Assembly (NCBI GenBank): GCA_003452935.1
Contig: DMMY01000016.1
Location: 142,009 to 206,008 of the forward strand
Length of the DNA: 64,000 nucleotides
Direction: 5' to 3'
Source of the DNA: Elusimicrobiota bacterium
GTDB lineage: Bacteria > Elusimicrobiota > Elusimicrobia > UBA1565 > UBA9628
The notes under the pieces were generated by a model. That model was not told where the DNA came from. It saw nothing but the letters and a program-made list of their open reading frames with translations, and did no database searches. Made by a program: the position numbers and the translations under genes. Below are positions 1 through 64,000 of this stretch, piece after piece. Positions within the stretch are counted from its first letter, which is position 1. Every line of letters begins with the position of its first letter.

Positions 1-20
1 CCCTCAAGGGGGGCCTTCAG

Positions 21-45
21 GGTTCGGCGCCTTCGGCGCCGAACC
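21..45. other. Perfect GC-rich hairpin: 11-bp stem ggttcggcgcc/ggcgccgaacc with a 3-nt loop
   Basis: Read directly: 21-31 is the exact reverse complement of 35-45. No U-tract follows on either strand. Confidence 0.8.
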
Positions 46-48
46 GCG

Positions 49-79
<31 letters not shown>

Positions 80-99
80 GGCACGGCCCCCAACGGCGC

Positions 100-124
100 G
101 GGCGCCCCCCGCGGGGGGGCGCCC
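100..124. other. Second perfect GC hairpin: stem gggcgcccccc/ggggggcgccc with a 3-nt loop
   Basis: 100-110 is the reverse complement of 114-124. It lies 18 nt upstream of the first ATG of the permease ORF. Confidence 0.75.
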
Positions 125-141
125 GTGGCGCGGCATCTTCG

Positions 142-954
142 ATGCCGCGCGCGCTAACGGCCATGAAAAGATCGCGCGGCCTCCTTGCCTACTGCGCGGG
201 ACTCTACGGGTTCCTCTATCTGCCCCTGGCGGTCATGGTAGCCTTTTCCTTCAACGACGCGCGACGCAACGTGGCGTGGAAAGGGTTCACCCTCAAGTGG
301 TACGCAAGCCTGTTCCACAACGCGGAGCTCGCCGGCTCGGTGGCCACAACCCTGGAACTGGCCGTGGTCTCAAGCCTCATCGCGGCCATCATGGGGATGC
401 TCGCCAGTTACGCCATGACCCGCCACGCGCCCTTCCGCGGCCGGGGGCTTTACGGCGCGCTTTTAAACGCCCCCTTGATGATGCCCGAGATCGTCATGGG
501 CGTGGGCCTGCTCTCCTTCTTCTCCCGCGTGGGAGTGCCGCTCAATTTCTGGAGCCTGGCCTGCGCGCACGCGCTCATCGCCCTGCCCTACACCGTGGGC
601 TCGATCCGGGCGCGGCTGCTGTCCCTCAAGGAATCCAATCTCGAGGACGCGGCCATGGACCTGGGCGCGACCGAATGGCAGGCTTTTTGCCGCATCACCC
701 TGCCCCTGGCCCGGCCCGCCGTGCTTTCGGGGGCGCTGTTGGCCTTCACCGTGAGCTTCGAGGATTTCGTGACCAGCTTCTTCATCGCCGGCATCGGCAT
801 CGTGACCATGCCCATCAAGGTCTACTCCATGATGAAGTTCGGCGTCACCCCGGAAATCAACGCCCTGGCCTCCTGCCTGCTGGCCCTGACCGTGGCCTTC
901 CTGCTCGCGGACCGATTTCTCAAGCGCCGCTCTCGCCCGGCGCGCAGGGTCTAG
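142..954 (+). CDS. ABC transporter permease, spermidine/putrescine PotC-like
   Basis: Polytopic membrane protein with an EAA-loop region (LEDAAMDLGATEWQAFCRITLPLARPAVLSGALLAF). The MKRSRGLLAY start typical of PotC is at 163; a frame-2 stop at 155-157 would end an upstream gene 5 nt before it. Confidence 0.75.
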   Translation: MPRALTAMKRSRGLLAYCAGLYGFLYLPLAVMVAFSFNDARRNVAWKGFTLKWYASLFHNAELAGSVATTLELAVVSSLIAAIMGMLASYAMTRHAPFRGRGLYGALLNAPLMMPEIVMGVGLLSFFSRVGVPLNFWSLACAHALIALPYTVGSIRARLLSLKESNLEDAAMDLGATEWQAFCRITLPLARPAVLSGALLAFTVSFEDFVTSFFIAGIGIVTMPIKVYSMMKFGVTPEINALASCLLALTVAFLLADRFLKRRSRPARRV

Positions 955-1039
955 AAGTCCTTACTAGCCCAATGCGTAAAATACGTGAAAGCCTGACACC
1001 GAAGGCCTAGGCGGGCTGGGCCCTTGGGCCCTCGACGGG

Positions 1040-1068
1040 AAACTAGGGCCCTGGTACAATAAGTCATA
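1040..1068 (+). promoter_or_regulatory. Partial copy (R0) of the repeated GGGCCC/AT-box cassette, abutting the GTG start of the downstream gene
   Basis: tagggccctggtacaataagtcata aligns with tagggcccttgacaatatagtat at 59596-59619. A TACAAT box ends 8 nt before GTG 1069. Confidence 0.5.
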
Positions 1069-1857
1069 GTGTTTTTTACCAAGAGTCAGACGCTCATGGC
1101 CGGGGTCGCGGGGACCGTCCTGGCCCTCGCCCCCGGCCCTGCCCCGGCCCATCCCCGGGCCGGCGCCGGCATCATCGGCCAGGGAGCGCGGCCCATGTCG
1201 CGCAGCTCGGGCGCCCGGCCGGCGAATCTCAAGATCGCGCCCTCGCGCGGCAAGGCCCCTATGGCCAAGGCAGCCCCCTTGGTCGTCCCCGTTCCCAAGC
1301 CCACCCCGGCCTACAAGCACACCTTCAACGTCCTGCGCAACCGCCCCGAGATCACGGACCGCTACGACGATATCATCATCAAGCAGGCACGCCGGCGCGG
1401 CATCGACCCGCGCCTGGTCAAGGCCATCATCGCGGCCGAATCCGAATTCTCGAACTCGGCCCTCTCCCCGCGCGGGGCCCGAGGTCTCATGCAGATACTG
1501 CCCGAGACCGCCGAGGAATTCGGCGTGGCCCGCGCGAATCTCAACGATCCCAAGGCCAATATCCAGGCCGGAACCGCGTACCTGGCCAGGCTTTACCAGA
1601 CGGCGTGGAAACAGTACCGGCTCAAGGGCGTGGCCTACCGCAACGCGCCGCCTTGGGTCCTGCAGAGAATCGTGGCCTCGTACAATGCCGGGCCGCGGGC
1701 CCTGACCCGGGATCAATGGATGAGCCAGACGCGCAATTACGTCAGGAAGGTTCTGCTGTTCTACGGCTCCGACGTGTCTCTTTTCCGCCGACACCCGGCG
1801 CGCAGGGTCGGGTCCGGGCCGTCGCTGCCCCGTCCCGATCACGGCACGCTGCACTGA
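1069..1857 (+). CDS. Lytic transglycosylase (SLT domain) protein
   Basis: SLT catalytic motif AESEFSNSALSPRGARGLMQILPETA. GTG start. Low-complexity Pro/Ala-rich N-terminus, possibly a signal or linker. Confidence 0.7.
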   Translation: MFFTKSQTLMAGVAGTVLALAPGPAPAHPRAGAGIIGQGARPMSRSSGARPANLKIAPSRGKAPMAKAAPLVVPVPKPTPAYKHTFNVLRNRPEITDRYDDIIIKQARRRGIDPRLVKAIIAAESEFSNSALSPRGARGLMQILPETAEEFGVARANLNDPKANIQAGTAYLARLYQTAWKQYRLKGVAYRNAPPWVLQRIVASYNAGPRALTRDQWMSQTRNYVRKVLLFYGSDVSLFRRHPARRVGSGPSLPRPDHGTLH

Positions 1858-2206
1858 CGTCGCGCCGGATCTGCTCCACCAGCTCGCCCAAGGAATCGAA
1901 GCGCTTCTCGTCGCGGATCTTCTCCAGGAACCGGACCTCCAGTTCCCGGCCGTAAAGGTCGCCGTCGAAGCCCGGGATATGGACCTCCACCCAGACCGCG
2001 CCGCAGGGCCCCAGGGTGGGCCTCACGCCCACGTTGCAGACTCCCACCCGGGACTCATCGTCCCAGCAAGCCTTGACGCGGTAGACTCCCAGGGGGGGAA
2101 GCTTTCCTCGGGAAACGACCACGTTGGCCGTGGGAAAGCCCAGGCGCCGGCCCAGGCCCGTTCCCTGGACGACCTTGCCGCGCAAGAGGGGGAGAATCCG
2201 CTTCAC
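1742..2206 (-). CDS. Riboflavin kinase, monofunctional (RibF C-terminal-domain homolog without a FAD-synthetase domain)
   Basis: GRRLGFPTANV and EVHIPGFDGDLYG motifs of the riboflavin kinase domain. Only 154 aa. Its start overlaps the truB stop (ATGA); its 3' end overlaps the convergent transglycosylase ORF by ~115 nt. Confidence 0.75.
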   Translation of the reverse strand: MKRILPLLRGKVVQGTGLGRRLGFPTANVVVSRGKLPPLGVYRVKACWDDESRVGVCNVGVRPTLGPCGAVWVEVHIPGFDGDLYGRELEVRFLEKIRDEKRFDSLGELVEQIRRDVSAACRDRDGAATARTRPCAPGVGGKETRRSRRTAEPS

Positions 2207-2961
2207 AAAGGCAAGGAATCCGGCGCCATGGGCCGGTTGGCTTGGGCTAGGGTCTCTCCCAGGCGCATCAGGGAAGCCGTCATAAGCCTCTGCAGGGAGC
2301 CGGAATCCAGCTTCCTGGCCGCCTCCAGAGTGATCGCGTCCTCGATCCTGAAACCCGCGATCCTTTCACGGCGCAGGGTCAGGACCGTGGCCCCGCAGCC
2401 CAGCTTGCTGCCGGCGAGCTCGGCCAGGGAACGAACGTAGGTGCCGCTCGAGCAGGTGAGGCGATGCTCGAAATCCGGGCTCTGCAGGCCCAAGGCCTTC
2501 CAGGAGAAGACCGTGCAACTGCGCGGCTTGACCGGAACTTCCAGGCCGGCCCGGGCGTAGCGGTAGAGGGCCTTGCCCTTGTGCTTGACCGCGGAATAGG
2601 CGGGCGCGGGCATCTCCAAGGCGCCCACCATGGAGTCAAGACAGGCCTGAACCCGCGCCAGATCCAGGGAGGGGACTGTCTTGGTTTCCAGGACCGTGCC
2701 GGTGACATCTCCCGTGTCCGTGCGCACTCCCAGACGGATGCGGCCGGCGTAGACCTTGTCGAGGCCCTGCATCCGCGCCTGCAAACGCGTGCACGGGCCC
2801 ACCAGCAGGATCAAAAGCCCCGTGGCCAGGGGATCGAGGGTGCCGCAATGGCCGACCTTGGCGCCCTTGGGCAGCATGCGCCTGAAAGCCGCCACGGCAT
2901 CGTGGGAGGTCCAGCCCTCGGGCTTGTCGAAAAGAATCATCCCCGAGGCGGACGCGCGCAT
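2203..2961 (-). CDS. truB: tRNA pseudouridine(55) synthase TruB
   Basis: ILFDKPEGWTSHDAV ... GHCGTLDPLATGLLILLVG. Start trimmed to the ATG at 2961, which overlaps the rbfA stop (ATGA). Confidence 0.9.
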   Translation of the reverse strand: MRASASGMILFDKPEGWTSHDAVAAFRRMLPKGAKVGHCGTLDPLATGLLILLVGPCTRLQARMQGLDKVYAGRIRLGVRTDTGDVTGTVLETKTVPSLDLARVQACLDSMVGALEMPAPAYSAVKHKGKALYRYARAGLEVPVKPRSCTVFSWKALGLQSPDFEHRLTCSSGTYVRSLAELAGSKLGCGATVLTLRRERIAGFRIEDAITLEAARKLDSGSLQRLMTASLMRLGETLAQANRPMAPDSLPL

Positions 2962-3311
2962 CACGGCCGGCCCTCCTTCTCGATGTCGCCCAGGAGCTTG
3001 TCCACGCGGGAGGCACGGCGCGGAGTATCGTCGAAACGGAACACGATCTTGGGGATGAGCTTCAAGCTCAAGCGCTTGATGAGGAGATGGTGAATGAACG
3101 GCGCGCACCGGTCCAGGGCCCGGGACGTGCGTTTGCTCTCCTGCGTCGTGCCCAGGACCGAGTAATAGACGGTCAGGTTCTTGCGGTCCACGCTGAGCTC
3201 GAGGTCGGTCAGGGTGAGAAGCCCGGATATCCCGGGATCCTTCACCTCGCGCAGGGCCTTGGTGATCTCTACCCGGAAAAGCTCGCGCAAACGCTCGTTG
3301 CGGTCGAACAT
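2961..3311 (-). CDS. rbfA: Ribosome-binding factor A
   Basis: MFDRNERLRELFRVEITKALREVKDPGISGLLTLTDLELS. The ggagg RBS lies before the ATG at 3311. The ORF-track start at 3446 is an upstream extension. Confidence 0.85.
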   Translation of the reverse strand: MFDRNERLRELFRVEITKALREVKDPGISGLLTLTDLELSVDRKNLTVYYSVLGTTQESKRTSRALDRCAPFIHHLLIKRLSLKLIPKIVFRFDDTPRRASRVDKLLGDIEKEGRP

Positions 3312-3343
3312 GGGGCCTCCTGGGGCGAAGCGCGCCGCCCGTC

Positions 3344-5890
3344 CTAGCGGGAGCTGCTCAGGCGCCGGGTGCGGGTCTCCTTGGCGTAGAACTCCAGCTG
3401 ATCGCCTTTCTGGAAGTCCTTGAAATTCTCGAAGTCCATGCCGCATTCCAGGCCCTTCTCCACTTCCTTGACGTCGTCCTTGAAGCGCTTGAGCGTCGAC
3501 ACGCGGCCCTCATATGCCACGCCCTCGCCGCGCTTGATGCGCACCAGGCTGCCGCGCACGGCCTTGCCGTCGCGGATCATGCAGCCCGCGACCTTGCCGG
3601 ACTTCACGCTGAAAATCTCGCGAATCTCGCCCTTGCCCACGATGACCTCCACGATCTCGGGCTCCAGGAGCCCCTCCAGCGCCGCCTTGACGTCGGCGAT
3701 AAGGTCGTAGATGATCTCGTACTTGCGCACTTCCACGCCCTCGCGCGCCGCCACTTCCTCGGCGCGAGGATCGATCGCGGCATGAAACAGCATGGTCACG
3801 GCGTCGGAGGCCGAGGCCAAAAGGACGTCGGACTCGTTGGCGTTGCCCACCTCGCCGTGGATGATGCGCACGCGGCATTCGGAGGTGGAAAGTCCCTCAA
3901 GGGAGTCCTTGAGGGCCTGCAGGGAACCCTGCACGTCGGCCTTGAGCACGATCTTGAGTTCCTTGGCCGCGGCCACGTTGCCGGCGGAAAGCTGGCTCTT
4001 GAGGCCGACCAGGGTCATGTGCTTCTGGTGCGCCAGGGACTGCTCGCGGTGGATGAGGGCGCGCCGCTCCGCGATCTCCCGGGCTTGGCGCTCGTCCTTG
4101 ACCACGTTGAAGGTGTCGCCCGCTTGCGGGGTGTTGATGACCCCGAGTATCTCGACGGGGGTCGCGGGCCCCGCCGCGATGATGCGCTTGCCGGTGTCGT
4201 CGTGCAGGGCCTTGACCTTGCCGAAAGCAAGGCCGGCCACGAAGGCGTCGCCCGGCTTGATCGTCCCGGCCTGGATCAGGACGTTGGCGACCACGCCTTT
4301 CTTGGGATCGAGACTGGCCTCCAGGACCACGCCGTAGGCAGGCCGGTCAGGATTGGCCTTGAGGTCGAGCATCTCTGCCTGCAGGGCCAGCATCTCAAGC
4401 AGCGTGTCGATGTGCAGTCGCTTCTTGGCCGAGACGTCGACGAAGATGTTCTTGCCGCCCCATTCCTCGGGCTGGATGCCGCGGTTGGCCAGCTCCTGTC
4501 GGATCTTCTGGGGGTTGGCGCCGGGCAGGTCGACCTTGTTGACCGCCACCACGATGGGAACGTCGGCGGCTTTGGCGTGGTCCAAGGCCTCGACCGTCTG
4601 AGGCATGACCCCGTCCGTCGCGGAAACGACCACGACGACGATGTCGGTCACCTTGGCGCCGCGCGCGCGCATGGCGGTGAAAGCCTCGTGACCGGGGGTA
4701 TCGAGAAAAACGATGTCGCCCTTGGAGGTGCGCACCCGGTAGGCGCCGATGTGCTGGGTTATGCCTCCGGATTCGCCCTCGGCCACGCGCGTGGAGCGGA
4801 TGGCGTCCAAAAGCGTGGTCTTGCCGTGGTCCACGTGCCCCATGACCGTGACCACGGGGGCGCGGGGCTTGAGAGATTCCGGCTTCTCCTCCTCGACATG
4901 GGCCGTTATCTCGGATTCCTTGTAAAGGGGTTGAAAGTCCAGCTCATAGCCGAAATCCTGCGCGACGATGGAGGCGGACTCGGGCTCCAGGCGCTGGTTG
5001 ATGGTGGCGAATATGCCCAGGTTCATGAGCTTCTTGATGACGTCTGGGGAACGGACTTCCATCTTCTCGGATAGGTCGCGCACGGTCATCAAGGTCGAGA
5101 CCTGAAGCTTCTTCAAAGCCGGCTTGGCCGCGGACGGCGCGGAGGAACGGGGCTCGACCGGCTTGGCCGGAACGGGCTGAGGAGCGGCCGCGTGTTTGGG
5201 CGCCGGCCGGCCTGGTCCGGCGGGCCGATGAACGCCCGGCCTGGCCCCGGGAGCCGGGAACCGGGCTCCGGCCGGAGGCCGGGGCGCCGGCGGGCCCGTC
5301 CTGACCGACGGAGGAACGGGGCGCGGCGGAGCGGGAGGAACCGCCGGCTTGGCTGCCGGTGGTGTCGGAGATTGCACCGCGGGTTTGGCCACGCTGGGCG
5401 CGGCCGGCAAAACCGTCGGCGCGGCAGCCGCTGGTTTTGCCGCAGGCGCGGAAGACGGTTTGGCGACGGGCGCCGGAGCAGGAGCCGCCGCTTGCGGAGC
5501 GGGCAACGGCGAAGGCGCCGGCTTGACAACGTCCGCCGCGGGGGGCTCCGGCTTGGGCGGCTTGGGAAGAGACGCCCCGGCCGCCAATCGCGTCACGGTC
5601 GGTCCGGTGGAATGCAGAAGCTTTTTCTTTTTGAACAGATCGAACGCGGAGACGAGGTTCTGTGACGGGGGAGCGATGGAGCCCTCCTCTTGGACGGCGC
5701 GGGTTTCGGCCGCGGTCTGGAGGATGCCCTGAGCGCCATTCTTCTCGCCCTTCTTGTCATGAGACCCCTTGGAGGTCTTCTTGGGGGCAGCGGGTTTGGC
5801 GGCCTTCTTGGCGGTTTTCTCCGTCTTTTCCACCTTGTCTTTGGCCGGCTTTTCCGCTTTTTTCTTCTCCATAATGTTCAATGATAGCAT
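3344..5890 (-). CDS. infB: Translation initiation factor IF-2
   Basis: GTPase G-domain [20 protein letters not shown] and the IF-2 C-terminal domains. Long Pro/Ala/Lys-rich N-terminal region. Confidence 0.95.
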
Positions 5891-5933
5891 TTATGCAGCC
5901 GCTCCCCAAAACCGGCAAGTGCGCCGCGGCATC

Positions 5934-7217
5934 CTATCTCTGCTCCTGCGGGGCCTGCCCGCTCATGTATTTCTTTGCGCTGGCTATGATCTTAGCCGCA
6001 GTCTTCTCGCCGATACCCTCCAGAGACGTCAACGCCTCGGGATCAGCCTCGGCCAGACGGGCCGGGTCCGCGAATCCCGCCCGGGCGAGAATTTCGGCGG
6101 TCTTGGCGCCGACGCCCTCTAAAACCGAAAGCGCTTCAACGGAGACGGAACCGCGGTCGTCGCCGGAAGCGGCCCCGGCCTGCGCGGGCGCCTCGCAGCG
6201 GACCTCTATCTCCCAACCAGTCAGCCGGCAGGCCAGGCGCACGTTTTGCCCGTCCTTTCCGATGGCCAGAGAAAGCTGCTCCTGCGAAACGAGCGCCTCG
6301 GCGCGCTTGTTCTCCGCGTCAAGCACGCGTACGGAGGCGACCTTGGCCGGAGCCAAGGAGTTGGCCAAAAACTTCGGGATATCCTCGTCGAAGAGGATGA
6401 GATCAATGCGCTCCCCGGCCAGCTCGTTCATGATGCTGCGGATGCGCGAGCCGCGCAGGCCCACGCAGGAACCCACCGGGTCCACCTTGGGGTCGTTGGA
6501 ACGCACCAGAACCTTGGCCCGGAACCCCGGGTCGCGCGCGACCTCCAATATTTCCACGATCTTCTCCCCGATCTCGGGAACCTCGAGCTCGAAGAGCCGG
6601 CGCAAAAACAGCGGCGCCGCCCGGGAGATGACGACCTGAGGCCCGCGCTGGGCCTTGTCCACGCGCAGGATGACCGCGCGGACGTTGCCGCCCACGTTGT
6701 AGCGCTCGCGGCGGATCTGCTCGCGCACGGGCAGAATGGCTTCGGTCTTGCCGATATCCACGACGATGTTGCGCTCCAGGAAACGGTGCACCGAGCCGGT
6801 GACCACCTCGCCTTCCTTGGGCTTGAACTCATCATAAAGAGTGTCGCGCTCCACCTCGCGGATCTTCTGGGCCAGGACCTGTTTGGCGGTCTGGGCCGCG
6901 ATCCGGGCGAAGTCGGTAACGGGCGCGGGCAGGCGCACGTCCTCGCCGATCGCTGCGTCTTTCTTGTAGCGCCTGGCCTCGGCCAAGGATATCTCCAGCT
7001 CCGGATCGGCCACAGCCTCGGCGACCTTCTTGACCACGTTAGCCCGGAACTCGGCCGTGTCGGGATCGATGGAAGCCTCGATGACCGTGGTCTTGCCCAC
7101 GTGCTTGCGCAGGGAGCTGACCACCGCGCCCTCGATCATCTTGAGAATATCGTCCTTTTTTATTCCCTTCTCGCGCTCGAGCTGCTCGAGCGCCAACACC
7201 AATTCTGATTTAGCCAT
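5934..7217 (-). CDS. nusA: Transcription termination/antitermination factor NusA
   Basis: MAKSELVLALEQLEREKGI N-terminus; S1 and KH regions; C-terminal HhH segment. Confidence 0.95.
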   Translation of the reverse strand: MAKSELVLALEQLEREKGIKKDDILKMIEGAVVSSLRKHVGKTTVIEASIDPDTAEFRANVVKKVAEAVADPELEISLAEARRYKKDAAIGEDVRLPAPVTDFARIAAQTAKQVLAQKIREVERDTLYDEFKPKEGEVVTGSVHRFLERNIVVDIGKTEAILPVREQIRRERYNVGGNVRAVILRVDKAQRGPQVVISRAAPLFLRRLFELEVPEIGEKIVEILEVARDPGFRAKVLVRSNDPKVDPVGSCVGLRGSRIRSIMNELAGERIDLILFDEDIPKFLANSLAPAKVASVRVLDAENKRAEALVSQEQLSLAIGKDGQNVRLACRLTGWEIEVRCEAPAQAGAASGDDRGSVSVEALSVLEGVGAKTAEILARAGFADPARLAEADPEALTSLEGIGEKTAAKIIASAKKYMSGQAPQEQR

Positions 7218-7223
7218 GGCGTG

Positions 7224-7679
7224 TTACACCTCCGCCCTGCAATCCAGCCGCGCCTCGTCGACAAGATCGAGGGGAAACTCGAAGTCCTTGCCCTCGCACT
7301 GTAAAAGGACCTTGCCCTCCCGCCAGCCTCGCAACAGGCCCTTGAAATTGCGCCGGCCATTCTCCGCGACCTTAAGGCGGACTTGCACCGCCTTCCCAGC
7401 AAAGCGAATAAAATCCTTCTCTTTCTTGATAATCCGATCCAAACCCGGGGATGAAACCTCCAAGACGTAAGAACCCTGGACCGCGTCGGCCTCGTCGAGC
7501 AAGGCGCCGATGCGGTTGGAAAGGTGCTCGCAGTCGTCCAAGGTGATGCCGCCCTCCTTGTCCAGATAGAAGCGCAGGATCTGCCGGCCGCTTTCGCGAA
7601 AAAACTCCAGATCCACCAACTCCGCCGCCTCCTGCGTCAACAGCGGCGCCACCAGCTCTTCTATGCGGCCCGCGTCCAT
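7224..7679 (-). CDS. rimP: Ribosome maturation factor RimP
   Basis: LVAPLLTQEAAELVDLEF ... SSPGLDR motif. ATG at 7679 is preceded by the GGGGGAAG SD. Confidence 0.85.
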   Translation of the reverse strand: MDAGRIEELVAPLLTQEAAELVDLEFFRESGRQILRFYLDKEGGITLDDCEHLSNRIGALLDEADAVQGSYVLEVSSPGLDRIIKKEKDFIRFAGKAVQVRLKVAENGRRNFKGLLRGWREGKVLLQCEGKDFEFPLDLVDEARLDCRAEV

Positions 7680-7694
7680 GCTTCCCCCGTGAAT

Positions 7695-7724
7695 AAAAAA
7701 AGTGGCTTGACGGCAGCCACTTTT
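7695..7724 (-). terminator. Leader hairpin plus U-tract (intrinsic-terminator/attenuator-like) between the promoter and the rimP RBS
   Basis: On the transcript strand: aaaagtggc-ugccgucaa-gccacuuuuuuua. A GC stem flanked by an A-tract and a U7 tract, ending ~15 nt before the rimP ATG. Confidence 0.55.
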
Positions 7725-7743
7725 CATGGTTGATGCTGATAAA

Positions 7744-7773
7744 ATAATACTAAACTAGCCCGTCGTCTGTCAA
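7744..7773 (-). promoter_or_regulatory. Sigma70-like promoter of the rimP-nusA-infB operon (TTGACA-18-TATTAT)
   Basis: Minus-strand TTGACA at 7773-7768 and TATTAT at 7749-7744. Confidence 0.55.
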
Positions 7774-7784
7774 ATTCGCTGAGT

Positions 7785-7900
7785 GCCGGAGATCACCTTT
7801 TTTCAACTTGTTGGAATTATTTTTTGCACATCGCAAAAAATCATTAACACTCAACCTTATTTTTCAAAACAAGTTGAATAAGTCCAACAAGTTGATCTCC
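7785..7900. repeat. 116-bp AT-rich element bounded by 13-bp terminal inverted repeats (gTGCCGGAGATCA), with three CAACTTGTTG-type motifs inside
   Basis: 7786-7797 tgccggagatca is the reverse complement of 7888-7899 tgatctccggca. The interior is far more AT-rich than the flanks. ttcaacttgttgga occurs once forward and twice reversed. Confidence 0.6.
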
Positions 7901-7907
7901 GGCACCG

Positions 7908-8990
7908 CTAAGGGGCTTCGGCGCTCTGGGATTTGCGCGCGGCACGGCCGTCGCGCAGACGCAAGACGTCGCTGTAGGTGGCGAATATAAGCAGCAGGAC
8001 CAGGAGGACAATGCCCACGCTGTTGGCCTTGCTGAGAATATCGGGCGTAAGGCGCCGGCGCGAGATGCCTTCCCACACATACATCACCGCGTGGCCGCCG
8101 TCGAGCAGAGGCACGGGCAGGAGATTGAAGAAACCGATGGCCACCGAGATGATCCCGATGAGAAAGACCAGATCCTCCCAGCCCGAGTGCGCGGCCCGGC
8201 TGACCATCTGCACGATGCCCACGGGTCCGGCCAAGTCCGGCCGCTGGCGGCGGTATATCTTGGAAAGGATGGTCTTTAGCGTGAAGGCGGTCAGGGCATA
8301 GCATTGCCCCACGCCCTCGCCCATGGCGCCCAGCAAGCCCACGGGCTTATAGATGGATTGCGGCTGGATGCCGATCACGCCGAAGTTATGGGTTTCGTCG
8401 AGTTTGGGCGTGATCCTCACGACCTGTTCCACGCCCTCGCGGCTGTAAACGACCTTGATCTCCCGATTCGGACTTTTGTGGATGGCGTCCGAGAGCTGCT
8501 TCCAATCCGCCATGGCCGCGCCGTCCACTGACACGATCCGGTCGCCGATGCGCAGGCCGGCGCGGTCCGCCGGGTAGCCGACCATCATGTTGCCGATGAC
8601 CGCCTCGCTGCCCGGCTCGGGTATGCCCTTGATGTAGACGACCCCGGTGAAAAGGAAAAAAGCCAGGACATAGTTCATGGCCGGCCCGGCCAGGACAATG
8701 GCGAGCCGGCGGTGCCAGGCTTGGCCGAAGTACTCGTCGGGCTTGCCGCCGCAAGTGTCCAGCTCCTCGCCGGCGGGCTTGACGAACCCGCCCAAGGGCA
8801 GGGCGCAGAAGGAATAGCGGGTCCCGCCCCGCGTCACTCCGAAAAGCTCCGGGCCCATGCCGAAGGCGAACTTCTCCACGCGCACGCCGAGGCGGCGGCA
8901 CATGAGGAAGTGCCCCAGCTCATGCAGGAAAATAACCAAGCCGAAGGTGAGCACCACCGCGGCCGCGGACTGCAGGTAATAGATGTTCAT
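7908..8990 (-). CDS. rseP: RIP zinc metalloprotease RseP (site-2 protease, M50) with a PDZ domain
   Basis: HELGHFLMCRRLGV (HExxH) and LDGG motifs. Start trimmed to MNIYYLQ at 8990, overlapping the dxr stop (ATGA). Confidence 0.9.
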   Translation of the reverse strand: MNIYYLQSAAAVVLTFGLVIFLHELGHFLMCRRLGVRVEKFAFGMGPELFGVTRGGTRYSFCALPLGGFVKPAGEELDTCGGKPDEYFGQAWHRRLAIVLAGPAMNYVLAFFLFTGVVYIKGIPEPGSEAVIGNMMVGYPADRAGLRIGDRIVSVDGAAMADWKQLSDAIHKSPNREIKVVYSREGVEQVVRITPKLDETHNFGVIGIQPQSIYKPVGLLGAMGEGVGQCYALTAFTLKTILSKIYRRQRPDLAGPVGIVQMVSRAAHSGWEDLVFLIGIISVAIGFFNLLPVPLLDGGHAVMYVWEGISRRRLTPDILSKANSVGIVLLVLLLIFATYSDVLRLRDGRAARKSQSAEAP

Positions 8991-10162
8991 AGACGGACGC
9001 AGACCTCCTGGGCCTTGCGCCTCGCCCATTGATCGATTTCAACGACTTCCGAGAACCCGGGCAGGCGCCCGCTTCCCCGGAAAGCCTTCATGCCGCGCTC
9101 CACGACCCGCGCGATGTCCGTGAAACGGATGCGCCCCGCGACGAAAGCCTCGACCGCCACTTCGTCGGCGGCGTTGAGCACCGCGGGCATGCCGCCCCCG
9201 TCCCGGGCCGCCTGACGCGCCAGCGCCAGGCACGGGAAGCGCCGGAAATCCGGCTCGCGGAAGGTCAGTTCCCCGGCCTTGGCCAAGTCGAGCCGCTCGA
9301 CGACCCTGACGGCGCGCTCCGGATAAGTCAGGGCGTATTGGATGGGCAGGCGCATGTCCGGGGGGGACATCTGGGCCAGAACCGAGCCGTCCGAAAACTC
9401 CACGCAGGAATGCACGATGGATTGCGGGTGGATCACGATCTCGACTTGATCGCGCCCGAGGCCGAAGAGATTCATGATCTCGATGGACTCGAAGCCCTTG
9501 TTCATCAAGGTGGCGCTGTCGATGGTGATCTTGCGCCCCATCTTCCAGGTCGGATGGCGCAGGGCCTCGGCCACGGTGACGCGGTCCAGGCTGCCCTGGC
9601 GCCTGTAAAACGCCCCGCCCGACGCGGTCAAAAGGACGCGGCGCACGGCCTGGCCGAGCTGTCCATGCACGCACTGAAAAATCGCGGAAGGCTCCGAATC
9701 CACCGGTATGATGCGCGCTTCCCAGCGCCGGGCCTCGTTCATGAACTGGGCGCCGGCCATGACCATGGGCTCCTTGTTGGCCAGGGCCACGGTCTTTCCC
9801 GCGCGGATCGCGGCCAGAAGCGGGGCGAAGCCCACGCCGCCGACCAGGCTGGTCAGGACCACGTCCACGTCCGGATGCGAGGCCATCTCCACCAAGCCGT
9901 CGACCCCCGAGCCCAGCCGCCGCGCGCCGCAGCAGCGGCGCGCCAGCTTCTCTGCGCAGGCGTGGTCGAAAAGCGAGATCATGGCCGGCTTGTGCTTGCG
10001 GGCCTGCTTGAGAAGCAGGCCGCCGTTGGAATGGGCGGCCAGCCCCGCCACCTCAAAGGCTCCGGGCATGGCCTCGATGACGCTCAGGGCGCTCAATCCG
10101 ATCGAACCGGTCGAGCCCAGAATCGCGATTCTCTTGGGCCGGGAGGCGGGAGTCTTTTTCAT
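8987..10162 (-). CDS. dxr: 1-deoxy-D-xylulose 5-phosphate reductoisomerase
   Basis: IAILGSTGSIGLSALSVI NADPH-binding N-terminus; full Dxr length. Confidence 0.95.
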   Translation of the reverse strand: MKKTPASRPKRIAILGSTGSIGLSALSVIEAMPGAFEVAGLAAHSNGGLLLKQARKHKPAMISLFDHACAEKLARRCCGARRLGSGVDGLVEMASHPDVDVVLTSLVGGVGFAPLLAAIRAGKTVALANKEPMVMAGAQFMNEARRWEARIIPVDSEPSAIFQCVHGQLGQAVRRVLLTASGGAFYRRQGSLDRVTVAEALRHPTWKMGRKITIDSATLMNKGFESIEIMNLFGLGRDQVEIVIHPQSIVHSCVEFSDGSVLAQMSPPDMRLPIQYALTYPERAVRVVERLDLAKAGELTFREPDFRRFPCLALARQAARDGGGMPAVLNAADEVAVEAFVAGRIRFTDIARVVERGMKAFRGSGRLPGFSEVVEIDQWARRKAQEVCVRL

Positions 10163-10941
10163 TTCATCACCAGGAAATAGTAGGCGGCGGGCGCGGCCAG
10201 GATAAAGGAGTCGAAACGGTCCATCACTCCGCCGTGCCCGGGCAGAAGGTTGCCCGAATCCTTGAGCCCGACCGCGCGCTTGATCATGGACTCGGCCAAG
10301 TCCGATAGCTGGCCGCAGACGCCGATGATGACCCCCAGCGCGGCCGCGCCGCGCCAGCCCAAGGTCTCAAGACCCAGAAGCCGCGCCATGAGCACGACGC
10401 CGCCCACGGCGCAAAGCAGGCCGGCCGTCGCCCCTTCCCAGGTCTTCTTGGGGCTCAAGCCCTCGGCAAGCTTGCGCCGGCCCAAGGTCTTGCCCGCAGC
10501 GTAAGCCGCGCTGTCCATGAGCCATACGGCCGAAAAGAGGATGTAGGTCAGTTTTTCTCCGTCGGGCCGCAACTCCCGCACCAGGGCCAGGTGCGCGGGG
10601 AGCCAGCCCAGGAACAGGGCTCCGAAAAGCGTGAAGCTGAGCCGTTCCAAGGACCGCACGCGGCCGAACATCTCGCGCAGCACGATCGCGGCCACGGCCG
10701 CGGTCAAGATCGCCTCGCCGGGACCGGCCAGGGCCACGCTCATGGCCAGGGCCGCGCCGCACGCGAGCAAGACGACCCTCTGCACGGGCCGCCCGCCCGC
10801 GACCAGGGCTTGGCCGTACTCGAACACGCACAAGCCGCATACCGCGACGACGAAAGCCGCCCACGCCAGGCCTCCGCAGTGGATGAGCAGCAGCACCAGC
10901 GGGATGCCGAGGGCGGCCGTCATGAGCCGGGGCAAAAGCAT
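10159..10941 (-). CDS. cdsA: Phosphatidate cytidylyltransferase CdsA
   Basis: C-terminal GHGGVMDRFDSFILAAP signature. Start trimmed to MLLPRLMTAALGIP at 10941 (ATGA overlap with the uppS stop); the ORF-track N-extension is spurious. Confidence 0.85.
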   Translation of the reverse strand: MLLPRLMTAALGIPLVLLLIHCGGLAWAAFVVAVCGLCVFEYGQALVAGGRPVQRVVLLACGAALAMSVALAGPGEAILTAAVAAIVLREMFGRVRSLERLSFTLFGALFLGWLPAHLALVRELRPDGEKLTYILFSAVWLMDSAAYAAGKTLGRRKLAEGLSPKKTWEGATAGLLCAVGGVVLMARLLGLETLGWRGAAALGVIIGVCGQLSDLAESMIKRAVGLKDSGNLLPGHGGVMDRFDSFILAAPAAYYFLVMK

Positions 10942-11666
10942 CAGCGCCCTCCGAAGCGCCGGTCGCGGCGCTGAAATTCGGCCAGAGCCGCGTGCAGATC
11001 CGCGCGCTTGAAATCCGGCCAGAGCACGGGCGTCACGTAAAGCTCGGCATAGGCCACCTGCCAGAGCAGAAAATTCGAAAGCCGCATCTCGCCCGAGGTG
11101 CGGATCACCAAGTCGGGCTCGGGCAGGCCGGCCGTATAAAGAGCGCCCGAAAAATCCTCCTCGCCGATGGAACGCTTTCCCGAGGCCAGCAGGGCGTTGA
11201 CCGCGTCCAGTATCTCCTGGCGCGCCCCGTAATTGAGCGCGAGGTTGAGACACAGTCCCGTGTTGCCCTTGAGCCGTTCGATGGAGCGGGCCAGTTCCGC
11301 GCGCAGGGATTTGGGCAGGCCCTCAAGACGACCGATGGCGCTCAGGCGCACGTTGTTCTTGTCGAGCTCCAAGGTCTCGCGGCGCAGGGCGAAGGAGAGA
11401 AGACCCATCAAATCGCTCACCTCGTCCTGGGGCCGATTCCAGTTCTCCGTCGAAAAGGAGTAAAGCGTCAGCACCGGGATATTGAGCGCCGATGCGGCTT
11501 TGACCATCTCGCGCACCGTCTCGACTCCCGCCTTGTGGCCGGCCAGGCGCGGCAGGCCCTTGGCCTTGGCCCAACGGCCGTTGCCGTCCATGATGATGGC
11601 CACGTGGCGGGGCAAACGGCTCACATCCAAGCCTGGTACGGAAGAAGAGGCAGGAGAGGTTTTCAC
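10941..11666 (-). CDS. uppS: Undecaprenyl-diphosphate synthase (isoprenyl transferase) UppS
   Basis: HVAIIMDGNGRWAKAKGLPRLAGHKAG cis-prenyltransferase motif. Confidence 0.9.
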   Translation of the reverse strand: MKTSPASSSVPGLDVSRLPRHVAIIMDGNGRWAKAKGLPRLAGHKAGVETVREMVKAASALNIPVLTLYSFSTENWNRPQDEVSDLMGLLSFALRRETLELDKNNVRLSAIGRLEGLPKSLRAELARSIERLKGNTGLCLNLALNYGARQEILDAVNALLASGKRSIGEEDFSGALYTAGLPEPDLVIRTSGEMRLSNFLLWQVAYAELYVTPVLWPDFKRADLHAALAEFQRRDRRFGGR

Positions 11667-11763
11667 GAAGTTCCTTTATAAACGGATGCCGATAAAACAG
11701 AGCCGACGGCCTTCGGCCGTCGGTGGCGCGCGCTCCCTCGGAGCGCGCGCTCGCACAAAAACA

Positions 11764-12336
11764 TTAAACGGTGGTGATTTCCTTCTCTTTGCCGGCCACG
11801 GTCTCGTCGACAAAGCGAACGTACTGGTCGATGACCTTTTGGATCTTGGCCTCGAGGAGCTTGAGCTCGTCCTGGCTGATCTCCTTGCCCTTCTCCGCCT
11901 TCTTGACCTTCTCCAGGGCGTCATGGCGGTCCGTGCGCAGGCCCACCTTGGCTTCCTCGCCCATGCGCTTGACCACCTTGACGAGTTCCTTGCGCCGCTC
12001 CTCGTTCATGGCCGGCATGGACAGGCGGATCATCTTGCCGTCGTTGATGGGCTGGGCGCCCAGATCCGCCTTGGAAAGGGCCTTTTCCAAATCCTTGAGC
12101 ACCGAAGGGTCCCAGGGCCTGATTTCCAGGGTGCGCGCCTCGGGCACGGAGACCGCGGCCACCTGCTTGAGCGGCACCTGCTGGCCGTAATACTCCACCT
12201 TGACGTTCTCCAAGAGCATGGGATTGGCCCGTCCGGTGCGCAGGGCGGAGAAGTCCCGGCCCAAGCGGGTCAGGCGCTCCTTCATGCTCTCTTCCATTTT
12301 CACGACGACGGCGTTGACGGCTTCAGTGATCGGCAT
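11764..12336 (-). CDS. frr: Ribosome recycling factor
   Basis: MPITEAVNAVVVKMEESMKERLTRLGRDFSALRTGRANP. Start trimmed to the ATG at 12336. Confidence 0.9.
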   Translation of the reverse strand: MPITEAVNAVVVKMEESMKERLTRLGRDFSALRTGRANPMLLENVKVEYYGQQVPLKQVAAVSVPEARTLEIRPWDPSVLKDLEKALSKADLGAQPINDGKMIRLSMPAMNEERRKELVKVVKRMGEEAKVGLRTDRHDALEKVKKAEKGKEISQDELKLLEAKIQKVIDQYVRFVDETVAGKEKEITTV

Positions 12337-12338
12337 GA

Positions 12339-13052
12339 TTACTCCGTGATCCAGGTCCCGACTTTCTTTCCGCAAGCCGCCTTGGCGATATTGCCCTCGA
12401 CGGCCAGGGCGAACACCGCGATGGGCATGCGGTTCTCCAAACATAGGGTCAAGGCCGTGGCGTCCATGACGCGCAGACGGCGGCGGATGGCCTGCATGAA
12501 GGTCACCCGGGAAAGCTTCCTGGCCCGGGGATTGGTCTTGGGGTCGTCGCTGTAGACCCCGTCGACCTGCGTGGCCTTGAGCAGGACGTCGGCCTCTATC
12601 TCGACGGCGCGCAGGGCCGCGGCCGTATCCGTCGTGAAATAGGGATTGCCCGTGCCGCCCGCGAATATGACCACGCGCCGCTTCTCCAGGTGCCGGATGG
12701 CGCGGCGGCGGATGTAAGCCTCGGCGAGCTTGGCTATCTCGATGGCCGTCTGCACCCGCGTAGGCACGCCCTGATCCTCGAGCGCGTCCTGCAGGGCCAG
12801 GGCGTTGATGACGGTCGCGAGCATGCCCATGTAATCGGCCGTGACCCGGCCGATGGCTTGGCCGCGGTCCTTGGCCCCGCGCCAGATGTTGCCGCCTCCC
12901 ACCACGACCCCGATCTGGCTGCCGTGGGACCAGGCGCGCTTGATCTCGGTCGCGATGCGCACCAGGGAGGGGGAATCAATGCCGCGCTTGGCCCCGCCCC
13001 CCAGGGATTCCCCGGAAAGCTTGAGCAGGACGCGCCGAGCTTTGGCTGGCAT
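12339..13052 (-). CDS. pyrH: UMP kinase
   Basis: RVLLKLSGESLGG ... GVVVGGGNIWRG. Confidence 0.95.
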   Translation of the reverse strand: MPAKARRVLLKLSGESLGGGAKRGIDSPSLVRIATEIKRAWSHGSQIGVVVGGGNIWRGAKDRGQAIGRVTADYMGMLATVINALALQDALEDQGVPTRVQTAIEIAKLAEAYIRRRAIRHLEKRRVVIFAGGTGNPYFTTDTAAALRAVEIEADVLLKATQVDGVYSDDPKTNPRARKLSRVTFMQAIRRRLRVMDATALTLCLENRMPIAVFALAVEGNIAKAACGKKVGTWITE

Positions 13053-13894
13053 TATTCGCCGAGCGTGTAGCGGGCGAAGCGGACGACCTTGACCTCGCCG
13101 CCGGCCTTGGAGGAGGCTTCCTTAATAATGCTGGATACCGGAGTCTTGTTGTCGCGCACGCTCATTTGCTCGAGCAGGCAAAAGGCCTGGTAAAAAAGCT
13201 TATTAAGCTTGCCTTCCAGTATCTTGCCGATGGCGGCCTCGGGCTTGCCTTCCTTGCGCAAAATCTCGGTGTGGATCTCCCGCTCCTTGGCCACGTCCGC
13301 GGCCGGGACGTCCTCCCGGCGTAAATACTTGGGCGAAAAGCCCACGATCTGAAGCAGAAGCTCCTTGGCCAACTCGGCTACGGCCGGATGCTGGGACGCG
13401 GCCGCGCTGGAGGCCGAGAGCTCGATCAAAGCGCCCTTCTTGGCGCCCAGATGGATGTAGCCCGCGATAAGACCCTCGCCCGAAAGCTCGAAGCGGTCCA
13501 AACGGCGCAGTCCCATATTCTCGCCCATCTTGCCCTGGACCGGCTGGACCAGGGGCAGGCCGTCCTCTACCCGGCGCAACTCGCCGCCGGCGGCCTTGAC
13601 GGCCAGAGTCTCGGCCAGTTTCTTGAACTCGTCGGTGCGCGCCACGAAATCCGTCTCGCAGTTGAGCTCCACGATGGCTCCGGACTTGCCGCATACGTGG
13701 AAGGCGACCGCGCCTTCCTTGGTGGCCCGGGCCGAGCGCTTGGCAGCGTCGGCCAAGCCCTTCTTGCGCAGGGCGGTCAAGGCGTCGTCTAGCCTGCCGC
13801 CCGCTTCCTCGAGCGCTTTCTTGCAGTCCGTCATGCCCGCTCCCGTCTTCTCGCGCAGCTCCTTGATAAGTTGGCCCAGTTCCATTGTCGCCAT
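13052..13894 (-). CDS. tsf: Elongation factor Ts
   Basis: TGAGMTDCKKALEEAGGRLDDALTALRKKG UBA-like N-terminus and EF-Ts dimerisation domain. Confidence 0.9.
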   Translation of the reverse strand: MATMELGQLIKELREKTGAGMTDCKKALEEAGGRLDDALTALRKKGLADAAKRSARATKEGAVAFHVCGKSGAIVELNCETDFVARTDEFKKLAETLAVKAAGGELRRVEDGLPLVQPVQGKMGENMGLRRLDRFELSGEGLIAGYIHLGAKKGALIELSASSAAASQHPAVAELAKELLLQIVGFSPKYLRREDVPAADVAKEREIHTEILRKEGKPEAAIGKILEGKLNKLFYQAFCLLEQMSVRDNKTPVSSIIKEASSKAGGEVKVVRFARYTLGE

Positions 13895-13896
13895 GG

Positions 13897-14802
13897 CTAT
13901 TCGAGCTCCTCGGCCACTTCGGCCAGCACGCGAGTCTTGGCCCGGCCCTTGGGCTTGGCCTTGGGAGCGGCGCCCTCGGGGCGCATCTCCTTCTCCCAGG
14001 CGTCCATGGCGTCCTCCATGGGCTGCTCCTCGGCCGAGACGGCTGCGGCCTCCGCGGTCTCGCCGGCCAGCATCTGCTGCTCGGCCTCGGCCACGGTGGA
14101 GGCGCTCTGCGCCGCGGCGTATGCGGCGGCGCCCTCGGCCACGGCGTCGGCGATCAGGCCGCAGAAAAGCTTGATGGAACGCGCCGCGTCATCGTTGCCC
14201 GGCATGGGATGGTCGATCAAGTCCGGGTCGCAGTCCGTGTCGCAGACGGCCACGATCGGGATCTTGAGGCGCCGCGCCTCGGCCACGGCCAGTTCCTCCT
14301 CGACGGAGTCGACCACGAACATGATGTCGGGAAGCTTGGTCAGCAAGCGGATGCCGGTCAGGACCTTCTTAAGGCGCGCCATCTCCTTGCCTAGGCGCGC
14401 GGCGTCCTTCTTGGGCATGACGCCCAGGATGCCGTCGGCCTGCCACTTCTCTATTTCCTCCAGCCGCTTGATGGAACGGCGGATGGTCATGAAGTTGGTC
14501 AGGGTGCCGCCGAGCCACTTATCCGAGACATAGGCCGCGCCGCAGCGCTGCGCCTCGGCGCGCAGTATCTCCTGGGCCTGTTTCTTGGTGCCGACGAAAA
14601 GGAAGGACTTGCCCGCGGCCGCCTGGTCGCGAACCCAGGCGTAGACCTTCTTGATCTCCTTGACGGTCTTCTGCAGGTCGATGATGTGGATGGCGTTGCG
14701 CTCGCCGAATATGAACCGGCTCATCTTCGGGTTCCAGCGCCGGGTCTGATGGCCGAAGTGAACTCCGGCCTCCAACATGGCCTTCATGGATACATTGATC
14801 AT
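13897..14802 (-). CDS. rpsB: 30S ribosomal protein S2 with an extended acidic/Ala-rich C-terminal tail
   Basis: [27 protein letters not shown]. Roughly 60 extra C-terminal residues rich in A/E/K. Confidence 0.95.
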
Positions 14803-14942
14803 CCGCTGTGCTTATCCTCCGTGACTCCTGTGAATTGACTCCAAAATCCGGACAGTTAGTGATATTAGCAAATTCCCGGATATTTTGTCACGCCCATTTC
14901 CGGATCTTATATAGGAAATAACCGTTACCGAGGAAAACGGGC

Positions 14943-15875
14943 CTAGGCGCGGGCCCGGGCCGCCATGCAGGGCAGATGCGACGCCGCGTAGGCGCGCCAA
15001 GCCGGCTCAAAGCCGCGCATATGCTCCAGGCCCTGACGCGCGCCCAGCAGCGGCACGTCCACGCAGGAGCGGACCTTATCGGTCAGCAATATCGCTTCCT
15101 TGGGCCGGCGCGCCGGGGATTTGAAATCAGAGATCGACGCGGCCCTCACCAGTGACGCGTCGAGTCCGAAACAGCCGGCCGCCATGGCCGCCAGCTCATG
15201 ACGGCTCGCCGCGTCCGGACCCACCACGTGAAAAATCCCGCCCCGGTCCTTTTCGCTCAAAGCGACGGAGACCTCGGCGAGGTTCTCGGCGTAGGTGGCG
15301 GTGACCCGCGAGTCCGAGGCCGCCCGAACCTCAGCTCCGGCCCTGAGCCGTCCCAACACCTGCAACACGAAATTCTTGGGCTCCCATTGCCAGCCGAAAG
15401 CCGCAGCCGTGCGCAACACGAAGTTCCGTGAAGACGCGGCCAGGACCAGTTCCTCGGCCTCGGCTTTCTGCCGGCCGTACTCGTTGAGGGGGCAAACCGC
15501 GTCGTTTTCCTTATAAACGCCCTTGCGGCCGTCGAAGACATAATCCGAGGAGAAGAAGATCATCCGCGCGCCGATGTCTTGGCAGGCCCGGGCCACGTTG
15601 AAAGTCCCGGCCACGTTGACGCGCCGGGTCTCATCCGGATGAAGCTCGCAATAATCCACATGGGGATTGGCCGCGGGCACGGCCACGACTTCCGGGACCA
15701 GGCTCTCCAGGACGCGGCGCACCGCGCGCTCGTCTTGCATGTCGAGCCGGCTGAAATGCGGGCACGGATGGCAGTGGAACGTCGCGCCCACGACCCGGCG
15801 GCCGCGCCTGTCCCAGGCCCGCATGAGAGCGTTGCCCACCAAGCCCGTGCCGCCGATAACGAAAATTCCCGCCAT
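14943..15875 (-). CDS. NAD(P)-dependent sugar-nucleotide reductase, RmlD (dTDP-4-dehydrorhamnose reductase)-like
   Basis: GGTGLVGNAL Rossmann motif; FFSSDYVFDG ... YGRQKAEAE (the STDYVFDG / YxxxK signature of RmlD). Confidence 0.65.
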   Translation of the reverse strand: MAGIFVIGGTGLVGNALMRAWDRRGRRVVGATFHCHPCPHFSRLDMQDERAVRRVLESLVPEVVAVPAANPHVDYCELHPDETRRVNVAGTFNVARACQDIGARMIFFSSDYVFDGRKGVYKENDAVCPLNEYGRQKAEAEELVLAASSRNFVLRTAAAFGWQWEPKNFVLQVLGRLRAGAEVRAASDSRVTATYAENLAEVSVALSEKDRGGIFHVVGPDAASRHELAAMAAGCFGLDASLVRAASISDFKSPARRPKEAILLTDKVRSCVDVPLLGARQGLEHMRGFEPAWRAYAASHLPCMAARARA

Positions 15876-15912
15876 AGGGCAGGCATTATAACATATGTGC
15901 CTAAAATCCTAT

Positions 15913-15941
15913 TGACATGAATGTCGCATAGAAGTATATTC
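15913..15941 (+). promoter_or_regulatory. Sigma70-like promoter TTGACA-17-TATATT for the OM barrel/gmd genes
   Basis: TTGACA at 15913-15918, a 17-nt spacer, TATATT at 15936-15941. AGGAGA RBS at ~15963, ATG at 15975. Confidence 0.6.
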
Positions 15942-15974
15942 TCAAGGCAAATTTACTGTTCAAGGAGAATGCGA

Positions 15975-17231
15975 ATGAAGCGTCTCGCCTGTAATGTCGC
16001 AGCACTTGTCCTGGCCTTAGCAAGCCTGCCGGCCTTTGCCGAGTCCGACAAGCCCAACATCAAGCTCGGGCAATTGGCCCTGCATCCCTTCTATGGGATC
16101 GCGGCGACCTACGACGACAACATCTACCTCGTGCCGCGCAACATCGACAACCACGCGGTGCAGGGCGGCGGCATCCGCGGTTCCTGGATCATGACCAACC
16201 GGCTCGGCTTGGGAGCGGAACTCCCCGTAGGCGAGATGAACAAGTTCAAGGCCGACTACGAGGTCCGTTCCGACGTATACAAGACCCAGCCCTCGGCCAA
16301 CAACGCCATCTCCCAGAAGGCCAACGGCTCATACGACTTCAAGGGTTCCTGGCTCAAGGCCCGTATTTTCGACAGTTACATCAACACCCAGGACCCGGCC
16401 TTCAACCCCAACAACACCGCCGTGGCGGGCGAACTCGTGGCCCGCGAGCGGCGCTGGCAGAACACGGCCGGCGCCTCGGCCGAGTACTTCCTCGGCGAGA
16501 AGTTTTTCATCGGCGCCGACGGTTCGGACACGGTGCAGAAATACCTCAGCAAGGTCCTGAGCAAGAAGCTCAACCGCTCCGAAGTCGTCTTCGGATTCAA
16601 GACCGGATACAAGCTCGCGCCCAAGACCCGCCTCTACGTCGCGGGGCACCGCTCCATGACCCATTACAACGCGGGCGTCGCCGCGGACCACGTGGCCAAC
16701 AGTCGCGCCTGGCTCGCGGACGCGGGCGTCGAGGGCGAGTTGACCCCCAAGCTCAAGGGCCAGATCCAGGGCGGTTTCGTCTACCGGCAGCACGACCACG
16801 ACAACGCCTTCGCCCTGAGAAAATCCGTGGCGCGCACCTGGACCACCATGGTCAGCCTGGATTTCAAGCCCACGCAAAGCGACACGATCAAGCTCTCGGC
16901 TAACCGCGGCTTAGTCGACGCGATCACGGGCGGCAACTACTACACCACCACCGGCGGCACCCTGGACATCGCCCACACCTTAAACAAGGTGACCTTCGGC
17001 CTCAACGGCGGCGCGCAGAACGACAAATACTCCGAGGTGATCACGGCCGGCGGCTTGACCGCGCAGCGCCGCGACAACACCTACTCGGTCGGCGCCAAGC
17101 TCGACTATAAGATCCAGGAGTGGCTCATCGCCAGCGCCAACTACAAGCGCCTGGCCCGCTACTCGAACTTCAGCCGCGAGTACAACTACAAGGACAACCG
17201 CTCAACGGTCGAGCTCAAGCTCGCCTTCTGA
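15975..17231 (+). CDS. Outer-membrane beta-barrel protein, polysaccharide-locus associated
   Basis: Signal peptide MKRLACNVAALVLALASLPAFA, alternating beta-strand pattern, C-terminal ...VELKLAF. Start trimmed to the ATG at 15975 behind the RBS. Confidence 0.55.
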   Translation: MKRLACNVAALVLALASLPAFAESDKPNIKLGQLALHPFYGIAATYDDNIYLVPRNIDNHAVQGGGIRGSWIMTNRLGLGAELPVGEMNKFKADYEVRSDVYKTQPSANNAISQKANGSYDFKGSWLKARIFDSYINTQDPAFNPNNTAVAGELVARERRWQNTAGASAEYFLGEKFFIGADGSDTVQKYLSKVLSKKLNRSEVVFGFKTGYKLAPKTRLYVAGHRSMTHYNAGVAADHVANSRAWLADAGVEGELTPKLKGQIQGGFVYRQHDHDNAFALRKSVARTWTTMVSLDFKPTQSDTIKLSANRGLVDAITGGNYYTTTGGTLDIAHTLNKVTFGLNGGAQNDKYSEVITAGGLTAQRRDNTYSVGAKLDYKIQEWLIASANYKRLARYSNFSREYNYKDNRSTVELKLAF

Positions 17232-17243
17232 GCCGATTAGCCG

Positions 17244-18329
17244 GTGAAAACAGCCCTTATCACGGGGGTAACCGGCCAGGATGGCGCATACCTGGCCGAG
17301 TTCCTCCTTAATAAAGGATACGAGGTCCACGGCATCAAGCGTCGGACCTCGCTGTTCAACACCAACCGCATAGACCACCTCTTCCAGGACCCGCACGAGA
17401 AGAAGCCGCGCTTCATCCTGCACTACGGGGACATGACGGACGCGACCAGCCTCATCCACACCGTGGGCAAGATCCGGCCCGACGAGATATACAACCTCGC
17501 GGCCCAAAGCCACGTGCAGGTGAGCTTCGAGAAGCCCGAATACACGGCCAACGCCGACGGACTGGGCACCCTGCGCATGCTGGAAGCCGTCCGCATATTG
17601 AACCTCGAAAAAAAGACCCGCCTCTACCAGGCCTCCACCTCGGAGCTCTACGGCAACGTCGGCGGCGCGTCCCAGGATGAGAACACGCTGTTCAGGCCCC
17701 GGTCCCCATACGCCGCGGCCAAGCTCTACGCCTTCTGGATCACGGTCAATTACCGCGAGGCCTACGGCCTCTACGCGTGCAACGGCATCCTCTTCAACCA
17801 CGAGTCCCCGATCCGCGGCGAGACCTTCGTCACGCGCAAGATCACCCGCGGCCTGGCCCGCATCAAGCTGGGCCTGCAGGACACGCTGTTCCTGGGCAAC
17901 CTTGACTCCCGGCGCGACTGGGGCCACGCGCGCGACTACGTGGAGATGATGTGGCTCATGCTCCAGCAGCCAGAGCCCGACGACTACGTGGTGGCGACCG
18001 GCGAGCAGCACACGGTGCGGGAATTCGTCGACGCCGCGGCCCGGGAGCTTTCCATGTCCCTGCGCTGGACGGGCAAGGGCGTGGCCGAAAAAGCGTTCTG
18101 GGGCAAGCGCGCCACGCCCGTCGTGTCCGTGGATCCGCGCTACTTCAGGCCCACGGAAGTGGAAAGCCTCTGCGGCAACGCGGCCAAGGCGCGCAAGAAG
18201 CTCGGCTGGAAGCCGCGCACCACTTTTCTCGAGCTGGTCCAAGAGATGGCCCGCGAGGACCTCCTGCGCGCCAAGAAAGAGCTGCTTTTCACCAAGCACG
18301 GCTACCCGGCCCTGCGCCGGCACGAATAG
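17244..18329 (+). CDS. gmd: GDP-mannose 4,6-dehydratase
   Basis: [43 protein letters not shown], a canonical GMD N-terminus. GTG start. Confidence 0.9.
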
Positions 18330-18368
18330 CCCGGCGTTTGCAGTCAGGAAGACTACAACTTCCGGATA

Positions 18369-18397
18369 TTGACATTTTTCCGCTTAATACTTAATAA
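18369..18397 (+). promoter_or_regulatory. Sigma70-like promoter TTGACA-17-TAATAA upstream of wza
   Basis: TTGACA at 18369-18374 and TAATAA at 18392-18397. Confidence 0.5.
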
Positions 18398-18464
18398 ATA
18401 TCCTATTTATATTATCATGTATAAAAGAATACACCTTTTAACTGGAAATAGCCGGCCCGGCAAG

Positions 18465-18473
18465 TGATATAAT
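18465..18473 (+). promoter_or_regulatory. Extended -10 (TGaTATAAT) 9 nt upstream of the wza ATG, implying a near-leaderless transcript
   Basis: gtgatataat at 18464-18473; ATG at 18483; no SD in between. Confidence 0.45.
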
Positions 18474-18482
18474 CTTCTAGCT

Positions 18483-19151
18483 ATGAAACGAATTTTTCCG
18501 ACCTTCTGCGCCCTGGCACTGGGCCTGCAAGCCTGCGCCGGGATTAAACTGGGCTCTCCGAACTCGCCTGCGTCGCGCTCAACCTCCTCCCAGGAAAAGG
18601 CCGAGGAAGCCGCGCTGCAGTCCGTGCTGCAGAATCTCCAGACCAAAAAATCCGACTACAAGCTGGGCGGCGCGGACTTGATCGAGATCACGGTGTTCCA
18701 GCAGCCGGAGATGAGCCGCAGCCTGCGCGTGAGCCAAAACGGCACGATCACGTTTCCCTTGATCGGCACGGTGAAGGTAGGGGGGCTTTCGGTCGCCGAA
18801 GCCGAAGAAGCGCTCTCCACGAAACTCAAGGACTACGTCATCAGCCCGCAGATCACGATCTTCATCAAGGAATACGGCAACAAGAAGGTCTTCGTGCTGG
18901 GCGAGGTGACCAAGCCGGGCTCCTTCGAACTGCCCACCGAAGCCAAGCTGACCGTGCTGGAAGCGATTTCCTTAGCAGGAGGATTCACCGGCATCGCGGC
19001 ACCGGACCGCACCAAGGTGATCCGCAACATCGACGGCAAGAGCCAAAGCTTCAAGATCGTGGTCTCGGACATCACCTCGCGGGGGGAAAAGCACAAGGAC
19101 ATCCCCCTGGAGCCCAACGACGTGGTCTGGGTGCCGCAGAGCTTTTTCTAA
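18483..19151 (+). CDS. wza: Polysaccharide export outer-membrane lipoprotein, Wza-like (Poly_export + SLBB)
   Basis: Lipobox LGLQAC; FPLIGTVKVGGLSVAEAEEAL and GEVTKPG motifs of the polysaccharide export family. Confidence 0.8.
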   Translation: MKRIFPTFCALALGLQACAGIKLGSPNSPASRSTSSQEKAEEAALQSVLQNLQTKKSDYKLGGADLIEITVFQQPEMSRSLRVSQNGTITFPLIGTVKVGGLSVAEAEEALSTKLKDYVISPQITIFIKEYGNKKVFVLGEVTKPGSFELPTEAKLTVLEAISLAGGFTGIAAPDRTKVIRNIDGKSQSFKIVVSDITSRGEKHKDIPLEPNDVVWVPQSFF

Positions 19152-19212
19152 ATTTTCTCACCTCGATTTTCCCGCATGCCATATAAACCCCTAAGAGCAA
19201 ATTCGCCCGAAT

Positions 19213-19221
19213 TGCTATAAT
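19213..19221 (+). promoter_or_regulatory. Extended -10 box aattgcTATAAT at the left edge of the low-GC island
   Basis: TG at 19213-14 and TATAAT at 19216-21. An identical aattgctataat string recurs at 24560-24571. Confidence 0.4.
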
Positions 19222-19365
19222 TATTAAAATTTCGTTGTCGACTTTTAATTTAATAATCGACAGTGTTTTAATTTATCCGCGATTCAGCTCCTTGACTTTT
19301 GCCGGCAGGTTTTGCAACTCAGCATAGATTGATATCGAAAATTCATAGAGATAAATATCGATTAA

Positions 19366-20451
19366 ATGAAGCATTCAAGAATACAAAGAACGATCCCTGT
19401 CAATAAAGGGAACTATTCAATGGAAACCCCGGAGCGGGAGGCATTATTTGACCATTTTCGCGGCGAGGGCTGGGAAAAGGAATATTGCAATTACCGCCAA
19501 AATTGGGTTAGCTACCCCTCGAAGCAATTTATTTCCGATTACCCCTTACTGGTTGACATTGAGCTCTCCACTCGCTGCAATCTGCGCTGCCCGATGTGCT
19601 ACACGATAACCAATGAATTCAAAAAAAGGGTAAAGCCCCGCTTGATGGGATTTGGCCTTTTCACCAAAATTATCGATGAAATACGAGGAAAAGTTCCAGC
19701 GATTAGACTAAGTCTACGCGGAGAGCCCACCATTCATCCCAAATTCATCGCTTGCGTCGATTATGCCAAACGAAGCGGCATTCAAGAAGTATCAACTCTG
19801 ACCAACGGCAGCACACTTTCAACAGAATTTATTTTAAAGATGATGCAGGCCGGCATTGATTGGTTAACCATATCAGTGGATGGCCTGGATGGAACGTATG
19901 AGAGCATCCGTCGGCCTCTAAAATTCAGGGCCCTTCTACAAAAACTAAAAGATATCAAGAGAATTAAGGATAAAACAGGGGCTCACAAACCCGTCGTCAA
20001 GATTCAATCCATCTGGCCGGCAATCAAGCAGAATCCCGAGAACTTCTACAACACCCTTTCTCCGTATGTTGATCTGATCGCATTTAATCCATTGATTGAC
20101 TATCTCGGCAAGGACGAGGAAATAGTCTACGAAAACAACTTCATTTGCTGCCAATTATACCAACGTCTTGTCGTGGGCGCTAACGGAGGCGCGATGATGT
20201 GCTCCAACGACGAAGACGGGACTATCATCGTCGGAGATGCGGAGAAACAAAGCATTCATAGCATCTGGCACGGATCCGCATTGAACAAACTCCGGGCCGT
20301 CCATCGGAAAAAGAATGGTTTTCTTCAGATAGCGGTATGTCGCAAATGCTATCTTCCGCGCTTGACCGAAGAAAGCGAGACCGCTCAAATCAACGGCCGC
20401 GAATTCACGATCAAGAATTACGTCAACAGAAATCAAAGAATCGGTCAATAA
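19366..20451 (+). CDS. Radical SAM / SPASM-domain protein no. 1
   Basis: CNLRCPMCY (Cx3Cx2C) near the N-terminus, plus a C-terminal Cys cluster (FICCQLY...MMCSND...AVCRKCY) of SPASM/twitch type. The start could be the ATG at 19420. Confidence 0.8.
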   Translation: MKHSRIQRTIPVNKGNYSMETPEREALFDHFRGEGWEKEYCNYRQNWVSYPSKQFISDYPLLVDIELSTRCNLRCPMCYTITNEFKKRVKPRLMGFGLFTKIIDEIRGKVPAIRLSLRGEPTIHPKFIACVDYAKRSGIQEVSTLTNGSTLSTEFILKMMQAGIDWLTISVDGLDGTYESIRRPLKFRALLQKLKDIKRIKDKTGAHKPVVKIQSIWPAIKQNPENFYNTLSPYVDLIAFNPLIDYLGKDEEIVYENNFICCQLYQRLVVGANGGAMMCSNDEDGTIIVGDAEKQSIHSIWHGSALNKLRAVHRKKNGFLQIAVCRKCYLPRLTEESETAQINGREFTIKNYVNRNQRIGQ

Positions 20452-20469
20452 TTATTTAAAGGGAATGCC

Positions 20470-21495
20470 ATGAAACCGACCTTCAACTTTCCATCCTTAG
20501 GGCCCGCCTACATCATCGCAGAGATCGGCGGGAATTTTACAAATGCCCGAGAAGCGACAGCTCTCATTGACGCGGCCGCCGATTGCAATGTCAACGCCAT
20601 AAAACTTCAGACTTACAGAGCAGAAACCATCGCGAGCCGAAAAGCCATTTTCGACATGGAGAATACCGGCGTCACGTCTCAATTCGACTTATTCAAAAAA
20701 TACGAGATCGACAAGAAGCTGCATCATGACGTTTTTAATTACGCGGCCAGACGGGGATTGGATTATTTTTCAACCCCCTCGCACGAATCCGACGCGGACA
20801 TGCTTGAAGGACTGGGCGTGGCGGTCTACAAAATCGGGTCCGACGATGCGGTTAATCTCCCATTCTTGCGCTACGTCGCGCGCAAGGGCAAGCCCATGAT
20901 TCTCGCCACAGGAATGTGTACCATGGACGAAGTGCGCGATTCCGCGCGTGTTGTTCGTGAAGCCGGATGCCCCCGGCTCATTCTGCTTCATGCCATTACG
21001 AGTTATCCGACCCACGCTGAGCATGTCAACCTGGCCGCCATGCAGGCCATGATGCGTGAATTCCCGGACTTGGAGGTCGGTTATTCAGACCACACTCTCG
21101 GCATAACGGCATGCATTTGCGCCGCGGCCATGGGGGCGCGGGTTCTGGAAAAACATTTTACCTGCGATAAGCATGCCCCAGGACCGGATCACATGCTTTC
21201 CGCCGACCCCGCCCAAATGAAAGAGCTTGTGCAAAGGGTTCGCGAATTTGAACTCATGCGGGGAAATGGCATCAAGCAACCGGCGTTATCTGAAGAAAAA
21301 ACTCGCCTCAACAATCGCAAAAGCATAGTACTCATGCACGCGATCTCCAAAGGGGAAAGGCTGACGCCCTCCCACCTCGCCGTCAAACGCCCTGGGCACG
21401 GCATCGCTCCGCGGCACCTGCCCGAACTGCCTGGCCGATCCGTCAACAAGGACATGAAGAGAGACGACATCCTTTCCTGGGAGGACTTAGACTGA
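20470..21495 (+). CDS. N-acylneuraminate/pseudaminate synthase family (NeuB/PseI-like) with a C-terminal SAF domain
   Basis: YIIAEIGGNF ... AIKLQTY ... VAVYKIGSDD ... GKPMILATGM NeuB signature blocks. Confidence 0.85.
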   Translation: MKPTFNFPSLGPAYIIAEIGGNFTNAREATALIDAAADCNVNAIKLQTYRAETIASRKAIFDMENTGVTSQFDLFKKYEIDKKLHHDVFNYAARRGLDYFSTPSHESDADMLEGLGVAVYKIGSDDAVNLPFLRYVARKGKPMILATGMCTMDEVRDSARVVREAGCPRLILLHAITSYPTHAEHVNLAAMQAMMREFPDLEVGYSDHTLGITACICAAAMGARVLEKHFTCDKHAPGPDHMLSADPAQMKELVQRVREFELMRGNGIKQPALSEEKTRLNNRKSIVLMHAISKGERLTPSHLAVKRPGHGIAPRHLPELPGRSVNKDMKRDDILSWEDLD

Positions 21496-21521
21496 AAGTC
21501 GGGATCATCCTGCAGGCGCGC

Positions 21522-22202
21522 ATGGGGTCATCGCGTTTTCCCGGTAAAGTCCTGCGCTTAATCGGGAAGCGCAAGCTGCTGGAGCATGTTTTTTTTCGAT
21601 TGAGACATTCAAAAGTCGAAACAACCTTGATCGTCGCAACCCCAGACATTACGGCTGATGACCCCATTTCCGAGCTCTGTCGCCAACACGAAGTGGCATG
21701 CTTCCGCGGCAGCGAGCTCAATGTCCTCGACCGATATTATCGCTGCGCCTTACGGCACGCTTTTGACCACATAGTCCGCTTGACAGGAGACAATCCGTTC
21801 GTCGATATTGAAGAAATGGACCGTCTAATTAGGCTTCATTTGGAGACCGAGGCCGATTTCTCCTATTCCTTTCAGGTTTTGCCAATCGGCTGCGGAGCCG
21901 AGATATTTTCCTTCCCAGCCCTGGCAACAAGTTTCCAGGAGGGACACGCATCGCATCATTTGGAGCACGTAGACGAATACATATTCGACCATCTCGATCG
22001 CTTTCGCACCAGTGCGTTGATAGTTCCGGGGGACAAGCAGAAGCCAAAAGTGCGCCTGACCGTTGACACGCCGGAAGACTATGCCCGAGCATGTTTCATC
22101 GTCAAACACTCATCAAGCGAATATGTATCGACAGAGGAAGCGATAGCCCTGGCGGCGGATTTTGACCATATTACAAGGAAACCGTCAGGCGGGATCCTAT
22201 GA
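21522..22202 (+). CDS. Nonulosonic-acid cytidylyltransferase (PseF/NeuA/SpsF family). The N-terminus probably starts upstream at a non-ATG codon.
   Basis: MGSSRFPGKVL matches the GSSRLPGK motif. The in-frame upstream reading LKVGIILQARM supplies the conserved AIIQAR block, with CTG 21492 overlapping the neuB-like stop. Confidence 0.7.
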   Translation: MGSSRFPGKVLRLIGKRKLLEHVFFRLRHSKVETTLIVATPDITADDPISELCRQHEVACFRGSELNVLDRYYRCALRHAFDHIVRLTGDNPFVDIEEMDRLIRLHLETEADFSYSFQVLPIGCGAEIFSFPALATSFQEGHASHHLEHVDEYIFDHLDRFRTSALIVPGDKQKPKVRLTVDTPEDYARACFIVKHSSSEYVSTEEAIALAADFDHITRKPSGGIL

Positions 22203-23167
22203 CTTTCGCTATTTGCGCGGAATCTTCGCATCAACGAGGCATGGGGCATATTTTCCGCGCGATAAACTTTCACTCATATCTGAAGGCGAAAGGGGAAGCC
22301 TGCGTTATCTTAACCAACCCCCATGCGCCGGCTGAAGACGCGCTGCGCAAGAACAGCGTTCAATTCGACTTGATAGACCTTAACAACGAGCAAAGCCAAT
22401 GGGAACGCATCCTCATCTCCCGTCACAGAATCGATGTTTGGATTAACGACCGCCTAACTACCGGGAAAGCTCACGCCTTAAGGGTCAAAAACGCAGGCGC
22501 CAAACTAATCACGATGGATGATCACGGTCCCGGAGCAGATTTGAGCGATCTTCATGTGGCCAGCCTATCTTTCTCAGAATCAGAGCCACCACGAGGCCGC
22601 AGGGTGCTGCAAGGCATTGATTACCTGATCTTAAGTCCGCACATTATCGCGCGGCGCCGCCTCCGAAGGACTCTGGAACGGATCGTTATTTCCTTGGGAG
22701 GCAGCGATACATACGGCGTCACGGTCAAAGTCGCCATTCTCCTAAGAGAGCTGAACTATTCGGCCGTCATTCATCTCGGCCCCGCATTCGCCCACCACGA
22801 TGCGCTCGCGGCATTGCTCGGAGACAATCTCTCGGTAACGGAAAACATCCCATCGTTGGTTGATTTGTTTTCAGATTTCGATCTAGCCATCACAGGTGCC
22901 GGCGTGACCCCTTTCGAAGCCAACGCGGCGGGCTTGCCGGCACTAGTCATAGCCAACGAGCTCTTTGAAATACCCAACGGCAAGCTGCTGCATGCCGCAG
23001 GATCCGCTTTTTTTATGGGCCATCACAAAAACCTTTGCCGTCATCAAATGCAGGCAGGACTTTCCTACGCCGCCGCCCACCTCGAAGAAATGAGCCGACG
23101 AGGCATGGAACGATTTTCTCCTCAAACAGCTTTCGAGAGAATATTTAAAGAAATTAAGAATATATAA
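22199..23167 (+). CDS. PseG-like UDP-sugar hydrolase (GT28 C-terminal-like)
   Basis: N-terminal AICAESSHQRGMGHIFRAINF resembles PseG (R.DSSSQIG.GH). C-terminal ISLGGSD...ITGAGVTPFEANAAGLPALVI block. Confidence 0.55.
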   Translation: MTFAICAESSHQRGMGHIFRAINFHSYLKAKGEACVILTNPHAPAEDALRKNSVQFDLIDLNNEQSQWERILISRHRIDVWINDRLTTGKAHALRVKNAGAKLITMDDHGPGADLSDLHVASLSFSESEPPRGRRVLQGIDYLILSPHIIARRRLRRTLERIVISLGGSDTYGVTVKVAILLRELNYSAVIHLGPAFAHHDALAALLGDNLSVTENIPSLVDLFSDFDLAITGAGVTPFEANAAGLPALVIANELFEIPNGKLLHAAGSAFFMGHHKNLCRHQMQAGLSYAAAHLEEMSRRGMERFSPQTAFERIFKEIKNI

Positions 23168-23168
23168 T

Positions 23169-23855
23169 ATGACTGCCGTCATCCACCAACCAGATTTCTT
23201 GCCCTATCTCGGATTTTTCCATAGATTACTTCAGGCACATTTGTACGTAATCCTGGACCACGTTCAATTCGTATACGGCAGCAGAAGTTGGACCAGCAGG
23301 GATAAGATAAAGACTTCCCAAGGAGCAAAATGGCTGACCGTACCGATAAAAAAATGCGCGCAGGCGACGCCGATCGATCAAGTAATGCTTTCCAACACGG
23401 ACTGGCGCCAAACCCATCTTAACTTATTGTTCGAAAACTACCGCTCCACCCCATTCTTTGAGGAAATATTGCCCCATATAGAGGCTCTCTATCAGTTTCA
23501 GTGCGAACGCCTGGTAGATTTCAACCTTGCCTCAATCAATATGCTGAATCATCTTTTTGGCATCTCCATTCCATCCGCCCTCTCCAGCAGCCTGAAACCT
23601 GCGGGAAAAAGCAACGAGTTGCTCGTTGACATTCTTAAAAAAGTCAATGCGACCACATATCTTTCAGGAATCGGGGCGAAAGCTTACTTCGATCCCAAGC
23701 CGTTCGAAACCGCAGGCATACGCGTTATTTGGCAGAATTTCTCTCATCCAGTTTATCTACAATGCCACGGCCCCTTCATTGCGTCTCTGAGCAGTATCGA
23801 CCTGCTTTTTAATTGCGGCATAGCGAAATCACGCGAAATACTAAGGAGCTGCTAA
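23169..23855 (+). CDS. WbqC-like family protein (O-antigen-cluster associated, function unknown)
   Basis: MTAVIHQPDFLPYLGFF start typical of WbqC-family proteins. Confidence 0.55.
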   Translation: MTAVIHQPDFLPYLGFFHRLLQAHLYVILDHVQFVYGSRSWTSRDKIKTSQGAKWLTVPIKKCAQATPIDQVMLSNTDWRQTHLNLLFENYRSTPFFEEILPHIEALYQFQCERLVDFNLASINMLNHLFGISIPSALSSSLKPAGKSNELLVDILKKVNATTYLSGIGAKAYFDPKPFETAGIRVIWQNFSHPVYLQCHGPFIASLSSIDLLFNCGIAKSREILRSC

Positions 23856-24481
23856 TGAATATTCTCGCGATCGGCGCGCATTTTGACGATATAGAACTCG
23901 GATGCGGAGGAGCACTAGCAAAGCATGTTGCCCATGGCGATAACGTATACGCCTATGTCGCGACCCTTTCCGGTTTTGCCAACCAAAAAAATCAGGTTGT
24001 TCGAACCAACAAGATCGCGAAAGAGGAAGGAAAAAAGGCAATGGCTATTTTGGGGGCAACCCTGATTTGCGGAGACCACAAGACCTTAGCTGTCGAATTC
24101 AATGAGCGATTAAATACGCAAATCTTGAGCATCACCGAGGATCAAGCTATAGGTTTGGTCTACACACATTGGATCGGCGACATTCATCATGACCACCAAG
24201 CCGTGGCGCGGGCGTCGCTACACTCCTGCCGCCACGTTCCACGCATGCTGATGTATCGCAGTAATTGGTACCACTCCACCATGGAATTTCAAGGAAATTT
24301 TTACGTTGACATAACCGATCATATCGACACAAAATTTAATGCCGTCCGGGCGCACTCTTCCGAACTAAAACGAATCGGAAACAGATGGATCACTTTTTTT
24401 CAAAATGAGGCGGAAAACGCCGGGCAACGCATTTCGGTCAAGCACGCGGAGGTCTTCGAGCTTGTGAAATGGCTTGAATAA
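23855..24481 (+). CDS. PIG-L/LmbE family N-acetyl-sugar deacetylase
   Basis: ILAIGAHFDDIELGCGG (AHPDD-type motif) and HxDH segment. AGGAG RBS before the ATG at 23855. Confidence 0.75.
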   Translation: MNILAIGAHFDDIELGCGGALAKHVAHGDNVYAYVATLSGFANQKNQVVRTNKIAKEEGKKAMAILGATLICGDHKTLAVEFNERLNTQILSITEDQAIGLVYTHWIGDIHHDHQAVARASLHSCRHVPRMLMYRSNWYHSTMEFQGNFYVDITDHIDTKFNAVRAHSSELKRIGNRWITFFQNEAENAGQRISVKHAEVFELVKWLE

Positions 24482-24562
24482 AGCGCCGACCTCTGGTAAA
24501 ACCTGCCAACAAGGCCCAGCTTTTCAATGCATCGGATTACGCATCATATTCCTAATGGCAAT

Positions 24563-24571
24563 TGCTATAAT
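24563..24571 (+). promoter_or_regulatory. Extended -10 box aattgcTATAAT upstream of wzc
   Basis: TG at 24563-64 and TATAAT at 24566-71 in a 230-bp AT-rich spacer. Confidence 0.4.
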
Positions 24572-24711
24572 AATGAACACGATAACATCTTTATTCAGAT
24601 AGAGTGGCAAACGCAGATTTAACAATTCACAGTATTACGGCCTGAAAAAAAGAGAAACAAATAACGGGCGAGAGCCCTTGATTTCCAGACTCATTTGACT
24701 GAAGAGCCCCC

Positions 24712-26454
24712 ATGAACCCCACGCCCGATTCCGAAACCGAACTTGATTTGACTCATTACATGGATATCATCCTGCGCCGCCGATGGATCGTCCTCTCGGC
24801 GCTCTCCATCGTTTTTATCTCAACGATGCTCGTGACTTTCACCACCAAACCAATCTACCAGGCCAGTTCCTTGCTTGTCATCGAAAAGGAACGCAGTTCC
24901 AGCAATGCGGTCTACACCAACGGCGCCCTCATTGAAAGCAGCAATGACGACTATTACCAAACCCAATACAAACTGCTCCAAAGCAAATCCTTAACGCAAA
25001 AGGTTTTTGACGATCTGCACTTATCCAATGCCGCCGATTTCGCGGACCCTCGCGGCATAGAGAAGTTCCGCAACGCCCTGACCATTTCCCCGGTCCTGCG
25101 CAGCCGTTTGGTCTATGTCCGGGTGCAGTCCCACAATCCACATCTCGCCGCCAAAGCCGCCAATGCCCTCAGTGAAACCTTCGTCGATCAAAATCTCTCC
25201 AATCAACTTTTCATCTCCAAGGAAGTCTTGCAGGCCCTACAAGTCAATGAAGACTCCCCAAAAGCCCGGCAGATGTACGAAGCCCTGCCCGCCGTCGTCA
25301 GCAACCCGCTCATCCAAACCCTTAAAGGCGAACACGCCAAGCTCGAGGCGCAATGCGCGGAAATGTCACAAAAATTCACGGCCAAATACCCAGCCATGAT
25401 CGCTTTGCGATCCAACCTGAACGCGCTCAAGGGGCAAATTCAAGCTGAAACAGACAAAGTCGTGCAGAGCCTGAAGACCGAACTGTCCGGCCAGTTGCGC
25501 GGGAATAATGTTCGCATCGTTGATTCTGCCACTGTTCCGGAGTCTCCGATCAAGCCAACAAAACGGACGAACGCTTTGCTCGGGCTTATCGGCGGCCTAG
25601 GCCTGGGCTTGGCCCTGGCATTCCTGGTGGAAATGATCGATCAAAGCGTTCGAACCCAGGAAGATATAGAGGAAAAGCTCGGCCAGCCCTTCCTTGGCAT
25701 AATTCCTCAATCCATTATCCGGAACAACACAATCATTGAGGCGATGCTGGCCAAAGAACTTTCTCTTACCAGCGAGGCCTTCCGCAACATGCGAACCATG
25801 GTGGATTTCGCCGGCATTGGCGGAAAAGCAAAGACCGTCCTGCTGACATCGACGGTCCAGGGAGAGGGAAAGACTTATATAGCTTCCAACTTAGCCGTGG
25901 CCTGGGCCCAGATAGGAGAAAGCGTTTTGCTCATTGACGGAGACCTTCGCCGCCCAAAAATCCACAAAGCCTTCCATCTCTCGGCCGAAAAAGGTCTCAG
26001 CGATTTCTTGGTCTCAGGCCGCCACACCGAAGACGTGGCAAACCTAGTCCAACAATGCGTGGTTCCCGGCTTATCTCTCCTGCCCTGCGGCCAACGCCCC
26101 CCCAATCCATCAGAACTGCTCAACACTCCCCGCTTGGGCGCGATGATCGCCTGGGCGCAGGAACATTACGACAGAGTCGTCGTCGACAGCACACCCATGT
26201 TTCCCATCAACGACACATTGCTTTGGGGCCGCCATATCCCCTCCAGCATCTTCGTCGTTCGCTACGGCGAGACCCGCACCCCGCTTATTCGCAGCGCCTG
26301 TCAAAAACTCATCACCAGCAGCATCAAGCCACTCGGCGTCGCTATCAACGCGGCAAAAGCCGGCGGGCTATCCTACGCATCCTACGGCTACTACTATCAA
26401 CAATACTATCAGCAATACCACCAGGAATCGGAGCTCAGCAAAAAGTCCACATGA
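24712..26454 (+). CDS. wzc: Polysaccharide co-polymerase / tyrosine autokinase (Wzc/BY-kinase family)
   Basis: N-terminal Wzz region with TM; Walker A QGEGKTYIASNLA; DGDLRRP; C-terminal Tyr cluster YASYGYYYQQYYQQY. Confidence 0.85.
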   Translation: MNPTPDSETELDLTHYMDIILRRRWIVLSALSIVFISTMLVTFTTKPIYQASSLLVIEKERSSSNAVYTNGALIESSNDDYYQTQYKLLQSKSLTQKVFDDLHLSNAADFADPRGIEKFRNALTISPVLRSRLVYVRVQSHNPHLAAKAANALSETFVDQNLSNQLFISKEVLQALQVNEDSPKARQMYEALPAVVSNPLIQTLKGEHAKLEAQCAEMSQKFTAKYPAMIALRSNLNALKGQIQAETDKVVQSLKTELSGQLRGNNVRIVDSATVPESPIKPTKRTNALLGLIGGLGLGLALAFLVEMIDQSVRTQEDIEEKLGQPFLGIIPQSIIRNNTIIEAMLAKELSLTSEAFRNMRTMVDFAGIGGKAKTVLLTSTVQGEGKTYIASNLAVAWAQIGESVLLIDGDLRRPKIHKAFHLSAEKGLSDFLVSGRHTEDVANLVQQCVVPGLSLLPCGQRPPNPSELLNTPRLGAMIAWAQEHYDRVVVDSTPMFPINDTLLWGRHIPSSIFVVRYGETRTPLIRSACQKLITSSIKPLGVAINAAKAGGLSYASYGYYYQQYYQQYHQESELSKKST

Positions 26455-28181
26455 CGTTTCGCCTTCCGGCGCCAATCCTCGAAAGCCTCTTCCTTTTTGC
26501 CGTAATTGTCGGGCCATTATTCTTCGGCGCCGTTGAACCGTGGTCATTTGCCGTTCTATGCCTCGCGATTAACACAACGGTATTTTTTTGCGCATTACGC
26601 GGCCTGCCGAATCTTGAGCAGCCTATCTACCGGACGTTGCTCCCTGGCATCGCGGCCTTACTTTTCATAGGCGTGATTCAACGCTTCAATCCCCGCTCGA
26701 TCCTCGAGCCTGCCTCTTGGCTGCCCGCAAGCACAAGTCCTAATGCCACCGGTCGCGCTTTATGGCTATGGTCGACCTACGCAGCCGCTCTCTGGTGCGC
26801 GCCCCAGGTTTTCAATGGGCTGGCCGCCGTGAAACGACTCCTGGCTACGATATTCGCCCTAGGCTGCACGCTCGCTGTCGTCGGAATCATTCAAAAGGCC
26901 CAATATCCAGAAATGTATGATAACTTAATCTACGGATTACGCCGAGCCCCATTTCCTCTCCAACCCTTCGGACCTTATTACAATAAGGATCACGCTGCTT
27001 CCCTGCTGATCATGACCATATTCTGCGGGGTCGGCTTGCTGTGGAACCAAGCCAGCGTTATGCAAGAACGCCCCAAGCAACACGATTTATTCAGCATCGC
27101 AGCCATCCAAACCATGATCATTTTTGGCATTGGGATCAGCCTTCTCGGCCTCCTCCATACCCGTTCAAGAGGCGCACTGGCCGCCCTTTTAATAACAGGG
27201 CTCGCTCTTGGCATACACTCCTTTTGGGGGAGAATTTATCGAACCTTTTTATTCATTCCAGCCTTGGCCCTTGTTCTATTCGCTATAACGACAAGCCCCA
27301 TCGCCGACAAATTCTCAGGTTCGCTGATCAAGACAGCAATTGCCGAACGAACCATGTTCTATCGCTCAGGAATGCTCATCGTCAGCGATTTCCCATTAAT
27401 GGGCACAGGCCTAGGCACTCTCCAACAGGCCTACTATCCATATCAGCCGAGAGAAGTACGGGGAATAATGGAGCACATCCACTGCGACTGGCTGGAGCTC
27501 TTAATCCAGGCTGGACTTGCAGGTTTTACTGCATACATATTGGGCTTTGCACTCTTCTTGCGCTCCTGCATAAAATCTCCGCCTCATATCGCTAAGCGAG
27601 AAAACCCGGGGCTTGCCCAAGGAGTTGGCGGCGGCGCCATTGCCTTCGCAATTCACGGATGCATTGATTTCGGGTTCCAGACTCCGGCCAATGCATTGAT
27701 CTTTTTCCTTCTTCTCGCGGCATTAGGCATCTTGTCTAGCCGCAACGAGGACTCCCAGAAGCCTCGCCTGCCCCTTTTCTCGAGAATTCCACAAATCGCC
27801 ATCGCCGCCGCGGCCCTCACCCTAGTCCTTTTCTCCGTTCCGCCGGCCGTTGCATCCTGGCACTACTTAAACCGAAAAGCGGATTCTCCGGAATCCTGCG
27901 CAAAACGTCTCTCCCTAGCTATTGAGCTGGACGCCCAGCCAAAATATCATTATGAACTTGCGCGACACCTCGCATCTTCGATGCCTCAACAAATAGACGG
28001 GCGCATCCAAATACTCCGTCAAGCCCTTGCGCATGCCAATTCGGCCTTACTGCTCGATCCCGCAAGCCCGAACCTCCGCAGGCTTCAAGATGACATCCTT
28101 TGGCGCTTAGGCCGCTTGGCGGACGGGAAAGACCTCCGCAATCAAGACGATCGTTTAGAGGGCGGCAATGGCGAATACTAG
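26450..28181 (+). CDS. O-antigen ligase/polymerase-family membrane protein (Wzy_C domain) with a C-terminal TPR-like tail
   Basis: Many TM helices. LLHTRSRGALAAL loop typical of the Wzy_C/WaaL family. ATG at 26450 overlaps the wzc stop (ATGA). Confidence 0.6.
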
Positions 28182-29106
28182 CCGGCCGCTCGTAACAGTC
28201 GTCATCAATGCCTATAATGGCGCGCGCTATCTGCGGGAAGCAATCAATTCCGTTTATGCTCAAACTATGCAAGACTTCGAGATCGTACTCTTCGATGACG
28301 CATCAACTGATGAAACCCCGAAGATTGCCGGAGAATTCGACTCAAGATTGAGATATGCCCGTTGCGACCACAATATTCCTCTTGGAGAAGCCCGCAACAG
28401 GGCCCTCGAAATATCGCTTGGAAAATACGTGAGCTTTCTAGATCAGGATGACCTCTTCCTGCCGAATAAGCTATCGCTTCAGGTCGCGGCTTTTCAAGGC
28501 GACATAGCTTTGGTATTCAGCAATTCCATCCGGTTCTGGGAGGAAACCGGCAAGGAAGCCATACACTACACGTCTCGACCTATGGATGGGAATGCCTTCA
28601 GGGCCCTATTGCGCTGGTATTATCTGACCATCAATACTGTGACCATTCGCAAGGATGCCTTGCCCGATGACCGGAACTGGTGGTTTCCTCCAACATTTAG
28701 GATGTGCGAGGAAACCGACCTGTTTTTGAGACTGGCATACCAGCATCCCATAGCATATGTAGACGAGCCCTTAGCCAAGTACCGAATCCACGGCTCAAAT
28801 TTTTCACTTTGCCATCGCGAATATCTCATATCTGAGCAAAACGCCATTCTTGAGAGGCTTCACGGATTAATCCCAGGATTCGCATCCCGCTACGCGGATG
28901 AGGTCGCGGTGTTTAGGGCTGAAATTAAGAGAACCGAAGCGCAGATACATTGGAAGAAGGGGCATTGCCGCAAGGCTTGGAAAAACTACCTTGAAGGATT
29001 ACGCCTCAACCCGCGGCCGGTATACCTGGCGGAAATGTTCTTAAGCGCCATTTTCCCTTACGAGGTCCTGCCGGCGATACGCGAATTCATCGGGAAACCC
29101 ATTTGA
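28168..29106 (+). CDS. Glycosyltransferase family 2
   Basis: VTVVINAYNGARYL ... FDDASTD ... FLDQDD (DXD) motifs. Confidence 0.8.
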   Translation: MANTSRPLVTVVINAYNGARYLREAINSVYAQTMQDFEIVLFDDASTDETPKIAGEFDSRLRYARCDHNIPLGEARNRALEISLGKYVSFLDQDDLFLPNKLSLQVAAFQGDIALVFSNSIRFWEETGKEAIHYTSRPMDGNAFRALLRWYYLTINTVTIRKDALPDDRNWWFPPTFRMCEETDLFLRLAYQHPIAYVDEPLAKYRIHGSNFSLCHREYLISEQNAILERLHGLIPGFASRYADEVAVFRAEIKRTEAQIHWKKGHCRKAWKNYLEGLRLNPRPVYLAEMFLSAIFPYEVLPAIREFIGKPI

Positions 29107-29175
29107 CACGGAACATTTGATGCATCTCTCCGCTTCTCGCCGTGAGCCTCATCAGACTTTCAGACAACTCGGGAA

Positions 29176-30978
29176 TTGGAAAGAAAACAATTGGGTCGGT
29201 TCCTAATTACCACAGCCCTGGAAGAAGCCTGGCGCGATGATGTGCCGGTTTTATTCCTCGGGGAGTGGTGTCTATCCTACTCCCGCAAGGATCGATGGTC
29301 AAAAATCGATGCGGAAATATTGCCTTATCACTGGGATGACCGGGCCAAGTTATATGCCGATTATAAAAACCTCCTGGCTTTCCATGAGCGCTTATTGGCC
29401 AATTTGGCCGGACAGCTCAACGAGATTCACGGCGTCGACCACAGTCTTCGCTACTGGCGCATATTGATCGGCCCGTGGTTGGGGGATTTCATCCACATAC
29501 TATTTGATCGCTGGACATCCATTCACCAAGCCATTGCTCAGCATGTGCTGTCCGGAACTCTTATTCTAACCGGCAAAGAAGAAACCTTGATTCCCAATGA
29601 CATGGCCGACTTCAGCCGCCTCTTGATCCGAGATGAATGGAATCATCACCTCTACGCCGCCATTCTACAGCGCTTTACGACGGTTCCCTGCAGCAAAAGG
29701 GCACGGCAAGACATTGCAAGTTGGACTCCACATGCCGTTCCAAACACATCCTGGAAACAACTTGTCAAGCGCACAATGGCCGACTGGTATGTCCGAGGAG
29801 CACGGTTGCTGGCTAGTGACCAAGACGCATTCCTTCTAGCCACCTACTTGCCCTTTCGCGACGAGATGAGAATGCATCGACGTTTGGGGCAATTGCCGCA
29901 ACCCTGGCGTTCGACATCTCCGGCAAAAGCCTCCGTTGACGAACACCGACGGCAATGGGTTGTCGCAGGAAACAGTCTCTCGCCATTCGAGACATGCGCG
30001 CGCGCCCTAATCCCATCTCAAATACCGGCGATATATCTAGAAGGCTACAGCCAACTGGTTATGCAGACGACTGTTTTACCTTGGCCTAAAAAACCCAAGC
30101 TAATCTGGACCAGCAATGCCTTGACTTCCGACGATGTTTTTAAAGCCTGGGCAGCGGACAAAATTGAAAAAGGGTCCCCGTTGGTGGTCGGGCAGCATGG
30201 CGGTCATTACGGCATAGGCCGTTGGTCGTTCCTTGAAGATCATGAAATAGCCATCAGCGACCGCTACCTCAGCTGGGGCTGGGCAGAGCCGGGCCATCCC
30301 AAAATAAAACCAGTCGGACAATTGAAGGCAAAACGGCCATTAGGCATTCGACATGCGGAAAAACCGGTCGCATTGCTGGTCACGTCCAACCACCCACGAC
30401 AAAGCTATCGGAATCACAGTTCAATGATCTCGCGCCAGTGGAGCGATTATTTTAAGGATCAGAGAATATTCGTCGCGCAATTACCCGCGGAGATTAAAGA
30501 GGCGTTGATTGTGCGCCTATATTGCCATGATTACGGCCGCGACCAAGCGGCGCAATGGCATGATCACTTCCCGGCCCTGCGCCTTGACGCCGGCCATTCC
30601 AACATCATTAGGTTGATTGCCCAATGCCGCCTTTATATCTCCACATATAATTCCACGACTTTCCTGGAATCGTTCACCATGAATATACCTACGATCATTT
30701 TTTGGAACCCAAATCATTGGGAACTGCGCGATTCCGCCATCCCTTATTTCGAAGAGCTCAAGCGCGTCGGCATCTTTCACGAAAGCCCGGCATCCGCCGC
30801 ACGTCACGTGACCGACATATGGGATCATGTCGATGAGTGGTGGTCCTCCGCATCCGTCCAGCGGACTCTCAAGCAATTCAAGGCGCGTTACTGCGATCTG
30901 CCCAATAATCTATTGGAACGAATTGAGCACGCATTGCGGGAAGTCATGCCCATTTCAGAAAAAACCGACTCATGTTAA
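29176..30978 (+). CDS. Large uncharacterised protein, probable GT-B-fold transferase of unassigned family (hyp-A)
   Basis: No recognised family. The C-terminal region (IIRLIAQCRLYISTYNSTTFLESFTMNIPTIIFW) resembles the donor-binding tail of GT-B enzymes. Shows weak similarity to the 33777 ORF. Confidence 0.3.
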   Translation: MERKQLGRFLITTALEEAWRDDVPVLFLGEWCLSYSRKDRWSKIDAEILPYHWDDRAKLYADYKNLLAFHERLLANLAGQLNEIHGVDHSLRYWRILIGPWLGDFIHILFDRWTSIHQAIAQHVLSGTLILTGKEETLIPNDMADFSRLLIRDEWNHHLYAAILQRFTTVPCSKRARQDIASWTPHAVPNTSWKQLVKRTMADWYVRGARLLASDQDAFLLATYLPFRDEMRMHRRLGQLPQPWRSTSPAKASVDEHRRQWVVAGNSLSPFETCARALIPSQIPAIYLEGYSQLVMQTTVLPWPKKPKLIWTSNALTSDDVFKAWAADKIEKGSPLVVGQHGGHYGIGRWSFLEDHEIAISDRYLSWGWAEPGHPKIKPVGQLKAKRPLGIRHAEKPVALLVTSNHPRQSYRNHSSMISRQWSDYFKDQRIFVAQLPAEIKEALIVRLYCHDYGRDQAAQWHDHFPALRLDAGHSNIIRLIAQCRLYISTYNSTTFLESFTMNIPTIIFWNPNHWELRDSAIPYFEELKRVGIFHESPASAARHVTDIWDHVDEWWSSASVQRTLKQFKARYCDLPNNLLERIEHALREVMPISEKTDSC

Positions 30979-32537
30979 TGTCCTCCATTCGCTGGCGCTT
31001 TGCCTTCACCATTGGAAGCAACCTAATACGCGGTTCGATCAGCTTTATAACCGGAATACTGTTGGCCCGCTACCTAGGCCCGGCCTCGTATGGCAACATG
31101 GCTTTTCTGCTGGGCACTTTTCTGGGCATTCGGCAATTATTGGATATGGGAAGTTCATCGGCGTTCTTCACATTTTTGTCGCAAAAACCACGATCCAGAC
31201 GGTTCGTCATGTCATATTTTGCCTGGCTGGCCGCGCAATTCCTCATCACATTAGGGGTTATCGGGTTACTATTCCCATCCCGATGGATTGCTACTATCTG
31301 GCATGGAGAGCAGCGCGGATTGGTTCTTCTGGCATTTACCGCCGCCTTCATGCAAAACAGCATATGGCCGGTTATCCAGCAGGCGGGAGAATCCCAGCGG
31401 CAAACCGTTTGGGTACAGGGCATTAGCACGGTTGTCGCGGGAGTTCATCTCTCAGTAGTTATTTTGCTCAGGAAGTTTGGGATTCTGCAGCTCTACGCCA
31501 TTTTCGCCGCCATTTCTCTAGAATATTTTCTGGCCGCTGTTGTTGCGCAGAAGTGGCACAATTACGCCAAGGAGGAAACCAGCGGTTCGCCCCACATAAC
31601 ATCGGAGCCGTTATTCGGGAAATACCTAAATTATTGCTCGCCCCTAATACTCTACTCATGCATCGGTTTCGCCTACAATTTCGCCGACCGCTGGCTTCTC
31701 CAAAAATACGGCGGGGACGTTGAACAGGCCTATTACGCAGTCGGCTCCCAATTTTCCGCCATCGCGCTCATCGCCACATCTTCCATCCTCCGCATTTTTT
31801 GGAAGGAGATTGCCGAGGCGCACCACCTTGCAGACCACGCGCGCACAAAAACGCTTTACCAGAAGGTTTCCCGGCACTTATTCTTTGGCGGTGCGATGAT
31901 CGCCGGATTTTTCATGCCCTGGGCCGAAGATTTGCTGCGCCTGGTTCTCGGCGCATCATATGTCGGTGGAACAACGACCATGGCAATTATGTTTCTCTAC
32001 CCAGTCCACCAATCCATGGGGCAAATTGTCAGCACCATGCTTTTCGCGACAGAACGGGTTTCATTGCAGGTCACAACCGGCATCATCTTCATGATCGCAA
32101 GCATGGGAGCGACTTATCTTGTGCTCGCGCCTGGGAATGCAGTCATACCGGGCCTGGGACTGGCTTCAATGGGCTTGGCCATCAAGATGATTATGCTGCA
32201 GCTTATACAAGTCAATGTCCTTGCATACATGATCGCCCGCATCTGGAAATGGCCATTTGACTGGGTCCATCAACCCGCAAGCCTGCTGGGATGCCTGGGT
32301 TCGGGATGGATAGCCCATGCCGCGGCCATGCGCATGGACATCGGCGCAACTTCACTGCCCGGGCTCATGGGATTGGGAGGGGGCATATACCTGCTGATGA
32401 TGGCGACTTTTGTCTGCGCTATGCCGTGGCTGGCTGGGCTGACTCGGGATGATTTGATTTCCAACGTAACGAATATTTGGGGAAAAGCAGGATGCCGCTG
32501 GAAAATGGGATGGTCCAATACCCCAGACAGCAAGTGA
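30972..32537 (+). CDS. wzx: Wzx-like oligosaccharide flippase (MOP superfamily)
   Basis: Polytopic protein; N-terminal SNLIRGSISFITGILLARYLGPASYG typical of the polysaccharide-biosynthesis (PST) family. Confidence 0.7.
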   Translation: MLMSSIRWRFAFTIGSNLIRGSISFITGILLARYLGPASYGNMAFLLGTFLGIRQLLDMGSSSAFFTFLSQKPRSRRFVMSYFAWLAAQFLITLGVIGLLFPSRWIATIWHGEQRGLVLLAFTAAFMQNSIWPVIQQAGESQRQTVWVQGISTVVAGVHLSVVILLRKFGILQLYAIFAAISLEYFLAAVVAQKWHNYAKEETSGSPHITSEPLFGKYLNYCSPLILYSCIGFAYNFADRWLLQKYGGDVEQAYYAVGSQFSAIALIATSSILRIFWKEIAEAHHLADHARTKTLYQKVSRHLFFGGAMIAGFFMPWAEDLLRLVLGASYVGGTTTMAIMFLYPVHQSMGQIVSTMLFATERVSLQVTTGIIFMIASMGATYLVLAPGNAVIPGLGLASMGLAIKMIMLQLIQVNVLAYMIARIWKWPFDWVHQPASLLGCLGSGWIAHAAAMRMDIGATSLPGLMGLGGGIYLLMMATFVCAMPWLAGLTRDDLISNVTNIWGKAGCRWKMGWSNTPDSK

Positions 32538-32587
32538 TCAGGGGAAAATGAAGATTCGACCACGGCATTAAAATTGATATATAATTC

Positions 32588-33748
32588 TTGCAGCAATTAC
32601 CCCGCAATATTGTCCGATTCAAAAATTATGGCCACGCGCAGATGGGAAATATAACAACCTTTCTTCCGGATCATTTCAAGAACCTCATAAGACCTTATTA
32701 TTATTGGCTGAAGCGGCATGTGCGCAAATCTTTTAAATCCAGCATAGTCGCCCTGCCGTCTCACCTGAACATGGCATTTACGATGAAATGCCAAGCTGCC
32801 TGCCCGCACTGCTACTTCTTACAGGAAAACACAGCTACCTTCAAACGCCCTGAATTATTAACTCAAAAATTCCTGACCAACATGCTGGGGTCGCCGTTTT
32901 GCAAAAATATAAGGACCATGACGTGCGGCGGGGGAGAAGCCCTTCTGCATCCAGACATTCTCTCACTGGTTAAAATTCCCTACCAATTCGGCATCACGCA
33001 AATTCAGATCGTCTCCAATGGCATCACCCTGCAGGACAAGGATATCGTACAGAGGATAATTGCCAATAAAAGTTTCAACACTTTGCAGGTTTCCCTCGAC
33101 GCCGCGAATGCCGATGATTTCATGCTTAAGAAAGGCATCACGAAATGCGATTTCAATAGCATATTGAAGAATATAGCCGCGATCACGGCCTCATATGAAA
33201 AAGGGGGACATTTTTCCACAGGGCTGAGCTTCGTGATCAACGCGCGCAATATCAGGGACCTGTCCCAAATGATAAAATTGGCGGAGGAGCTAAATGTCGA
33301 TTATTGTCATTTCGCCACTCAACAAGTTACCAGGGACGACAACTCCTCAACCATCGGACAAACGGTCGAAAAGGAACAACCAGAATACGATAATGTTCTT
33401 CGACAAACCAGCTACCAAGTAGACATCAACATCCAACCGCCACTTCAGTCCAATTTCCTTCACTACTTCTGCGCATCCCTGGCACATCATCTATCATTAA
33501 GCCCTGAAGGACGGCTTGCTCCGTGCTGCCACATCCCTTGGGACAAGAAATACGGGATGTTCGATTCATGCCGCGAAAACCCGATAAACAATCCGGCAGC
33601 GGTCAATTTACGAGACATGTTCATCGCCGCCAAAAAAGAGGGCAACCCCGTGCTGCTGCCCCAAGAATGCAAAAAATGCCCGCGCCGGCTCAAGGGATAT
33701 TTCCATTTTTCACGACATCGCCGGAAATGGCAATTTATCCCATATTAG
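32588..33748 (+). CDS. Radical SAM / SPASM-domain protein no. 2
   Basis: CQAACPHCY (Cx3Cx2C) plus a C-terminal Cys-rich region (CCHIPWD...DSCREN...ECKKCPRR). Confidence 0.75.
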   Translation: MQQLPRNIVRFKNYGHAQMGNITTFLPDHFKNLIRPYYYWLKRHVRKSFKSSIVALPSHLNMAFTMKCQAACPHCYFLQENTATFKRPELLTQKFLTNMLGSPFCKNIRTMTCGGGEALLHPDILSLVKIPYQFGITQIQIVSNGITLQDKDIVQRIIANKSFNTLQVSLDAANADDFMLKKGITKCDFNSILKNIAAITASYEKGGHFSTGLSFVINARNIRDLSQMIKLAEELNVDYCHFATQQVTRDDNSSTIGQTVEKEQPEYDNVLRQTSYQVDINIQPPLQSNFLHYFCASLAHHLSLSPEGRLAPCCHIPWDKKYGMFDSCRENPINNPAAVNLRDMFIAAKKEGNPVLLPQECKKCPRRLKGYFHFSRHRRKWQFIPY

Positions 33749-33776
33749 CGCCAACTATATTTATATTGTTTGAGGA

Positions 33777-35768
33777 TTGAGTACGCGAGCCCCTCCCCAA
33801 GCAGACAGCGACATCCGCGCTTCTAATTTGCCGCCAGACGCATTGAGTTGTCCATTGACAAAGAATCCGACGGGCATTTCCATCACCGTTTGGGATTCGG
33901 CTGTCGAGCCAGCCGAATGCGAAGGACTTATTTATACATGGAATGGCTACGCGGAGAATGCTCACGTCCATTCCTTATTCCGGCAGGTCGACATCCATGG
34001 CGAACGATTGCGGCGAAAATACTTAACCTGGATACACGATTTTGGCGAGAGCAGATTCTCAAATAAACGCATCATTGATCACCTAGCGATTGAAGATGGA
34101 TTAAGTTACTGGTGGTTGACCCTCCTGTCCGAGCAGAGCCAGTATAAATCGCCTAGAATCAAAGATGCCATTCGCCTTTTGGCCTTGGATGAAATCGTCA
34201 ACGAGCTCAAGCCAGTCAAAGTCAAGCTGGTTAGCCCAGACTCAAGCTTGAGCGAATCACTCCAGGGCTTATGCCTCAAATTGGACATTGCCTATACATG
34301 GGAACGAATTGCGGACCAGCACCCGCGCTCCTTAAACCTTAAAGCCGCCTGCCATGCATTACCGCAATCAATTAGGGCGCTCGCAACCCTTATTCGCTAC
34401 CTGCATATTCGATGGCCGCTAAGGCGGGCAGACAAGCACAACTGGTTCAGCGGCGACAAGGCTTTATTTTTTTGCGCATTTTTCGTCTATATGGACCCTC
34501 AAAATGCCCAAGCAGGACATTTTCATTCCCATTATTGGGAAGGATTGCATGCCCTGCTGGAGAGACTGAACCTCAACGGAAACTGGCTTCAGCTTTACAA
34601 ATCAGCCGAAGGAGGGCCGTGCCCCCAGACTGCAATTGATTGGGTCAATCGCTTCAACCGGCAACGCCAGAAAGAGGGGTTTCATGCCTTCCTTGACGCT
34701 TTTTTATCTTGGCGCATTGTATTACGCGTCTTGAGAGGTTGGCTCAATCTCATTGTCATCTCGCGGCGTCTTCGAAAACTCAAAGACGCATTCACGCCAA
34801 GAGGCACGCATCTCTCCTTGTGGCCCATTATGAAGGCGGATTGGTACGCCTCACTGCGCGGCCCTGACGCTATCAGCAACCTGCTCTGGGTTGAACTTTT
34901 CGATGCCGCCCTGCGAAACATGCCCCATCAAAAAAGAGGGATATATACCTGCGAGAATCAGGCCTGGGAACGCGCTTTGGCGCATGCTTGGCGCAAGCAC
35001 GGCCATGGCCAATTAATCGCCGCCGCGCATTGCACCATTCGTTTTTGGGATCTACGTTACTTCAGCCACCCTCGCACAATTACTTCAAAGAGGGAACCCT
35101 ACCCCAAACCAAATCCAGATATCGTGGCTGTCAACGGCAAGGCCGCGTTAGACGTCTGCCTCAATGCGAATTTTTCAAAAGATACGCTCGTTGAAAGCGA
35201 AGCCCTGCGTTACGGCTACCTGACGAATCTAACGAGAACATACCCATCCCAGGTAAAGAACGGCGGGCCCCTCAAAGTCCTCATCCTGGGCGATTATCTC
35301 CGTTCAGGAACATCGAAAACGTTGCGGCTGCTTGAAGCTGCAGTTCCACTCATAGCCATCCCTATCACTTTCACGATGAAACCGCACCCTAACTGCCTAG
35401 TAAAATCAACGGATTACCCATGCCTCAAATTGAAGATAGTCATGGACCCCTTGAAGGACATTCTGCGCGACTTCGACATTGCCTATTCCAGCAACATGAC
35501 CGCAGCGGCGACAGACGCCTATCTTGCGGGGCTGGGGGTGGTGGTGATGCTCGATGATAAGGAACTTAACTCCAGTCCATTGCGCGGCCAACCCGGAGTG
35601 CAATTTATCGACACGCCAGATAGGCTTGCCAAGTCGCTCATGACGTTTTCCCCCGCTGAATCTCCACGTCCTGATTCAAGCCTCTTCTATTTTCTAGATC
35701 AACGCTTGCCCCGATGGGAGAAACTGTTGCTCGCACCAAGCCCGCAAGAACCGCGAGACACCAATTGA
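33777..35768 (+). CDS. Large uncharacterised protein, possible GT-B-fold transferase (hyp-B)
   Basis: No recognised family. C-terminal DIAYSSNMTAAATDAYLAGLGVVVM is GT-B-like. Start uncertain. Confidence 0.3.
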   Translation: MSTRAPPQADSDIRASNLPPDALSCPLTKNPTGISITVWDSAVEPAECEGLIYTWNGYAENAHVHSLFRQVDIHGERLRRKYLTWIHDFGESRFSNKRIIDHLAIEDGLSYWWLTLLSEQSQYKSPRIKDAIRLLALDEIVNELKPVKVKLVSPDSSLSESLQGLCLKLDIAYTWERIADQHPRSLNLKAACHALPQSIRALATLIRYLHIRWPLRRADKHNWFSGDKALFFCAFFVYMDPQNAQAGHFHSHYWEGLHALLERLNLNGNWLQLYKSAEGGPCPQTAIDWVNRFNRQRQKEGFHAFLDAFLSWRIVLRVLRGWLNLIVISRRLRKLKDAFTPRGTHLSLWPIMKADWYASLRGPDAISNLLWVELFDAALRNMPHQKRGIYTCENQAWERALAHAWRKHGHGQLIAAAHCTIRFWDLRYFSHPRTITSKREPYPKPNPDIVAVNGKAALDVCLNANFSKDTLVESEALRYGYLTNLTRTYPSQVKNGGPLKVLILGDYLRSGTSKTLRLLEAAVPLIAIPITFTMKPHPNCLVKSTDYPCLKLKIVMDPLKDILRDFDIAYSSNMTAAATDAYLAGLGVVVMLDDKELNSSPLRGQPGVQFIDTPDRLAKSLMTFSPAESPRPDSSLFYFLDQRLPRWEKLLLAPSPQEPRDTN

Positions 35769-35877
35769 GCTGCCCTTAAAACCAATCCAGGTAATTTGAC
35801 AGGATGGAACATCGTCAGACGGACAATATGTTTCGCAAAACAAGTTATTTGAGGATTAAAAAAGACATCTAGCCGCC

Positions 35878-38505
35878 ATGCCAGAACGCCCTCATGTTTC
35901 GATATGCATAGTGGCCACTCTGTGCGTGATCTGGAGCGCTGGCAGCCAAGCGGTCGCTCAGACTTCTGACGACTTCATCCAGGTAAAAAATCCGTTCTCC
36001 TTGCGCCTGGACAAAGTGCCGGCCCAGAGAATTCCCATTGGAGCTCCGGATGATTACAAGCCGAATATCGCTATTCTTCCAAGCGGGGAACTGCTGCTGG
36101 TCGCCTTCCACCGCTACACGACGGGCGCTGTATTTTACGAAGAACAGCTCCTGTTCCGGTCAATCGACCACGGCATCACTTGGTCAGGACCACAAGCGCT
36201 CGGCTTGTTAGGACGAGAGCCTTACCTGACGGCGCTTTCTGACGGCACCCTGTTCATCACCGTACATTTGTTGGAGGGAGACTTGCGCAACCCAGACACC
36301 TACACACATAGTTACATCCATCGGTCTATAGACAACGGTCAGACATGGACGACATTGCGCATCGGCCCAGAGGGTTTCCCGGAAAAAGCCGTCACCCATA
36401 CCAGCCGGCAGGTGCTTGAGCTTCCTGATGGGACCTTATTGCTCGGAGTAGATGCCGTAGGCGGCCAAGCTTATCTCTGGCGTTCCAACGACCGGGGCGC
36501 GACCTGGGACCGTTCCCAGCTTGTGGATAATGATGGCTTTCATAATACCGCTTCCTATTTCGGCGAGGCGCATCTCTGGCGAGCAAAATCCGGCAAGCTT
36601 TTCAATATTGTCCGCGTCAACAGCGCGGTATATCCGATTCCCGGCCGCGATCCGCCGGAAGCCGCCTGGGACCATGCCAATCATTTGATCGTTTATGAAT
36701 CGACCGATACAGGCCGAACCTTTCGCAAGCTTATAGATTTAGGCGATTATGGGGAAATGTACCCTTCTCTCCTGCGGCTCACCAGAGACCGGTTGTTGCT
36801 GACTTTCACAGTCCGGGCAGAGAAGATTCCTTTAGGCGTCCAAGCAGTGCTCGGTTCCGAGACCGAGGACGGATTTGTGTTTGATTTTTCGCGCGACCGA
36901 TTCGTTCTCGAAGAAAAAACTCCTCCAGATCAAGACAGCGGCGGAGGATTCGGCCCGAGCCTTCGGGCGGGCGACGGCAAGATTGTGACGGCATATTCCT
37001 ACCGAGGGGCGGATGGCTTGTCCCATGTCGAGGTCGTCCGCTGGCCATTGGCGGAGGACGACTCCGATGTCCCGCTTCCTCCATCTAACCTTTCCGCAAG
37101 CTCGGAAGATGCTGGCCACATCAGATTGCATTGGCAAATCTCTCCATCTACGGGGATCACGCACTACAACATCTATCGGGACACCGGCGCCGGGACGGTC
37201 GATTACTCCATGAGAATCGCCAGCGTTCCCGCCTCGGTCTGTGATTTTTCGACAGGCCCATTTACCCTATCGGAGTCTTACAGATTCGCCATTCGGGCCG
37301 CGGGGCCGTTCGGCGAAGAAGTCAACACAAGCGTCGCGGCCTCGGCAACCGCACAATCTCATCCCTCGGCCATCACGGCCGCAATCAAAACGCCGGCGGC
37401 GGGCAAGAGAATCTGGGGCAATCGGGTCACTATTATCGCGGAACCGGCAGCCGGCCAAGCTGCAAAACTGAAACAAATCCTATTCCAATATCGAGCTTCA
37501 ACCGGATCAGTCTGGTCGCATATCACGCCCCCCGACTCGACCTATCCCAATCCAAGGATGACAGCTCCCTATATCACGCAGTGGGATGTTACCTCACTGA
37601 GCACTGGAAATTACGAATTGCGGGCACTCGCCAGCAGTTTTGATGGCGAAACGGATGAGGCACCCGCGACCGTGACGATCGCGGTTGATTCCTTAGATTT
37701 CGACATCAATGAACGCCTAATAGCCGGAGGGCCGTTGGTGAAAGAGCAAAAAATTAACAATTTCATCTCCAACACGGTCCAAGCCGCCTCTGCAGGCTCG
37801 CCGCTATTCTCCCAGGTCGACATCCCTCCCGGAGCCCTGGATGGTTCGACCGTAACGATAACAATCACGAACACACCAGCAACCGTGCCTGCGACACCCA
37901 GGGGAACTGAAAGCATCGGCGCTTTCGCCGAAGTGGCGCTTTCGAATGCACAAAGCAATCTTTCCATGGGCAAGACTGCTGTCGTCTCTCTAGGTTTTCC
38001 TGATGACAACGGCGATGGGATCGTTGACGGGACCATGGTCAGGACGGATCGCCTCGCCATGTTCTCGGCGCCGACCGCGGCCGGTCCCTGGCAAAGGGAT
38101 GTAGCGACCACGATCGATACAGCAAATAAGATGGCGAGAGGCGTCACCTCGCATTTCAGCTTCTTCGGCCTGTTCGCTACGGCATCAACAAGCCTGGACT
38201 CTGTCCGGGTTTATCCAGTGCCCTTCGTACCGAACAACAGTTTAAGCGACGATGGGGTTCCATACTCCGCCGGCAACGTCAATTCCGGGATAGTTTTCGA
38301 TAACCTTACGGATTCGGCCATAATTGAGATTTATACGGTGACGGGACAACTCGTGGCCCGGCTGAACTCAAGCCATACCAACGGCAGGCTTCAGTGGGAT
38401 ATTAAAAACGATAGGGAAACGGATGTCGCTTCCGGCGGCTATATCGCGCTCATCAGCAATGGGGGAGATCCGCCCATAGCCAGGAAGCTGCTGATCATCA
38501 AATGA
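35878..38505 (+). CDS. Secreted BNR/Asp-box sialidase-like glycosidase with an FN3 domain and a T9SS C-terminal sorting domain
   Basis: Signal peptide; RIP motif (AQRIPIG); four Asp-boxes (SIDHGITW, SIDNGQTW, SNDRGATW, STDTGRTF); FN3-like LHWQISPSTGITHYNIYR; C-terminal ~80 aa ending ...GGYIALISNGGDPPIARKLLIIK, typical of type-A T9SS CTDs. Confidence 0.7.
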   Translation: MPERPHVSICIVATLCVIWSAGSQAVAQTSDDFIQVKNPFSLRLDKVPAQRIPIGAPDDYKPNIAILPSGELLLVAFHRYTTGAVFYEEQLLFRSIDHGITWSGPQALGLLGREPYLTALSDGTLFITVHLLEGDLRNPDTYTHSYIHRSIDNGQTWTTLRIGPEGFPEKAVTHTSRQVLELPDGTLLLGVDAVGGQAYLWRSNDRGATWDRSQLVDNDGFHNTASYFGEAHLWRAKSGKLFNIVRVNSAVYPIPGRDPPEAAWDHANHLIVYESTDTGRTFRKLIDLGDYGEMYPSLLRLTRDRLLLTFTVRAEKIPLGVQAVLGSETEDGFVFDFSRDRFVLEEKTPPDQDSGGGFGPSLRAGDGKIVTAYSYRGADGLSHVEVVRWPLAEDDSDVPLPPSNLSASSEDAGHIRLHWQISPSTGITHYNIYRDTGAGTVDYSMRIASVPASVCDFSTGPFTLSESYRFAIRAAGPFGEEVNTSVAASATAQSHPSAITAAIKTPAAGKRIWGNRVTIIAEPAAGQAAKLKQILFQYRASTGSVWSHITPPDSTYPNPRMTAPYITQWDVTSLSTGNYELRALASSFDGETDEAPATVTIAVDSLDFDINERLIAGGPLVKEQKINNFISNTVQAASAGSPLFSQVDIPPGALDGSTVTITITNTPATVPATPRGTESIGAFAEVALSNAQSNLSMGKTAVVSLGFPDDNGDGIVDGTMVRTDRLAMFSAPTAAGPWQRDVATTIDTANKMARGVTSHFSFFGLFATASTSLDSVRVYPVPFVPNNSLSDDGVPYSAGNVNSGIVFDNLTDSAIIEIYTVTGQLVARLNSSHTNGRLQWDIKNDRETDVASGGYIALISNGGDPPIARKLLIIK

Positions 38506-39425
38506 GGACACGAGCGCACAAGCTTTGCTGGATTATGGCAATGTTCGTTCTCCTCGCAAACCGCGCGAATGCGGGGGGGGCGAACCCATTCAATTTCCTT
38601 TTCCTCGATGCCGGAGCCCGCTCCGCAGGCCTGGCAGGGGCGTACACCGCCCTGGCCAAGGATTCCGTTGCTCTGCATTACAACCCAGCAGGACTGGCAT
38701 GGACCGAAGACCATGAGGCCACGTTTATGCACAATCAGTATTTCGAGAGGATAACGCAGGAATATGCGGCCTATGCGTCTCCCTGGGGTTTTGGCGGCAT
38801 ACTCAACCATCTTAGCTTTGGAAACGCAACGCAAACGACGTATTCCAACGCCGACGGCGCGGGCATGGGCAGTCAAGGCATGAGTGATCTGGCGGTATCC
38901 TTGGGATATGGCCGGATTTTGGCGAAAGGCTTAGGGCTTGGGGCGGGGCTCAAATACATCAGAGAATCGATAGCCGGCTATTCCGCGCAGGGCCATGCCG
39001 TCGATATCGGCGTCCTGTATGATGCGGACGTATTCATGAATGGCGTGACCGTGGGCGTCGCGATTAAAAACATGGGGCCGGACATCAAGTTCCAGGGAAC
39101 CGAAGAGAAACTGCCGCTGAATTTACAAGGCGGGGCATCCTATCGTTTCAATATCGGCGACCTAAAAAACACGATGGTCGCTGACATAAGCAGGGAGCGC
39201 AACGAGCCCGCCATCTTCGCCTCGGGTTTAGAGAGCGTGATTTTAAAGTCCTTCCCTATTCGTTTGGGTTATTCGACAAGGAATCAAGCAGGACTGGGCG
39301 TCACAGCCGGCATGGGATATAGGCATAAAATTTTTGGCGTAGATTACGCTTTCGCGCCTTATGGAAACTTGGGAAGCGTCCATCGGATCAGTCTGACAAT
39401 TAAATGGGGCCAAAACAAATACTAA
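38502..39425 (+). CDS. T9SS-associated outer-membrane beta-barrel (PorV/PorP/SprF/PorQ-like)
   Basis: Signal peptide; GARSAGLAGAYTALAKDSVALHYNPAGLA matches the conserved N-terminal motif of the PorV/PorP family. Its ATG overlaps the sialidase stop (ATGA). Confidence 0.5.
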   Translation: MRTRAHKLCWIMAMFVLLANRANAGGANPFNFLFLDAGARSAGLAGAYTALAKDSVALHYNPAGLAWTEDHEATFMHNQYFERITQEYAAYASPWGFGGILNHLSFGNATQTTYSNADGAGMGSQGMSDLAVSLGYGRILAKGLGLGAGLKYIRESIAGYSAQGHAVDIGVLYDADVFMNGVTVGVAIKNMGPDIKFQGTEEKLPLNLQGGASYRFNIGDLKNTMVADISRERNEPAIFASGLESVILKSFPIRLGYSTRNQAGLGVTAGMGYRHKIFGVDYAFAPYGNLGSVHRISLTIKWGQNKY

Positions 39426-39586
39426 TATGGAGGTTGAGTGTGTGGCATCCTCCATCCACTACGACAAACTGCTACAATTTCAGCTGCGAGTCCAGCAATA
39501 TCCAATCATGCAGTGAACCTTTCCATATATAAAGTCCGCGGCATGTTATTGCGCGCAATCGGGATTTAATTGGACTCATCATACCC

Positions 39587-41071
39587 ATGACCATACGCGC
39601 TCTTTCGGCATTATTTTTCTTGCTATATGGAATTCTCATGCCCATGACGGCAAGCGATTTCATCGCGGGAAATCTGGTCGCCTCCCTCGCCATGATAGCA
39701 TCATCGTTTGTCCTTGCTGCACTTCTATGGTCCGGCCGTGCGCTCTTGCTCAATATTCTTATTGCCTTTTATGTATTCAGGGTCTACATGACACGCCCCT
39801 ACATCAATCTCTTTCTTCCAAAACTCAGGGGGGGACAATACGCCTACATCTGCTCTTTAAACTCCTACTACAACCCTTCTGATTCATCAGTGGTCTACCT
39901 AAGTCTGCTATCTCTGCTGTCGGCCTGGTTAATCGGACTTTATATCGCAAAACCAAAGCCTGTCGTCATGGGTTCCCCGCCTTGGATTTTCCGTCAAATC
40001 GATGAGATCGTCACATCCGCAAGCTGGCCATTCTGGACGGCATGGATATTGCTGACAATTTTAAATTACAAATCCCCTTCGGACACCTGGCAGGGCATCG
40101 CAACCGGAGAGAGTTCTACGCTTTTCGCCTTTGGACTCTTCTCTATGGCGACAATAAATGTCGTCTGTCTATACGTGCTTCTGCTTTCTCGCCAAACCCG
40201 AGCCAAGCCCGCGTCGATCATGTTAATTGCTCCCATATTGATTTCCTCTGTTTTCCGCAGTGCGGGAGGAAGCCGTAGCGCCATATTTTTTGCCGCCATT
40301 TTTGCCGCAACTTATTGGCTGTTTCTCAACCTGAACAAACGCGTCAGCCGTGGCGACCTAGCAAAAACAATCTTTATAGCTCTTCTTTTTCCGGTTATAC
40401 TTTTTGCCGGGCTTTTCGCCCAATACCTCAGGCCTTTTCTGAGATCAGGCACAACCAATGAAGCCATATGGACAATGAGCGTAGAAGGATTGGATATTTT
40501 CAATCCCGACAATCCGATAATCAACTCACTTTATTTCGGCCTTACCGAACTGGCGCATAGATTGAGCAGCCTAAAAGCTCAATTCCTAATACTCAATGAC
40601 CACTTCATCCATCCCCCATGGGCAAGCTACAACCCGCTGCAGGCGTTCATGCGGATCATCAATGATCTTCTCCCGGGAGACATCTTCCCGAATATGCTGA
40701 CGATCAATCAGCTTTTTGATTACATATATTCCGATAGCCATGTAATCTACAACAGCGAATCTTGGAGCATCCAGGGGACGCTTTATCTTTACTGCGGCCT
40801 TTGGCTGTCCCCTATTGTCGTATTCTTCATGTCATACCTAATTAGAAGGAACTATCAAAAACTCCAAACCCTCGCCACAGCCTCTCCATCCTTTGCGGCT
40901 TTCTTTATTTTGCTCTTTAACGATATTCTCGAAAATGGCACGATCGAACGCATCGTTCCTGTTGATATCGTTCGACCGATGGCAGGATTCGTAGCATTCA
41001 TATTCTTGGTCAAAATCTTCCAGGCCTTGTATCCTCAAAGAAAAAAGTCGCCGCTGTCGATGACTCATTAA
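39587..41071 (+). CDS. Polytopic membrane protein, putative Wzy-type repeat-unit polymerase
   Basis: About 11-12 hydrophobic helices with a large periplasmic loop; no soluble domains; sits among GT genes. Confidence 0.4.
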   Translation: MTIRALSALFFLLYGILMPMTASDFIAGNLVASLAMIASSFVLAALLWSGRALLLNILIAFYVFRVYMTRPYINLFLPKLRGGQYAYICSLNSYYNPSDSSVVYLSLLSLLSAWLIGLYIAKPKPVVMGSPPWIFRQIDEIVTSASWPFWTAWILLTILNYKSPSDTWQGIATGESSTLFAFGLFSMATINVVCLYVLLLSRQTRAKPASIMLIAPILISSVFRSAGGSRSAIFFAAIFAATYWLFLNLNKRVSRGDLAKTIFIALLFPVILFAGLFAQYLRPFLRSGTTNEAIWTMSVEGLDIFNPDNPIINSLYFGLTELAHRLSSLKAQFLILNDHFIHPPWASYNPLQAFMRIINDLLPGDIFPNMLTINQLFDYIYSDSHVIYNSESWSIQGTLYLYCGLWLSPIVVFFMSYLIRRNYQKLQTLATASPSFAAFFILLFNDILENGTIERIVPVDIVRPMAGFVAFIFLVKIFQALYPQRKKSPLSMTH

Positions 41072-41075
41072 TGAT

Positions 41076-42323
41076 ATGGAAGACGCTTCAATCAAGTTCG
41101 CCGCCTTAAGAAGGTCCCGGCTTCCGATCAAATTGGCCTTTTACGAACCCTATCCGATGGGCCTGGGCGGCAACTATCTCACCCAGCGCCTGATCCTGGA
41201 GCGGCTCAATCGCGCACGTTTTTTACCCATCGTGCTAGCTCCCAGGGAGGGGGCGGCGCTTGATCGATTTCGGACAATGGGGGTACAATGCATTGTGATA
41301 CCTCCGCCCGAAACCCTCAATCGCTATGGCGGCGCAGCTCTGAGAGTTGGGGCGTTCGAAAAGTTAAAAGCCGCCGCAGATCTGGTTAAATACAACCTTC
41401 GGTTGGCCAAATTCCTGCACGAGCGGAATATCGATGTCGTCTACGCCAATTGCGTACGCGCCCAACTGAGCATAGGCCTCGCCGCCCGGCTCGCACGGGT
41501 GCCAAGTCTTCTCTATATCAAAGGGGAATTGGCGAATCCGTTTATAGATCGCCTCTGTTTTTTAATGGCCTCAAGACTCCTGTTTTTCTGCGCTCAAAAT
41601 CGCGATGACCGATACCCTTTTTTCGTGCGCTGGTTTCGGCGCAAGATCGGCATCCTAAAAATCGGACTGGATCCAGCCTTGATAGCGGGAGCTCAAGGGC
41701 ATGATTCCACTGCTCTTCGCGAGGAACTCGATATCAGGCCTGACCGCATTAATACGGCGGTGTTGGCGCAACTCTACAGACCCAAGGGACAGCATCTTGT
41801 CATTGAAGCTCTCTCTAGGCTGGTAGCCGAATTCCCCCAGGTACGCCTGTATCTTTTAGGAGATCATGTCCTCGAAGAATACCGCAATTACAAGACAGAA
41901 CTCGAAGCCCTGATCGAGCGGCATGGTCTTACCCGGCATGTCCTCTTCACCGGATGGCGCAAGGACGCGCTGGAGATCGCCAACCTAATGGACATCGTCA
42001 TTCATCCTTCCTTGGCGGAAGGATTCGGCCGCGCCATCCTGGAATCGTTGGCCTTGGGCAAGCCCGTTATCGCGTCGGCTGTTGGCGGAGCAAGGGAAGC
42101 CATCCGTGATGGGCAAAACGGTTTCCTGGTGAAAGCCGGCGATGTCGATGCTATCACACTGCGATGGCGCGAGCTACTATCTAATGAGAGACTTCGGCAA
42201 AGGCTAGGACAGGAAGCCAAAAACACTGTATTTTCCGAATACTTGATAGACGACAAAGTGGCTCGCCTCGCTGACATATGGGCTGAGATGGCCTCGGGAC
42301 GAAAAAAAGAATGTGTGGCATAG
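41076..42323 (+). CDS. Glycosyltransferase family 1 (GT4-like)
   Basis: C-terminal EGFGRAILESLALGKPVIASAVGGAREAIRDGQNGFLV signature. Confidence 0.8.
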   Translation: MEDASIKFAALRRSRLPIKLAFYEPYPMGLGGNYLTQRLILERLNRARFLPIVLAPREGAALDRFRTMGVQCIVIPPPETLNRYGGAALRVGAFEKLKAAADLVKYNLRLAKFLHERNIDVVYANCVRAQLSIGLAARLARVPSLLYIKGELANPFIDRLCFLMASRLLFFCAQNRDDRYPFFVRWFRRKIGILKIGLDPALIAGAQGHDSTALREELDIRPDRINTAVLAQLYRPKGQHLVIEALSRLVAEFPQVRLYLLGDHVLEEYRNYKTELEALIERHGLTRHVLFTGWRKDALEIANLMDIVIHPSLAEGFGRAILESLALGKPVIASAVGGAREAIRDGQNGFLVKAGDVDAITLRWRELLSNERLRQRLGQEAKNTVFSEYLIDDKVARLADIWAEMASGRKKECVA

Positions 42324-44242
42324 CAGGGGAGTTAAGTTTCGACGCCCCGGTCAGCGCCCAAGCGCTGCGGTGCATGACCACGGCAATCACCCATCGCGGG
42401 CCTGATGATGAGGGGTTGTATTGCGAGGGACGAATAGGCCTCGGTCACCGGCGGCTATCGATCATCGACATCTCATCTGCCGGACACCAGCCTATGTGGA
42501 CGGAAGATCGCTCCCTCGCCATCATCTTCAATGGGGAAGTCTATAACTACCGCGAAATTCGCCCAGACCTCGAAAAAAACGGCTACCACTTCCGCAGCAA
42601 CTCAGACACTGAAGTTGTCCTTAACGCCATTCACTGTTGGGGGCTGGAGAAAGCGCTCAAGCGCTTCATCGGCATGTTCGCCTTCGCCGTGTGGGACTCT
42701 CGAGACCGGACACTTTGGCTGGCACGGGATCGGGTGGGGATAAAACCGCTTTATTACCACATATCCAGGCAACGCTTTTTATTCGGCTCAGAACTCAAGG
42801 CCCTTTATGCTCACCCGTTCTTCCAACGCGACCTTTTGCCAAAAGGCTTGGCCCAGTATTTCTGTTTCGGTTATACCCTAGGTGGAACCACGGTCTACAA
42901 AGACACCTACAAACTGCCCGCAGGGCACTATCTGCGCGTTGCTCAGGGCGGCCAGATTTCATTGACACGCTTCTGGAGCCTCGACCACATTGAAAGAGGA
43001 TCATTCCGCGGCACGTTTGAAGAAGCCTCGGAACAGCTGACCGCTTTATGCGACAGCGCTTTCGCATACCGGTTGGTGTCGGATGTGCCGGTGGGAGTAT
43101 TTCTCTCCGGGGGCATCGACTCCGCCTTTTTAGCGGTATTTTTAAAAAAACGCTTGGGCGTCGATCTGGAGCACATCTCCATCGGCTTCAACGATCCTGC
43201 TTACGATGAAACCTCAAAGGCCGTCACGGTGGCGCAGGATATCGGCCTGCGTCACGCGACAAAGACTCTCGACGCGCGCGAATCCCAAGACGCCCTGCAC
43301 CGCTTCGTTGAAATATGGGATGAGCCTTTTGGCGACACTTCAGGGATACCTATGCACATCCTCTGCGGCCTGGCGCGACAGAAAGTCAAGGTGGCCCTCT
43401 CCGCCGACGGAGGCGACGAGCTGTTCTGCGGCTATGAGAGCTATCCGGCTTACGATGCCCGCTACCGTTGCCTGCAACGATTCCCTCTGCCATTACGCAG
43501 GGCGGCCGCCGAGGTCCTGCGCCTCTTGCCCTACCGCACGCTGATTTCAACAGGACTTCGCGGCCAGACTGATTCTTGCTGGAATCCTCAAGCTATCGCC
43601 CGTTACGAAAAAGCGATAGAACTATTGCAGACGACAGGGGCGGAAGATGCAACCCGGGTCATAAACGAAAAGGGCTGGACCGCGGGGGCCGTCGCGAAGC
43701 TCCTAGGCCTCAGCCATTGCGACGCAATTTCAGGAACCGTCTTCGAAGAATCATTCAAGGACAGAGGACGCGGAGCTTTCATTGACCACATGATGCGCAC
43801 GGATCTGGCCGCTTTTCTAGGCGAGGACATTCTGACAAAGGTGGATCGCGCCTCGATGGCCGCATCCCTTGAGTGCCGGGATCCCTTCCTTGACCATCGA
43901 TTGATCGAGTTCTCTTTTTCTCTCCCGCTCAACTATCTCTATGATCACGGAGAACACAAACGCATCCTCAAGAAAATAATTCGTCCCTGGATCTCTCCGT
44001 CGGTTCTTAACGCCCCGAAAAGAGGCTTCTCCATCCCCCTTTACAATTGGATGAGAGGCCCCTGGAAGCCGCTAGTCGACGAATATCTTTCTCCAAGCAA
44101 GATTCGCCGCATTGGAGTATTGAATGATCGAGCGGTCAAGCGGGAATTGGACGACTTCTACCAATATCGGGGCTGCCGCGCCGAAAAAATCATGCTGCTG
44201 CTTAATTTTCAAATGTGGGCGGAACGATGGCTGCGATCCTGA
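42311..44242 (+). CDS. Asparagine synthetase B-like glutamine amidotransferase (PseA/WbpS-type) no. 1
   Basis: N-terminal MCGIAG nucleophile; SGGIDSAF PP-loop. Confidence 0.85.
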   Translation: MCGIAGELSFDAPVSAQALRCMTTAITHRGPDDEGLYCEGRIGLGHRRLSIIDISSAGHQPMWTEDRSLAIIFNGEVYNYREIRPDLEKNGYHFRSNSDTEVVLNAIHCWGLEKALKRFIGMFAFAVWDSRDRTLWLARDRVGIKPLYYHISRQRFLFGSELKALYAHPFFQRDLLPKGLAQYFCFGYTLGGTTVYKDTYKLPAGHYLRVAQGGQISLTRFWSLDHIERGSFRGTFEEASEQLTALCDSAFAYRLVSDVPVGVFLSGGIDSAFLAVFLKKRLGVDLEHISIGFNDPAYDETSKAVTVAQDIGLRHATKTLDARESQDALHRFVEIWDEPFGDTSGIPMHILCGLARQKVKVALSADGGDELFCGYESYPAYDARYRCLQRFPLPLRRAAAEVLRLLPYRTLISTGLRGQTDSCWNPQAIARYEKAIELLQTTGAEDATRVINEKGWTAGAVAKLLGLSHCDAISGTVFEESFKDRGRGAFIDHMMRTDLAAFLGEDILTKVDRASMAASLECRDPFLDHRLIEFSFSLPLNYLYDHGEHKRILKKIIRPWISPSVLNAPKRGFSIPLYNWMRGPWKPLVDEYLSPSKIRRIGVLNDRAVKRELDDFYQYRGCRAEKIMLLLNFQMWAERWLRS

Positions 44243-45348
44243 TTTCATCCTCAAACAACGAGCTTCTATCTAACGCGCAGATCCATCGTTTGCTCGGACT
44301 CCAGGTGGCAAAAGACATCTTGGGCGCCACCGAGGATTCCAGTCCCGCGGAGGTCGGCCCCCTCTCCAACAACTATTATTCCTTCACTTTCTCGGTCAAA
44401 GCCAGAACTCACTCTGGATCGGACGATGTATTCATCAAGATCCCCAAGGCCGATATGCGCGGCATGGTTCCCAGGATACTCCCGCTGACCTTGGAAGACC
44501 GTAGGATGGCGCAAGAGGAGGAGTCCAGCCTCAGATTATTGGCCCAAAAATGGAACGCCAAAGAACAGGAAGTGCTCTGGGTCAACCTTCGCGGGACAGT
44601 CCCCGAATATAACGCCCTCGTCACCGATCGCATCTTCGCGGATGAGGCATTGCCGGCATTCCGACGGTTCGACATTCTCCGGAGATTAGGGTTTCAAGAA
44701 TATGCTCAGCGCCTGCAACGTCAGATGGCTCGCATGGGTGCGGCTTTGGGGCGCTTTCACCAAGCCAATCGCAGACCGCTTATTTTCCGATTGAATGAGG
44801 CTTTGCCAAAACTGGGATTCTACTGTCAGGACATTGCCGCCAGAAGCGGAAGCGCCTGGCCGCTTGAAATTTTACGGATACTGGATTCCATGGCAGACTT
44901 GGAGCTATCCGGGATTGAAGTCCCGACTCTCAAAGGAATTGATATCCGCAACATGTTGATTGGCAAACAGGATAGAATATATTTATTGGACCCCGGAAAA
45001 ACCAAGCCGACTCATCGAGAAGCCGACCTTGCCCGATTCATAATGACTTATCGCATTCTATATTGGGGGAGCTTGAAGTTGCTCCTATTGCGAGAGCCCG
45101 ATCCCAGGGGAGAGTCCGCTTTTCTTAAAGCCTACTACGCCAACAGCAGTCCTCCCAACCCAAGGATGCTTGACCTATTCTTGCTCAAAGAACTGCTCAA
45201 GCATTGGCAAACCGCACTGGTTTCGTTGCAGCGGCTGAATTGGTCGGCGGCGCGAAAACGATTGGCCGCATGGATATATGTCCATCCTTTTTACACGCGC
45301 CAAATTGCGGCGCAACTCGAAGTCATTTCGAACCATCATATGCCATGA
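44215..45348 (+). CDS. Hypothetical protein with a kinase-like (APH/WaaP-type) catalytic loop
   Basis: GIDIRNMLIGKQDRIYLLDPGKT resembles the DxxxxN ... D catalytic/DFG loops of phosphotransferases; otherwise unassigned. Confidence 0.3.
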   Translation: MGGTMAAILISSSNNELLSNAQIHRLLGLQVAKDILGATEDSSPAEVGPLSNNYYSFTFSVKARTHSGSDDVFIKIPKADMRGMVPRILPLTLEDRRMAQEEESSLRLLAQKWNAKEQEVLWVNLRGTVPEYNALVTDRIFADEALPAFRRFDILRRLGFQEYAQRLQRQMARMGAALGRFHQANRRPLIFRLNEALPKLGFYCQDIAARSGSAWPLEILRILDSMADLELSGIEVPTLKGIDIRNMLIGKQDRIYLLDPGKTKPTHREADLARFIMTYRILYWGSLKLLLLREPDPRGESAFLKAYYANSSPPNPRMLDLFLLKELLKHWQTALVSLQRLNWSAARKRLAAWIYVHPFYTRQIAAQLEVISNHHMP

Positions 45349-46019
45349 TAGATTATGAAAATGGCACATTGAATGCCTACCGCACCACAGCCAGGGCAGC
45401 GGAATACAAAAGGTACCACACCAAGGGATGGACGTGGGGCCGATTAGTTACATGCATCGAACAGCGGGCCATCGCTCGGGAATTAGGGCGCTATCAATGG
45501 TCGGCATCGGACCAGTTGCTGGATATTCCTTGCGGAACGGGCATAATGGGCAGAATACTCCATCGATTTCCTTTCAAGATCGTGGCGAGCGATATTTCAC
45601 CCGAGATGATGGCCATGGCGCGAGCGGAGTATCCCCCAGACAGGTTGCTCGCCTGCGTTCAGGCCGACATCACAAATACGCCCTTTCCGCGCGGGTCGTT
45701 CGCTTGCGTCGTCGCCTTAGGCTTTCTCCATCGAGTGCCAATTCCCATCAAGCGCGCTGCCTTGCGCGAAATCGCCGCCTTATCGAATAGGCTTGTCATC
45801 GTGTCCTGCAGCGTAGACACTCCCCTGCAACGCCTCAAGCACGTCCTTCTGCGCCGTCTCAAACGCGGCCATATTGCGGCGCCATGCCCCATGCCGTTCA
45901 AGGACATCCTCTCAGAATGCCTGTCTCATGGATTGAGGCTGAACCGAGCCTTTATGGTGATCCCGATGCTATCGTCTCACGCGGTCTTTATTTTAGAAAA
46001 GGTCGATTTACATGATTAA
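45345..46019 (+). CDS. Class I SAM-dependent methyltransferase
   Basis: LLDIPCGTGIMG motif I. ATG at 45345 overlaps the upstream stop (ATGA). Confidence 0.7.
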   Translation: MIDYENGTLNAYRTTARAAEYKRYHTKGWTWGRLVTCIEQRAIARELGRYQWSASDQLLDIPCGTGIMGRILHRFPFKIVASDISPEMMAMARAEYPPDRLLACVQADITNTPFPRGSFACVVALGFLHRVPIPIKRAALREIAALSNRLVIVSCSVDTPLQRLKHVLLRRLKRGHIAAPCPMPFKDILSECLSHGLRLNRAFMVIPMLSSHAVFILEKVDLHD

Positions 46020-46031
46020 CACCCGACTAGC

Positions 46032-47954
46032 ATGTGCGGAATAGCCGGGCTTTTTTCTCGCGCGCCGCGCCGGCACGAGCCCCTCTTATCGAGCGCCTCA
46101 GCCATGGTGCGCGCAATCCGTCATCGCGGGCCCGACGGCGAGGGAATTTGGACCGACCCTCGGGGGCATACGGCATTGGGCCACGCCCGACTGGCCATCA
46201 TTGATGTGACAGAAACCGGCAAGCAACCCATGATCTCCCGAGACGGGAATTTCGTCCTGACCCTAAATGGCGAGATTTACAATTACGTTGAACTGCGCCG
46301 CGAGCTTCTCCAGGCAGGATTAAAGCTTCGCGGAACGTCCGATACCGAGGTACTGCTCGAAGCCATGGCTCATTGGGGCATCGAAAGCACACTGGCGCGC
46401 TCACGCGGCATGTTCGCCATGGCAGTTTGGGATATCGAAAGACAATGCCTTTGGCTCGCGCGCGATCGCGTCGGCAAAAAGCCCCTTTACTTCTACGATC
46501 ACGCCGACACCTTTATGTTCGCATCAGAAATCAAAGGCTTGCTGGCCGCGCCAGACGTCCAGGTCACTATTTCACAGCAATCACTCTCTGATTATCTATC
46601 GCTCGGATTCATCCTGGGCTCCGACACAATCTATCGCGAAATATCGGAAGTGCGGCCCGGCACGCTGATAAAAGTCGGGATAGGACTCCAAACTCGACAA
46701 GAGAGCGTCTATTGGCGGTTTCCTGCCCAAACAGCCCGCATCCTAGCGCCGGAGGAAATACAGGAAGAAACGGAAAAACGGCTCAGCGATGCCGTTCGCC
46801 TAAGATTACGCGCGGATGTGCCCGTCGGCGTATTCCTGTCCGGGGGCATAGACAGCGGCCTGATCACCGCCTTCGCCGCGACACAGTCCAGAGAGCCGAT
46901 CCATTCCTTCACTGTCGCGTTCAGCACTTCCACCTTTGACGAATCCAGGCTCGCGCGTTTGGTCGCCCAACGCTACGCGACCATCCATCATGAAATTTAC
47001 CTTAACCCCGACCTTGAGGAACTGCTCCCCAAGGTGGTGCGAACCTATGACGAACCTTTCGCGGATCCGTCAGCCTTGCCTACTTACGCTATTTCTGGCG
47101 AGGCGGCAAAGCGCGTCAAGGTCGTTCTCAACGGCGAAGGCGCCGATGAATTATTCGGTGGCTACAGGCGCGTTTTCGCGATGCGCTGGCTCGCAAAAAT
47201 CGACCATCTCCTGCGCAAATTTCCGCCCAACACTCTAAGATCGATTGCGGACGCCTTGCCGCGGCCGAGGGGGTTCCGCAGCGCATATTCATTCCTGCAC
47301 CGCTTCGCCAGGGCGGCGCAAGCCGATTCCGCGACCCGTTATCTTTTATGGTCTTCGGATGGTTTCGATCATGACGAGAAACAGCGACTCGGCCTGATCG
47401 GCGCGAAAGACTCTACTCGTCCCACGGCGCAAGCCTTAAGAGATTGCCTCGCTTCCTACAAGACCTTGCCGGCATTATCCGAATTCATGGCGTTCGATTT
47501 TCTCGTTGGAATGGCCGATTGCCTTCTCCCCAAGATAGATATGGCCACCATGGCGCATGGCTTGGAGGGGAGATCCCCTTTCCTGGACCAGGAAGTCGTT
47601 GAATGGGCGGCTGGAATCGACAAATCAGCGCTTCTCGCCGGCTGGAAAACCAAACCGGTTCTACGCGCCATTGCAAGTCGCCATTTGCCGTCCGCAGTGA
47701 CGCGCGCGCCGAAGCGGGGGTTTGAGATTCCCCTGGTACAGTGGATGAAACACGATCTGCACGCCATGGCGCATGATATCTGCGCGTCGCGAGACAGCAT
47801 CCTATTCGACCTATTCGATCGTCGAGAGGTGCTGGCCGTTCTAAATCGTCAAGTTCTCATGGATGATGAGCGCTGGGCCAAGCGCATGTGGACGCTCCTA
47901 ATGCTCGCTTACTGGGGGAGGTGCGCTCATGAAGATCGCTTGCATTGCGCCTGA
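46032..47954 (+). CDS. Asparagine synthetase B-like glutamine amidotransferase no. 2
   Basis: MCGIAGLFS; SGGIDSGL PP-loop. Confidence 0.85.
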   Translation: MCGIAGLFSRAPRRHEPLLSSASAMVRAIRHRGPDGEGIWTDPRGHTALGHARLAIIDVTETGKQPMISRDGNFVLTLNGEIYNYVELRRELLQAGLKLRGTSDTEVLLEAMAHWGIESTLARSRGMFAMAVWDIERQCLWLARDRVGKKPLYFYDHADTFMFASEIKGLLAAPDVQVTISQQSLSDYLSLGFILGSDTIYREISEVRPGTLIKVGIGLQTRQESVYWRFPAQTARILAPEEIQEETEKRLSDAVRLRLRADVPVGVFLSGGIDSGLITAFAATQSREPIHSFTVAFSTSTFDESRLARLVAQRYATIHHEIYLNPDLEELLPKVVRTYDEPFADPSALPTYAISGEAAKRVKVVLNGEGADELFGGYRRVFAMRWLAKIDHLLRKFPPNTLRSIADALPRPRGFRSAYSFLHRFARAAQADSATRYLLWSSDGFDHDEKQRLGLIGAKDSTRPTAQALRDCLASYKTLPALSEFMAFDFLVGMADCLLPKIDMATMAHGLEGRSPFLDQEVVEWAAGIDKSALLAGWKTKPVLRAIASRHLPSAVTRAPKRGFEIPLVQWMKHDLHAMAHDICASRDSILFDLFDRREVLAVLNRQVLMDDERWAKRMWTLLMLAYWGRCAHEDRLHCA

Positions 47955-49140
47955 CGATCTATCCACGCTCCTTTTCTGCAAAACGCTTTCACGCCTGCTT
48001 GCCCGGCATGCAGACGTGAAATTGGTCACCATCGGCGGACCGGTGCAAGGACTTCCCGTTGATATGTATAGCGATGAAATTCGCAGGGATGTGATCTCCA
48101 CCCATCTAAAAATCCCCATGCAGCGATTCATATCCCCGGTTCGGGATTTGGTTTATCTATTCCGACTCTGGCAAATGATAAGACGAGAAAAGTGTTCGGC
48201 TGTCGTGACGTTTACGACGAAGCCCAACATTTACGGCCAATTTGCCGCCTTTCTAGCCGGTGTGCCCCTGAAGGTCATGGCTGTGCGCGGGCTAGGTCGA
48301 ACCTTCAATGCGGACGCCACGGGCAACGAGCGCCTGCTGCGCTGGTTGATGACCATGCTCTACAAATTCGCCTGTCGAACGGCGACGAAAGTTTGGTTCA
48401 CGAATCACGGAGATCTCGTCGATTTCACCTCAACCGGCATATGCCTTGCGGAAAAGACCTTTCTCACCAAAAATGCTATCGACCTCACGGATTACTGCAG
48501 CGCCCGCATTAGCCCGGAACGATTGCGATCGCTTCGCCATGAAATGGGAATGAGGCCTATGGACCAAGCGGTGATTATGGTTGCCCGATTAATCGAAGAA
48601 AAGGGCGTCCGGGAATTCGCACAGGCAGCCTCGGCCTTGCGCGAGCGCGCCCCAAGGCTGCGATTCCTGCTTGTAGCCCCCGAAGAACCCCATAACCCAT
48701 CTACGGTGCCCGTCGCGTTCATTCGCGAGATGGAATCCCGGGCCAATCTTACATGGCTGGGATTTCGCAAGGACGTCCGAGAATTATACGCCCTTGCAGA
48801 TATTGCGGTCCTGCCCTCCTACTACAAAGAAGGAGGATACCCTCGCGCCCTTCTCGAAGCTATGGCGTATGGCAAACCCGTCATAGCCGCTGACACGCCG
48901 GAGTGTCGTGGCCCGGTGGAAACTGGGCGCAACGGCTATCTGGTCCCGCCGCGAGATGGGGAGGCTCTAGCCCGCGCTATTGAAAAGATCACGGCGGATC
49001 CGGAATTATTACTCAGCATGGGGCGCGAATCCTTGCAGCGAATGCGCCAGGAATTCGATGATCAAATCGTCTTCAACAAGCTTATAAACGATGTGCTATT
49101 GCCGTGCAGCGCCACGGCGGGAGATTCCTCCGCCCCCTAG
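47929..49140 (+). CDS. Glycosyltransferase family 1 (GT4-like)
   Basis: EGGYPRALLEAMAYGKPVIAADTPECRGPVETGRNGYLV. Confidence 0.8.
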   Translation: MKIACIAPDDLSTLLFCKTLSRLLARHADVKLVTIGGPVQGLPVDMYSDEIRRDVISTHLKIPMQRFISPVRDLVYLFRLWQMIRREKCSAVVTFTTKPNIYGQFAAFLAGVPLKVMAVRGLGRTFNADATGNERLLRWLMTMLYKFACRTATKVWFTNHGDLVDFTSTGICLAEKTFLTKNAIDLTDYCSARISPERLRSLRHEMGMRPMDQAVIMVARLIEEKGVREFAQAASALRERAPRLRFLLVAPEEPHNPSTVPVAFIREMESRANLTWLGFRKDVRELYALADIAVLPSYYKEGGYPRALLEAMAYGKPVIAADTPECRGPVETGRNGYLVPPRDGEALARAIEKITADPELLLSMGRESLQRMRQEFDDQIVFNKLINDVLLPCSATAGDSSAP

Positions 49141-49221
49141 GCCCCAAAGCCTCGAAATTTTCACATTGGCCACGGCCCCTCAATATTGCACAATATCCAG
49201 AAACGGATTTGAGAAAATCCA

Positions 49222-49828
49222 AATGAAAAGAGCTTTAGACTTGGCCTTAGCCTGTTCCGGCCTCCTGTTCTGCGCACCTATCATGCTCGCCATCACGCTA
49301 GTCCAAAAACTAAGCTCCCCAGGCCCTTTGCTCTATCGCGGGAGCCGGGTGGGAAAAAATGGCCGCAGATTCAGCATCCTCAAGTTCCGAACCATGGTCG
49401 TCAACGCTGAAAAAATTGGCGGGTCCTCAACCTCCGATAGCGATCCCCGGATCACCTCAATGGGCAGGTTTCTGCGGCGATGGAAGCTGGATGAATTGCC
49501 CCAACTTTGGAACGTGATCACCGGGGACATGAGCCTTGTCGGCCCCCGCCCGCAGGTCGAACACGATGTTGCCCAGTACTCGGAGGATGAGAAAAAAATT
49601 CTTACGGTTCGCCCGGGAATCACAGACTGGTCTTCGATCAAGTTCCGCAATGAAGGAGCAATTTTGGCGAAATATCCGGATCCGGATCAAGCCTACATCG
49701 AGCAAATTCGTCCGGAGAAAATTCGTCTGCAGATGCTCTATATCCGCGAGATGTCCTTTTTGGGCGATTTAGAAATACTCTGGGCGACCATCGTCGCATT
49801 ATTCGGAGCAGAGGTCAAACTGCCATGA
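49222..49828 (+). CDS. Initiating sugar-phosphate transferase (PglC/WbaP C-terminal-domain type, 'bacterial sugar transferase')
   Basis: MKRALDLALACSGLLFCAPIMLAI TM helix, then LYRGSRVGKNGRRFSILKFRTM ... GDMSLVGPRP. Start trimmed to the ATG at 49222. Confidence 0.8.
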
Positions 49829-50559
49829 AACCCTTAAAAACCAAAGCCGAAGAGCTGGCGGGGCCGCAAATCGCCAAATTATTCGAGATCTCTTGCGATC
49901 CACTCCAGGTCAAGCTGGAAAACGCCCCAAAGTACTTCAGGCGCAAGACCATGACCCGATTGCTGGCCCTCTATGAGATTTTCAAGCAAATCTTAGATGT
50001 TAAGGGATCCATTATAGAATGCGGGATTCATAGAGGTTTCGGCCTCATGAGTTGGGCCCAATTCAGCGCCGTTTTGGAACCCGCGAACCTCACTCGCCGA
50101 ATCTACGGATTCGACAGCTTCGAAGGTTTCACCCAAGTCCATCAGCATGATAAGAACACCCGCCTAAATCCCAAAAGAGGGGGGCTAAGAGCCGATTGCC
50201 ACCAGGAACTAACTCAACTCATCAAGGTTTACGATTCCGACCGCTTCCTTGGGCATGTGGACAAGGTTCACATGATCAAAGGCGACGCGACGAAAACGAT
50301 TCCCGATTTTCTATCAAAAAACAGGCATCTTATGGTCAGCCTTCTATTTCTGGACTTCGATTTATATGAGCCAACCAAAGTAGCCATTCAACAATTCTTG
50401 CCACGCATGCCGAAAGGCGCTGTCCTGGCCTTTGATGAACTCGACAACCCCATCTGGCCCGGCGAGACGCAGGCTGCCCTAGAAGCAATAGGTCTCAGCC
50501 AGCTCAAAATCCGCAGGTTGCCGTGGGATCCCTACATAGGTTATGCCCTCCTTGACTAA
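49825..50559 (+). CDS. TylF/MycF-family O-methyltransferase (class I SAM MTase)
   Basis: GIHRGFGLM...GDATKTIPDFL...LLFLDFDLYEPT blocks characteristic of macrocin-O-MTase-like sugar methyltransferases. Confidence 0.6.
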   Translation: MKPLKTKAEELAGPQIAKLFEISCDPLQVKLENAPKYFRRKTMTRLLALYEIFKQILDVKGSIIECGIHRGFGLMSWAQFSAVLEPANLTRRIYGFDSFEGFTQVHQHDKNTRLNPKRGGLRADCHQELTQLIKVYDSDRFLGHVDKVHMIKGDATKTIPDFLSKNRHLMVSLLFLDFDLYEPTKVAIQQFLPRMPKGAVLAFDELDNPIWPGETQAALEAIGLSQLKIRRLPWDPYIGYALLD

Positions 50560-51388
50560 CGCATTGAATCCCACTGTCGCGAGTTGTCAGGTCTTTGCCA
50601 AGAACCTCAGACTAACCGCCCTGCGTATGGTTCATGCGGCCAAAAGCGCTCATGCCGGGGGCTCTCTTTCAATAGCAGACCTCTTGGCAGCCCTCTATGG
50701 AGGCGTTCTTCGCGTCGATTCAAAACGACCAGACAGCCCGGATCGCGACCGATTCATTTTAAGCAAAGGGCACGCCTGCGCAGCGTTTTATGCCGCGCTT
50801 GCATTCCGCGGTTTTTTCCCCATGGAATGGCTTGATACCTTTTATCAGAATGGAGGACGCTTGGCCGGCCATGCCACCCACTCGGGCGTCCCAGGGGTAG
50901 AGTTCTCCACCGGATCGCTCGGCCACGGCCTATCGGTAGCGACCGGGATGGCCCTAACGGGCAAACGCGACGGCGCCCCCTGGAGGGTATTCGCCCTTCT
51001 TTCGGATGGGGAATGCGACGAAGGTTCAACCTGGGAGCCGGCCCTCTTCGCCCCGCATCACCGGCTAGACAACCTGGTCGCGATCATCGATTACAACAAG
51101 ATTCAAAGCCTAGGACACACGAAGGAAGTGCTCGACCTCGATCCTTTCGCCGAGAAATGGCGGGCATTCGGATGGGCGGTCCAAGAGATTGACGGCCACG
51201 ACATGAGCAAAATCATCGCCGCCCTCACAACGATTCCTTTTACGCAAGGGAAACCGTCCTGTCTGATCGCCCATACGGTCAAAGGCAAAGGTGTCAGTTT
51301 CATGGAAGACAAGCTCCTCTGGCACTACCGCAACCCATCGACCGAGGAATACCAGGCAGCCATAATCGAGATTGAAAAAATGCCATGA
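50543..51388 (+). CDS. Transketolase, N-terminal (ThDP pyrophosphate-binding) subunit
   Basis: GHAGGSLSIADLLAAL ... LSKGHA ... GSLGHGLSVATGMAL ... SDGECDEG. Confidence 0.85.
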   Translation: MPSLTNALNPTVASCQVFAKNLRLTALRMVHAAKSAHAGGSLSIADLLAALYGGVLRVDSKRPDSPDRDRFILSKGHACAAFYAALAFRGFFPMEWLDTFYQNGGRLAGHATHSGVPGVEFSTGSLGHGLSVATGMALTGKRDGAPWRVFALLSDGECDEGSTWEPALFAPHHRLDNLVAIIDYNKIQSLGHTKEVLDLDPFAEKWRAFGWAVQEIDGHDMSKIIAALTTIPFTQGKPSCLIAHTVKGKGVSFMEDKLLWHYRNPSTEEYQAAIIEIEKMP

Positions 51389-52317
51389 GAACAGCATTTT
51401 TCAAGACGCTCGAAGAATTGGCGGCTAAAGAACCAAGAATAAACCTCATCACCGGCGACCTCGGCTTCACCGTCGTTGAACCTTACGCGGAGCGCTTTCC
51501 GCTGCAATTCCTCAACGCAGGAGTAGCCGAGCAAAACATGACGGGACTGGCGGTGGGGATGGCTCTGTCAGGCAAGATCGTCTTCACTTATTCGATAGCC
51601 AATTTCCCTACCCTGCGATGCATCGAGCAGATTCGCAACGACGCCTGCTATCACAAGGCGAATGTGAAGGTCACATGCGTGGGAGGCGGGCTCGCCTATG
51701 GGGCGCTGGGCAGTTCCCATCAAGCCACCGAGGACATCGCTATCATGCGCTCGCTTCCAGGCATGACCGTCGTCGCTCCGGGCGACCCCGTCGAAGCGGA
51801 ACAAGCCACCCGCGCCATCGCGGCGTTCGATGGCCCCTGCTATCTGCGTCTCGGCAAAGCCGGAGAACCTCCCGTCCACCGCGACCCCATCGATTTTAAA
51901 CTTGGGAAAGCCATTCGGGTTCGCGACGGCAAGGACATCACGATCATATCGACAGGAGGCATGCTTCACCCATGCTTTGAGGCAGCCAGCCAACTGGAGC
52001 AAGCCGGTTTGTCCGCGCGGCTTCTCAGCATGCACACAATCAAGCCTATCGATGTCCAGTCGGTCCTATCCGCCGCGCAAGAGACTTCAGCGATCCTGAC
52101 GGTTGAAGAGCACTCGGTGATCGGCGGGCTGGGCAGCGCGGTGGCCGAAATTCTCGCGCAGCAAAGTTCCCGCCGGATAGAATTCCGAATCATGGGACTG
52201 CCCGACCAGTTCTGCCGGACCGTAGGCAGCCAGGACTACCTCAGGCAAGCCTTCAAGCTGTCGCCAGAAGCCATCAAACTCGCAGCCACCGAACTGATTC
52301 GAAGAACCGATGAATAA
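51385..52317 (+). CDS. Transketolase, C-terminal (pyrimidine-binding) subunit
   Basis: LNAGVAEQNMTGLAVGMALSGKIVF ... GALGSSHQATEDIAIMRSLPGMTVVAPGDPVE. Confidence 0.85.
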   Translation: MRTAFFKTLEELAAKEPRINLITGDLGFTVVEPYAERFPLQFLNAGVAEQNMTGLAVGMALSGKIVFTYSIANFPTLRCIEQIRNDACYHKANVKVTCVGGGLAYGALGSSHQATEDIAIMRSLPGMTVVAPGDPVEAEQATRAIAAFDGPCYLRLGKAGEPPVHRDPIDFKLGKAIRVRDGKDITIISTGGMLHPCFEAASQLEQAGLSARLLSMHTIKPIDVQSVLSAAQETSAILTVEEHSVIGGLGSAVAEILAQQSSRRIEFRIMGLPDQFCRTVGSQDYLRQAFKLSPEAIKLAATELIRRTDE

Positions 52318-53449
52318 TATCCCGCGCCGCCTTGACGCATACCGAGTACCTTTCGTCAAACCAAAGGAGCACTACCTGAGGCTGAAGCCAGAAATCGACG
52401 GCGCCTTTATAGGGTGCCTCAAAAACGGCGATCTCATCCACCGCCAGCAGCTTCTCGATTTTGAAAAGCACTTGTCCGCCTATGTTGGGACAAAATACGC
52501 CATCGGCCTAGCCAGCGGCTACCACGCGCTGCTTTTCGGACTTATGGCCGCCAAAGTCGGCCCGGGAGACGAAGTTATTACCGTGGCGCATACATTTGCC
52601 GCGTCGGTCTCGGCCATCGTGCACACCGGCGCCAAGCCTGTATTAATCGACGTCCAGGACGATTTCAACATGGACGTCACCCAACTCAAGACCGCGTTGA
52701 GCAACCGCACGAAAGCTATCATGCCGGTTCATCTCAACGGCAGGCTTTGCGATATGGACCAAGTGATGGACTTCGCCGACAAGCACCGCCTGGCAGTCAT
52801 CGAAGACGCCTGCCAGGCTTTGGGCGCAACACATGGAGGCACCATGGCGGGAGCCTTCGCCACGGGGTGCTTCAGTTTCTATCCCTTCAAATCCCTTGGC
52901 GGTTTCGGCGACGGAGGCGCCTTAACCACGAACGACCCGGATGTCGCACGCTTTGCCACCCTGATGCGCTACAATGGAGAGGACCGGGCGACGGGAGATT
53001 TCTTCTATCACGGACACACCGCGTTGCTCGACAACGTCCAAGCCGCCGTGCTTGACGTAAAGCTGCGGCATTTTCCAGCATGGCTCGAGCATCGCCGCGA
53101 GATAGCCGCCATCTACAGCAAGGGCCTTGCCGGCATCCCCGGCCTTAGCACCCCCCGCATCGACGGCGGCAAAAATCGCGACGCATGTCAGAACTACGTT
53201 ATCCGAACCGTCCAGAGAGACTCCTTGCGCGCGCATCTGACTGCAGCGGGAATCGAGACCCTTGTCAGTTGGCCAAAACCACTGTGGGAACACGCAGGGC
53301 TCAGTCTCGGGAAACCGAATCTTCCAAAAACCAAGGCCATCTGCCAAGAAGTTTTATCATTGCCGCTATGCGCCGAAACCACCCACGAAGAAACGCAGTT
53401 CGTCATAGACAGCATCCGGAGCTTTACAAGCCAATGCCCCTCGCCTTAA
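52310..53449 (+). CDS. DegT/DnrJ/EryC1/StrS-family PLP-dependent sugar aminotransferase (PseC-like)
   Basis: AIMPVHLNGRLCDMDQVMDFADKHRLAVIEDACQALGA ... FSFYPFKSLGGFGDGGAL. Confidence 0.85.
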   Translation: MNNIPRRLDAYRVPFVKPKEHYLRLKPEIDGAFIGCLKNGDLIHRQQLLDFEKHLSAYVGTKYAIGLASGYHALLFGLMAAKVGPGDEVITVAHTFAASVSAIVHTGAKPVLIDVQDDFNMDVTQLKTALSNRTKAIMPVHLNGRLCDMDQVMDFADKHRLAVIEDACQALGATHGGTMAGAFATGCFSFYPFKSLGGFGDGGALTTNDPDVARFATLMRYNGEDRATGDFFYHGHTALLDNVQAAVLDVKLRHFPAWLEHRREIAAIYSKGLAGIPGLSTPRIDGGKNRDACQNYVIRTVQRDSLRAHLTAAGIETLVSWPKPLWEHAGLSLGKPNLPKTKAICQEVLSLPLCAETTHEETQFVIDSIRSFTSQCPSP

Positions 53450-54591
53450 GCCGGCGTTGCGACCGATCCGTTCAATCGGAAATACGCGCCATGTCGGTGG
53501 AATGCGAGCAATTAGCCGGATTAAACCTCGCCCAAGGGGTGTGCGACACGCCCATCCCAACGCCCGTTTGTCTGGGCGCGCAAAGAGCAGTTGGCGATGG
53601 GATCAACAGCTATACTCGTTTCGACGGGCTCATCGAACTACGCTGCGCCATCGCTCAAAAATTGCGTCGTTACAACGCGATCTCGGCAGACCCGGAATCC
53701 GGCATCGTCGTCAGCTGCGGATCAACCGGTTCTTTTTATGCGGCCTGTTTGGCTCTCCTTAATCCCGGCGATGAAGTCCTCCTTTTTGAGCCGTTTTACG
53801 GCTATCACCTCAATACCCTGCTCGCAGTCGAGGCCGTGCCTGCCTTTATCCGCATGCAAGCGCCGGGATGGACCTTCGCCAAGGCGGACATCGAGAAAGC
53901 GATCACGCGCAAGACGCGAGCCATCGTGGTCAACACTCCAAGCAATCCATCGGGAAAAGTATATACTCGGCAAGAACTCCAGTGGATCGCGGATGTGGCG
54001 GAAAAACACGATCTCTTTGTGCTTACTGACGAAATCTACGAATATATTCTTTATGAAAACCGCAAGCACCTAAGCCCGGCATGCCTGCCCGGCATGGCGG
54101 AACGCACCATCACGATCTCCGGATTCTCGAAGACTTTCAGCATCACGGGCTGGAGAATCGGCTACAGCGCGTGCCACGCAAAATGGGCGCAAATGATCGG
54201 ATATATGAGCGACCTGATCTACGTCTGCGCCCCGGCCCCTCTGCAGGCCGGCGTGGCGCGTGGACTCGCTGAGCTCGGGGATGACTACTACGATAGCCTC
54301 CGCAAAGACTTCGAGCGCAAGCGATCGGTGATTTGCGCGGCGCTCGACAAGGCAGGATTGACTCCCTGCACGCCACAAGGCGCATACTATGTCCTCGCAG
54401 ATATCAACCGTTTGCCCGGGAAGACCGGCAAGGAACGGGCGATGCATCTCTTGCGGTCTATCGGCGTGGCATGCGTTCCGGGAGAGGCTTTCTTTCACAA
54501 TGGCCAAGATGGCGCGGGCATGGGACGCTTCTGCTTCGCCAAGACCGATGAAGAACTTGAGGATGCGTGCAGACGGCTAGCGCGATTATGA
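53426..54591 (+). CDS. Class I/II PLP-dependent aminotransferase (AspAT-like fold)
   Basis: VVNTPSNPSGKV ... SGFSKTFSITGWRIGY lysine-motif region. Start trimmed to MPLALSRRC (ATG ~53426), overlapping the DegT 3' end. Confidence 0.7.
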
Positions 54592-55355
54592 ACGATCACG
54601 ATTTTTCGACGGTTACGGAAATTCCCGGGAATAAAGCATCCCTCGAGCAGTTGTCCATGATCCACACGCGATATCGATTGGCATATGATTTTTGCGCCGA
54701 CAAGGACGTGCTCGAAGCGGCTTGCGGCCCAGGGCGAGCGTTGGGTTATCTGGCGCAAAAAGCGCGATCCGTCGTCGGAGGAGACCTTTCCCAGAACCTG
54801 GTCGATCTCGCCAACCGCCACTATGGAGGGAGAATTTCAGTTGTACGAATGGACGTCCAGGCAATGCCTTGGGCCGACCACAGTTTTGACGTAGTGATTC
54901 TCTACGAGGCCCTCTATTACCTGCCTGACGTAGACCGCTTCATAGCTGAAGCTCGTCGGATTTTGCGACCGGAAGGCGTACTTCTGCTGTGCACGCCAAA
55001 CTGTGAGTGGGAGGGATTTAATCCCAGTCCTTTCAGCCGTAAATATTTTTCAGCCTCAGAATTGCGCCTCTGGCTCGAAAAAGCAGGCTTTACCGTTCAG
55101 ATCAAGGCATGCTTTAAAGTCTCCCATGACACCTTAAAGCAAAAAGCAGTTTCTGCAGCACGCAAAGCCGCAGTGACGCTGGGACTTATTCCTAAAACGA
55201 TGAAAGGCAAGACGTTCCTCAAACGGCTTTTTTACGGGCAACTCTCCGAACTCGGACCAGAGATAGATACGACGGCGCCCGCCAAGGTGCCGGTGTCCGT
55301 GGAGCCCAGGCATCTCCCGAACTACAAGGTTCTCTATGCCATCGCCAAGCGATAA
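54588..55355 (+). CDS. Class I SAM-dependent methyltransferase (Methyltransf_11-like)
   Basis: LEAACGPGRALGYLA motif I. ATGA overlap with the upstream stop. Confidence 0.7.
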   Translation: MNDHDFSTVTEIPGNKASLEQLSMIHTRYRLAYDFCADKDVLEAACGPGRALGYLAQKARSVVGGDLSQNLVDLANRHYGGRISVVRMDVQAMPWADHSFDVVILYEALYYLPDVDRFIAEARRILRPEGVLLLCTPNCEWEGFNPSPFSRKYFSASELRLWLEKAGFTVQIKACFKVSHDTLKQKAVSAARKAAVTLGLIPKTMKGKTFLKRLFYGQLSELGPEIDTTAPAKVPVSVEPRHLPNYKVLYAIAKR

Positions 55356-56505
55356 CCTTGGTCCTGCCTTTCTTGTCATCCTGACCGCGTCTATGGCTTG
55401 CGCAGGGACGCCCCGAGGGCCAAAAGCGGCCTTGACACGATTCCCCATCGGAATTTACGGAGGAAATGACCCAAAGCATCTGGCACGGCTCAAGAGCGAT
55501 GGTTTCGACTCATTTCATTGCAGTTGGAAGGATTTTGACCGTCTAGCGGCCATGGCAAAAGAAGCCAAGCACCAAGGAATGCGGATGATCATTTCCCCAG
55601 ATGAAATCCGTCGAAAAGCATCCTCTCATATCCAGGAGTGGCCGGTTGATGCCTGGTACCTATTCGACGAACCAGATGTCCATCGGTTATCAAGCGCCAC
55701 TCTCCAAGGGATCTCCGAGCAAACCCGCTCGTGGGATCCAGAACGGCCACAGACATTCGTCATCGGGCAGGGATCTCCCACGAACGTCTACGGCCGGATC
55801 GGGGATATATTGATGATGGACTGGTATCCCGTTCCACACAGAGCGCCAGATTCCGTAGCGGATCAGATCGACCTCCTCATGAAGACGCTTCCAAAAGGGA
55901 AACCTTTCTGGATGGTAATCCAGGCATACGATTGGGCCGATGAGATAAAGGATCCAACCAAGATCAAGGGCCTGCGATTCCCGAACCGCCATGAAATCCG
56001 CTTCATGAGTTATATCGCCGTCATGCATGGGGCCCGGGGGCTTTTTTATTGCACTTTACTCAAGAAAGGAAAGACCCTTTTCGAATATCCGGAACTCTGG
56101 CAGGAAGTTTCCGTTGTCACTCGAGAAATAAGGGATATGCGTCCCGTCTTCGAACGAGGCAAGCGGGTACGGCTGCCATTCCCGCCAAACCCGGATGGCG
56201 TAGAGGCAAAGGCGTGGCGTTATAAGAACCGCGACCATGTCATCATCCTCAATCGCAAAGCCACCGTCTATCAGAAGGTTCCCGAGGAACTTTTCAATGG
56301 GCTATGGCAGCCGATCCACTGCGCAAAAAACAATTGTCGAGAGGCCCTCTCATCGTTTTATGGCGCTTGGTATCTGAGGCCCTATCACGTAATGGTTTTC
56401 AAGAGCCGGCTGAATTGGTTTCGGGGACTATCGCGGGGTTTGCCAATAGCGACCTCCTGTGACCAAGACGACACTCTAACCCGCAGTAGGCATTTGGTAA
56501 AATAA
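55336..56505 (+). CDS. Lipoprotein, putative TIM-barrel glycoside-hydrolase-like polysaccharide-processing protein (paralog 1, island GC)
   Basis: Lipobox LTASMAC. Shares FPIG, AWYLxDEPDV, GDILMxDWYPVPH, EIRFMxY and LPFPPNPDG..AKAWRY blocks with the ORF at 58377-59486. Confidence 0.35.
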   Translation: MPSPSDNLGPAFLVILTASMACAGTPRGPKAALTRFPIGIYGGNDPKHLARLKSDGFDSFHCSWKDFDRLAAMAKEAKHQGMRMIISPDEIRRKASSHIQEWPVDAWYLFDEPDVHRLSSATLQGISEQTRSWDPERPQTFVIGQGSPTNVYGRIGDILMMDWYPVPHRAPDSVADQIDLLMKTLPKGKPFWMVIQAYDWADEIKDPTKIKGLRFPNRHEIRFMSYIAVMHGARGLFYCTLLKKGKTLFEYPELWQEVSVVTREIRDMRPVFERGKRVRLPFPPNPDGVEAKAWRYKNRDHVIILNRKATVYQKVPEELFNGLWQPIHCAKNNCREALSSFYGAWYLRPYHVMVFKSRLNWFRGLSRGLPIATSCDQDDTLTRSRHLVK

Positions 56506-56514
56506 TTATTCTTA

Positions 56515-58431
56515 ATGCCAAAAATATTTTTTTCATATAAACGCCTCCTTATCATAGGCGCGGATGCGATGGCTTTTACGGTTTCTTACGCCCTAGCCTT
56601 TTTCCTGCGCTTTGATCTCCATATCCCTCTGAACCAACTAGCCAACTTTCTCGTCACCGTCTGGCTCGTGGTCGGCATCCGGCTGCTGACCTTCCTCTAC
56701 CTCGGCGCCTACGAAGGCGTCTGGCGCTACGCCAGCATCGCGGACCTCTCCACCCTCCTAAAAGCCATGGCCGCGAGCCAGGTCGTCATCACCGCCGCGG
56801 TCCTGTTCCTCCAGCACGCCAATTTTCCGCGCTCCACGCTCCTCATCGACGCCGCCTTGGCCCTCATCTTCGTCGGCCTCACCCGCTTCGGAATCCGCAT
56901 GACCCGCCAATGGCGCCAGCAAGGCCACCCACAGGACCTTCCCCGGCTGATCATCTTCGGCGCCGGGGATTTGGGGGAGACCATCGTGCGCGACATGCAA
57001 AGGCGCAAGCGCCCCACGCACAAAATCGTGGGCTTCGCCGACGACGATCACGCCAAATGGCGCATGCGCATCCACAACGTGCCCATCTTGGGAGGCCGCA
57101 AGGAACTGCCCAAGCTCATCGAGAAGCACGGCGTCGACGAGGTCGTAGTCGCGGTCAACCACTCGCGCGGACCCCTGATCCAGGACTTGATCGAGCTCTG
57201 CCGCAAGGAGCCGGGCCGCAAGGTCGAATTCAAGACCGTGCCCACCATCGAGGAGACCCTGCGCAGCGACCATACCCATCAAAAAGGCTTTCGCAGAATC
57301 GAGCTCTCGGACCTCTTGCGCCGCAAGCCCGTCGCCACCGACCTGGGAGCGGTCAAGAACCTCATCGCGGGCAAGACGGTCCTGGTCACGGGCGCGGGCG
57401 GGAGCATCGGCTCCGAGCTCTCGCGCCAGATATTGCGCTTCAAGCCATCCAAGCTGATCCTCCTGGAGAAGCACAACACGGCCCTTTTCTACATCGACCG
57501 GGAGCTCTGCGCGGTCAAGAACGGGACCTGCCTCGTGCCCGCGGCGGGAGACATCACGGACCCCGACCTCCTGGACAATCTCTTCGACGCGCACAAGCCC
57601 CAGCTCGTGTTCCACGCGGCCGCGCACAAGCACGTCTCGCTCATGGAGGCCAATCCCCAGGAGGCGGTCAAGAACAACACCATAGGCACCCATCTCCTGG
57701 CCGAGAAAGCGGCGCGCTACCACGCGGAACGCTTCCTGTTCATCTCCACGGACAAGGCGGTGCGGCCCACCAGCGTCATGGGCGTCTCCAAGCGCATGGC
57801 CGAGATGGTGATCCGGGCCCTGGCCCCGGCCGCAGAGACCAAGTTCCTGTCCGTGCGCTTCGGCAATGTCCTGGGCAGTTCCGGCAGCGCCGTCAACATC
57901 TTCAAGGAGCAGATCGCCCATGGCGGGCCGGTGACCGTGACGCATCCGGAGGTCACGCGCTACTTCATGACCACCCAGGAGGCGGTCGAGCTGATCCTTC
58001 AGGCCTGCTCCATGGGCAGCGGGGGGGAGATTTTCGTCTTGAACATGGGAGAGCCCGTAAAGGTGGCGGACGTCGCCCGCAACCTCATCCTCTTGTCGGG
58101 CCTGGAGCCGGACAAGGACATCAATATCGTCTACACGGGCCTGCGGCCGGGCGAGAAAATGTACGAGGAGCTTTTCCGGAGCAACGACGTGCGCCAGGAC
58201 ACGGGCCACCCGGACATATTCGCGGCCCTGCCCGAGGAGGCGGACCTCGCCATCCTGCGCAACCATATCGAGAGCCTGCGCGCGCTTTGCAGCCAGGCCG
58301 ACCCGGCGCCCCTGTTGCGCAAAATCCAGCAGCTCGTGCCCGCCTACACGCCTTCTGCCGTGCACGCGGCCCAACCATGCCCTTGCGACCAGCCATCAGC
58401 TATAGCCCCTGTCTCAGACTTGGCCTCCTAG
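56515..58431 (+). CDS. Membrane-anchored UDP-GlcNAc 4,6-dehydratase (WbpM/PglF/CapD family)
   Basis: N-terminal TM helices; KTVLVTGAGGSIGSEL Rossmann motif; full CapD-type architecture. Only the first ~100 nt are AT-rich; the rest is high GC. Confidence 0.85.
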   Translation: MPKIFFSYKRLLIIGADAMAFTVSYALAFFLRFDLHIPLNQLANFLVTVWLVVGIRLLTFLYLGAYEGVWRYASIADLSTLLKAMAASQVVITAAVLFLQHANFPRSTLLIDAALALIFVGLTRFGIRMTRQWRQQGHPQDLPRLIIFGAGDLGETIVRDMQRRKRPTHKIVGFADDDHAKWRMRIHNVPILGGRKELPKLIEKHGVDEVVVAVNHSRGPLIQDLIELCRKEPGRKVEFKTVPTIEETLRSDHTHQKGFRRIELSDLLRRKPVATDLGAVKNLIAGKTVLVTGAGGSIGSELSRQILRFKPSKLILLEKHNTALFYIDRELCAVKNGTCLVPAAGDITDPDLLDNLFDAHKPQLVFHAAAHKHVSLMEANPQEAVKNNTIGTHLLAEKAARYHAERFLFISTDKAVRPTSVMGVSKRMAEMVIRALAPAAETKFLSVRFGNVLGSSGSAVNIFKEQIAHGGPVTVTHPEVTRYFMTTQEAVELILQACSMGSGGEIFVLNMGEPVKVADVARNLILLSGLEPDKDINIVYTGLRPGEKMYEELFRSNDVRQDTGHPDIFAALPEEADLAILRNHIESLRALCSQADPAPLLRKIQQLVPAYTPSAVHAAQPCPCDQPSAIAPVSDLAS

Positions 58432-59486
58432 CGGCCTGCCTGCTGGGACTAAGCGCCTGCCAAGGGGGGGGGGCCTATTTCCCAATCGGATTATTCAACA
58501 CGGGAAATCCCAAGGACCTCCGGTCCATTAAAAAGGCCGGATTTAACGCGGTCCAGACTTACTCCCGCGACCCGGCGCAGCTCAAGGCCCTGGCCAAGGC
58601 CGCCGATAAAGCCGGCGTCAAGCTCCTGGCCCATCCCCAGGAGCTCTCGGCCTCGACCGTGCCCGTGCGCGGCTGGCCCATGGCGGCTTGGTATCTCGTC
58701 GACGAGCCCGACGTCAACGGCATGAGTCCGAGCGAGCTCTGCTACCTCGCCGGCAAGGTCAAGGCCTGGGCGCCCCGGATACCGGGCGCTTTCGTGGTCG
58801 GCGCCGGGGCCAAGGCCCGGGACTACGCGGCCTGCGGCGACATCCTCATGGTCGACTGGTACCCCGTGCCCCACATGCCCCTTGAATCCGCGGGAGAGAA
58901 CGTGCGCCTCACCGTCGAGGCCGCGGGCGACAAGCCGGTCTGGGCCGTGCTCCAGGCCATGAACTGGAAAGACTACGCCCAGCGCGATCCCAAAAAGCCG
59001 CGCGTCGGCAGATTCCCGACATACGGCGAGATACGCTTCATGACCTATCACTCCATCATCGCCGGGGCCAAGGGCGTATGGTACTTCTCATACGCCAAGC
59101 CCGGCGGCGCGACCCTGGCGCAAAGCCCGGAGGAATGGCTCGCCGTCACCGCCATGGCCAAGGAACTCGCCGCGCTTCGCCCCATCTTCGAGGGGGGAAC
59201 TCCCGCCTATCTTCCCTTCCCGCCCAACCCGGACGGCCCCCTGGCCAAGGCCTGGCGCTATCACGGCCGCGACTACGTCATCATCGCCAACCCCAAGCCC
59301 AAGGCCATGCAGCTCGTGCCCGAGGCGTTGCTCGCGATGCATTGGCGGCCGCTTTTCGAGACCAGGCGCTACCAGAAGGAGCTCTTGAAGAAGGTCGGGG
59401 AAGGCTTTTATCTGCCGCCCTACCGCGTCCTGGTCTTCGAAAGCCGCCTCTCCTGGCGCTCTTCCCGCCCCAAGACCTGGCCTTAA
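58377..59486 (+). CDS. Lipoprotein paralog 2 of the 55336 protein (host-like GC)
   Basis: Lipobox LLGLSAC. Same conserved blocks as paralog 1. Lies inside a long artefactual ORF (56910..59486); the real start is the ATG at 58377. Confidence 0.35.
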   Translation: MPLRPAISYSPCLRLGLLAACLLGLSACQGGGAYFPIGLFNTGNPKDLRSIKKAGFNAVQTYSRDPAQLKALAKAADKAGVKLLAHPQELSASTVPVRGWPMAAWYLVDEPDVNGMSPSELCYLAGKVKAWAPRIPGAFVVGAGAKARDYAACGDILMVDWYPVPHMPLESAGENVRLTVEAAGDKPVWAVLQAMNWKDYAQRDPKKPRVGRFPTYGEIRFMTYHSIIAGAKGVWYFSYAKPGGATLAQSPEEWLAVTAMAKELAALRPIFEGGTPAYLPFPPNPDGPLAKAWRYHGRDYVIIANPKPKAMQLVPEALLAMHWRPLFETRRYQKELLKKVGEGFYLPPYRVLVFESRLSWRSSRPKTWP

Positions 59487-59546
59487 GGCCTTTCGCCGCG
59501 ACAGGAGATGCGGCCGAAGCGGCCGCAACCTTCACGACAACGGCGC

Positions 59547-59619
59547 GGAACCTTTTTGAGGGTTCGATCGTATACCTCCTAGGCTGATCCGGGCCATAGG
59601 GCCCTTGACAATATAGTAT
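59547..59619 (+). promoter_or_regulatory. Repeat cassette R1 (ggaacctttttgagg...GGGCC-ata-GGGCCC-TTGACAATATAGTAT) abutting the ATG at 59620
   Basis: Aligns over ~70 nt with 62354-62435. A GACAAT box ends 7 nt before the ATG, a leaderless geometry. Confidence 0.5.
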
Positions 59620-59955
59620 ATGCAATCTAATATATATGTTAGTAGCGGCCATATTAAAGCCAAGCCGCTCATCAGGTACAAACTGACGGATGAAGAGGGA
59701 AATTTAACGCAAATAGCGGCGTGGAGGGTTCCGGCAGATGCGAAGCATCCGGAAGGGGTGCGATACAGAATGGCTTTTGTCCCAAGGGGGCATTCGCGCC
59801 CCGTCGTCCTCTACGATAACCATCATCCAAAAGGACACCACAAACACATAGGCGCGCAAGAAAGCCCCTATCTGTTTTTCGACGCGCGCCGGTTGGTGCT
59901 GGATTTCAACCGGGACATCCAGCTCTGGAAGCAAGCCAGGGGGTGGCCGCAATGA
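59620..59955 (+). CDS. Small protein with an HHPKGHHKH motif, putative TumE-like (DUF6516-type) toxin component
   Basis: 111 aa; YDNHHPKGHHKHIG histidine-rich motif; its 3' end overlaps the next gene (ATGA). Confidence 0.35.
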   Translation: MQSNIYVSSGHIKAKPLIRYKLTDEEGNLTQIAAWRVPADAKHPEGVRYRMAFVPRGHSRPVVLYDNHHPKGHHKHIGAQESPYLFFDARRLVLDFNRDIQLWKQARGWPQ

Positions 59956-60323
59956 AGGTCGTTACCTTTGAAATCAAGGACGCGGCAACGGCCATGGCTC
60001 AGTTCCAAGAGGCGTTCGAAGCCGCCCACGGCCGAAAACCCTTCAAGCCGAAGTCCGGGGTCTATTTCACGAGCCTCGCAGCGGTGAGGAATTTCCTCAC
60101 TCCGAAACGGCTGGCCCTGCTTCGCCTCATCCGCGCGAAAAAGCCCCACAGCATCTACCACCTAGCCCAATTAACGGGCCGGAGCTTTTCCAGCGTCCTC
60201 AAGGACGTGGACATGCTTGCCAAACATGGCCTCGTGAGATTATCAAGGGACAAGGCCTCGGCGCGGCGCGCCGTGCATCCGTGCGTCGGCTACAGCGCCA
60301 TCCAGGTTTGGATCAACGTTTAA
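59952..60323 (+). CDS. Winged-HTH DNA-binding protein, putative antitoxin partner
   Basis: LTPKRLALLRLIRAKKPHSIYHLAQLTGRSFSSVLKDVDMLAKHGLV HTH; tightly coupled to the upstream small ORF. Confidence 0.45.
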   Translation: MKVVTFEIKDAATAMAQFQEAFEAAHGRKPFKPKSGVYFTSLAAVRNFLTPKRLALLRLIRAKKPHSIYHLAQLTGRSFSSVLKDVDMLAKHGLVRLSRDKASARRAVHPCVGYSAIQVWINV

Positions 60324-60332
60324 ACCGGGCCT

Positions 60333-62252
60333 TCAGGAGGCCGCGGCCGGCTCCGGGGGCGGGGCGAGGCTGCGCCGGAAAGCGTCCATGCCGGGCATGC
60401 GGCCGAGGAAGTCGCGGAGCATTTGCCAGGGGTCCTTGGAGGCTCCAGGCTCAAGGACCTTCCTGCGGTACTCCATGCCGACCTTGGGGTTGAGGATTCC
60501 CTCGGCCAAAAACCTCGAGAGAACATCGACGGAGCGCACGTAAGCCCATGGATAGCCGTAGTAGCCTGCCTCGTAGCCCGATACGATATGATCAAAGTCC
60601 CCTATAACGGCTTTTGGGAAGTACCCGACCCACTCCGCGAAGACGCGGGCTGCGGCCTGGCCGACGTCCAGGGGGGACTCCAGGGTGTGGAAAGCCAGAT
60701 CCATGGCCGCAAGGGCCGAATGATACATCAGGTAATCGGCCGAGGCGGCGGACTGGGCGGCGAGCTGCTCTCGCAGGAGCTCCGGCGGCAGTTTTCGCGA
60801 CGGATCCTGGTCGTGGCCCGAGATGCGGGCGACGATCTCAGGCCGCCAAACCGCGTTTCCCCATAGCATGGACGGGATTTCCCTGAAGTCGACGGGGACC
60901 GACCACGAGTCATACCGGCTGTAGCGCGTCCTGGAGAGCAGTCCGTGCATGAGATGCCCGAATTCATGGAAAATCCTTTCCACTTCCTCGGGGCCGAGCC
61001 ACACGTTCGGATCCACGGAGCTTTTCTTGAATTTGGCGACCACGAGATTGATCGGATTTTGGTAGCCCCCGGCGCCGGAGGCATGGCCCTTGCGCAGGGC
61101 GTCGGCCCAGCCGTCTCCGACTTTCCCCGGACGATCGAAGAGGTCGAGGTAGAAGCTCCCTATCGCGCGGCCCGTGGCCGCGTCCGAGACCTCGAAGAAC
61201 CTCACGTCCGGATGCCAGGCCTGGGCCGGCAGTTCCTTGAAGTCGATCCCCAGGATCTCATGGAATATCTCGAAGGTCCCCTTCAGCACGGTGGCCACGG
61301 GAAAGTAGGGGCGCAGCCTCTGGTAAACGCTTTGGCCGTTTTGGGGAGCCTGGGCCCGCGCGCGGCCGGGCGATTGCAGTTCCGTCTTGAGCTCCGACAG
61401 GAAGGCTGCCGCATTTTCCGGAGTGCGCGCCATGTTCCGCGCGAGCCGGTATTGGGCGAAGTTCTTATAGCCCAGGATGCGGCTTTGTTCCTGGCGCAGC
61501 GCCAGTATCTCGCGCAGGATCGGCGGATTTATTTCCTCGGGCCGGCTCGGGCGCCCGGGCTGAGGCTGCCGCCCGGCCGGCGAATTGCCGGCGCGCGCCA
61601 GCAGCGCGCTTCCTACCGGCGCCTGGCTTTCCTCGAACTTGGAGATGTTGTCGACGAAAGCCTGGCTCAGTTCCGAGAGGCGATCATTGATGGCCTTTAG
61701 GTTGACGCGCTGTTCGATGGGCAGACCCATGCCCCGGGCCCTGTAATCCCGCAAAACGTCTTCCAGGAGCTTCTTGTTCTCCCCGCGCAGACGATCCTCG
61801 GCTTGCGCGGCCCGCAGGACCGCTTGGTAGATATCCTCGCGATAATTCAAGTCATCGAAGTGCCGCGCCGACCGGCGTTCAAGGGCTTTAGCCGCCCGCC
61901 TGACGCGAGGGTCCGGCGAGACGTCCTTCATCATGATCCAGGGAAGCACCGCGTCGTTGTAGCTCTCATGGGCCCGCTCCAGGGCCCGGACCGTGTTCTT
62001 GAAGTTCCGCTCGGCCGCCGGGACGACCAAGACCGCGTCGACGGCGGCGTTGTGACGCCGCTCGACTTCCTTATATCCGTTAATCATCCGCGCGTGGGTG
62101 AAGGAAAAATCCAGACCCGGACCCAAGGCGGACGCGCCCGCGGCGGCGGAAACGTTTCCGGCCGGAGTCCGGCCGCGGAGGGCGATCGCCTGGCCGCGGG
62201 CCGCGGCCGGCAGCAGGAACGCAGCCGAGGCCGCGATGAGTCCGAGGTTCAT
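60333..62252 (-). CDS. Secreted M3-family zinc metallopeptidase (oligopeptidase A / peptidyl-dipeptidase Dcp-like)
   Basis: Signal peptide; HEFGHLMH HExxH motif with downstream Glu; length and layout typical of M3. Confidence 0.85.
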   Translation of the reverse strand: MNLGLIAASAAFLLPAAARGQAIALRGRTPAGNVSAAAGASALGPGLDFSFTHARMINGYKEVERRHNAAVDAVLVVPAAERNFKNTVRALERAHESYNDAVLPWIMMKDVSPDPRVRRAAKALERRSARHFDDLNYREDIYQAVLRAAQAEDRLRGENKKLLEDVLRDYRARGMGLPIEQRVNLKAINDRLSELSQAFVDNISKFEESQAPVGSALLARAGNSPAGRQPQPGRPSRPEEINPPILREILALRQEQSRILGYKNFAQYRLARNMARTPENAAAFLSELKTELQSPGRARAQAPQNGQSVYQRLRPYFPVATVLKGTFEIFHEILGIDFKELPAQAWHPDVRFFEVSDAATGRAIGSFYLDLFDRPGKVGDGWADALRKGHASGAGGYQNPINLVVAKFKKSSVDPNVWLGPEEVERIFHEFGHLMHGLLSRTRYSRYDSWSVPVDFREIPSMLWGNAVWRPEIVARISGHDQDPSRKLPPELLREQLAAQSAASADYLMYHSALAAMDLAFHTLESPLDVGQAAARVFAEWVGYFPKAVIGDFDHIVSGYEAGYYGYPWAYVRSVDVLSRFLAEGILNPKVGMEYRRKVLEPGASKDPWQMLRDFLGRMPGMDAFRRSLAPPPEPAAAS

Positions 62253-62353
62253 GCGCCTATAGTCTAAGCGAATAAGCGGCTTTCGCGTATGGGGCCCAAG
62301 GCCCGCAATTCAGGCGACAAAAGACCCAGCGATTTCCTGGGCCCGGAATGCGG

Positions 62354-62435
62354 GCGAGGACTGGAACTTTTTTGAGGGGTCGCTCGTATATCCTTCAGGG
62401 AACCGGCCCAAAGGGCCCTTGTTAAAACATCAAAT
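62354..62435 (+). promoter_or_regulatory. Repeat cassette R2 (ggaacttttttgagg...GGCCC-aaa-GGGCCC-TTGTTAAAAC...) abutting the ATG at 62436
   Basis: Direct repeat of R1 about 2.8 kb away; GGGCCC palindromes at 62298-62311 and 62323-62330. Confidence 0.5.
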
Positions 62436-62804
62436 ATGATGTATCATGGCCGGGTAGGGCGATACGAACTGATCTTCTATGAAGATGCCCGCGGCATATG
62501 CCAAGTCCGAGATTATCTGCGCGCCCAGAGCAAAAAGGTCCGGGGCCATGCCGGCTGGTTATTGCAGCGGCTCGAGGAAGACGGCCCGAATCTGATCCGG
62601 CCGTCAGCAGCCTGCCTGGGCGACGGGATATATGAGCTTCGGATCATCGCGGAGAGGCGCCAACATCGGATTCTATACTTCTTTGATCGCGAGTTTATCG
62701 TGGCTACGAACGCTTTTCTCAAGAAGTCGGACCGAGTGCCCGACGCGGAAATAGAAAAAGCCAAGAAGACGCGCGCGGCGTGGAGAGGCCACCGAGGAAA
62801 ATGA
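62436..62804 (+). CDS. higB: HigB-like (Gp49/DUF891, RelE/ParE superfamily) toxin
   Basis: LEEDGPNLIRP...GDGIYELRII...HRILYFFDREFIVATNAFLKKSDRVPDAEIEKA, the canonical Gp49-like toxin pattern. Confidence 0.7.
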   Translation: MMYHGRVGRYELIFYEDARGICQVRDYLRAQSKKVRGHAGWLLQRLEEDGPNLIRPSAACLGDGIYELRIIAERRQHRILYFFDREFIVATNAFLKKSDRVPDAEIEKAKKTRAAWRGHRGK

Positions 62805-62805
62805 C

Positions 62806-63126
62806 ATGAGCACGAAAAAGAGACGGCACGTTCGCCTTAAGGATTTTTTACGGGAAGAATTGAAGGATCCGGCAATCCGAAGGTTTTATCACGAAGCCCG
62901 CGCCGAATGGCTCGCCGCCCAAGCGGTCATGAAGGCAAGGGCAGCGGCTCATTTGACGCAGGCTCAGTTGGCCCGCAGGATTCACACCAGCCAGCAGGCC
63001 ATCTCACGCATCGAGGCGGGGGAGCAAAACACCACCGTCGAAATTCTCCAGAAAATCGGCCGCGCCCTGGGCATGGAGCTGCGCATCGCTTACAAACCCA
63101 GAAGCCTGCGTCTTAAACACGCCTGA
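62806..63126 (+). CDS. higA: XRE-family HTH antitoxin (HigA-like)
   Basis: AAAHLTQAQLARRIHTSQQAISRIEAGEQNTTVEILQKIGRALGMEL XRE HTH; toxin-first order as in higBA. Confidence 0.7.
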   Translation: MSTKKRRHVRLKDFLREELKDPAIRRFYHEARAEWLAAQAVMKARAAAHLTQAQLARRIHTSQQAISRIEAGEQNTTVEILQKIGRALGMELRIAYKPRSLRLKHA

Positions 63127-64000
63127 AGGCGTACGGTAGGGCCGCTTGGCTCAGGGAGCGGGCGGCGGAGAAATCCGGCGCCGGGCGGCTGGGAAGCAGC
63201 CATCTCGAGCGCTCGAGGATGAGCGGGCTGCCCTCGCGGCCCAGCCAGAGCCGTCCTCCCCGCTTGGCGAAAGCCGAGATGAGCGGGCCGCCCTCGAGTT
63301 CGGGCAGGCCGTAGACCGCCGACACCGCCAGGGCCGAGTCCTTGTCGTGGCGGATAAGGCGCCTGGAATTGGCGTCAGCGGTCCAGAACTCATCGCCCGA
63401 GACGTCCATGCCGACCACGGAGGCGGGAGCGAGATACGTCTCCTGGACCGAAAGCGAGTCGTCGAGCGCGTGCCGGGAGATGCGCCCCGTCCCGTAATAG
63501 GCCGCGTAAAGGCCGCGGCCGTCGCTGGCCAAGGCGCAAACGCCTTGGTAGGGCAGGGGCCAGGACTTCTCCACGGAAAGCCCCGCGTCCATGCGCCGCC
63601 TCTGGACTTCGTTTTTTCCCGCGTCCGCCAGATACAGGAAGCCTCCGGCCAAGGCCAGCCCCGTGACGCGCAGACCCGCCAGATCGTACCTTCGCTCCTC
63701 GATCAAGCCGCCGTCCCTGAGCCTGAGACGGTAGACGGCCTGGTCGGATGAATCCGCCACCCAGAGAACGTCGCCCTGCCAGGCCATGGCCCGGGGATGG
63801 GAGAAGGTCATGGAGTGGTCCTGGCCGGGGGCGGGAAACGGCCTCCAGACCAGGACCGCGAGCAATGCGGCCAGACCAAGGCCGAGCCAAAGGCCCAGGC
63901 GGCGACCCGCCGGGGCCGGCTCGGGCCGGAGCGGCGCGTCCGCCTCCGGCGATTGGAGGACGACCGGCGCCTGCGACGACCGCTGCTCCTTGGCCGCGGC
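63113..64000 (-). CDS. Membrane-anchored beta-propeller-like protein (5' end beyond the window)
   Basis: The frame stays open to the window end and encodes a TM helix (LGLWLGLGLAALLAVLVW) upstream of the listed Met. Repeated WxADxx/YxADxG blades. Confidence 0.35.
   Translation of the reverse strand, partial: AAAKEQRSSQAPVVLQSPEADAPLRPEPAPAGRRLGLWLGLGLAALLAVLVWRPFPAPGQDHSMTFSHPRAMAWQGDVLWVADSSDQAVYRLRLRDGGLIEERRYDLAGLRVTGLALAGGFLYLADAGKNEVQRRRMDAGLSVEKSWPLPYQGVCALASDGRGLYAAYYGTGRISRHALDDSLSVQETYLAPASVVGMDVSGDEFWTADANSRRLIRHDKDSALAVSAVYGLPELEGGPLISAFAKRGGRLWLGREGSPLILERSRWLLPSRPAPDFSAARSLSQAALPYAFRRV

Follow-up and report, generated by a model that had tools for sequence, protein, structure and literature searches.

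A repeat of about 60 bases that precedes the tumE/tumA and higB/higA operons (copies R1 and R2, respectively) is a real control cassette of an uncultured groundwater Elusimicrobia bacterium. It is probably a composite one, in which an ECF-type promoter (P_A), a regulator site (box B) and a sigma70-type promoter (P_B) are combined, with transcripts that would differ in coding capacity. The motifs, their spacings and their conservation at orthologous loci are present in the sequences themselves, and from them we infer the sigma factor of each promoter, every transcription start site (TSS), what box B does and how the transcripts differ in coding capacity. The elements of both operons within the window (the whole stretch of 64,000 nucleotides that was analysed) are the following:

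59547-59574, + strand: P_A of tumE/tumA, with -35 GGAAC (59547-59551), T-tract (59553-59557), 17-nt spacer and -10 CGTATA (59569-59574); TSS predicted at about 59581, 7 nt after the hexamer
59591-59604: box B of R1, GGGCC-ATA-GGGCCC, abutting the P_B -35, centre at about -42.5 from the predicted P_B TSS
59605-59633, + strand: P_B of tumE/tumA, TTGACA-17 nt-TAATAT, from the promoter scan; TSS predicted at about 59640
59620-59955, + strand: TumE-family toxin ORF (Pfam TumE), called from the first ATG, inside the P_B spacer
59952-60323, + strand: TumA-like antitoxin, HVO_A0114/MarR-type wHTH, with its own SD-like GGGGGTGG
62363-62390, + strand: P_A of higB/higA, with -35 GGAAC (62363-62367), T-tract, 17-nt spacer and -10 CGTATA (62385-62390); TSS predicted at about 62397, 7 nt after the hexamer
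62405-62418: box B of R2, inverted repeat GGCCC-AAA-GGGCCC, abutting the P_B -35, centre at about -42.5
62419-62447, + strand: P_B of higB/higA, TTGTTA-17 nt-TATCAT, from the promoter scan; TSS predicted at about 62454
62427-62442: 16-bp palindrome ACATCAAATATGATGT, between the P_B -35 and -10, containing the ATGATG starts of higB
62436-62804, + strand: HigB toxin, Gp49/RelE-type (Pfam Gp49/HigB), with ATG ATG directly 5' of the P_B -10 hexamer
62806-63126, + strand: HigA antitoxin, XRE HTH_3, with SD GAGGA

Copies of the repeat and the genes they precede

The initial annotation had described a repeat of about 70 nt upstream of a TumE-like gene and higB, and this match was borne out by pairwise blastn, where R1 (59547-59607) and R2 (62363-62421) share 51 of 62 positions (82% identity, 4 gap columns, E = 2e-12). 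A gapless repeat search missed the pair because the indels break gapless extension, so blastn was required; no further R1/R2-type copies were found in the 64-kb window. A shared promoter-type cassette is supported and a chance repeat is rejected. Concerning the proposal that R1 and R2 form a leaderless promoter family, the promoter cassette is indeed shared, but its architecture differs from the one proposed. The 3' half had also been assigned to a third site, R0, upstream of the transglycosylase gene. It has only the GGGCCC element and a TACAAT box in common with them; blastn-short gave no R0-R1 match, and the 5' half is completely absent. The local alignment of R0 and R1 (TAGGGCCCTGGTACAATA-AGTCATA versus TAGGGCCCTTG-ACAATATAGT-ATA) presents 22 matches and 3 gaps, and its score was reached by none of 1000 shuffles.

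The gene names given previously (TumE-like, higB, transglycosylase and wza) agree with Pfam, and the genes neighbouring R1 and R2 are of accessory or mobile type. Like the members of the TumE-TumA family (PMC10584680), 59620-59955 matches Pfam TumE and is followed by an HVO_A0114/MarR-type HTH gene as in TumA. The difference is that this copy and its closest homologue, L036, have ATT where homologues have the initiator ATG, and carry 11 additional N-terminal residues whose codons lie inside the promoter. The start residue of about 90 TumE homologues (MKA...) aligns here with ATT 59653-59655, which is the canonical position and the sole in-frame alternative start of tumE downstream of the predicted P_B TSS; downstream of that of higB, no in-frame alternative start codon was found. 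Extended HigB homologues begin with M[MP]Y followed by N, H, P, T or S, which fits ATG..TAT plus NNT, that is, the operator plus the -10. For the SLT transglycosylase, the start differs between assemblies (GTG 1069 or ATG 1096).

Box A, a candidate ECF-type promoter

The best-conserved portion of the cassette, the ECF-type GGAAC-N17-CGTATA (box A), was overlooked in the earlier reading. This conserved 5' half of R1 and R2, with T-tracts of TTTTT and TTTTTT, appears to be an ECF-sigma-type promoter, judging from its elements. GGAAC-N16/17-CGTAT occurs twice in the window, versus 0.12 expected, and R1 and R2 are still the sole matches of a relaxed scan (NNAAC, W-tract and CGT[AC]). A third copy, R3, lies 4.5 kb past R2 and consists of GGAACTTTTCGAGGGGATGCTCGTATC, 6 nt and then the ATG of an XRE-HTH gene. 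These are the three copies of the cassette or of box A in about 80 kb of the source genome, all of them intergenic, co-oriented with the downstream gene and at fixed distances from the start codons; the 10 kb that precede the window contain neither box A nor a sigma gene.

The consensus rests on 14 copies unforced by any search pattern. The -35 is GGAAC in 13 of them and TGAAC in L041, the tract that follows is TTTT (8), AAAA (4) or TAAA (2), the spacer measures 17 nt (11) or 16 nt (3), and CGTA is preceded by T in 12/14 and followed by T in 11/14. Across orthologues, conservation is confined to the -35/-10-type positions. The four higB orthologues examined all have box A upstream, as do the HigB-like gene L028c and, at the orthologous place, L036. 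The hexamer lies exactly 6 nt before the ATG in R3, in three retropepsin-like paralogues (all starting with MGE) and in an ORF6N gene, and for this reason the predicted TSS was set at the 7th nt after the hexamer. A GAGGG spacer is common to R1, R2 and R3, and many other copies are devoid of it. The ECF promoter does not need this spacer, and something else also constrains the cassette. The database pattern required GAGGG, so its 14 genome and 15 metagenome matches are biased and include probable chance ones (an Enterovibrio coding sequence, Spirochaetes); the box A pattern had no matches in viral contigs. A sigma54 promoter was discarded since neither box A nor box B has the right GG/GC spacing.

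Box A adjoins RpoE-like sigma genes in two Elusimicrobia MAGs. In L037 it flanks an ECF sigma/zf-HC2 anti-sigma operon, with a divergent copy (GGAACTTTTTTTGAGGCTTGCTCGTATA) before DUF4398/OmpA genes, and the called sigma ATG itself falls within the box A spacer. In L041 it is located 34 nt before the sigma ATG. These are two of the five upstream regions of Elusimicrobia sigma homologues, box A not being seen at L040, L042 and L043, and a regex search found no ECF sigma gene in about 80 kb of the source genome. Operons homologous to the ECF sigma/zf-HC2 one carry MucB/RseB.

Among ECF promoters, sigmaW has the -35 tGAAACnTTTt and the -10 CGTA, and the T-tract occurs in ECF02/RpoE promoters too (PMC5758882). 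Box A resembles these group 4 promoters (Bacillus subtilis sigmaW, Escherichia coli RpoE/ECF02) in the AAC-containing -35, the -35-proximal T-tract, the CGTA -10 and the spacer of 16-17 nt, as well as in having copies beside an ECF sigma/zf-HC2/RseB-like operon and envelope genes (OmpA, DUF4398). However, its cognate sigma factor is a putative one, some copies have an A-tract instead of the T-tract, and many of its targets are toxin-antitoxin, HTH or other accessory genes. Several copies precede leaderless ORFs (hexamer, 6 nt and ATG), and one subclass has a conserved spacer (TTTTTGAGGGGTCG.T) not normally required by ECF promoters.

Box B, P_B and the toxin start codons

A GGGCC-N3-GGGCC(C) element had been ascribed to each copy, and it is found at 59591-59604, 62405-62418 and 1018-1031. 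The features of the window outside R1 and R2 that are concerned are these:

1018-1031, + strand: box B of R0, GGGCCCTTGGGCCC (region 1018-1060; no box A)
1032-1060, + strand: R0 promoter, with weak -35 TCGACG (1032-1037), 17 nt and -10 TACAAT (1055-1060), followed by 8 nt and GTG 1069
1046-1051, + strand: third GGGCCC of R0, within the 17-nt spacer
1069-1857: SLT transglycosylase (Pfam)
18483-19151: Poly_export/wza (Pfam)
62304-62292, - strand: fourth box B, GGGCCTTGGGCCC, upstream of the M3 peptidase gene (region 62261-62304)
62304-62252, - strand: M3 peptidase promoter, with box B, 25 nt, -10-like TAGACT (62266-62261), 8 nt and ATG 62252

GGGCCC is not enriched in the whole window (30 occurrences versus 29-41 expected), and 7 of the 30 are within three intergenic regions that sum to about 430 nt. 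The composite GGSCC-N2-3-GGGCCC gave 8 register matches versus 0.7 in shuffles. In R0, R1, R2, the coiled-coil gene family and L048:5667, the distance from the end of GGGCCC to the -10 is exactly 23 nt, and at the fourth promoter of the window it is 25 nt. The idea of a GGGCCC-binding regulator is a reasonable reading given this fixed distance of 23 nt at three window promoters and in other genomes, and box B is most likely a regulator-binding site. Because the distance between GGAAC and the TTG of the P_B -35 varies from 46 to 58 nt, box A and box B were treated as separate modules; R0 and L048:5667 carry box B and a -10 without box A.

Class II activator sites (CRP/FNR-type) are centred near -41.5. 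Box B is similar to them, being a 13-14 bp GC palindrome that abuts the -35, with its centre at about -42.5, and being often paired with a weak -35 (TCGACG, CATACG, GCGTCA, TTGTGG), but its sequence, GGGNCC-N2-3-GGGCCC, resembles no site that we can name. A repressor site, or a roadblock for P_A, would be just as possible.

The P_B hexamers match the consensus at 10 of 12 positions in R1 and 9 of 12 in R2. In tumE, P_B is kept as TTGAC[AT]-17-TAATAT in L036, L039 and L037, and the higB orthologues present TTGACA..TATCCT, GTGATG..TATAAT and TTGCCA..TATACT, with TATAAT being perfect in L046. A -10-like hexamer at exactly 17 nt from the -35 was found in 15 of 15 tabulated cassettes, where the orthologue sets are non-independent samples of about 5-6 independent lineages and the hexamers of R1 and R2 lie in very AT-rich DNA, in which -10-like words are cheap. 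In L037 and L039, the canonical TumE ATG is 17-19 nt after the P_B -10. No homology links the AT box of R1 to that of R2; each one matches the boxes of its own orthologues. The AT-rich P_B spacer of tumE/tumA is likely the TumA operator region, and the palindrome at 62427-62442 is a probable HigA operator. The latter palindrome (ACATCATATATGATGT) is perfect in L046, with 7/8 per arm in R2 and 6/8 in L044, and takes the form ATACGGCA-N4-TGCCGTAT in L048. It overlaps the operon promoter and is conserved among orthologues, as in the autoregulatory operators of type II toxin-antitoxin modules, a role that is putative here.

In promoters of leaderless mRNAs, as in Actinobacteria and Deinococcus, the start codon follows a TATAAT-like box at a distance of about 7-10 nt. 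The same geometry appears at R0, wza, an RmlD-like gene and the M3 peptidase in the window, and with box A at R3 and in other genomes. The near-leaderless character attributed to wza and the leaderless geometry of R0 hold, since the -10 box is 8-9 nt before the start at R0, wza and the peptidase. R1 and R2 differ in having the good -10 downstream of the ATG, not upstream. Their A/T-rich boxes ending 7-8 nt before the start do exist (GACAAT in R1 and TAAAAC in R2, as TACAAT in R0), but in R1 and R2 they are unlikely to be the -10: the box (TTGACAATA, TTGTTAAAA) aligns with a sigma70-type -35, and in R1, R2 and every orthologue fetched the -10 of this promoter follows after exactly 17 nt. By this alignment, what was taken for a -10 comprises the -35 hexamer of P_B and the antitoxin operator, and the annotated toxin ATGs lie inside P_B. 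It is unlikely, then, that the GGGCCC palindrome is an operator next to a sigma70 -10 from which a leaderless toxin mRNA starts at or beside the ATG. The candidate hexamers (TG-a-CAATAT or GACAAT in R1, TAAAAC or AAACAT in R2) match TATAAT at 3-4 of 6 positions without a usable -35 17 nt upstream, and, read as TTGACA, the consensus -35, the same bases are followed by a far superior -10 at exactly 17 nt in every orthologue. GACAAT does end 7 nt before ATG 59620, in alignment with TACAAT 8 nt before GTG 1069 in R0, an in-frame ATG is constantly found 9 nt after TTGAC[AT] in the tumE orthologues R1, L036 and L039, and near-leaderless geometry is common in the source genome; however, the TumE ATG of L037 comes after that -10, with no upstream ATG. 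Similarly, [AG]AACAT is conserved 8 nt before the second higB ATG in three orthologues, but the operator palindrome ACATC...GATGT accounts for it. A weak leaderless promoter may overlap the -35 hexamer in R1 and R2.

Proposed transcript choice and alternative readings

In the composite cassette, P_A would start from its ECF-sigma-type elements at the predicted positions 59581 (R1) and 62397 (R2), and box B (GGSCC-N3-GGGCCC) would sit at about +10 to +24 of this transcript, before P_B. The P_B -35 would begin at the TTG that ends the repeat, with its -10 in the non-homologous AT-rich part that carries the operon-specific antitoxin operator. The toxin starts (ATG 59620 and ATG ATG 62436) are between the P_B -35 and -10. 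Because of this location, the toxin start codon would be present only on P_A transcripts, which would code for both toxin and antitoxin; those from P_B would begin within the toxin ORF and express only the SD-bearing antitoxin. Hence, only the message of the stress promoter can probably encode the toxin. The P_A leader would be 39 nt long and SD-less in both copies, and translation of the toxin ATGs on these transcripts is assumed since they lack a Shine-Dalgarno sequence. The geometry of an antitoxin-only P_B, with predicted TSSs, fits R1, L036, R2, L044, L046, L048 and L028c.

Antitoxin-only promoters are known, as the higA promoter within higB of plasmid Rts1. In mqsRA, two constitutive mqsA promoters lie inside mqsR (PMC6918082). 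The likeness with both systems consists of a toxin-first operon and a second, sigma70-type promoter whose predicted TSS is past the toxin start, and which would therefore express antitoxin without toxin. Nevertheless, P_B overlaps the very first codons of the toxin, whereas the others are deep in the ORF; P_B also carries the operator, and an ECF-type stress promoter is predicted, from sequence, to produce the full-length transcript.

Three other explanations have to be weighed against the composite cassette. One ECF-type transcript from P_A could supply both toxin and antitoxin, P_A being the sole working promoter in R1 and R2 and the P_B words by-products of an AT-rich operator and an unstructured translation-initiation region. 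This is a little less probable than the leaderless toxin mRNA. The AT-rich context is full of -10-like hexamers, several spacings score 4-5/6 in the tumE set, and the "-10" of the coiled-coil gene family occupies the same place as its SD-to-ATG spacer. However, the -35 to -10 distance is constant at 17 nt while the -35 to ATG gap ranges from 9 to 23 nt, L046 has its perfect TATAAT, and R0 and L048:5667 have box B plus -10 without box A. Moreover, L037 tumE has TTGACA-17-TAATAT and a merely degenerate box A (GGCTA...CGTAAG), so P_B must drive that operon. A cis-regulatory RNA, be it a 5'UTR structure or a small RNA, is very improbable. A 5-bp GC hairpin (GGGCC/GGCCC) can form in R1 and R2, and the palindrome of higB leaders can form pairs across AUGAUG, but the hairpin is not kept in other cassette members, and box A, the best-conserved half, precedes the TSS to which the leaderless 6-nt cases point. 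Rfam gave no match in the whole window at gathering thresholds, and a scan of 59400-62500 by E-value yielded nothing beyond a spurious miRNA match and an RNase P fragment. Compared with shuffled sequences, the nine predicted 5'UTRs showed no gain in folding energy (z from -1.95 to +1.05), which leaves an RNA role of box B unsupported. Finally, we give hardly any credit to a selfish or structural repeat (REP/BIME- or MITE-like, integron attC or att-site remnant) that would move along with toxin-antitoxin cassettes and play no part as a promoter. The accessory or mobile-type neighbourhood would suit it, as would the fact that R1 and R2 resemble each other (82%) more than the upstream regions of their own orthologues (57-61%). 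Against it are the three intergenic, co-oriented copies at fixed start-codon distances, the conservation restricted to promoter-type positions across orthologues, the lack of viral-contig matches and, from direct reading, the lack of terminal inverted repeats or attC-like R''/L''-L'/R' structure. Integron attC, att remnants and tRNA-like elements were also considered and rejected: GGGTTCGATC is T-loop-like but unconserved in R2, with no matching stem and no R''/R' cores.

A further step from the composite cassette, put forward only tentatively, is that in the higBA and tumEA operons of Elusimicrobia an RpoE-like ECF sigma factor gates the toxin by TSS choice and box B switches the promoters reciprocally. 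The autoregulated housekeeping promoter would then make antitoxin mRNA only and the envelope-stress promoter would make the sole toxin mRNA, with the GGGCCC palindrome between them as a shared regulator site, working at P_B as a class II site and against P_A as a roadblock.

Opinions differ on the activation of chromosomal toxin-antitoxin modules, and in toxin-first operons stoichiometry is a problem. If true, toxin transcripts tied to an envelope-stress sigma factor, together with an antitoxin-only housekeeping promoter, would be a simple and testable solution. For annotation, these results mean that the first-ATG calls of these toxins, and possibly of one sigma gene too, fall inside promoters. 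To our knowledge, there is almost no experimental genetics in the phylum Elusimicrobia. In this group, the recurrent GC palindrome at about -42 is a candidate regulator site, and GGAAC-T4/A4-N12-TCGTAT, with the TSS predicted 7 nt downstream, would be the first promoter consensus for an RpoE-like ECF regulon, which is predicted to take in leaderless genes.

A predicted tandem promoter cassette upstream of two toxin-antitoxin modules

The repeat of about 70 nt reported in the initial annotation before a TumE-like gene and higB is genuine. Its copies upstream of tumE (R1, 59547-59607) and higB (R2, 62363-62421) share 51/62 identities (82%, pairwise E 2e-12), and blastn returned no copies besides these two in the window. 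The gene names were also upheld (TumE, HVO_A0114/MarR-type HTH, Gp49/HigB, HTH_3 HigA, SLT transglycosylase and wza), and an M3 peptidase gene lies between the two modules on the opposite strand. The likeness claimed before the transglycosylase gene (R0) holds for the 3' stretch; the 5' half is missing, and the sequence in common with R1 is limited to TAGGGCCCT.G.ACAATA.AGT.ATA (22 matches, 3 gaps), a score reached in 0/1000 shuffles.

R1 and R2 are a tandem promoter cassette formed by an ECF-type promoter (P_A, box A), a GGGCCC palindrome (box B) and a sigma70-type promoter (P_B) with a TA operator, with predicted transcription start sites (TSSs). R1 and R2 match the DNA that precedes their own orthologues at just 57-61% identity, versus 82% between themselves and about 70% to the consensus-type cassettes of other genomes (L013, L026, L028a). 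This closeness could reflect either strong selection on a near-consensus cassette or copying between operons; the common spacer, TTTTTGAGGG.TCG.T, exceeds the requirements of an ECF promoter. Proteins identical to the window's TumE were found on groundwater-metagenome contigs, the window DNA is also present in GCA_003509925.1 (contig DOMI01000048.1), and Elusimicrobia MAGs supply the closest named homologues of both the toxins and the ECF sigma factor.

At 24 nt past the upstream gene's stop codon there is a perfect 7-bp GC hairpin without a U-tract (59510-59526, GCGGCCG-AAG-CGGCCGC), possibly a terminator or processing site; a weak Rfam miRNA match to it was spurious.

Box A as a predicted ECF-class promoter

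In both R1 and R2, P_A has the sequence GGAAC, T5-6, GAGGG.TCG.T, CGTATA: the -35 is of AAC type and is followed by a T-tract, the spacer measures 17 nt and the -10 is of CGTA type. GGAAC-N16/17-CGTAT occurs twice in the window versus 0.12 expected, and a far looser scan again gave R1 and R2 alone. A third copy, R3 (GGAACTTTTCGAGGGGATGCTCGTATC), is located 4.5 kb past R2, outside the window. A database scan with a pattern from R1-R3 yielded 14 matches in genomes, including four Elusimicrobiota MAGs, and 15 in metagenomes; all were kept out of the consensus definition because the pattern forced GAGGG. The consensus instead comes from 14 unforced copies, obtained by re-scanning the retrieved DNA with GGAAC-N16/17-CGTA alone and from the fetched orthologous loci, and these share GGAAC, a homopolymeric TTTT/AAAA tract, a 16-17 nt spacer and T-CGTA-T. 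The database pattern also caught Lachnospiraceae-type contigs (L008, L018, L025, L029, L035; 39-52% GC) with GGGAAATGGAACTTTTTTGAGGGCTGGTTCGTATTA in common, which looks like an ECF-type promoter kept across species.

Box A is a predicted ECF-class promoter according to its geometry, orthology and sigma-factor association. Concerning geometry, a gap of exactly 6 nt separates the CGTATN hexamer from the ATG downstream of it at R3, at three retropepsin-like paralogues (all starting MGE) and at one ORF6N gene:

L001:17295-17636 (~66914 in window coordinates, beyond the window end), R3: box A, 6 nt and ATG of an XRE-HTH gene
L014:1007, 1493 and 1979, minus strand, three tandem retropepsin-like (gag-asp_proteas) paralogues ~486 nt apart: own box A and 6-nt gap to ATG

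This gap is leaderless geometry, so the TSS is predicted at the seventh nucleotide after the hexamer. Among the leaderless cases of the source genome, R3 stands out as the clearest. A 513-aa protein without Pfam match is encoded 3' of its XRE-HTH gene.

All four higB orthologues fetched (R2, L044, L046, L048) have box A upstream. So do L028c, a HigB-like gene at greater distance in sequence, and L036, the closest tumE orthologue; in these loci conservation is limited to the -35 and -10 positions. In the Elusimicrobia MAG GCA_016205025.1 (L037), two divergent copies lie on either side of the point where an ECF sigma/zf-HC2 anti-sigma operon starts, and the leftward one, GGAACTTTTTTTGAGGCTTGCTCGTATA, would drive DUF4398/OmpA genes. 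In 'bacterium F11' (L041), TGAACTTTTT-N11-TCGTAGG lies 34 nt ahead of the sigma ATG; no box A was found at three of the five Elusimicrobia sigma loci examined. MucB/RseB in homologous sigma operons indicates that the system is RpoE-like, and published ECF promoters match the motif, T-tract included (PMC5758882). Besides the three sigma loci without box A, a further caveat to this association is that the called sigma ATG of L037 falls within the box A spacer (L037:19489-19515), with no in-frame start codon downstream; a start codon within a predicted promoter is also the pattern of the toxin genes.

Box B and near-leaderless genes

Over the whole window, GGGCCC is no more frequent than expected (30 versus 29-41), and 7 of the 30 fall in three intergenic stretches of ~430 nt in total. 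GGSCC-N2-3-GGGCCC gives 8 register hits in the window versus 0.7 in shuffles, and is found at these promoters:

1018-1031, SLT transglycosylase
59591-59604, tumE
62405-62418, higB
62304-62292, minus strand, M3 peptidase

A fifth match, at 1690 in the SLT coding sequence, is probably due to chance. From the end of GGGCCC to the -10-like hexamer there are 23 nt in R0, R1, R2, a coiled-coil family (L021, L026, L028 twice) and L048:5667, and 25 nt at the M3 peptidase. The fixed 23-nt distance places the box B centre at about -42.5 from the predicted TSS. This position, beside an often weak -35 hexamer, fits a candidate regulator site, and in that respect agrees with the GGGCCC-binding regulator previously proposed. 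Box B is independent of box A, which is missing at the R0 and M3 peptidase promoters. Rfam and the folding of predicted 5'UTRs gave no support for an RNA role.

R1 and R2 do not have the leaderless geometry proposed for the repeat, but the spirit of that proposal holds at R0 and where box A precedes other genes. The R1 and R2 versions of the supposed AT-box -10 are not homologous, and the location of the P_B hexamers and operator palindrome identifies this box as -35, operator and -10. The near-leaderless geometry of wza was confirmed, and judging from the following genes with sigma70-type -10 boxes such transcripts seem common in this organism:

18456-18485, wza: TGATATAAT (sigma70-type -10), 9 nt, ATG, without SD
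15875-15905, minus strand, RmlD-like gene: TATAAT, 9 nt, ATG, without SD
62252-62266, minus strand, M3 peptidase: TAGACT, 8 nt, ATG, without SD

Assemblies differ on the SLT start, one calling GTG 1069 and two calling ATG 1096; near-leaderless geometry fits GTG 1069 only.

The region 18000-56000 (GC 49-58% versus 60-66% in the flanks) is a polysaccharide-biosynthesis/export island with wza, aminotransferases, methyltransferases and epimerases, probably acquired horizontally. The paralogous genes 42311-44242 and 46032-47954 (~640 aa each, 3.7 kb apart) present 32-41 nt DNA stretches at 78-85% identity (repeat families D10, D15).

P_B and the predicted coding capacity of the transcripts

A consensus scan located P_B of tumE at 59605-59633 (TTGACA-17-TAATAT) and of higB at 62419-62447 (TTGTTA-17-TATCAT), the 3' end of the repeat being the predicted -35 hexamer. 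The tumE orthologues carry TTGAC[AT]-17-TAATAT, the higB orthologues TTGACA..TATCCT, GTGATG..TATAAT and TTGCCA..TATACT, and L028c TTGACA..TAATCT, with a 17-nt spacer in all. The -10 words could be read as AT-rich coding starts, but the toxin ATG follows the -35 hexamer at anything between 9 and 23 nt whereas the 17-nt spacing is constant, which argues that they are more than this. The spacer of the higB P_B contains a 16-bp palindrome (perfect in L046, ACATCATATATGATGT; 62427-62442 in R2), which is probably the operator bound by HigA. HigB has its start codons in the ATGATG of this palindrome, and the TAT codon after them opens the -10; extended HigB homologues start M[MP]Y then N/H/P/T/S, matching the expectation from TAT+NNT.

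Regarding TumE, ~90 homologues (97-100 aa, N-terminus MKA..LLR.KLTD) start at the position that corresponds to residue 12 in the window ORF, an ATT (59653-59655). This codon and the 11-residue extension are common only to the window protein and its closest homologue, L036; L037 and L039 have the canonical ATG, 17-19 nt past the P_B -10. Either ATT 59653 is a rare AUU start, or initiation has moved to the upstream ATG.

The coiled-coil family (87-102 aa, without Pfam match) always presents both boxes 5' of the gene:

L021:1257-1340, box A and box B
L026:863-780, box A and box B
L028:8960-8870 and 8334-8250, box A and box B

Its SD-led ATG overlaps the -10, and four codons on there is another ATG, also conserved (MxxxM), which may permit dual starts from two promoters.

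The sole usable toxin ATG is upstream of the predicted P_B TSS in R1, L036, R2, L044, L046, L048 and L028c, and SD sequences are present at the antitoxin genes and absent at the toxin genes. Initiation at P_A would produce an mRNA with a 39-nt leader, alike in R1 and R2, encoding toxin and antitoxin, and initiation at P_B, downstream of the toxin ATG, would produce an antitoxin-only mRNA. We infer this model tentatively and consider it rather unlikely as it stands; the role it would give to P_B resembles that of the antitoxin-specific promoters inside the toxin gene mqsR (PMC6918082).

Follow-up and report, generated by a model that had tools for sequence, protein, structure and literature searches.

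A toxin-first TumE-TumA gene pair with an operator-like promoter repeat in an Elusimicrobiota genome, a probable type II toxin-antitoxin module

Main finding

Two small overlapping genes, tumE and tumA, located in the window (the whole stretch of 64,000 nucleotides that was analysed), are a member of the already described TumE-TumA family, in its toxin-first form and with a winged-helix partner. The pair probably constitutes a type II toxin-antitoxin (TA) module of the TumE-TumA superfamily. Durairaj et al. (Nature 2023; PMC10584680) established this superfamily, whose TumE was formerly known as DUF6516.

Identity of the two genes

Both open reading frames (Table 1) had many homologues, with E-values down to about 1e-39 to 3e-39 for TumE and about 1e-53 to 6e-53 for TumA, and are therefore genes rather than chance frames. 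The same pair was found, identical, on several groundwater-metagenome contigs of the same organism, and the closest named relatives of the window genome were Elusimicrobia MAGs. The first-pass annotation had described gene 1 as a 111-aa frame with an HHPKGHHKH motif and a likeness to TumE/DUF6516. The frame and its motif (residues 68-76) were found as described, and the likeness was borne out by a match to PF20126 in Pfam (38.8 bits for a cut-off of 23.4, E = 9.7e-10) that ran from residue 26 to residue 100 and covered positions 5-80 of the 81-position profile. PF20126 was present in all 91 TumE homologues but one truncated sequence. No matching model for gene 1 was obtained in PADLOC (2023) or NCBIfam.

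Gene 2 had been proposed to encode an HVO_A0114-type winged helix-turn-helix (wHTH) partner, and its product indeed matched PF25212 (HVO_A0114) over residues 36-117, with 68.7 bits for a cut-off of 27.6 (Pfam). Its length had to be corrected from 124 to 123 aa, the stop codon having been counted earlier. A GTG codon at 59943 would extend tumA to 126 aa; homologues instead begin with MKV, which corresponds to ATG 59952. The ATGA coupling noted earlier was recovered as an overlap of the tumE stop and tumA start codons. Both window proteins also matched PHROG families, all of unknown function.

Table 1. Features of the tumEA locus, ordered by position in the window
Feature	Position	Strand	Remarks
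'R1' repeat, copy 1	59547..59610	+	copy 2 at 62363-62424; 80% identical over 65 aligned positions
ECF-sigma-type promoter-like motif, GGAAC-N17-CGTAT(A)	59547..59573	+	5' half of R1
G+C hairpin within R1, GGGCC-ATAG-GGCCC	59591..59604	+	read from sequence
sigma-70-like promoter, TTGACA-17 nt-TAATAT	59605..59633	+	10/12 consensus positions
inverted repeat ATATAGTA-N9-TAATATAT, candidate TumA operator	59611..59635	.	overlaps promoter spacer and -10 box
tumE, putative toxin	59620..59955	+	111 aa from ATG 59620; PF20126, 38.8 bits
ATGA stop/start overlap (translational coupling)	59952..59955	+	common to 41/66 related loci
tumA, putative antitoxin and autorepressor	59952..60323	+	123 aa; PF25212, 68.7 bits

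Conservation and spread of the module

Relatives of gene 1 were sought in one genome per species, which yielded 80 loci from at least eight phyla (Elusimicrobia, Binatia, Methylomirabilota/NC10, Rokubacteria, Acidobacteriota, Nitrospirota, Bdellovibrionota, Myxococcota and others). In every one of the 79 scorable loci, tblastn and, for the weaker cases, a profile HMM placed a gene 2 homologue immediately downstream and on the same strand; the 80th locus ended at a contig edge and could not be scored. The 4-nt stop/start overlap was the commonest junction among the 66 loci compared, and most of the others overlapped by 1-20 nt. Open reading frames from the flanks rarely recurred between loci, with 247 of 264 clusters being singletons and the largest cluster common to 6 loci. 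Pairwise identities of TumE and TumA were strongly correlated (r = 0.83, a value reached by 0 of 999 Mantel permutations). Conserved pairing, unrelated flanks and co-divergence are together the signature of a self-contained, mobile and co-inherited two-gene unit.

Homologous pairs with Pfam-confirmed architecture were also found on mobile elements: on Acetobacter plasmids, where transposase genes flank them, and in the nin region of an Escherichia coli Stx1c prophage, into which the pair is inserted in the opposite orientation. The latter pair (L088 2459-3107, corresponding to Escherichia phage phiSTEC1589-Stx1c, PQ600364.1 15113-15761) was flanked by antirepressor and replication-region genes, and was carried by 18 of 5,426 complete E. 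coli genomes. RefSeq labels its products 'toxin-antitoxin system TumE family protein' and 'HVO_A0114 family putative DNA-binding protein', and this naming, along with the invariable downstream partner, upheld the earlier proposal of a TA-like pair.

Two of the related loci had a degenerate look. An in-frame usable start codon was absent from L037 (about 2990-3010), and the frame of L077 (3042-3380) was disrupted, with an apparent 145-nt overlap with the partner gene. These cases suggest that the toxin gene occasionally decays while the partner gene is kept.

Genomic surroundings in the window

The immediate neighbours of tumEA were housekeeping genes, involved in polysaccharide synthesis or encoding an M3 peptidase. 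The 858-aa frame listed among the open reading frames at 56910-59486 was spurious, crossing both a CapD-like polysaccharide synthesis gene (56515-58431) and the next one; annotation of the identical contig has in its place a product of 620 aa and another, of unknown family, of 369 aa. A recent horizontal transfer of the pair was considered from its G+C content and rejected: tumEA (56%) was close to the whole window (57%), despite the 63-67% of its immediate flanks.

A neighbouring higBA-type pair was located at 62436-63126, comprising a Gp49/HigB-like gene (PF05973, 65.5 bits) followed, after a gap of 1 nt, by an HTH_3 (XRE) gene (54.4 bits). The ATG start of this pair lay only about 11 nt past a -35-like TTGTTA.

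TumE fold and conserved core

The AlphaFold2 (AF2) model of TumE (pLDDT 90) displayed an antiparallel beta-sheet with a packing helix. A profile search of the PDB with TumE returned as best match an influenza haemagglutinin at E 0.15, which is noise. A profile search of 1.84 billion cluster representatives (50% identity) gave 1,308 proteins at E ≤ 0.001.

Within the close subfamily (25-sequence alignment), residues D66, N67, H68, H69, P70, K71, G72, H74 and H76 were invariant. Among the best-scoring 122 full-length representatives of the wider search, the conserved residues were Y49, D66, N67, K71, G72, H74, H76, L92 and F96, and the commonest variant of the motif was YDNERGKGDHRH. H68, H69 and H73 were thus replaced in the wider TumE family, and the D, N, K, G and H-x-H positions were kept. 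All family-conserved residues were intact in the window TumE. As read from these alignments, the core motif of TumE is YDN-x3-KG-x-H-x-H. The protein had been called His-rich in the first-pass annotation; the histidines are present in the subfamily of the window, but with the wider-family core reduced to D-N...K-G-x-H-x-H, this appearance is partly subfamily-specific.

The core motif was located in a beta-hairpin whose strands span residues 63-68 and 72-77. Judging from the strand register, D66, H74 and H76 would point to the same side of the hairpin, an arrangement that would suit a catalytic or metal site.

TumA fold

The AF2 model of TumA (pLDDT 82) comprised a strand and helix (residues 3-26), a lower-confidence linker, a wHTH domain (residues 42-111) and a C-terminal strand. 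The helices of the wHTH domain spanned residues 42-48, 51-63, 68-75 and 79-91, and its wing strands residues 96-99 and 108-111. The best Foldseek matches were MexR, MarR and ArsR repressors, all of them generic, and a sequence profile search of the PDB with TumA was negative. The score for the MarR family (PF01047, 23.5 bits) was below the cut-off of 24.6, and that for the ArsR/SmtB metalloregulators (NF033788, 22.4 bits) was far under the cut-off of 55. TumA is related in fold to the MarR family and is not a member of it. A literature search for HVO_A0114 gave no paper.

Promoter and operator-like repeat

The region held three promoter-like sites, for 0.2 expected. The TTGACA and TAATAT boxes of the sigma-70-like promoter have aligned counterparts in loci L006, L008 and L086. 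Most of the 80 loci carried, just upstream of tumE, inverted repeats (TAyATGG-N7-9-CCATrTA) comparable to that of the window, and in most related loci a repeat of 20-25 bp was located just upstream of, or abutting, the start codon. The half-sites depended on lineage (for example TATATGGTA...TACCATATA, TACATGGCG...GCCATGTA and ATATTGGTA...ACCAATAT). The mean repeat score was 6.6, compared to 4.6 for shuffled sequences, and a score of ≥8 was reached in 22% of loci versus 0.75% of shuffles. This repeat, conserved across phyla, looks like an operator for a dimeric autorepressor.

The similarity between the N-terminal extensions of the window TumE and its L007 homologue (NIY) was set aside as a protein feature, as it is really conservation of the -10 box and operator at the DNA level (TAATATATAT) and does not speak for translation of the extension.

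Start codon of tumE

Most TumE homologues were 97-100 aa long and started with M-K/R-A, aligned with residues 12-14 of the window protein. The window codon at this usual start is ATT 59653, which would give a protein of 100 aa, and ATG 59620 falls within the spacer between the boxes of the sigma-70-like promoter, where it occupies the loop of the inverted repeat. This leaves the first 11 residues of the protein in doubt. No Shine-Dalgarno sequence was found before either of the candidate starts (59620 and 59653).

A homologue with 59% protein identity (P0002/L086) had the same ATT (L086 188-190), preceded in an uninterrupted reading frame by the same ATG-CAA; in both the window and L086 the ATG-CAA sits within the promoter spacer. 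GTG or TTG starts were found in about a quarter of the related loci. Given these starts and the arrangement in L086, the toxin probably continues to be produced, whether weakly from ATT or, on longer transcripts initiated further upstream, from ATG 59620. Selection may have favoured weak initiation of the toxin in this family.

R1 cassette and ECF-like motif

The parallel between the R1 cassettes of tumEA and of the neighbouring higBA, pointed out in the first-pass annotation, was confirmed: two copies were present, with 52 of 65 positions matching. Copy 2 (motif at 62363-62389) precedes the higBA-like Gp49 and HTH_3 pair, and carries GGCCC-AAA-GGGCC as the counterpart of the hairpin. A third, partial copy was located directly before an HTH_3 gene at L001 17295-17320, about 2.9 kb past the end of the window. 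The conserved core of R1 was GGAAC-N16/17-CGTAT(A). An AAC...CGT pattern is typical of ECF sigma factor promoters.

The ECF-like motif had 2 matches in the 64-kb window for 0.12 expected by chance, both upstream of TA-like operons. The same boxes were found 55-85 nt upstream of tumE in the Elusimicrobia loci L007, L040, L057, L064 and L086, with differing spacers, and near-variants of them in L049 and L061. The motif is a possible second, stress-type promoter of the module. Taken further, the TA-like operons here (tumEA, the higBA-like pair and the HTH_3 operon just outside the window) and those of related Elusimicrobia could share an ECF promoter, placed ahead of an autoregulated promoter of each operon, through which one stress sigma factor induces all of them, such transcripts being the only ones to carry a usable toxin ATG in the TumE subclade of the window; a scheme of this extent is unlikely.

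R1 was also considered as a structured RNA. An Rfam search of 59400-63200 gave nothing credible, and the leaders downstream of the R1 motif folded no better than shuffled sequences (z = -0.6, for the region with the short hairpin of copy 1, and -0.8), for which reason the idea was dropped.

Comparison with known systems

Six gammaproteobacterial TumE proteins arrested the growth of E. coli and were rescued by their cognate TumA (PMC10584680). The reduction of 35S-methionine incorporation was reported for the Allochromatium tepidum TumE only, and an RNase activity of TumE was proposed rather than demonstrated in the same study (PMC10584680). In clusters 1, 2, 4 and 6 of that work, DUF6516 mostly follows its partner; cluster 1 includes a remote RelB-like partner, and the tested pairs belong to subcluster 1a (PMC10584680). 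Our literature search found no study of the TumE mechanism after Durairaj et al. 2023.

The window pair resembles the published TumE-TumA systems in the fold of TumE (antiparallel beta-sheet and helix, with no PDB relative), in its bicistronic organization and in its small, putatively DNA-binding partner. It differs from the tested pairs, which by the description of the paper are partner-first, in being toxin-first and in having a 123-aa winged-helix partner of the HVO_A0114 type. The window TumE is also a minimal form, with about 98 residues arranged in 6 strands and 1 helix compared to 7 strands and 2 helices in the published family, and it displays extra histidines (HHPKGHH) around the conserved core.

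The E. coli STEC1589 (phiSTEC1589-Stx1c) pair shares gene order, sizes (95 and 119 aa) and Pfam families with the window pair, with identities of 39% for TumE and 31% for TumA. It is prophage-borne, occurs in Enterobacteria and has the motif variant YDNERGKGDHKH, whereas the window pair is chromosomal, belongs to a groundwater genome and is placed behind an ECF-like promoter motif. HigBA and MqsRA modules have in common with tumEA a leading toxin gene, an antitoxin with an HTH domain, tight spacing or overlap, and a palindromic operator at the promoter (a candidate one in the window). TumE shows no kinship in sequence or fold to RelE/HigB or MqsR, however, and the likeness is one of architecture only. 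Residues 42-111 of TumA share their predicted fold with MarR/ArsR repressors (Foldseek E about 1e-4, TM-score about 0.45-0.6 normalized to target length), from which TumA differs by extra N- and C-terminal strands and helix and by the lack of metal-sensor motifs.

Proposed mode of action and alternative explanations

By homology to the tested members, TumE would be a growth-arresting effector that blocks protein synthesis. It would most likely be a nuclease or hydrolase, an activity that is putative for the tested members as well, and its candidate active site, or metal-binding site, is the hairpin motif Y-D-N-x3-K-G-x-H-x-H (D66, N67, K71, G72, H74, H76). The ATGA overlap couples translation of tumA to that of tumE, TumA presumably neutralising the toxin via direct binding. 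A TumA dimer would in turn repress the operon at the inverted repeat overlapping the sigma-70-like promoter.

The same parts could serve mainly for phage defence (abortive infection) or for competition between mobile elements, with another trigger than addiction or stress. The homologous pairs in the Stx1c prophage nin region and beside plasmid transposases, the PHROG families matched by both proteins and the position of the window pair, with a second TA-like pair (Gp49/HTH_3) some 2.5 kb away, are consistent with such a role, but no PADLOC (2023) model matched TumE, the immediate neighbours are housekeeping genes and a literature search gave no reported defence phenotype; a main role of this kind is somewhat unlikely. 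Less probable again is a TA-independent pair in which an ArsR/MarR-like repressor responds to metal and controls a small, histidine-rich metal-binding protein. The toxicity of TumE family members in E. coli (PMC10584680) argues against it, and no metal transporter or resistance gene was found among the conserved neighbours of the 80 loci. The weak ArsR/SmtB match of TumA and its structural matches to ArsR, SmtB, CzrA, ZitR and AdcR would point to metal sensing, yet the former is far below its cut-off and the latter reflect the generic winged-helix fold. Similarly, the cluster of about six histidines within nine residues of gene 1 could suggest metal storage, but H68, H69 and H73 are replaced (as in YDNERGKGDHRH) with D, N, K, G and H-x-H retained, a pattern more in keeping with catalysis than with metal storage. 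Altogether this makes a metal-responsive pair highly improbable.

The start region of tumE bears on a different alternative, a decayed or silenced TA module whose toxin has lost its ATG (now ATT 59653) and is hardly, if ever, translated, leaving gene 2 mainly as a transcription factor. The tumE frame is nevertheless intact with every family-invariant residue kept, which is not what the ATT at the start used by most homologues, or the location of the only in-frame ATG between the -35 and -10 boxes in the repeat loop, would lead one to expect. The lack of a Shine-Dalgarno at both candidate starts is likewise compatible with silencing, but with GTG and TTG starts common in the family, weak initiation seems normal. 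At least one related locus (L037) is without a usable start; on the other hand, P0002/L086 shares the ATT, the upstream ATG-CAA and the open frame, which suggests a maintained alternative start, and the upstream ECF-like promoter could give transcripts that include ATG 59620. A silenced toxin is accordingly very unlikely, and a TumE-TumA toxin-antitoxin module is the reading retained here.

Significance

Routine annotation (RefSeq) already names such pairs, and the assignment of the window pair is correct but ordinary. Since TumE-TumA has been published and pipelines already name the pair, the call itself adds little, and the value of the comparative work is modest, residing in the subfamily, the active-site core, the operator-like repeat and the E. 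coli prophage homologue. It delimits a TumE subfamily that is widespread, toxin-first and paired with HVO_A0114 proteins, and it narrows the candidate active site of TumE to D-N...K-G-x-H-x-H. The E. coli prophage homologue would be a convenient native system for work on this subfamily. Only the ECF-like motif shared with other TA-like operons could open up something new; this motif and the unusual start-codon arrangement of tumE are the sole points of possible further interest.
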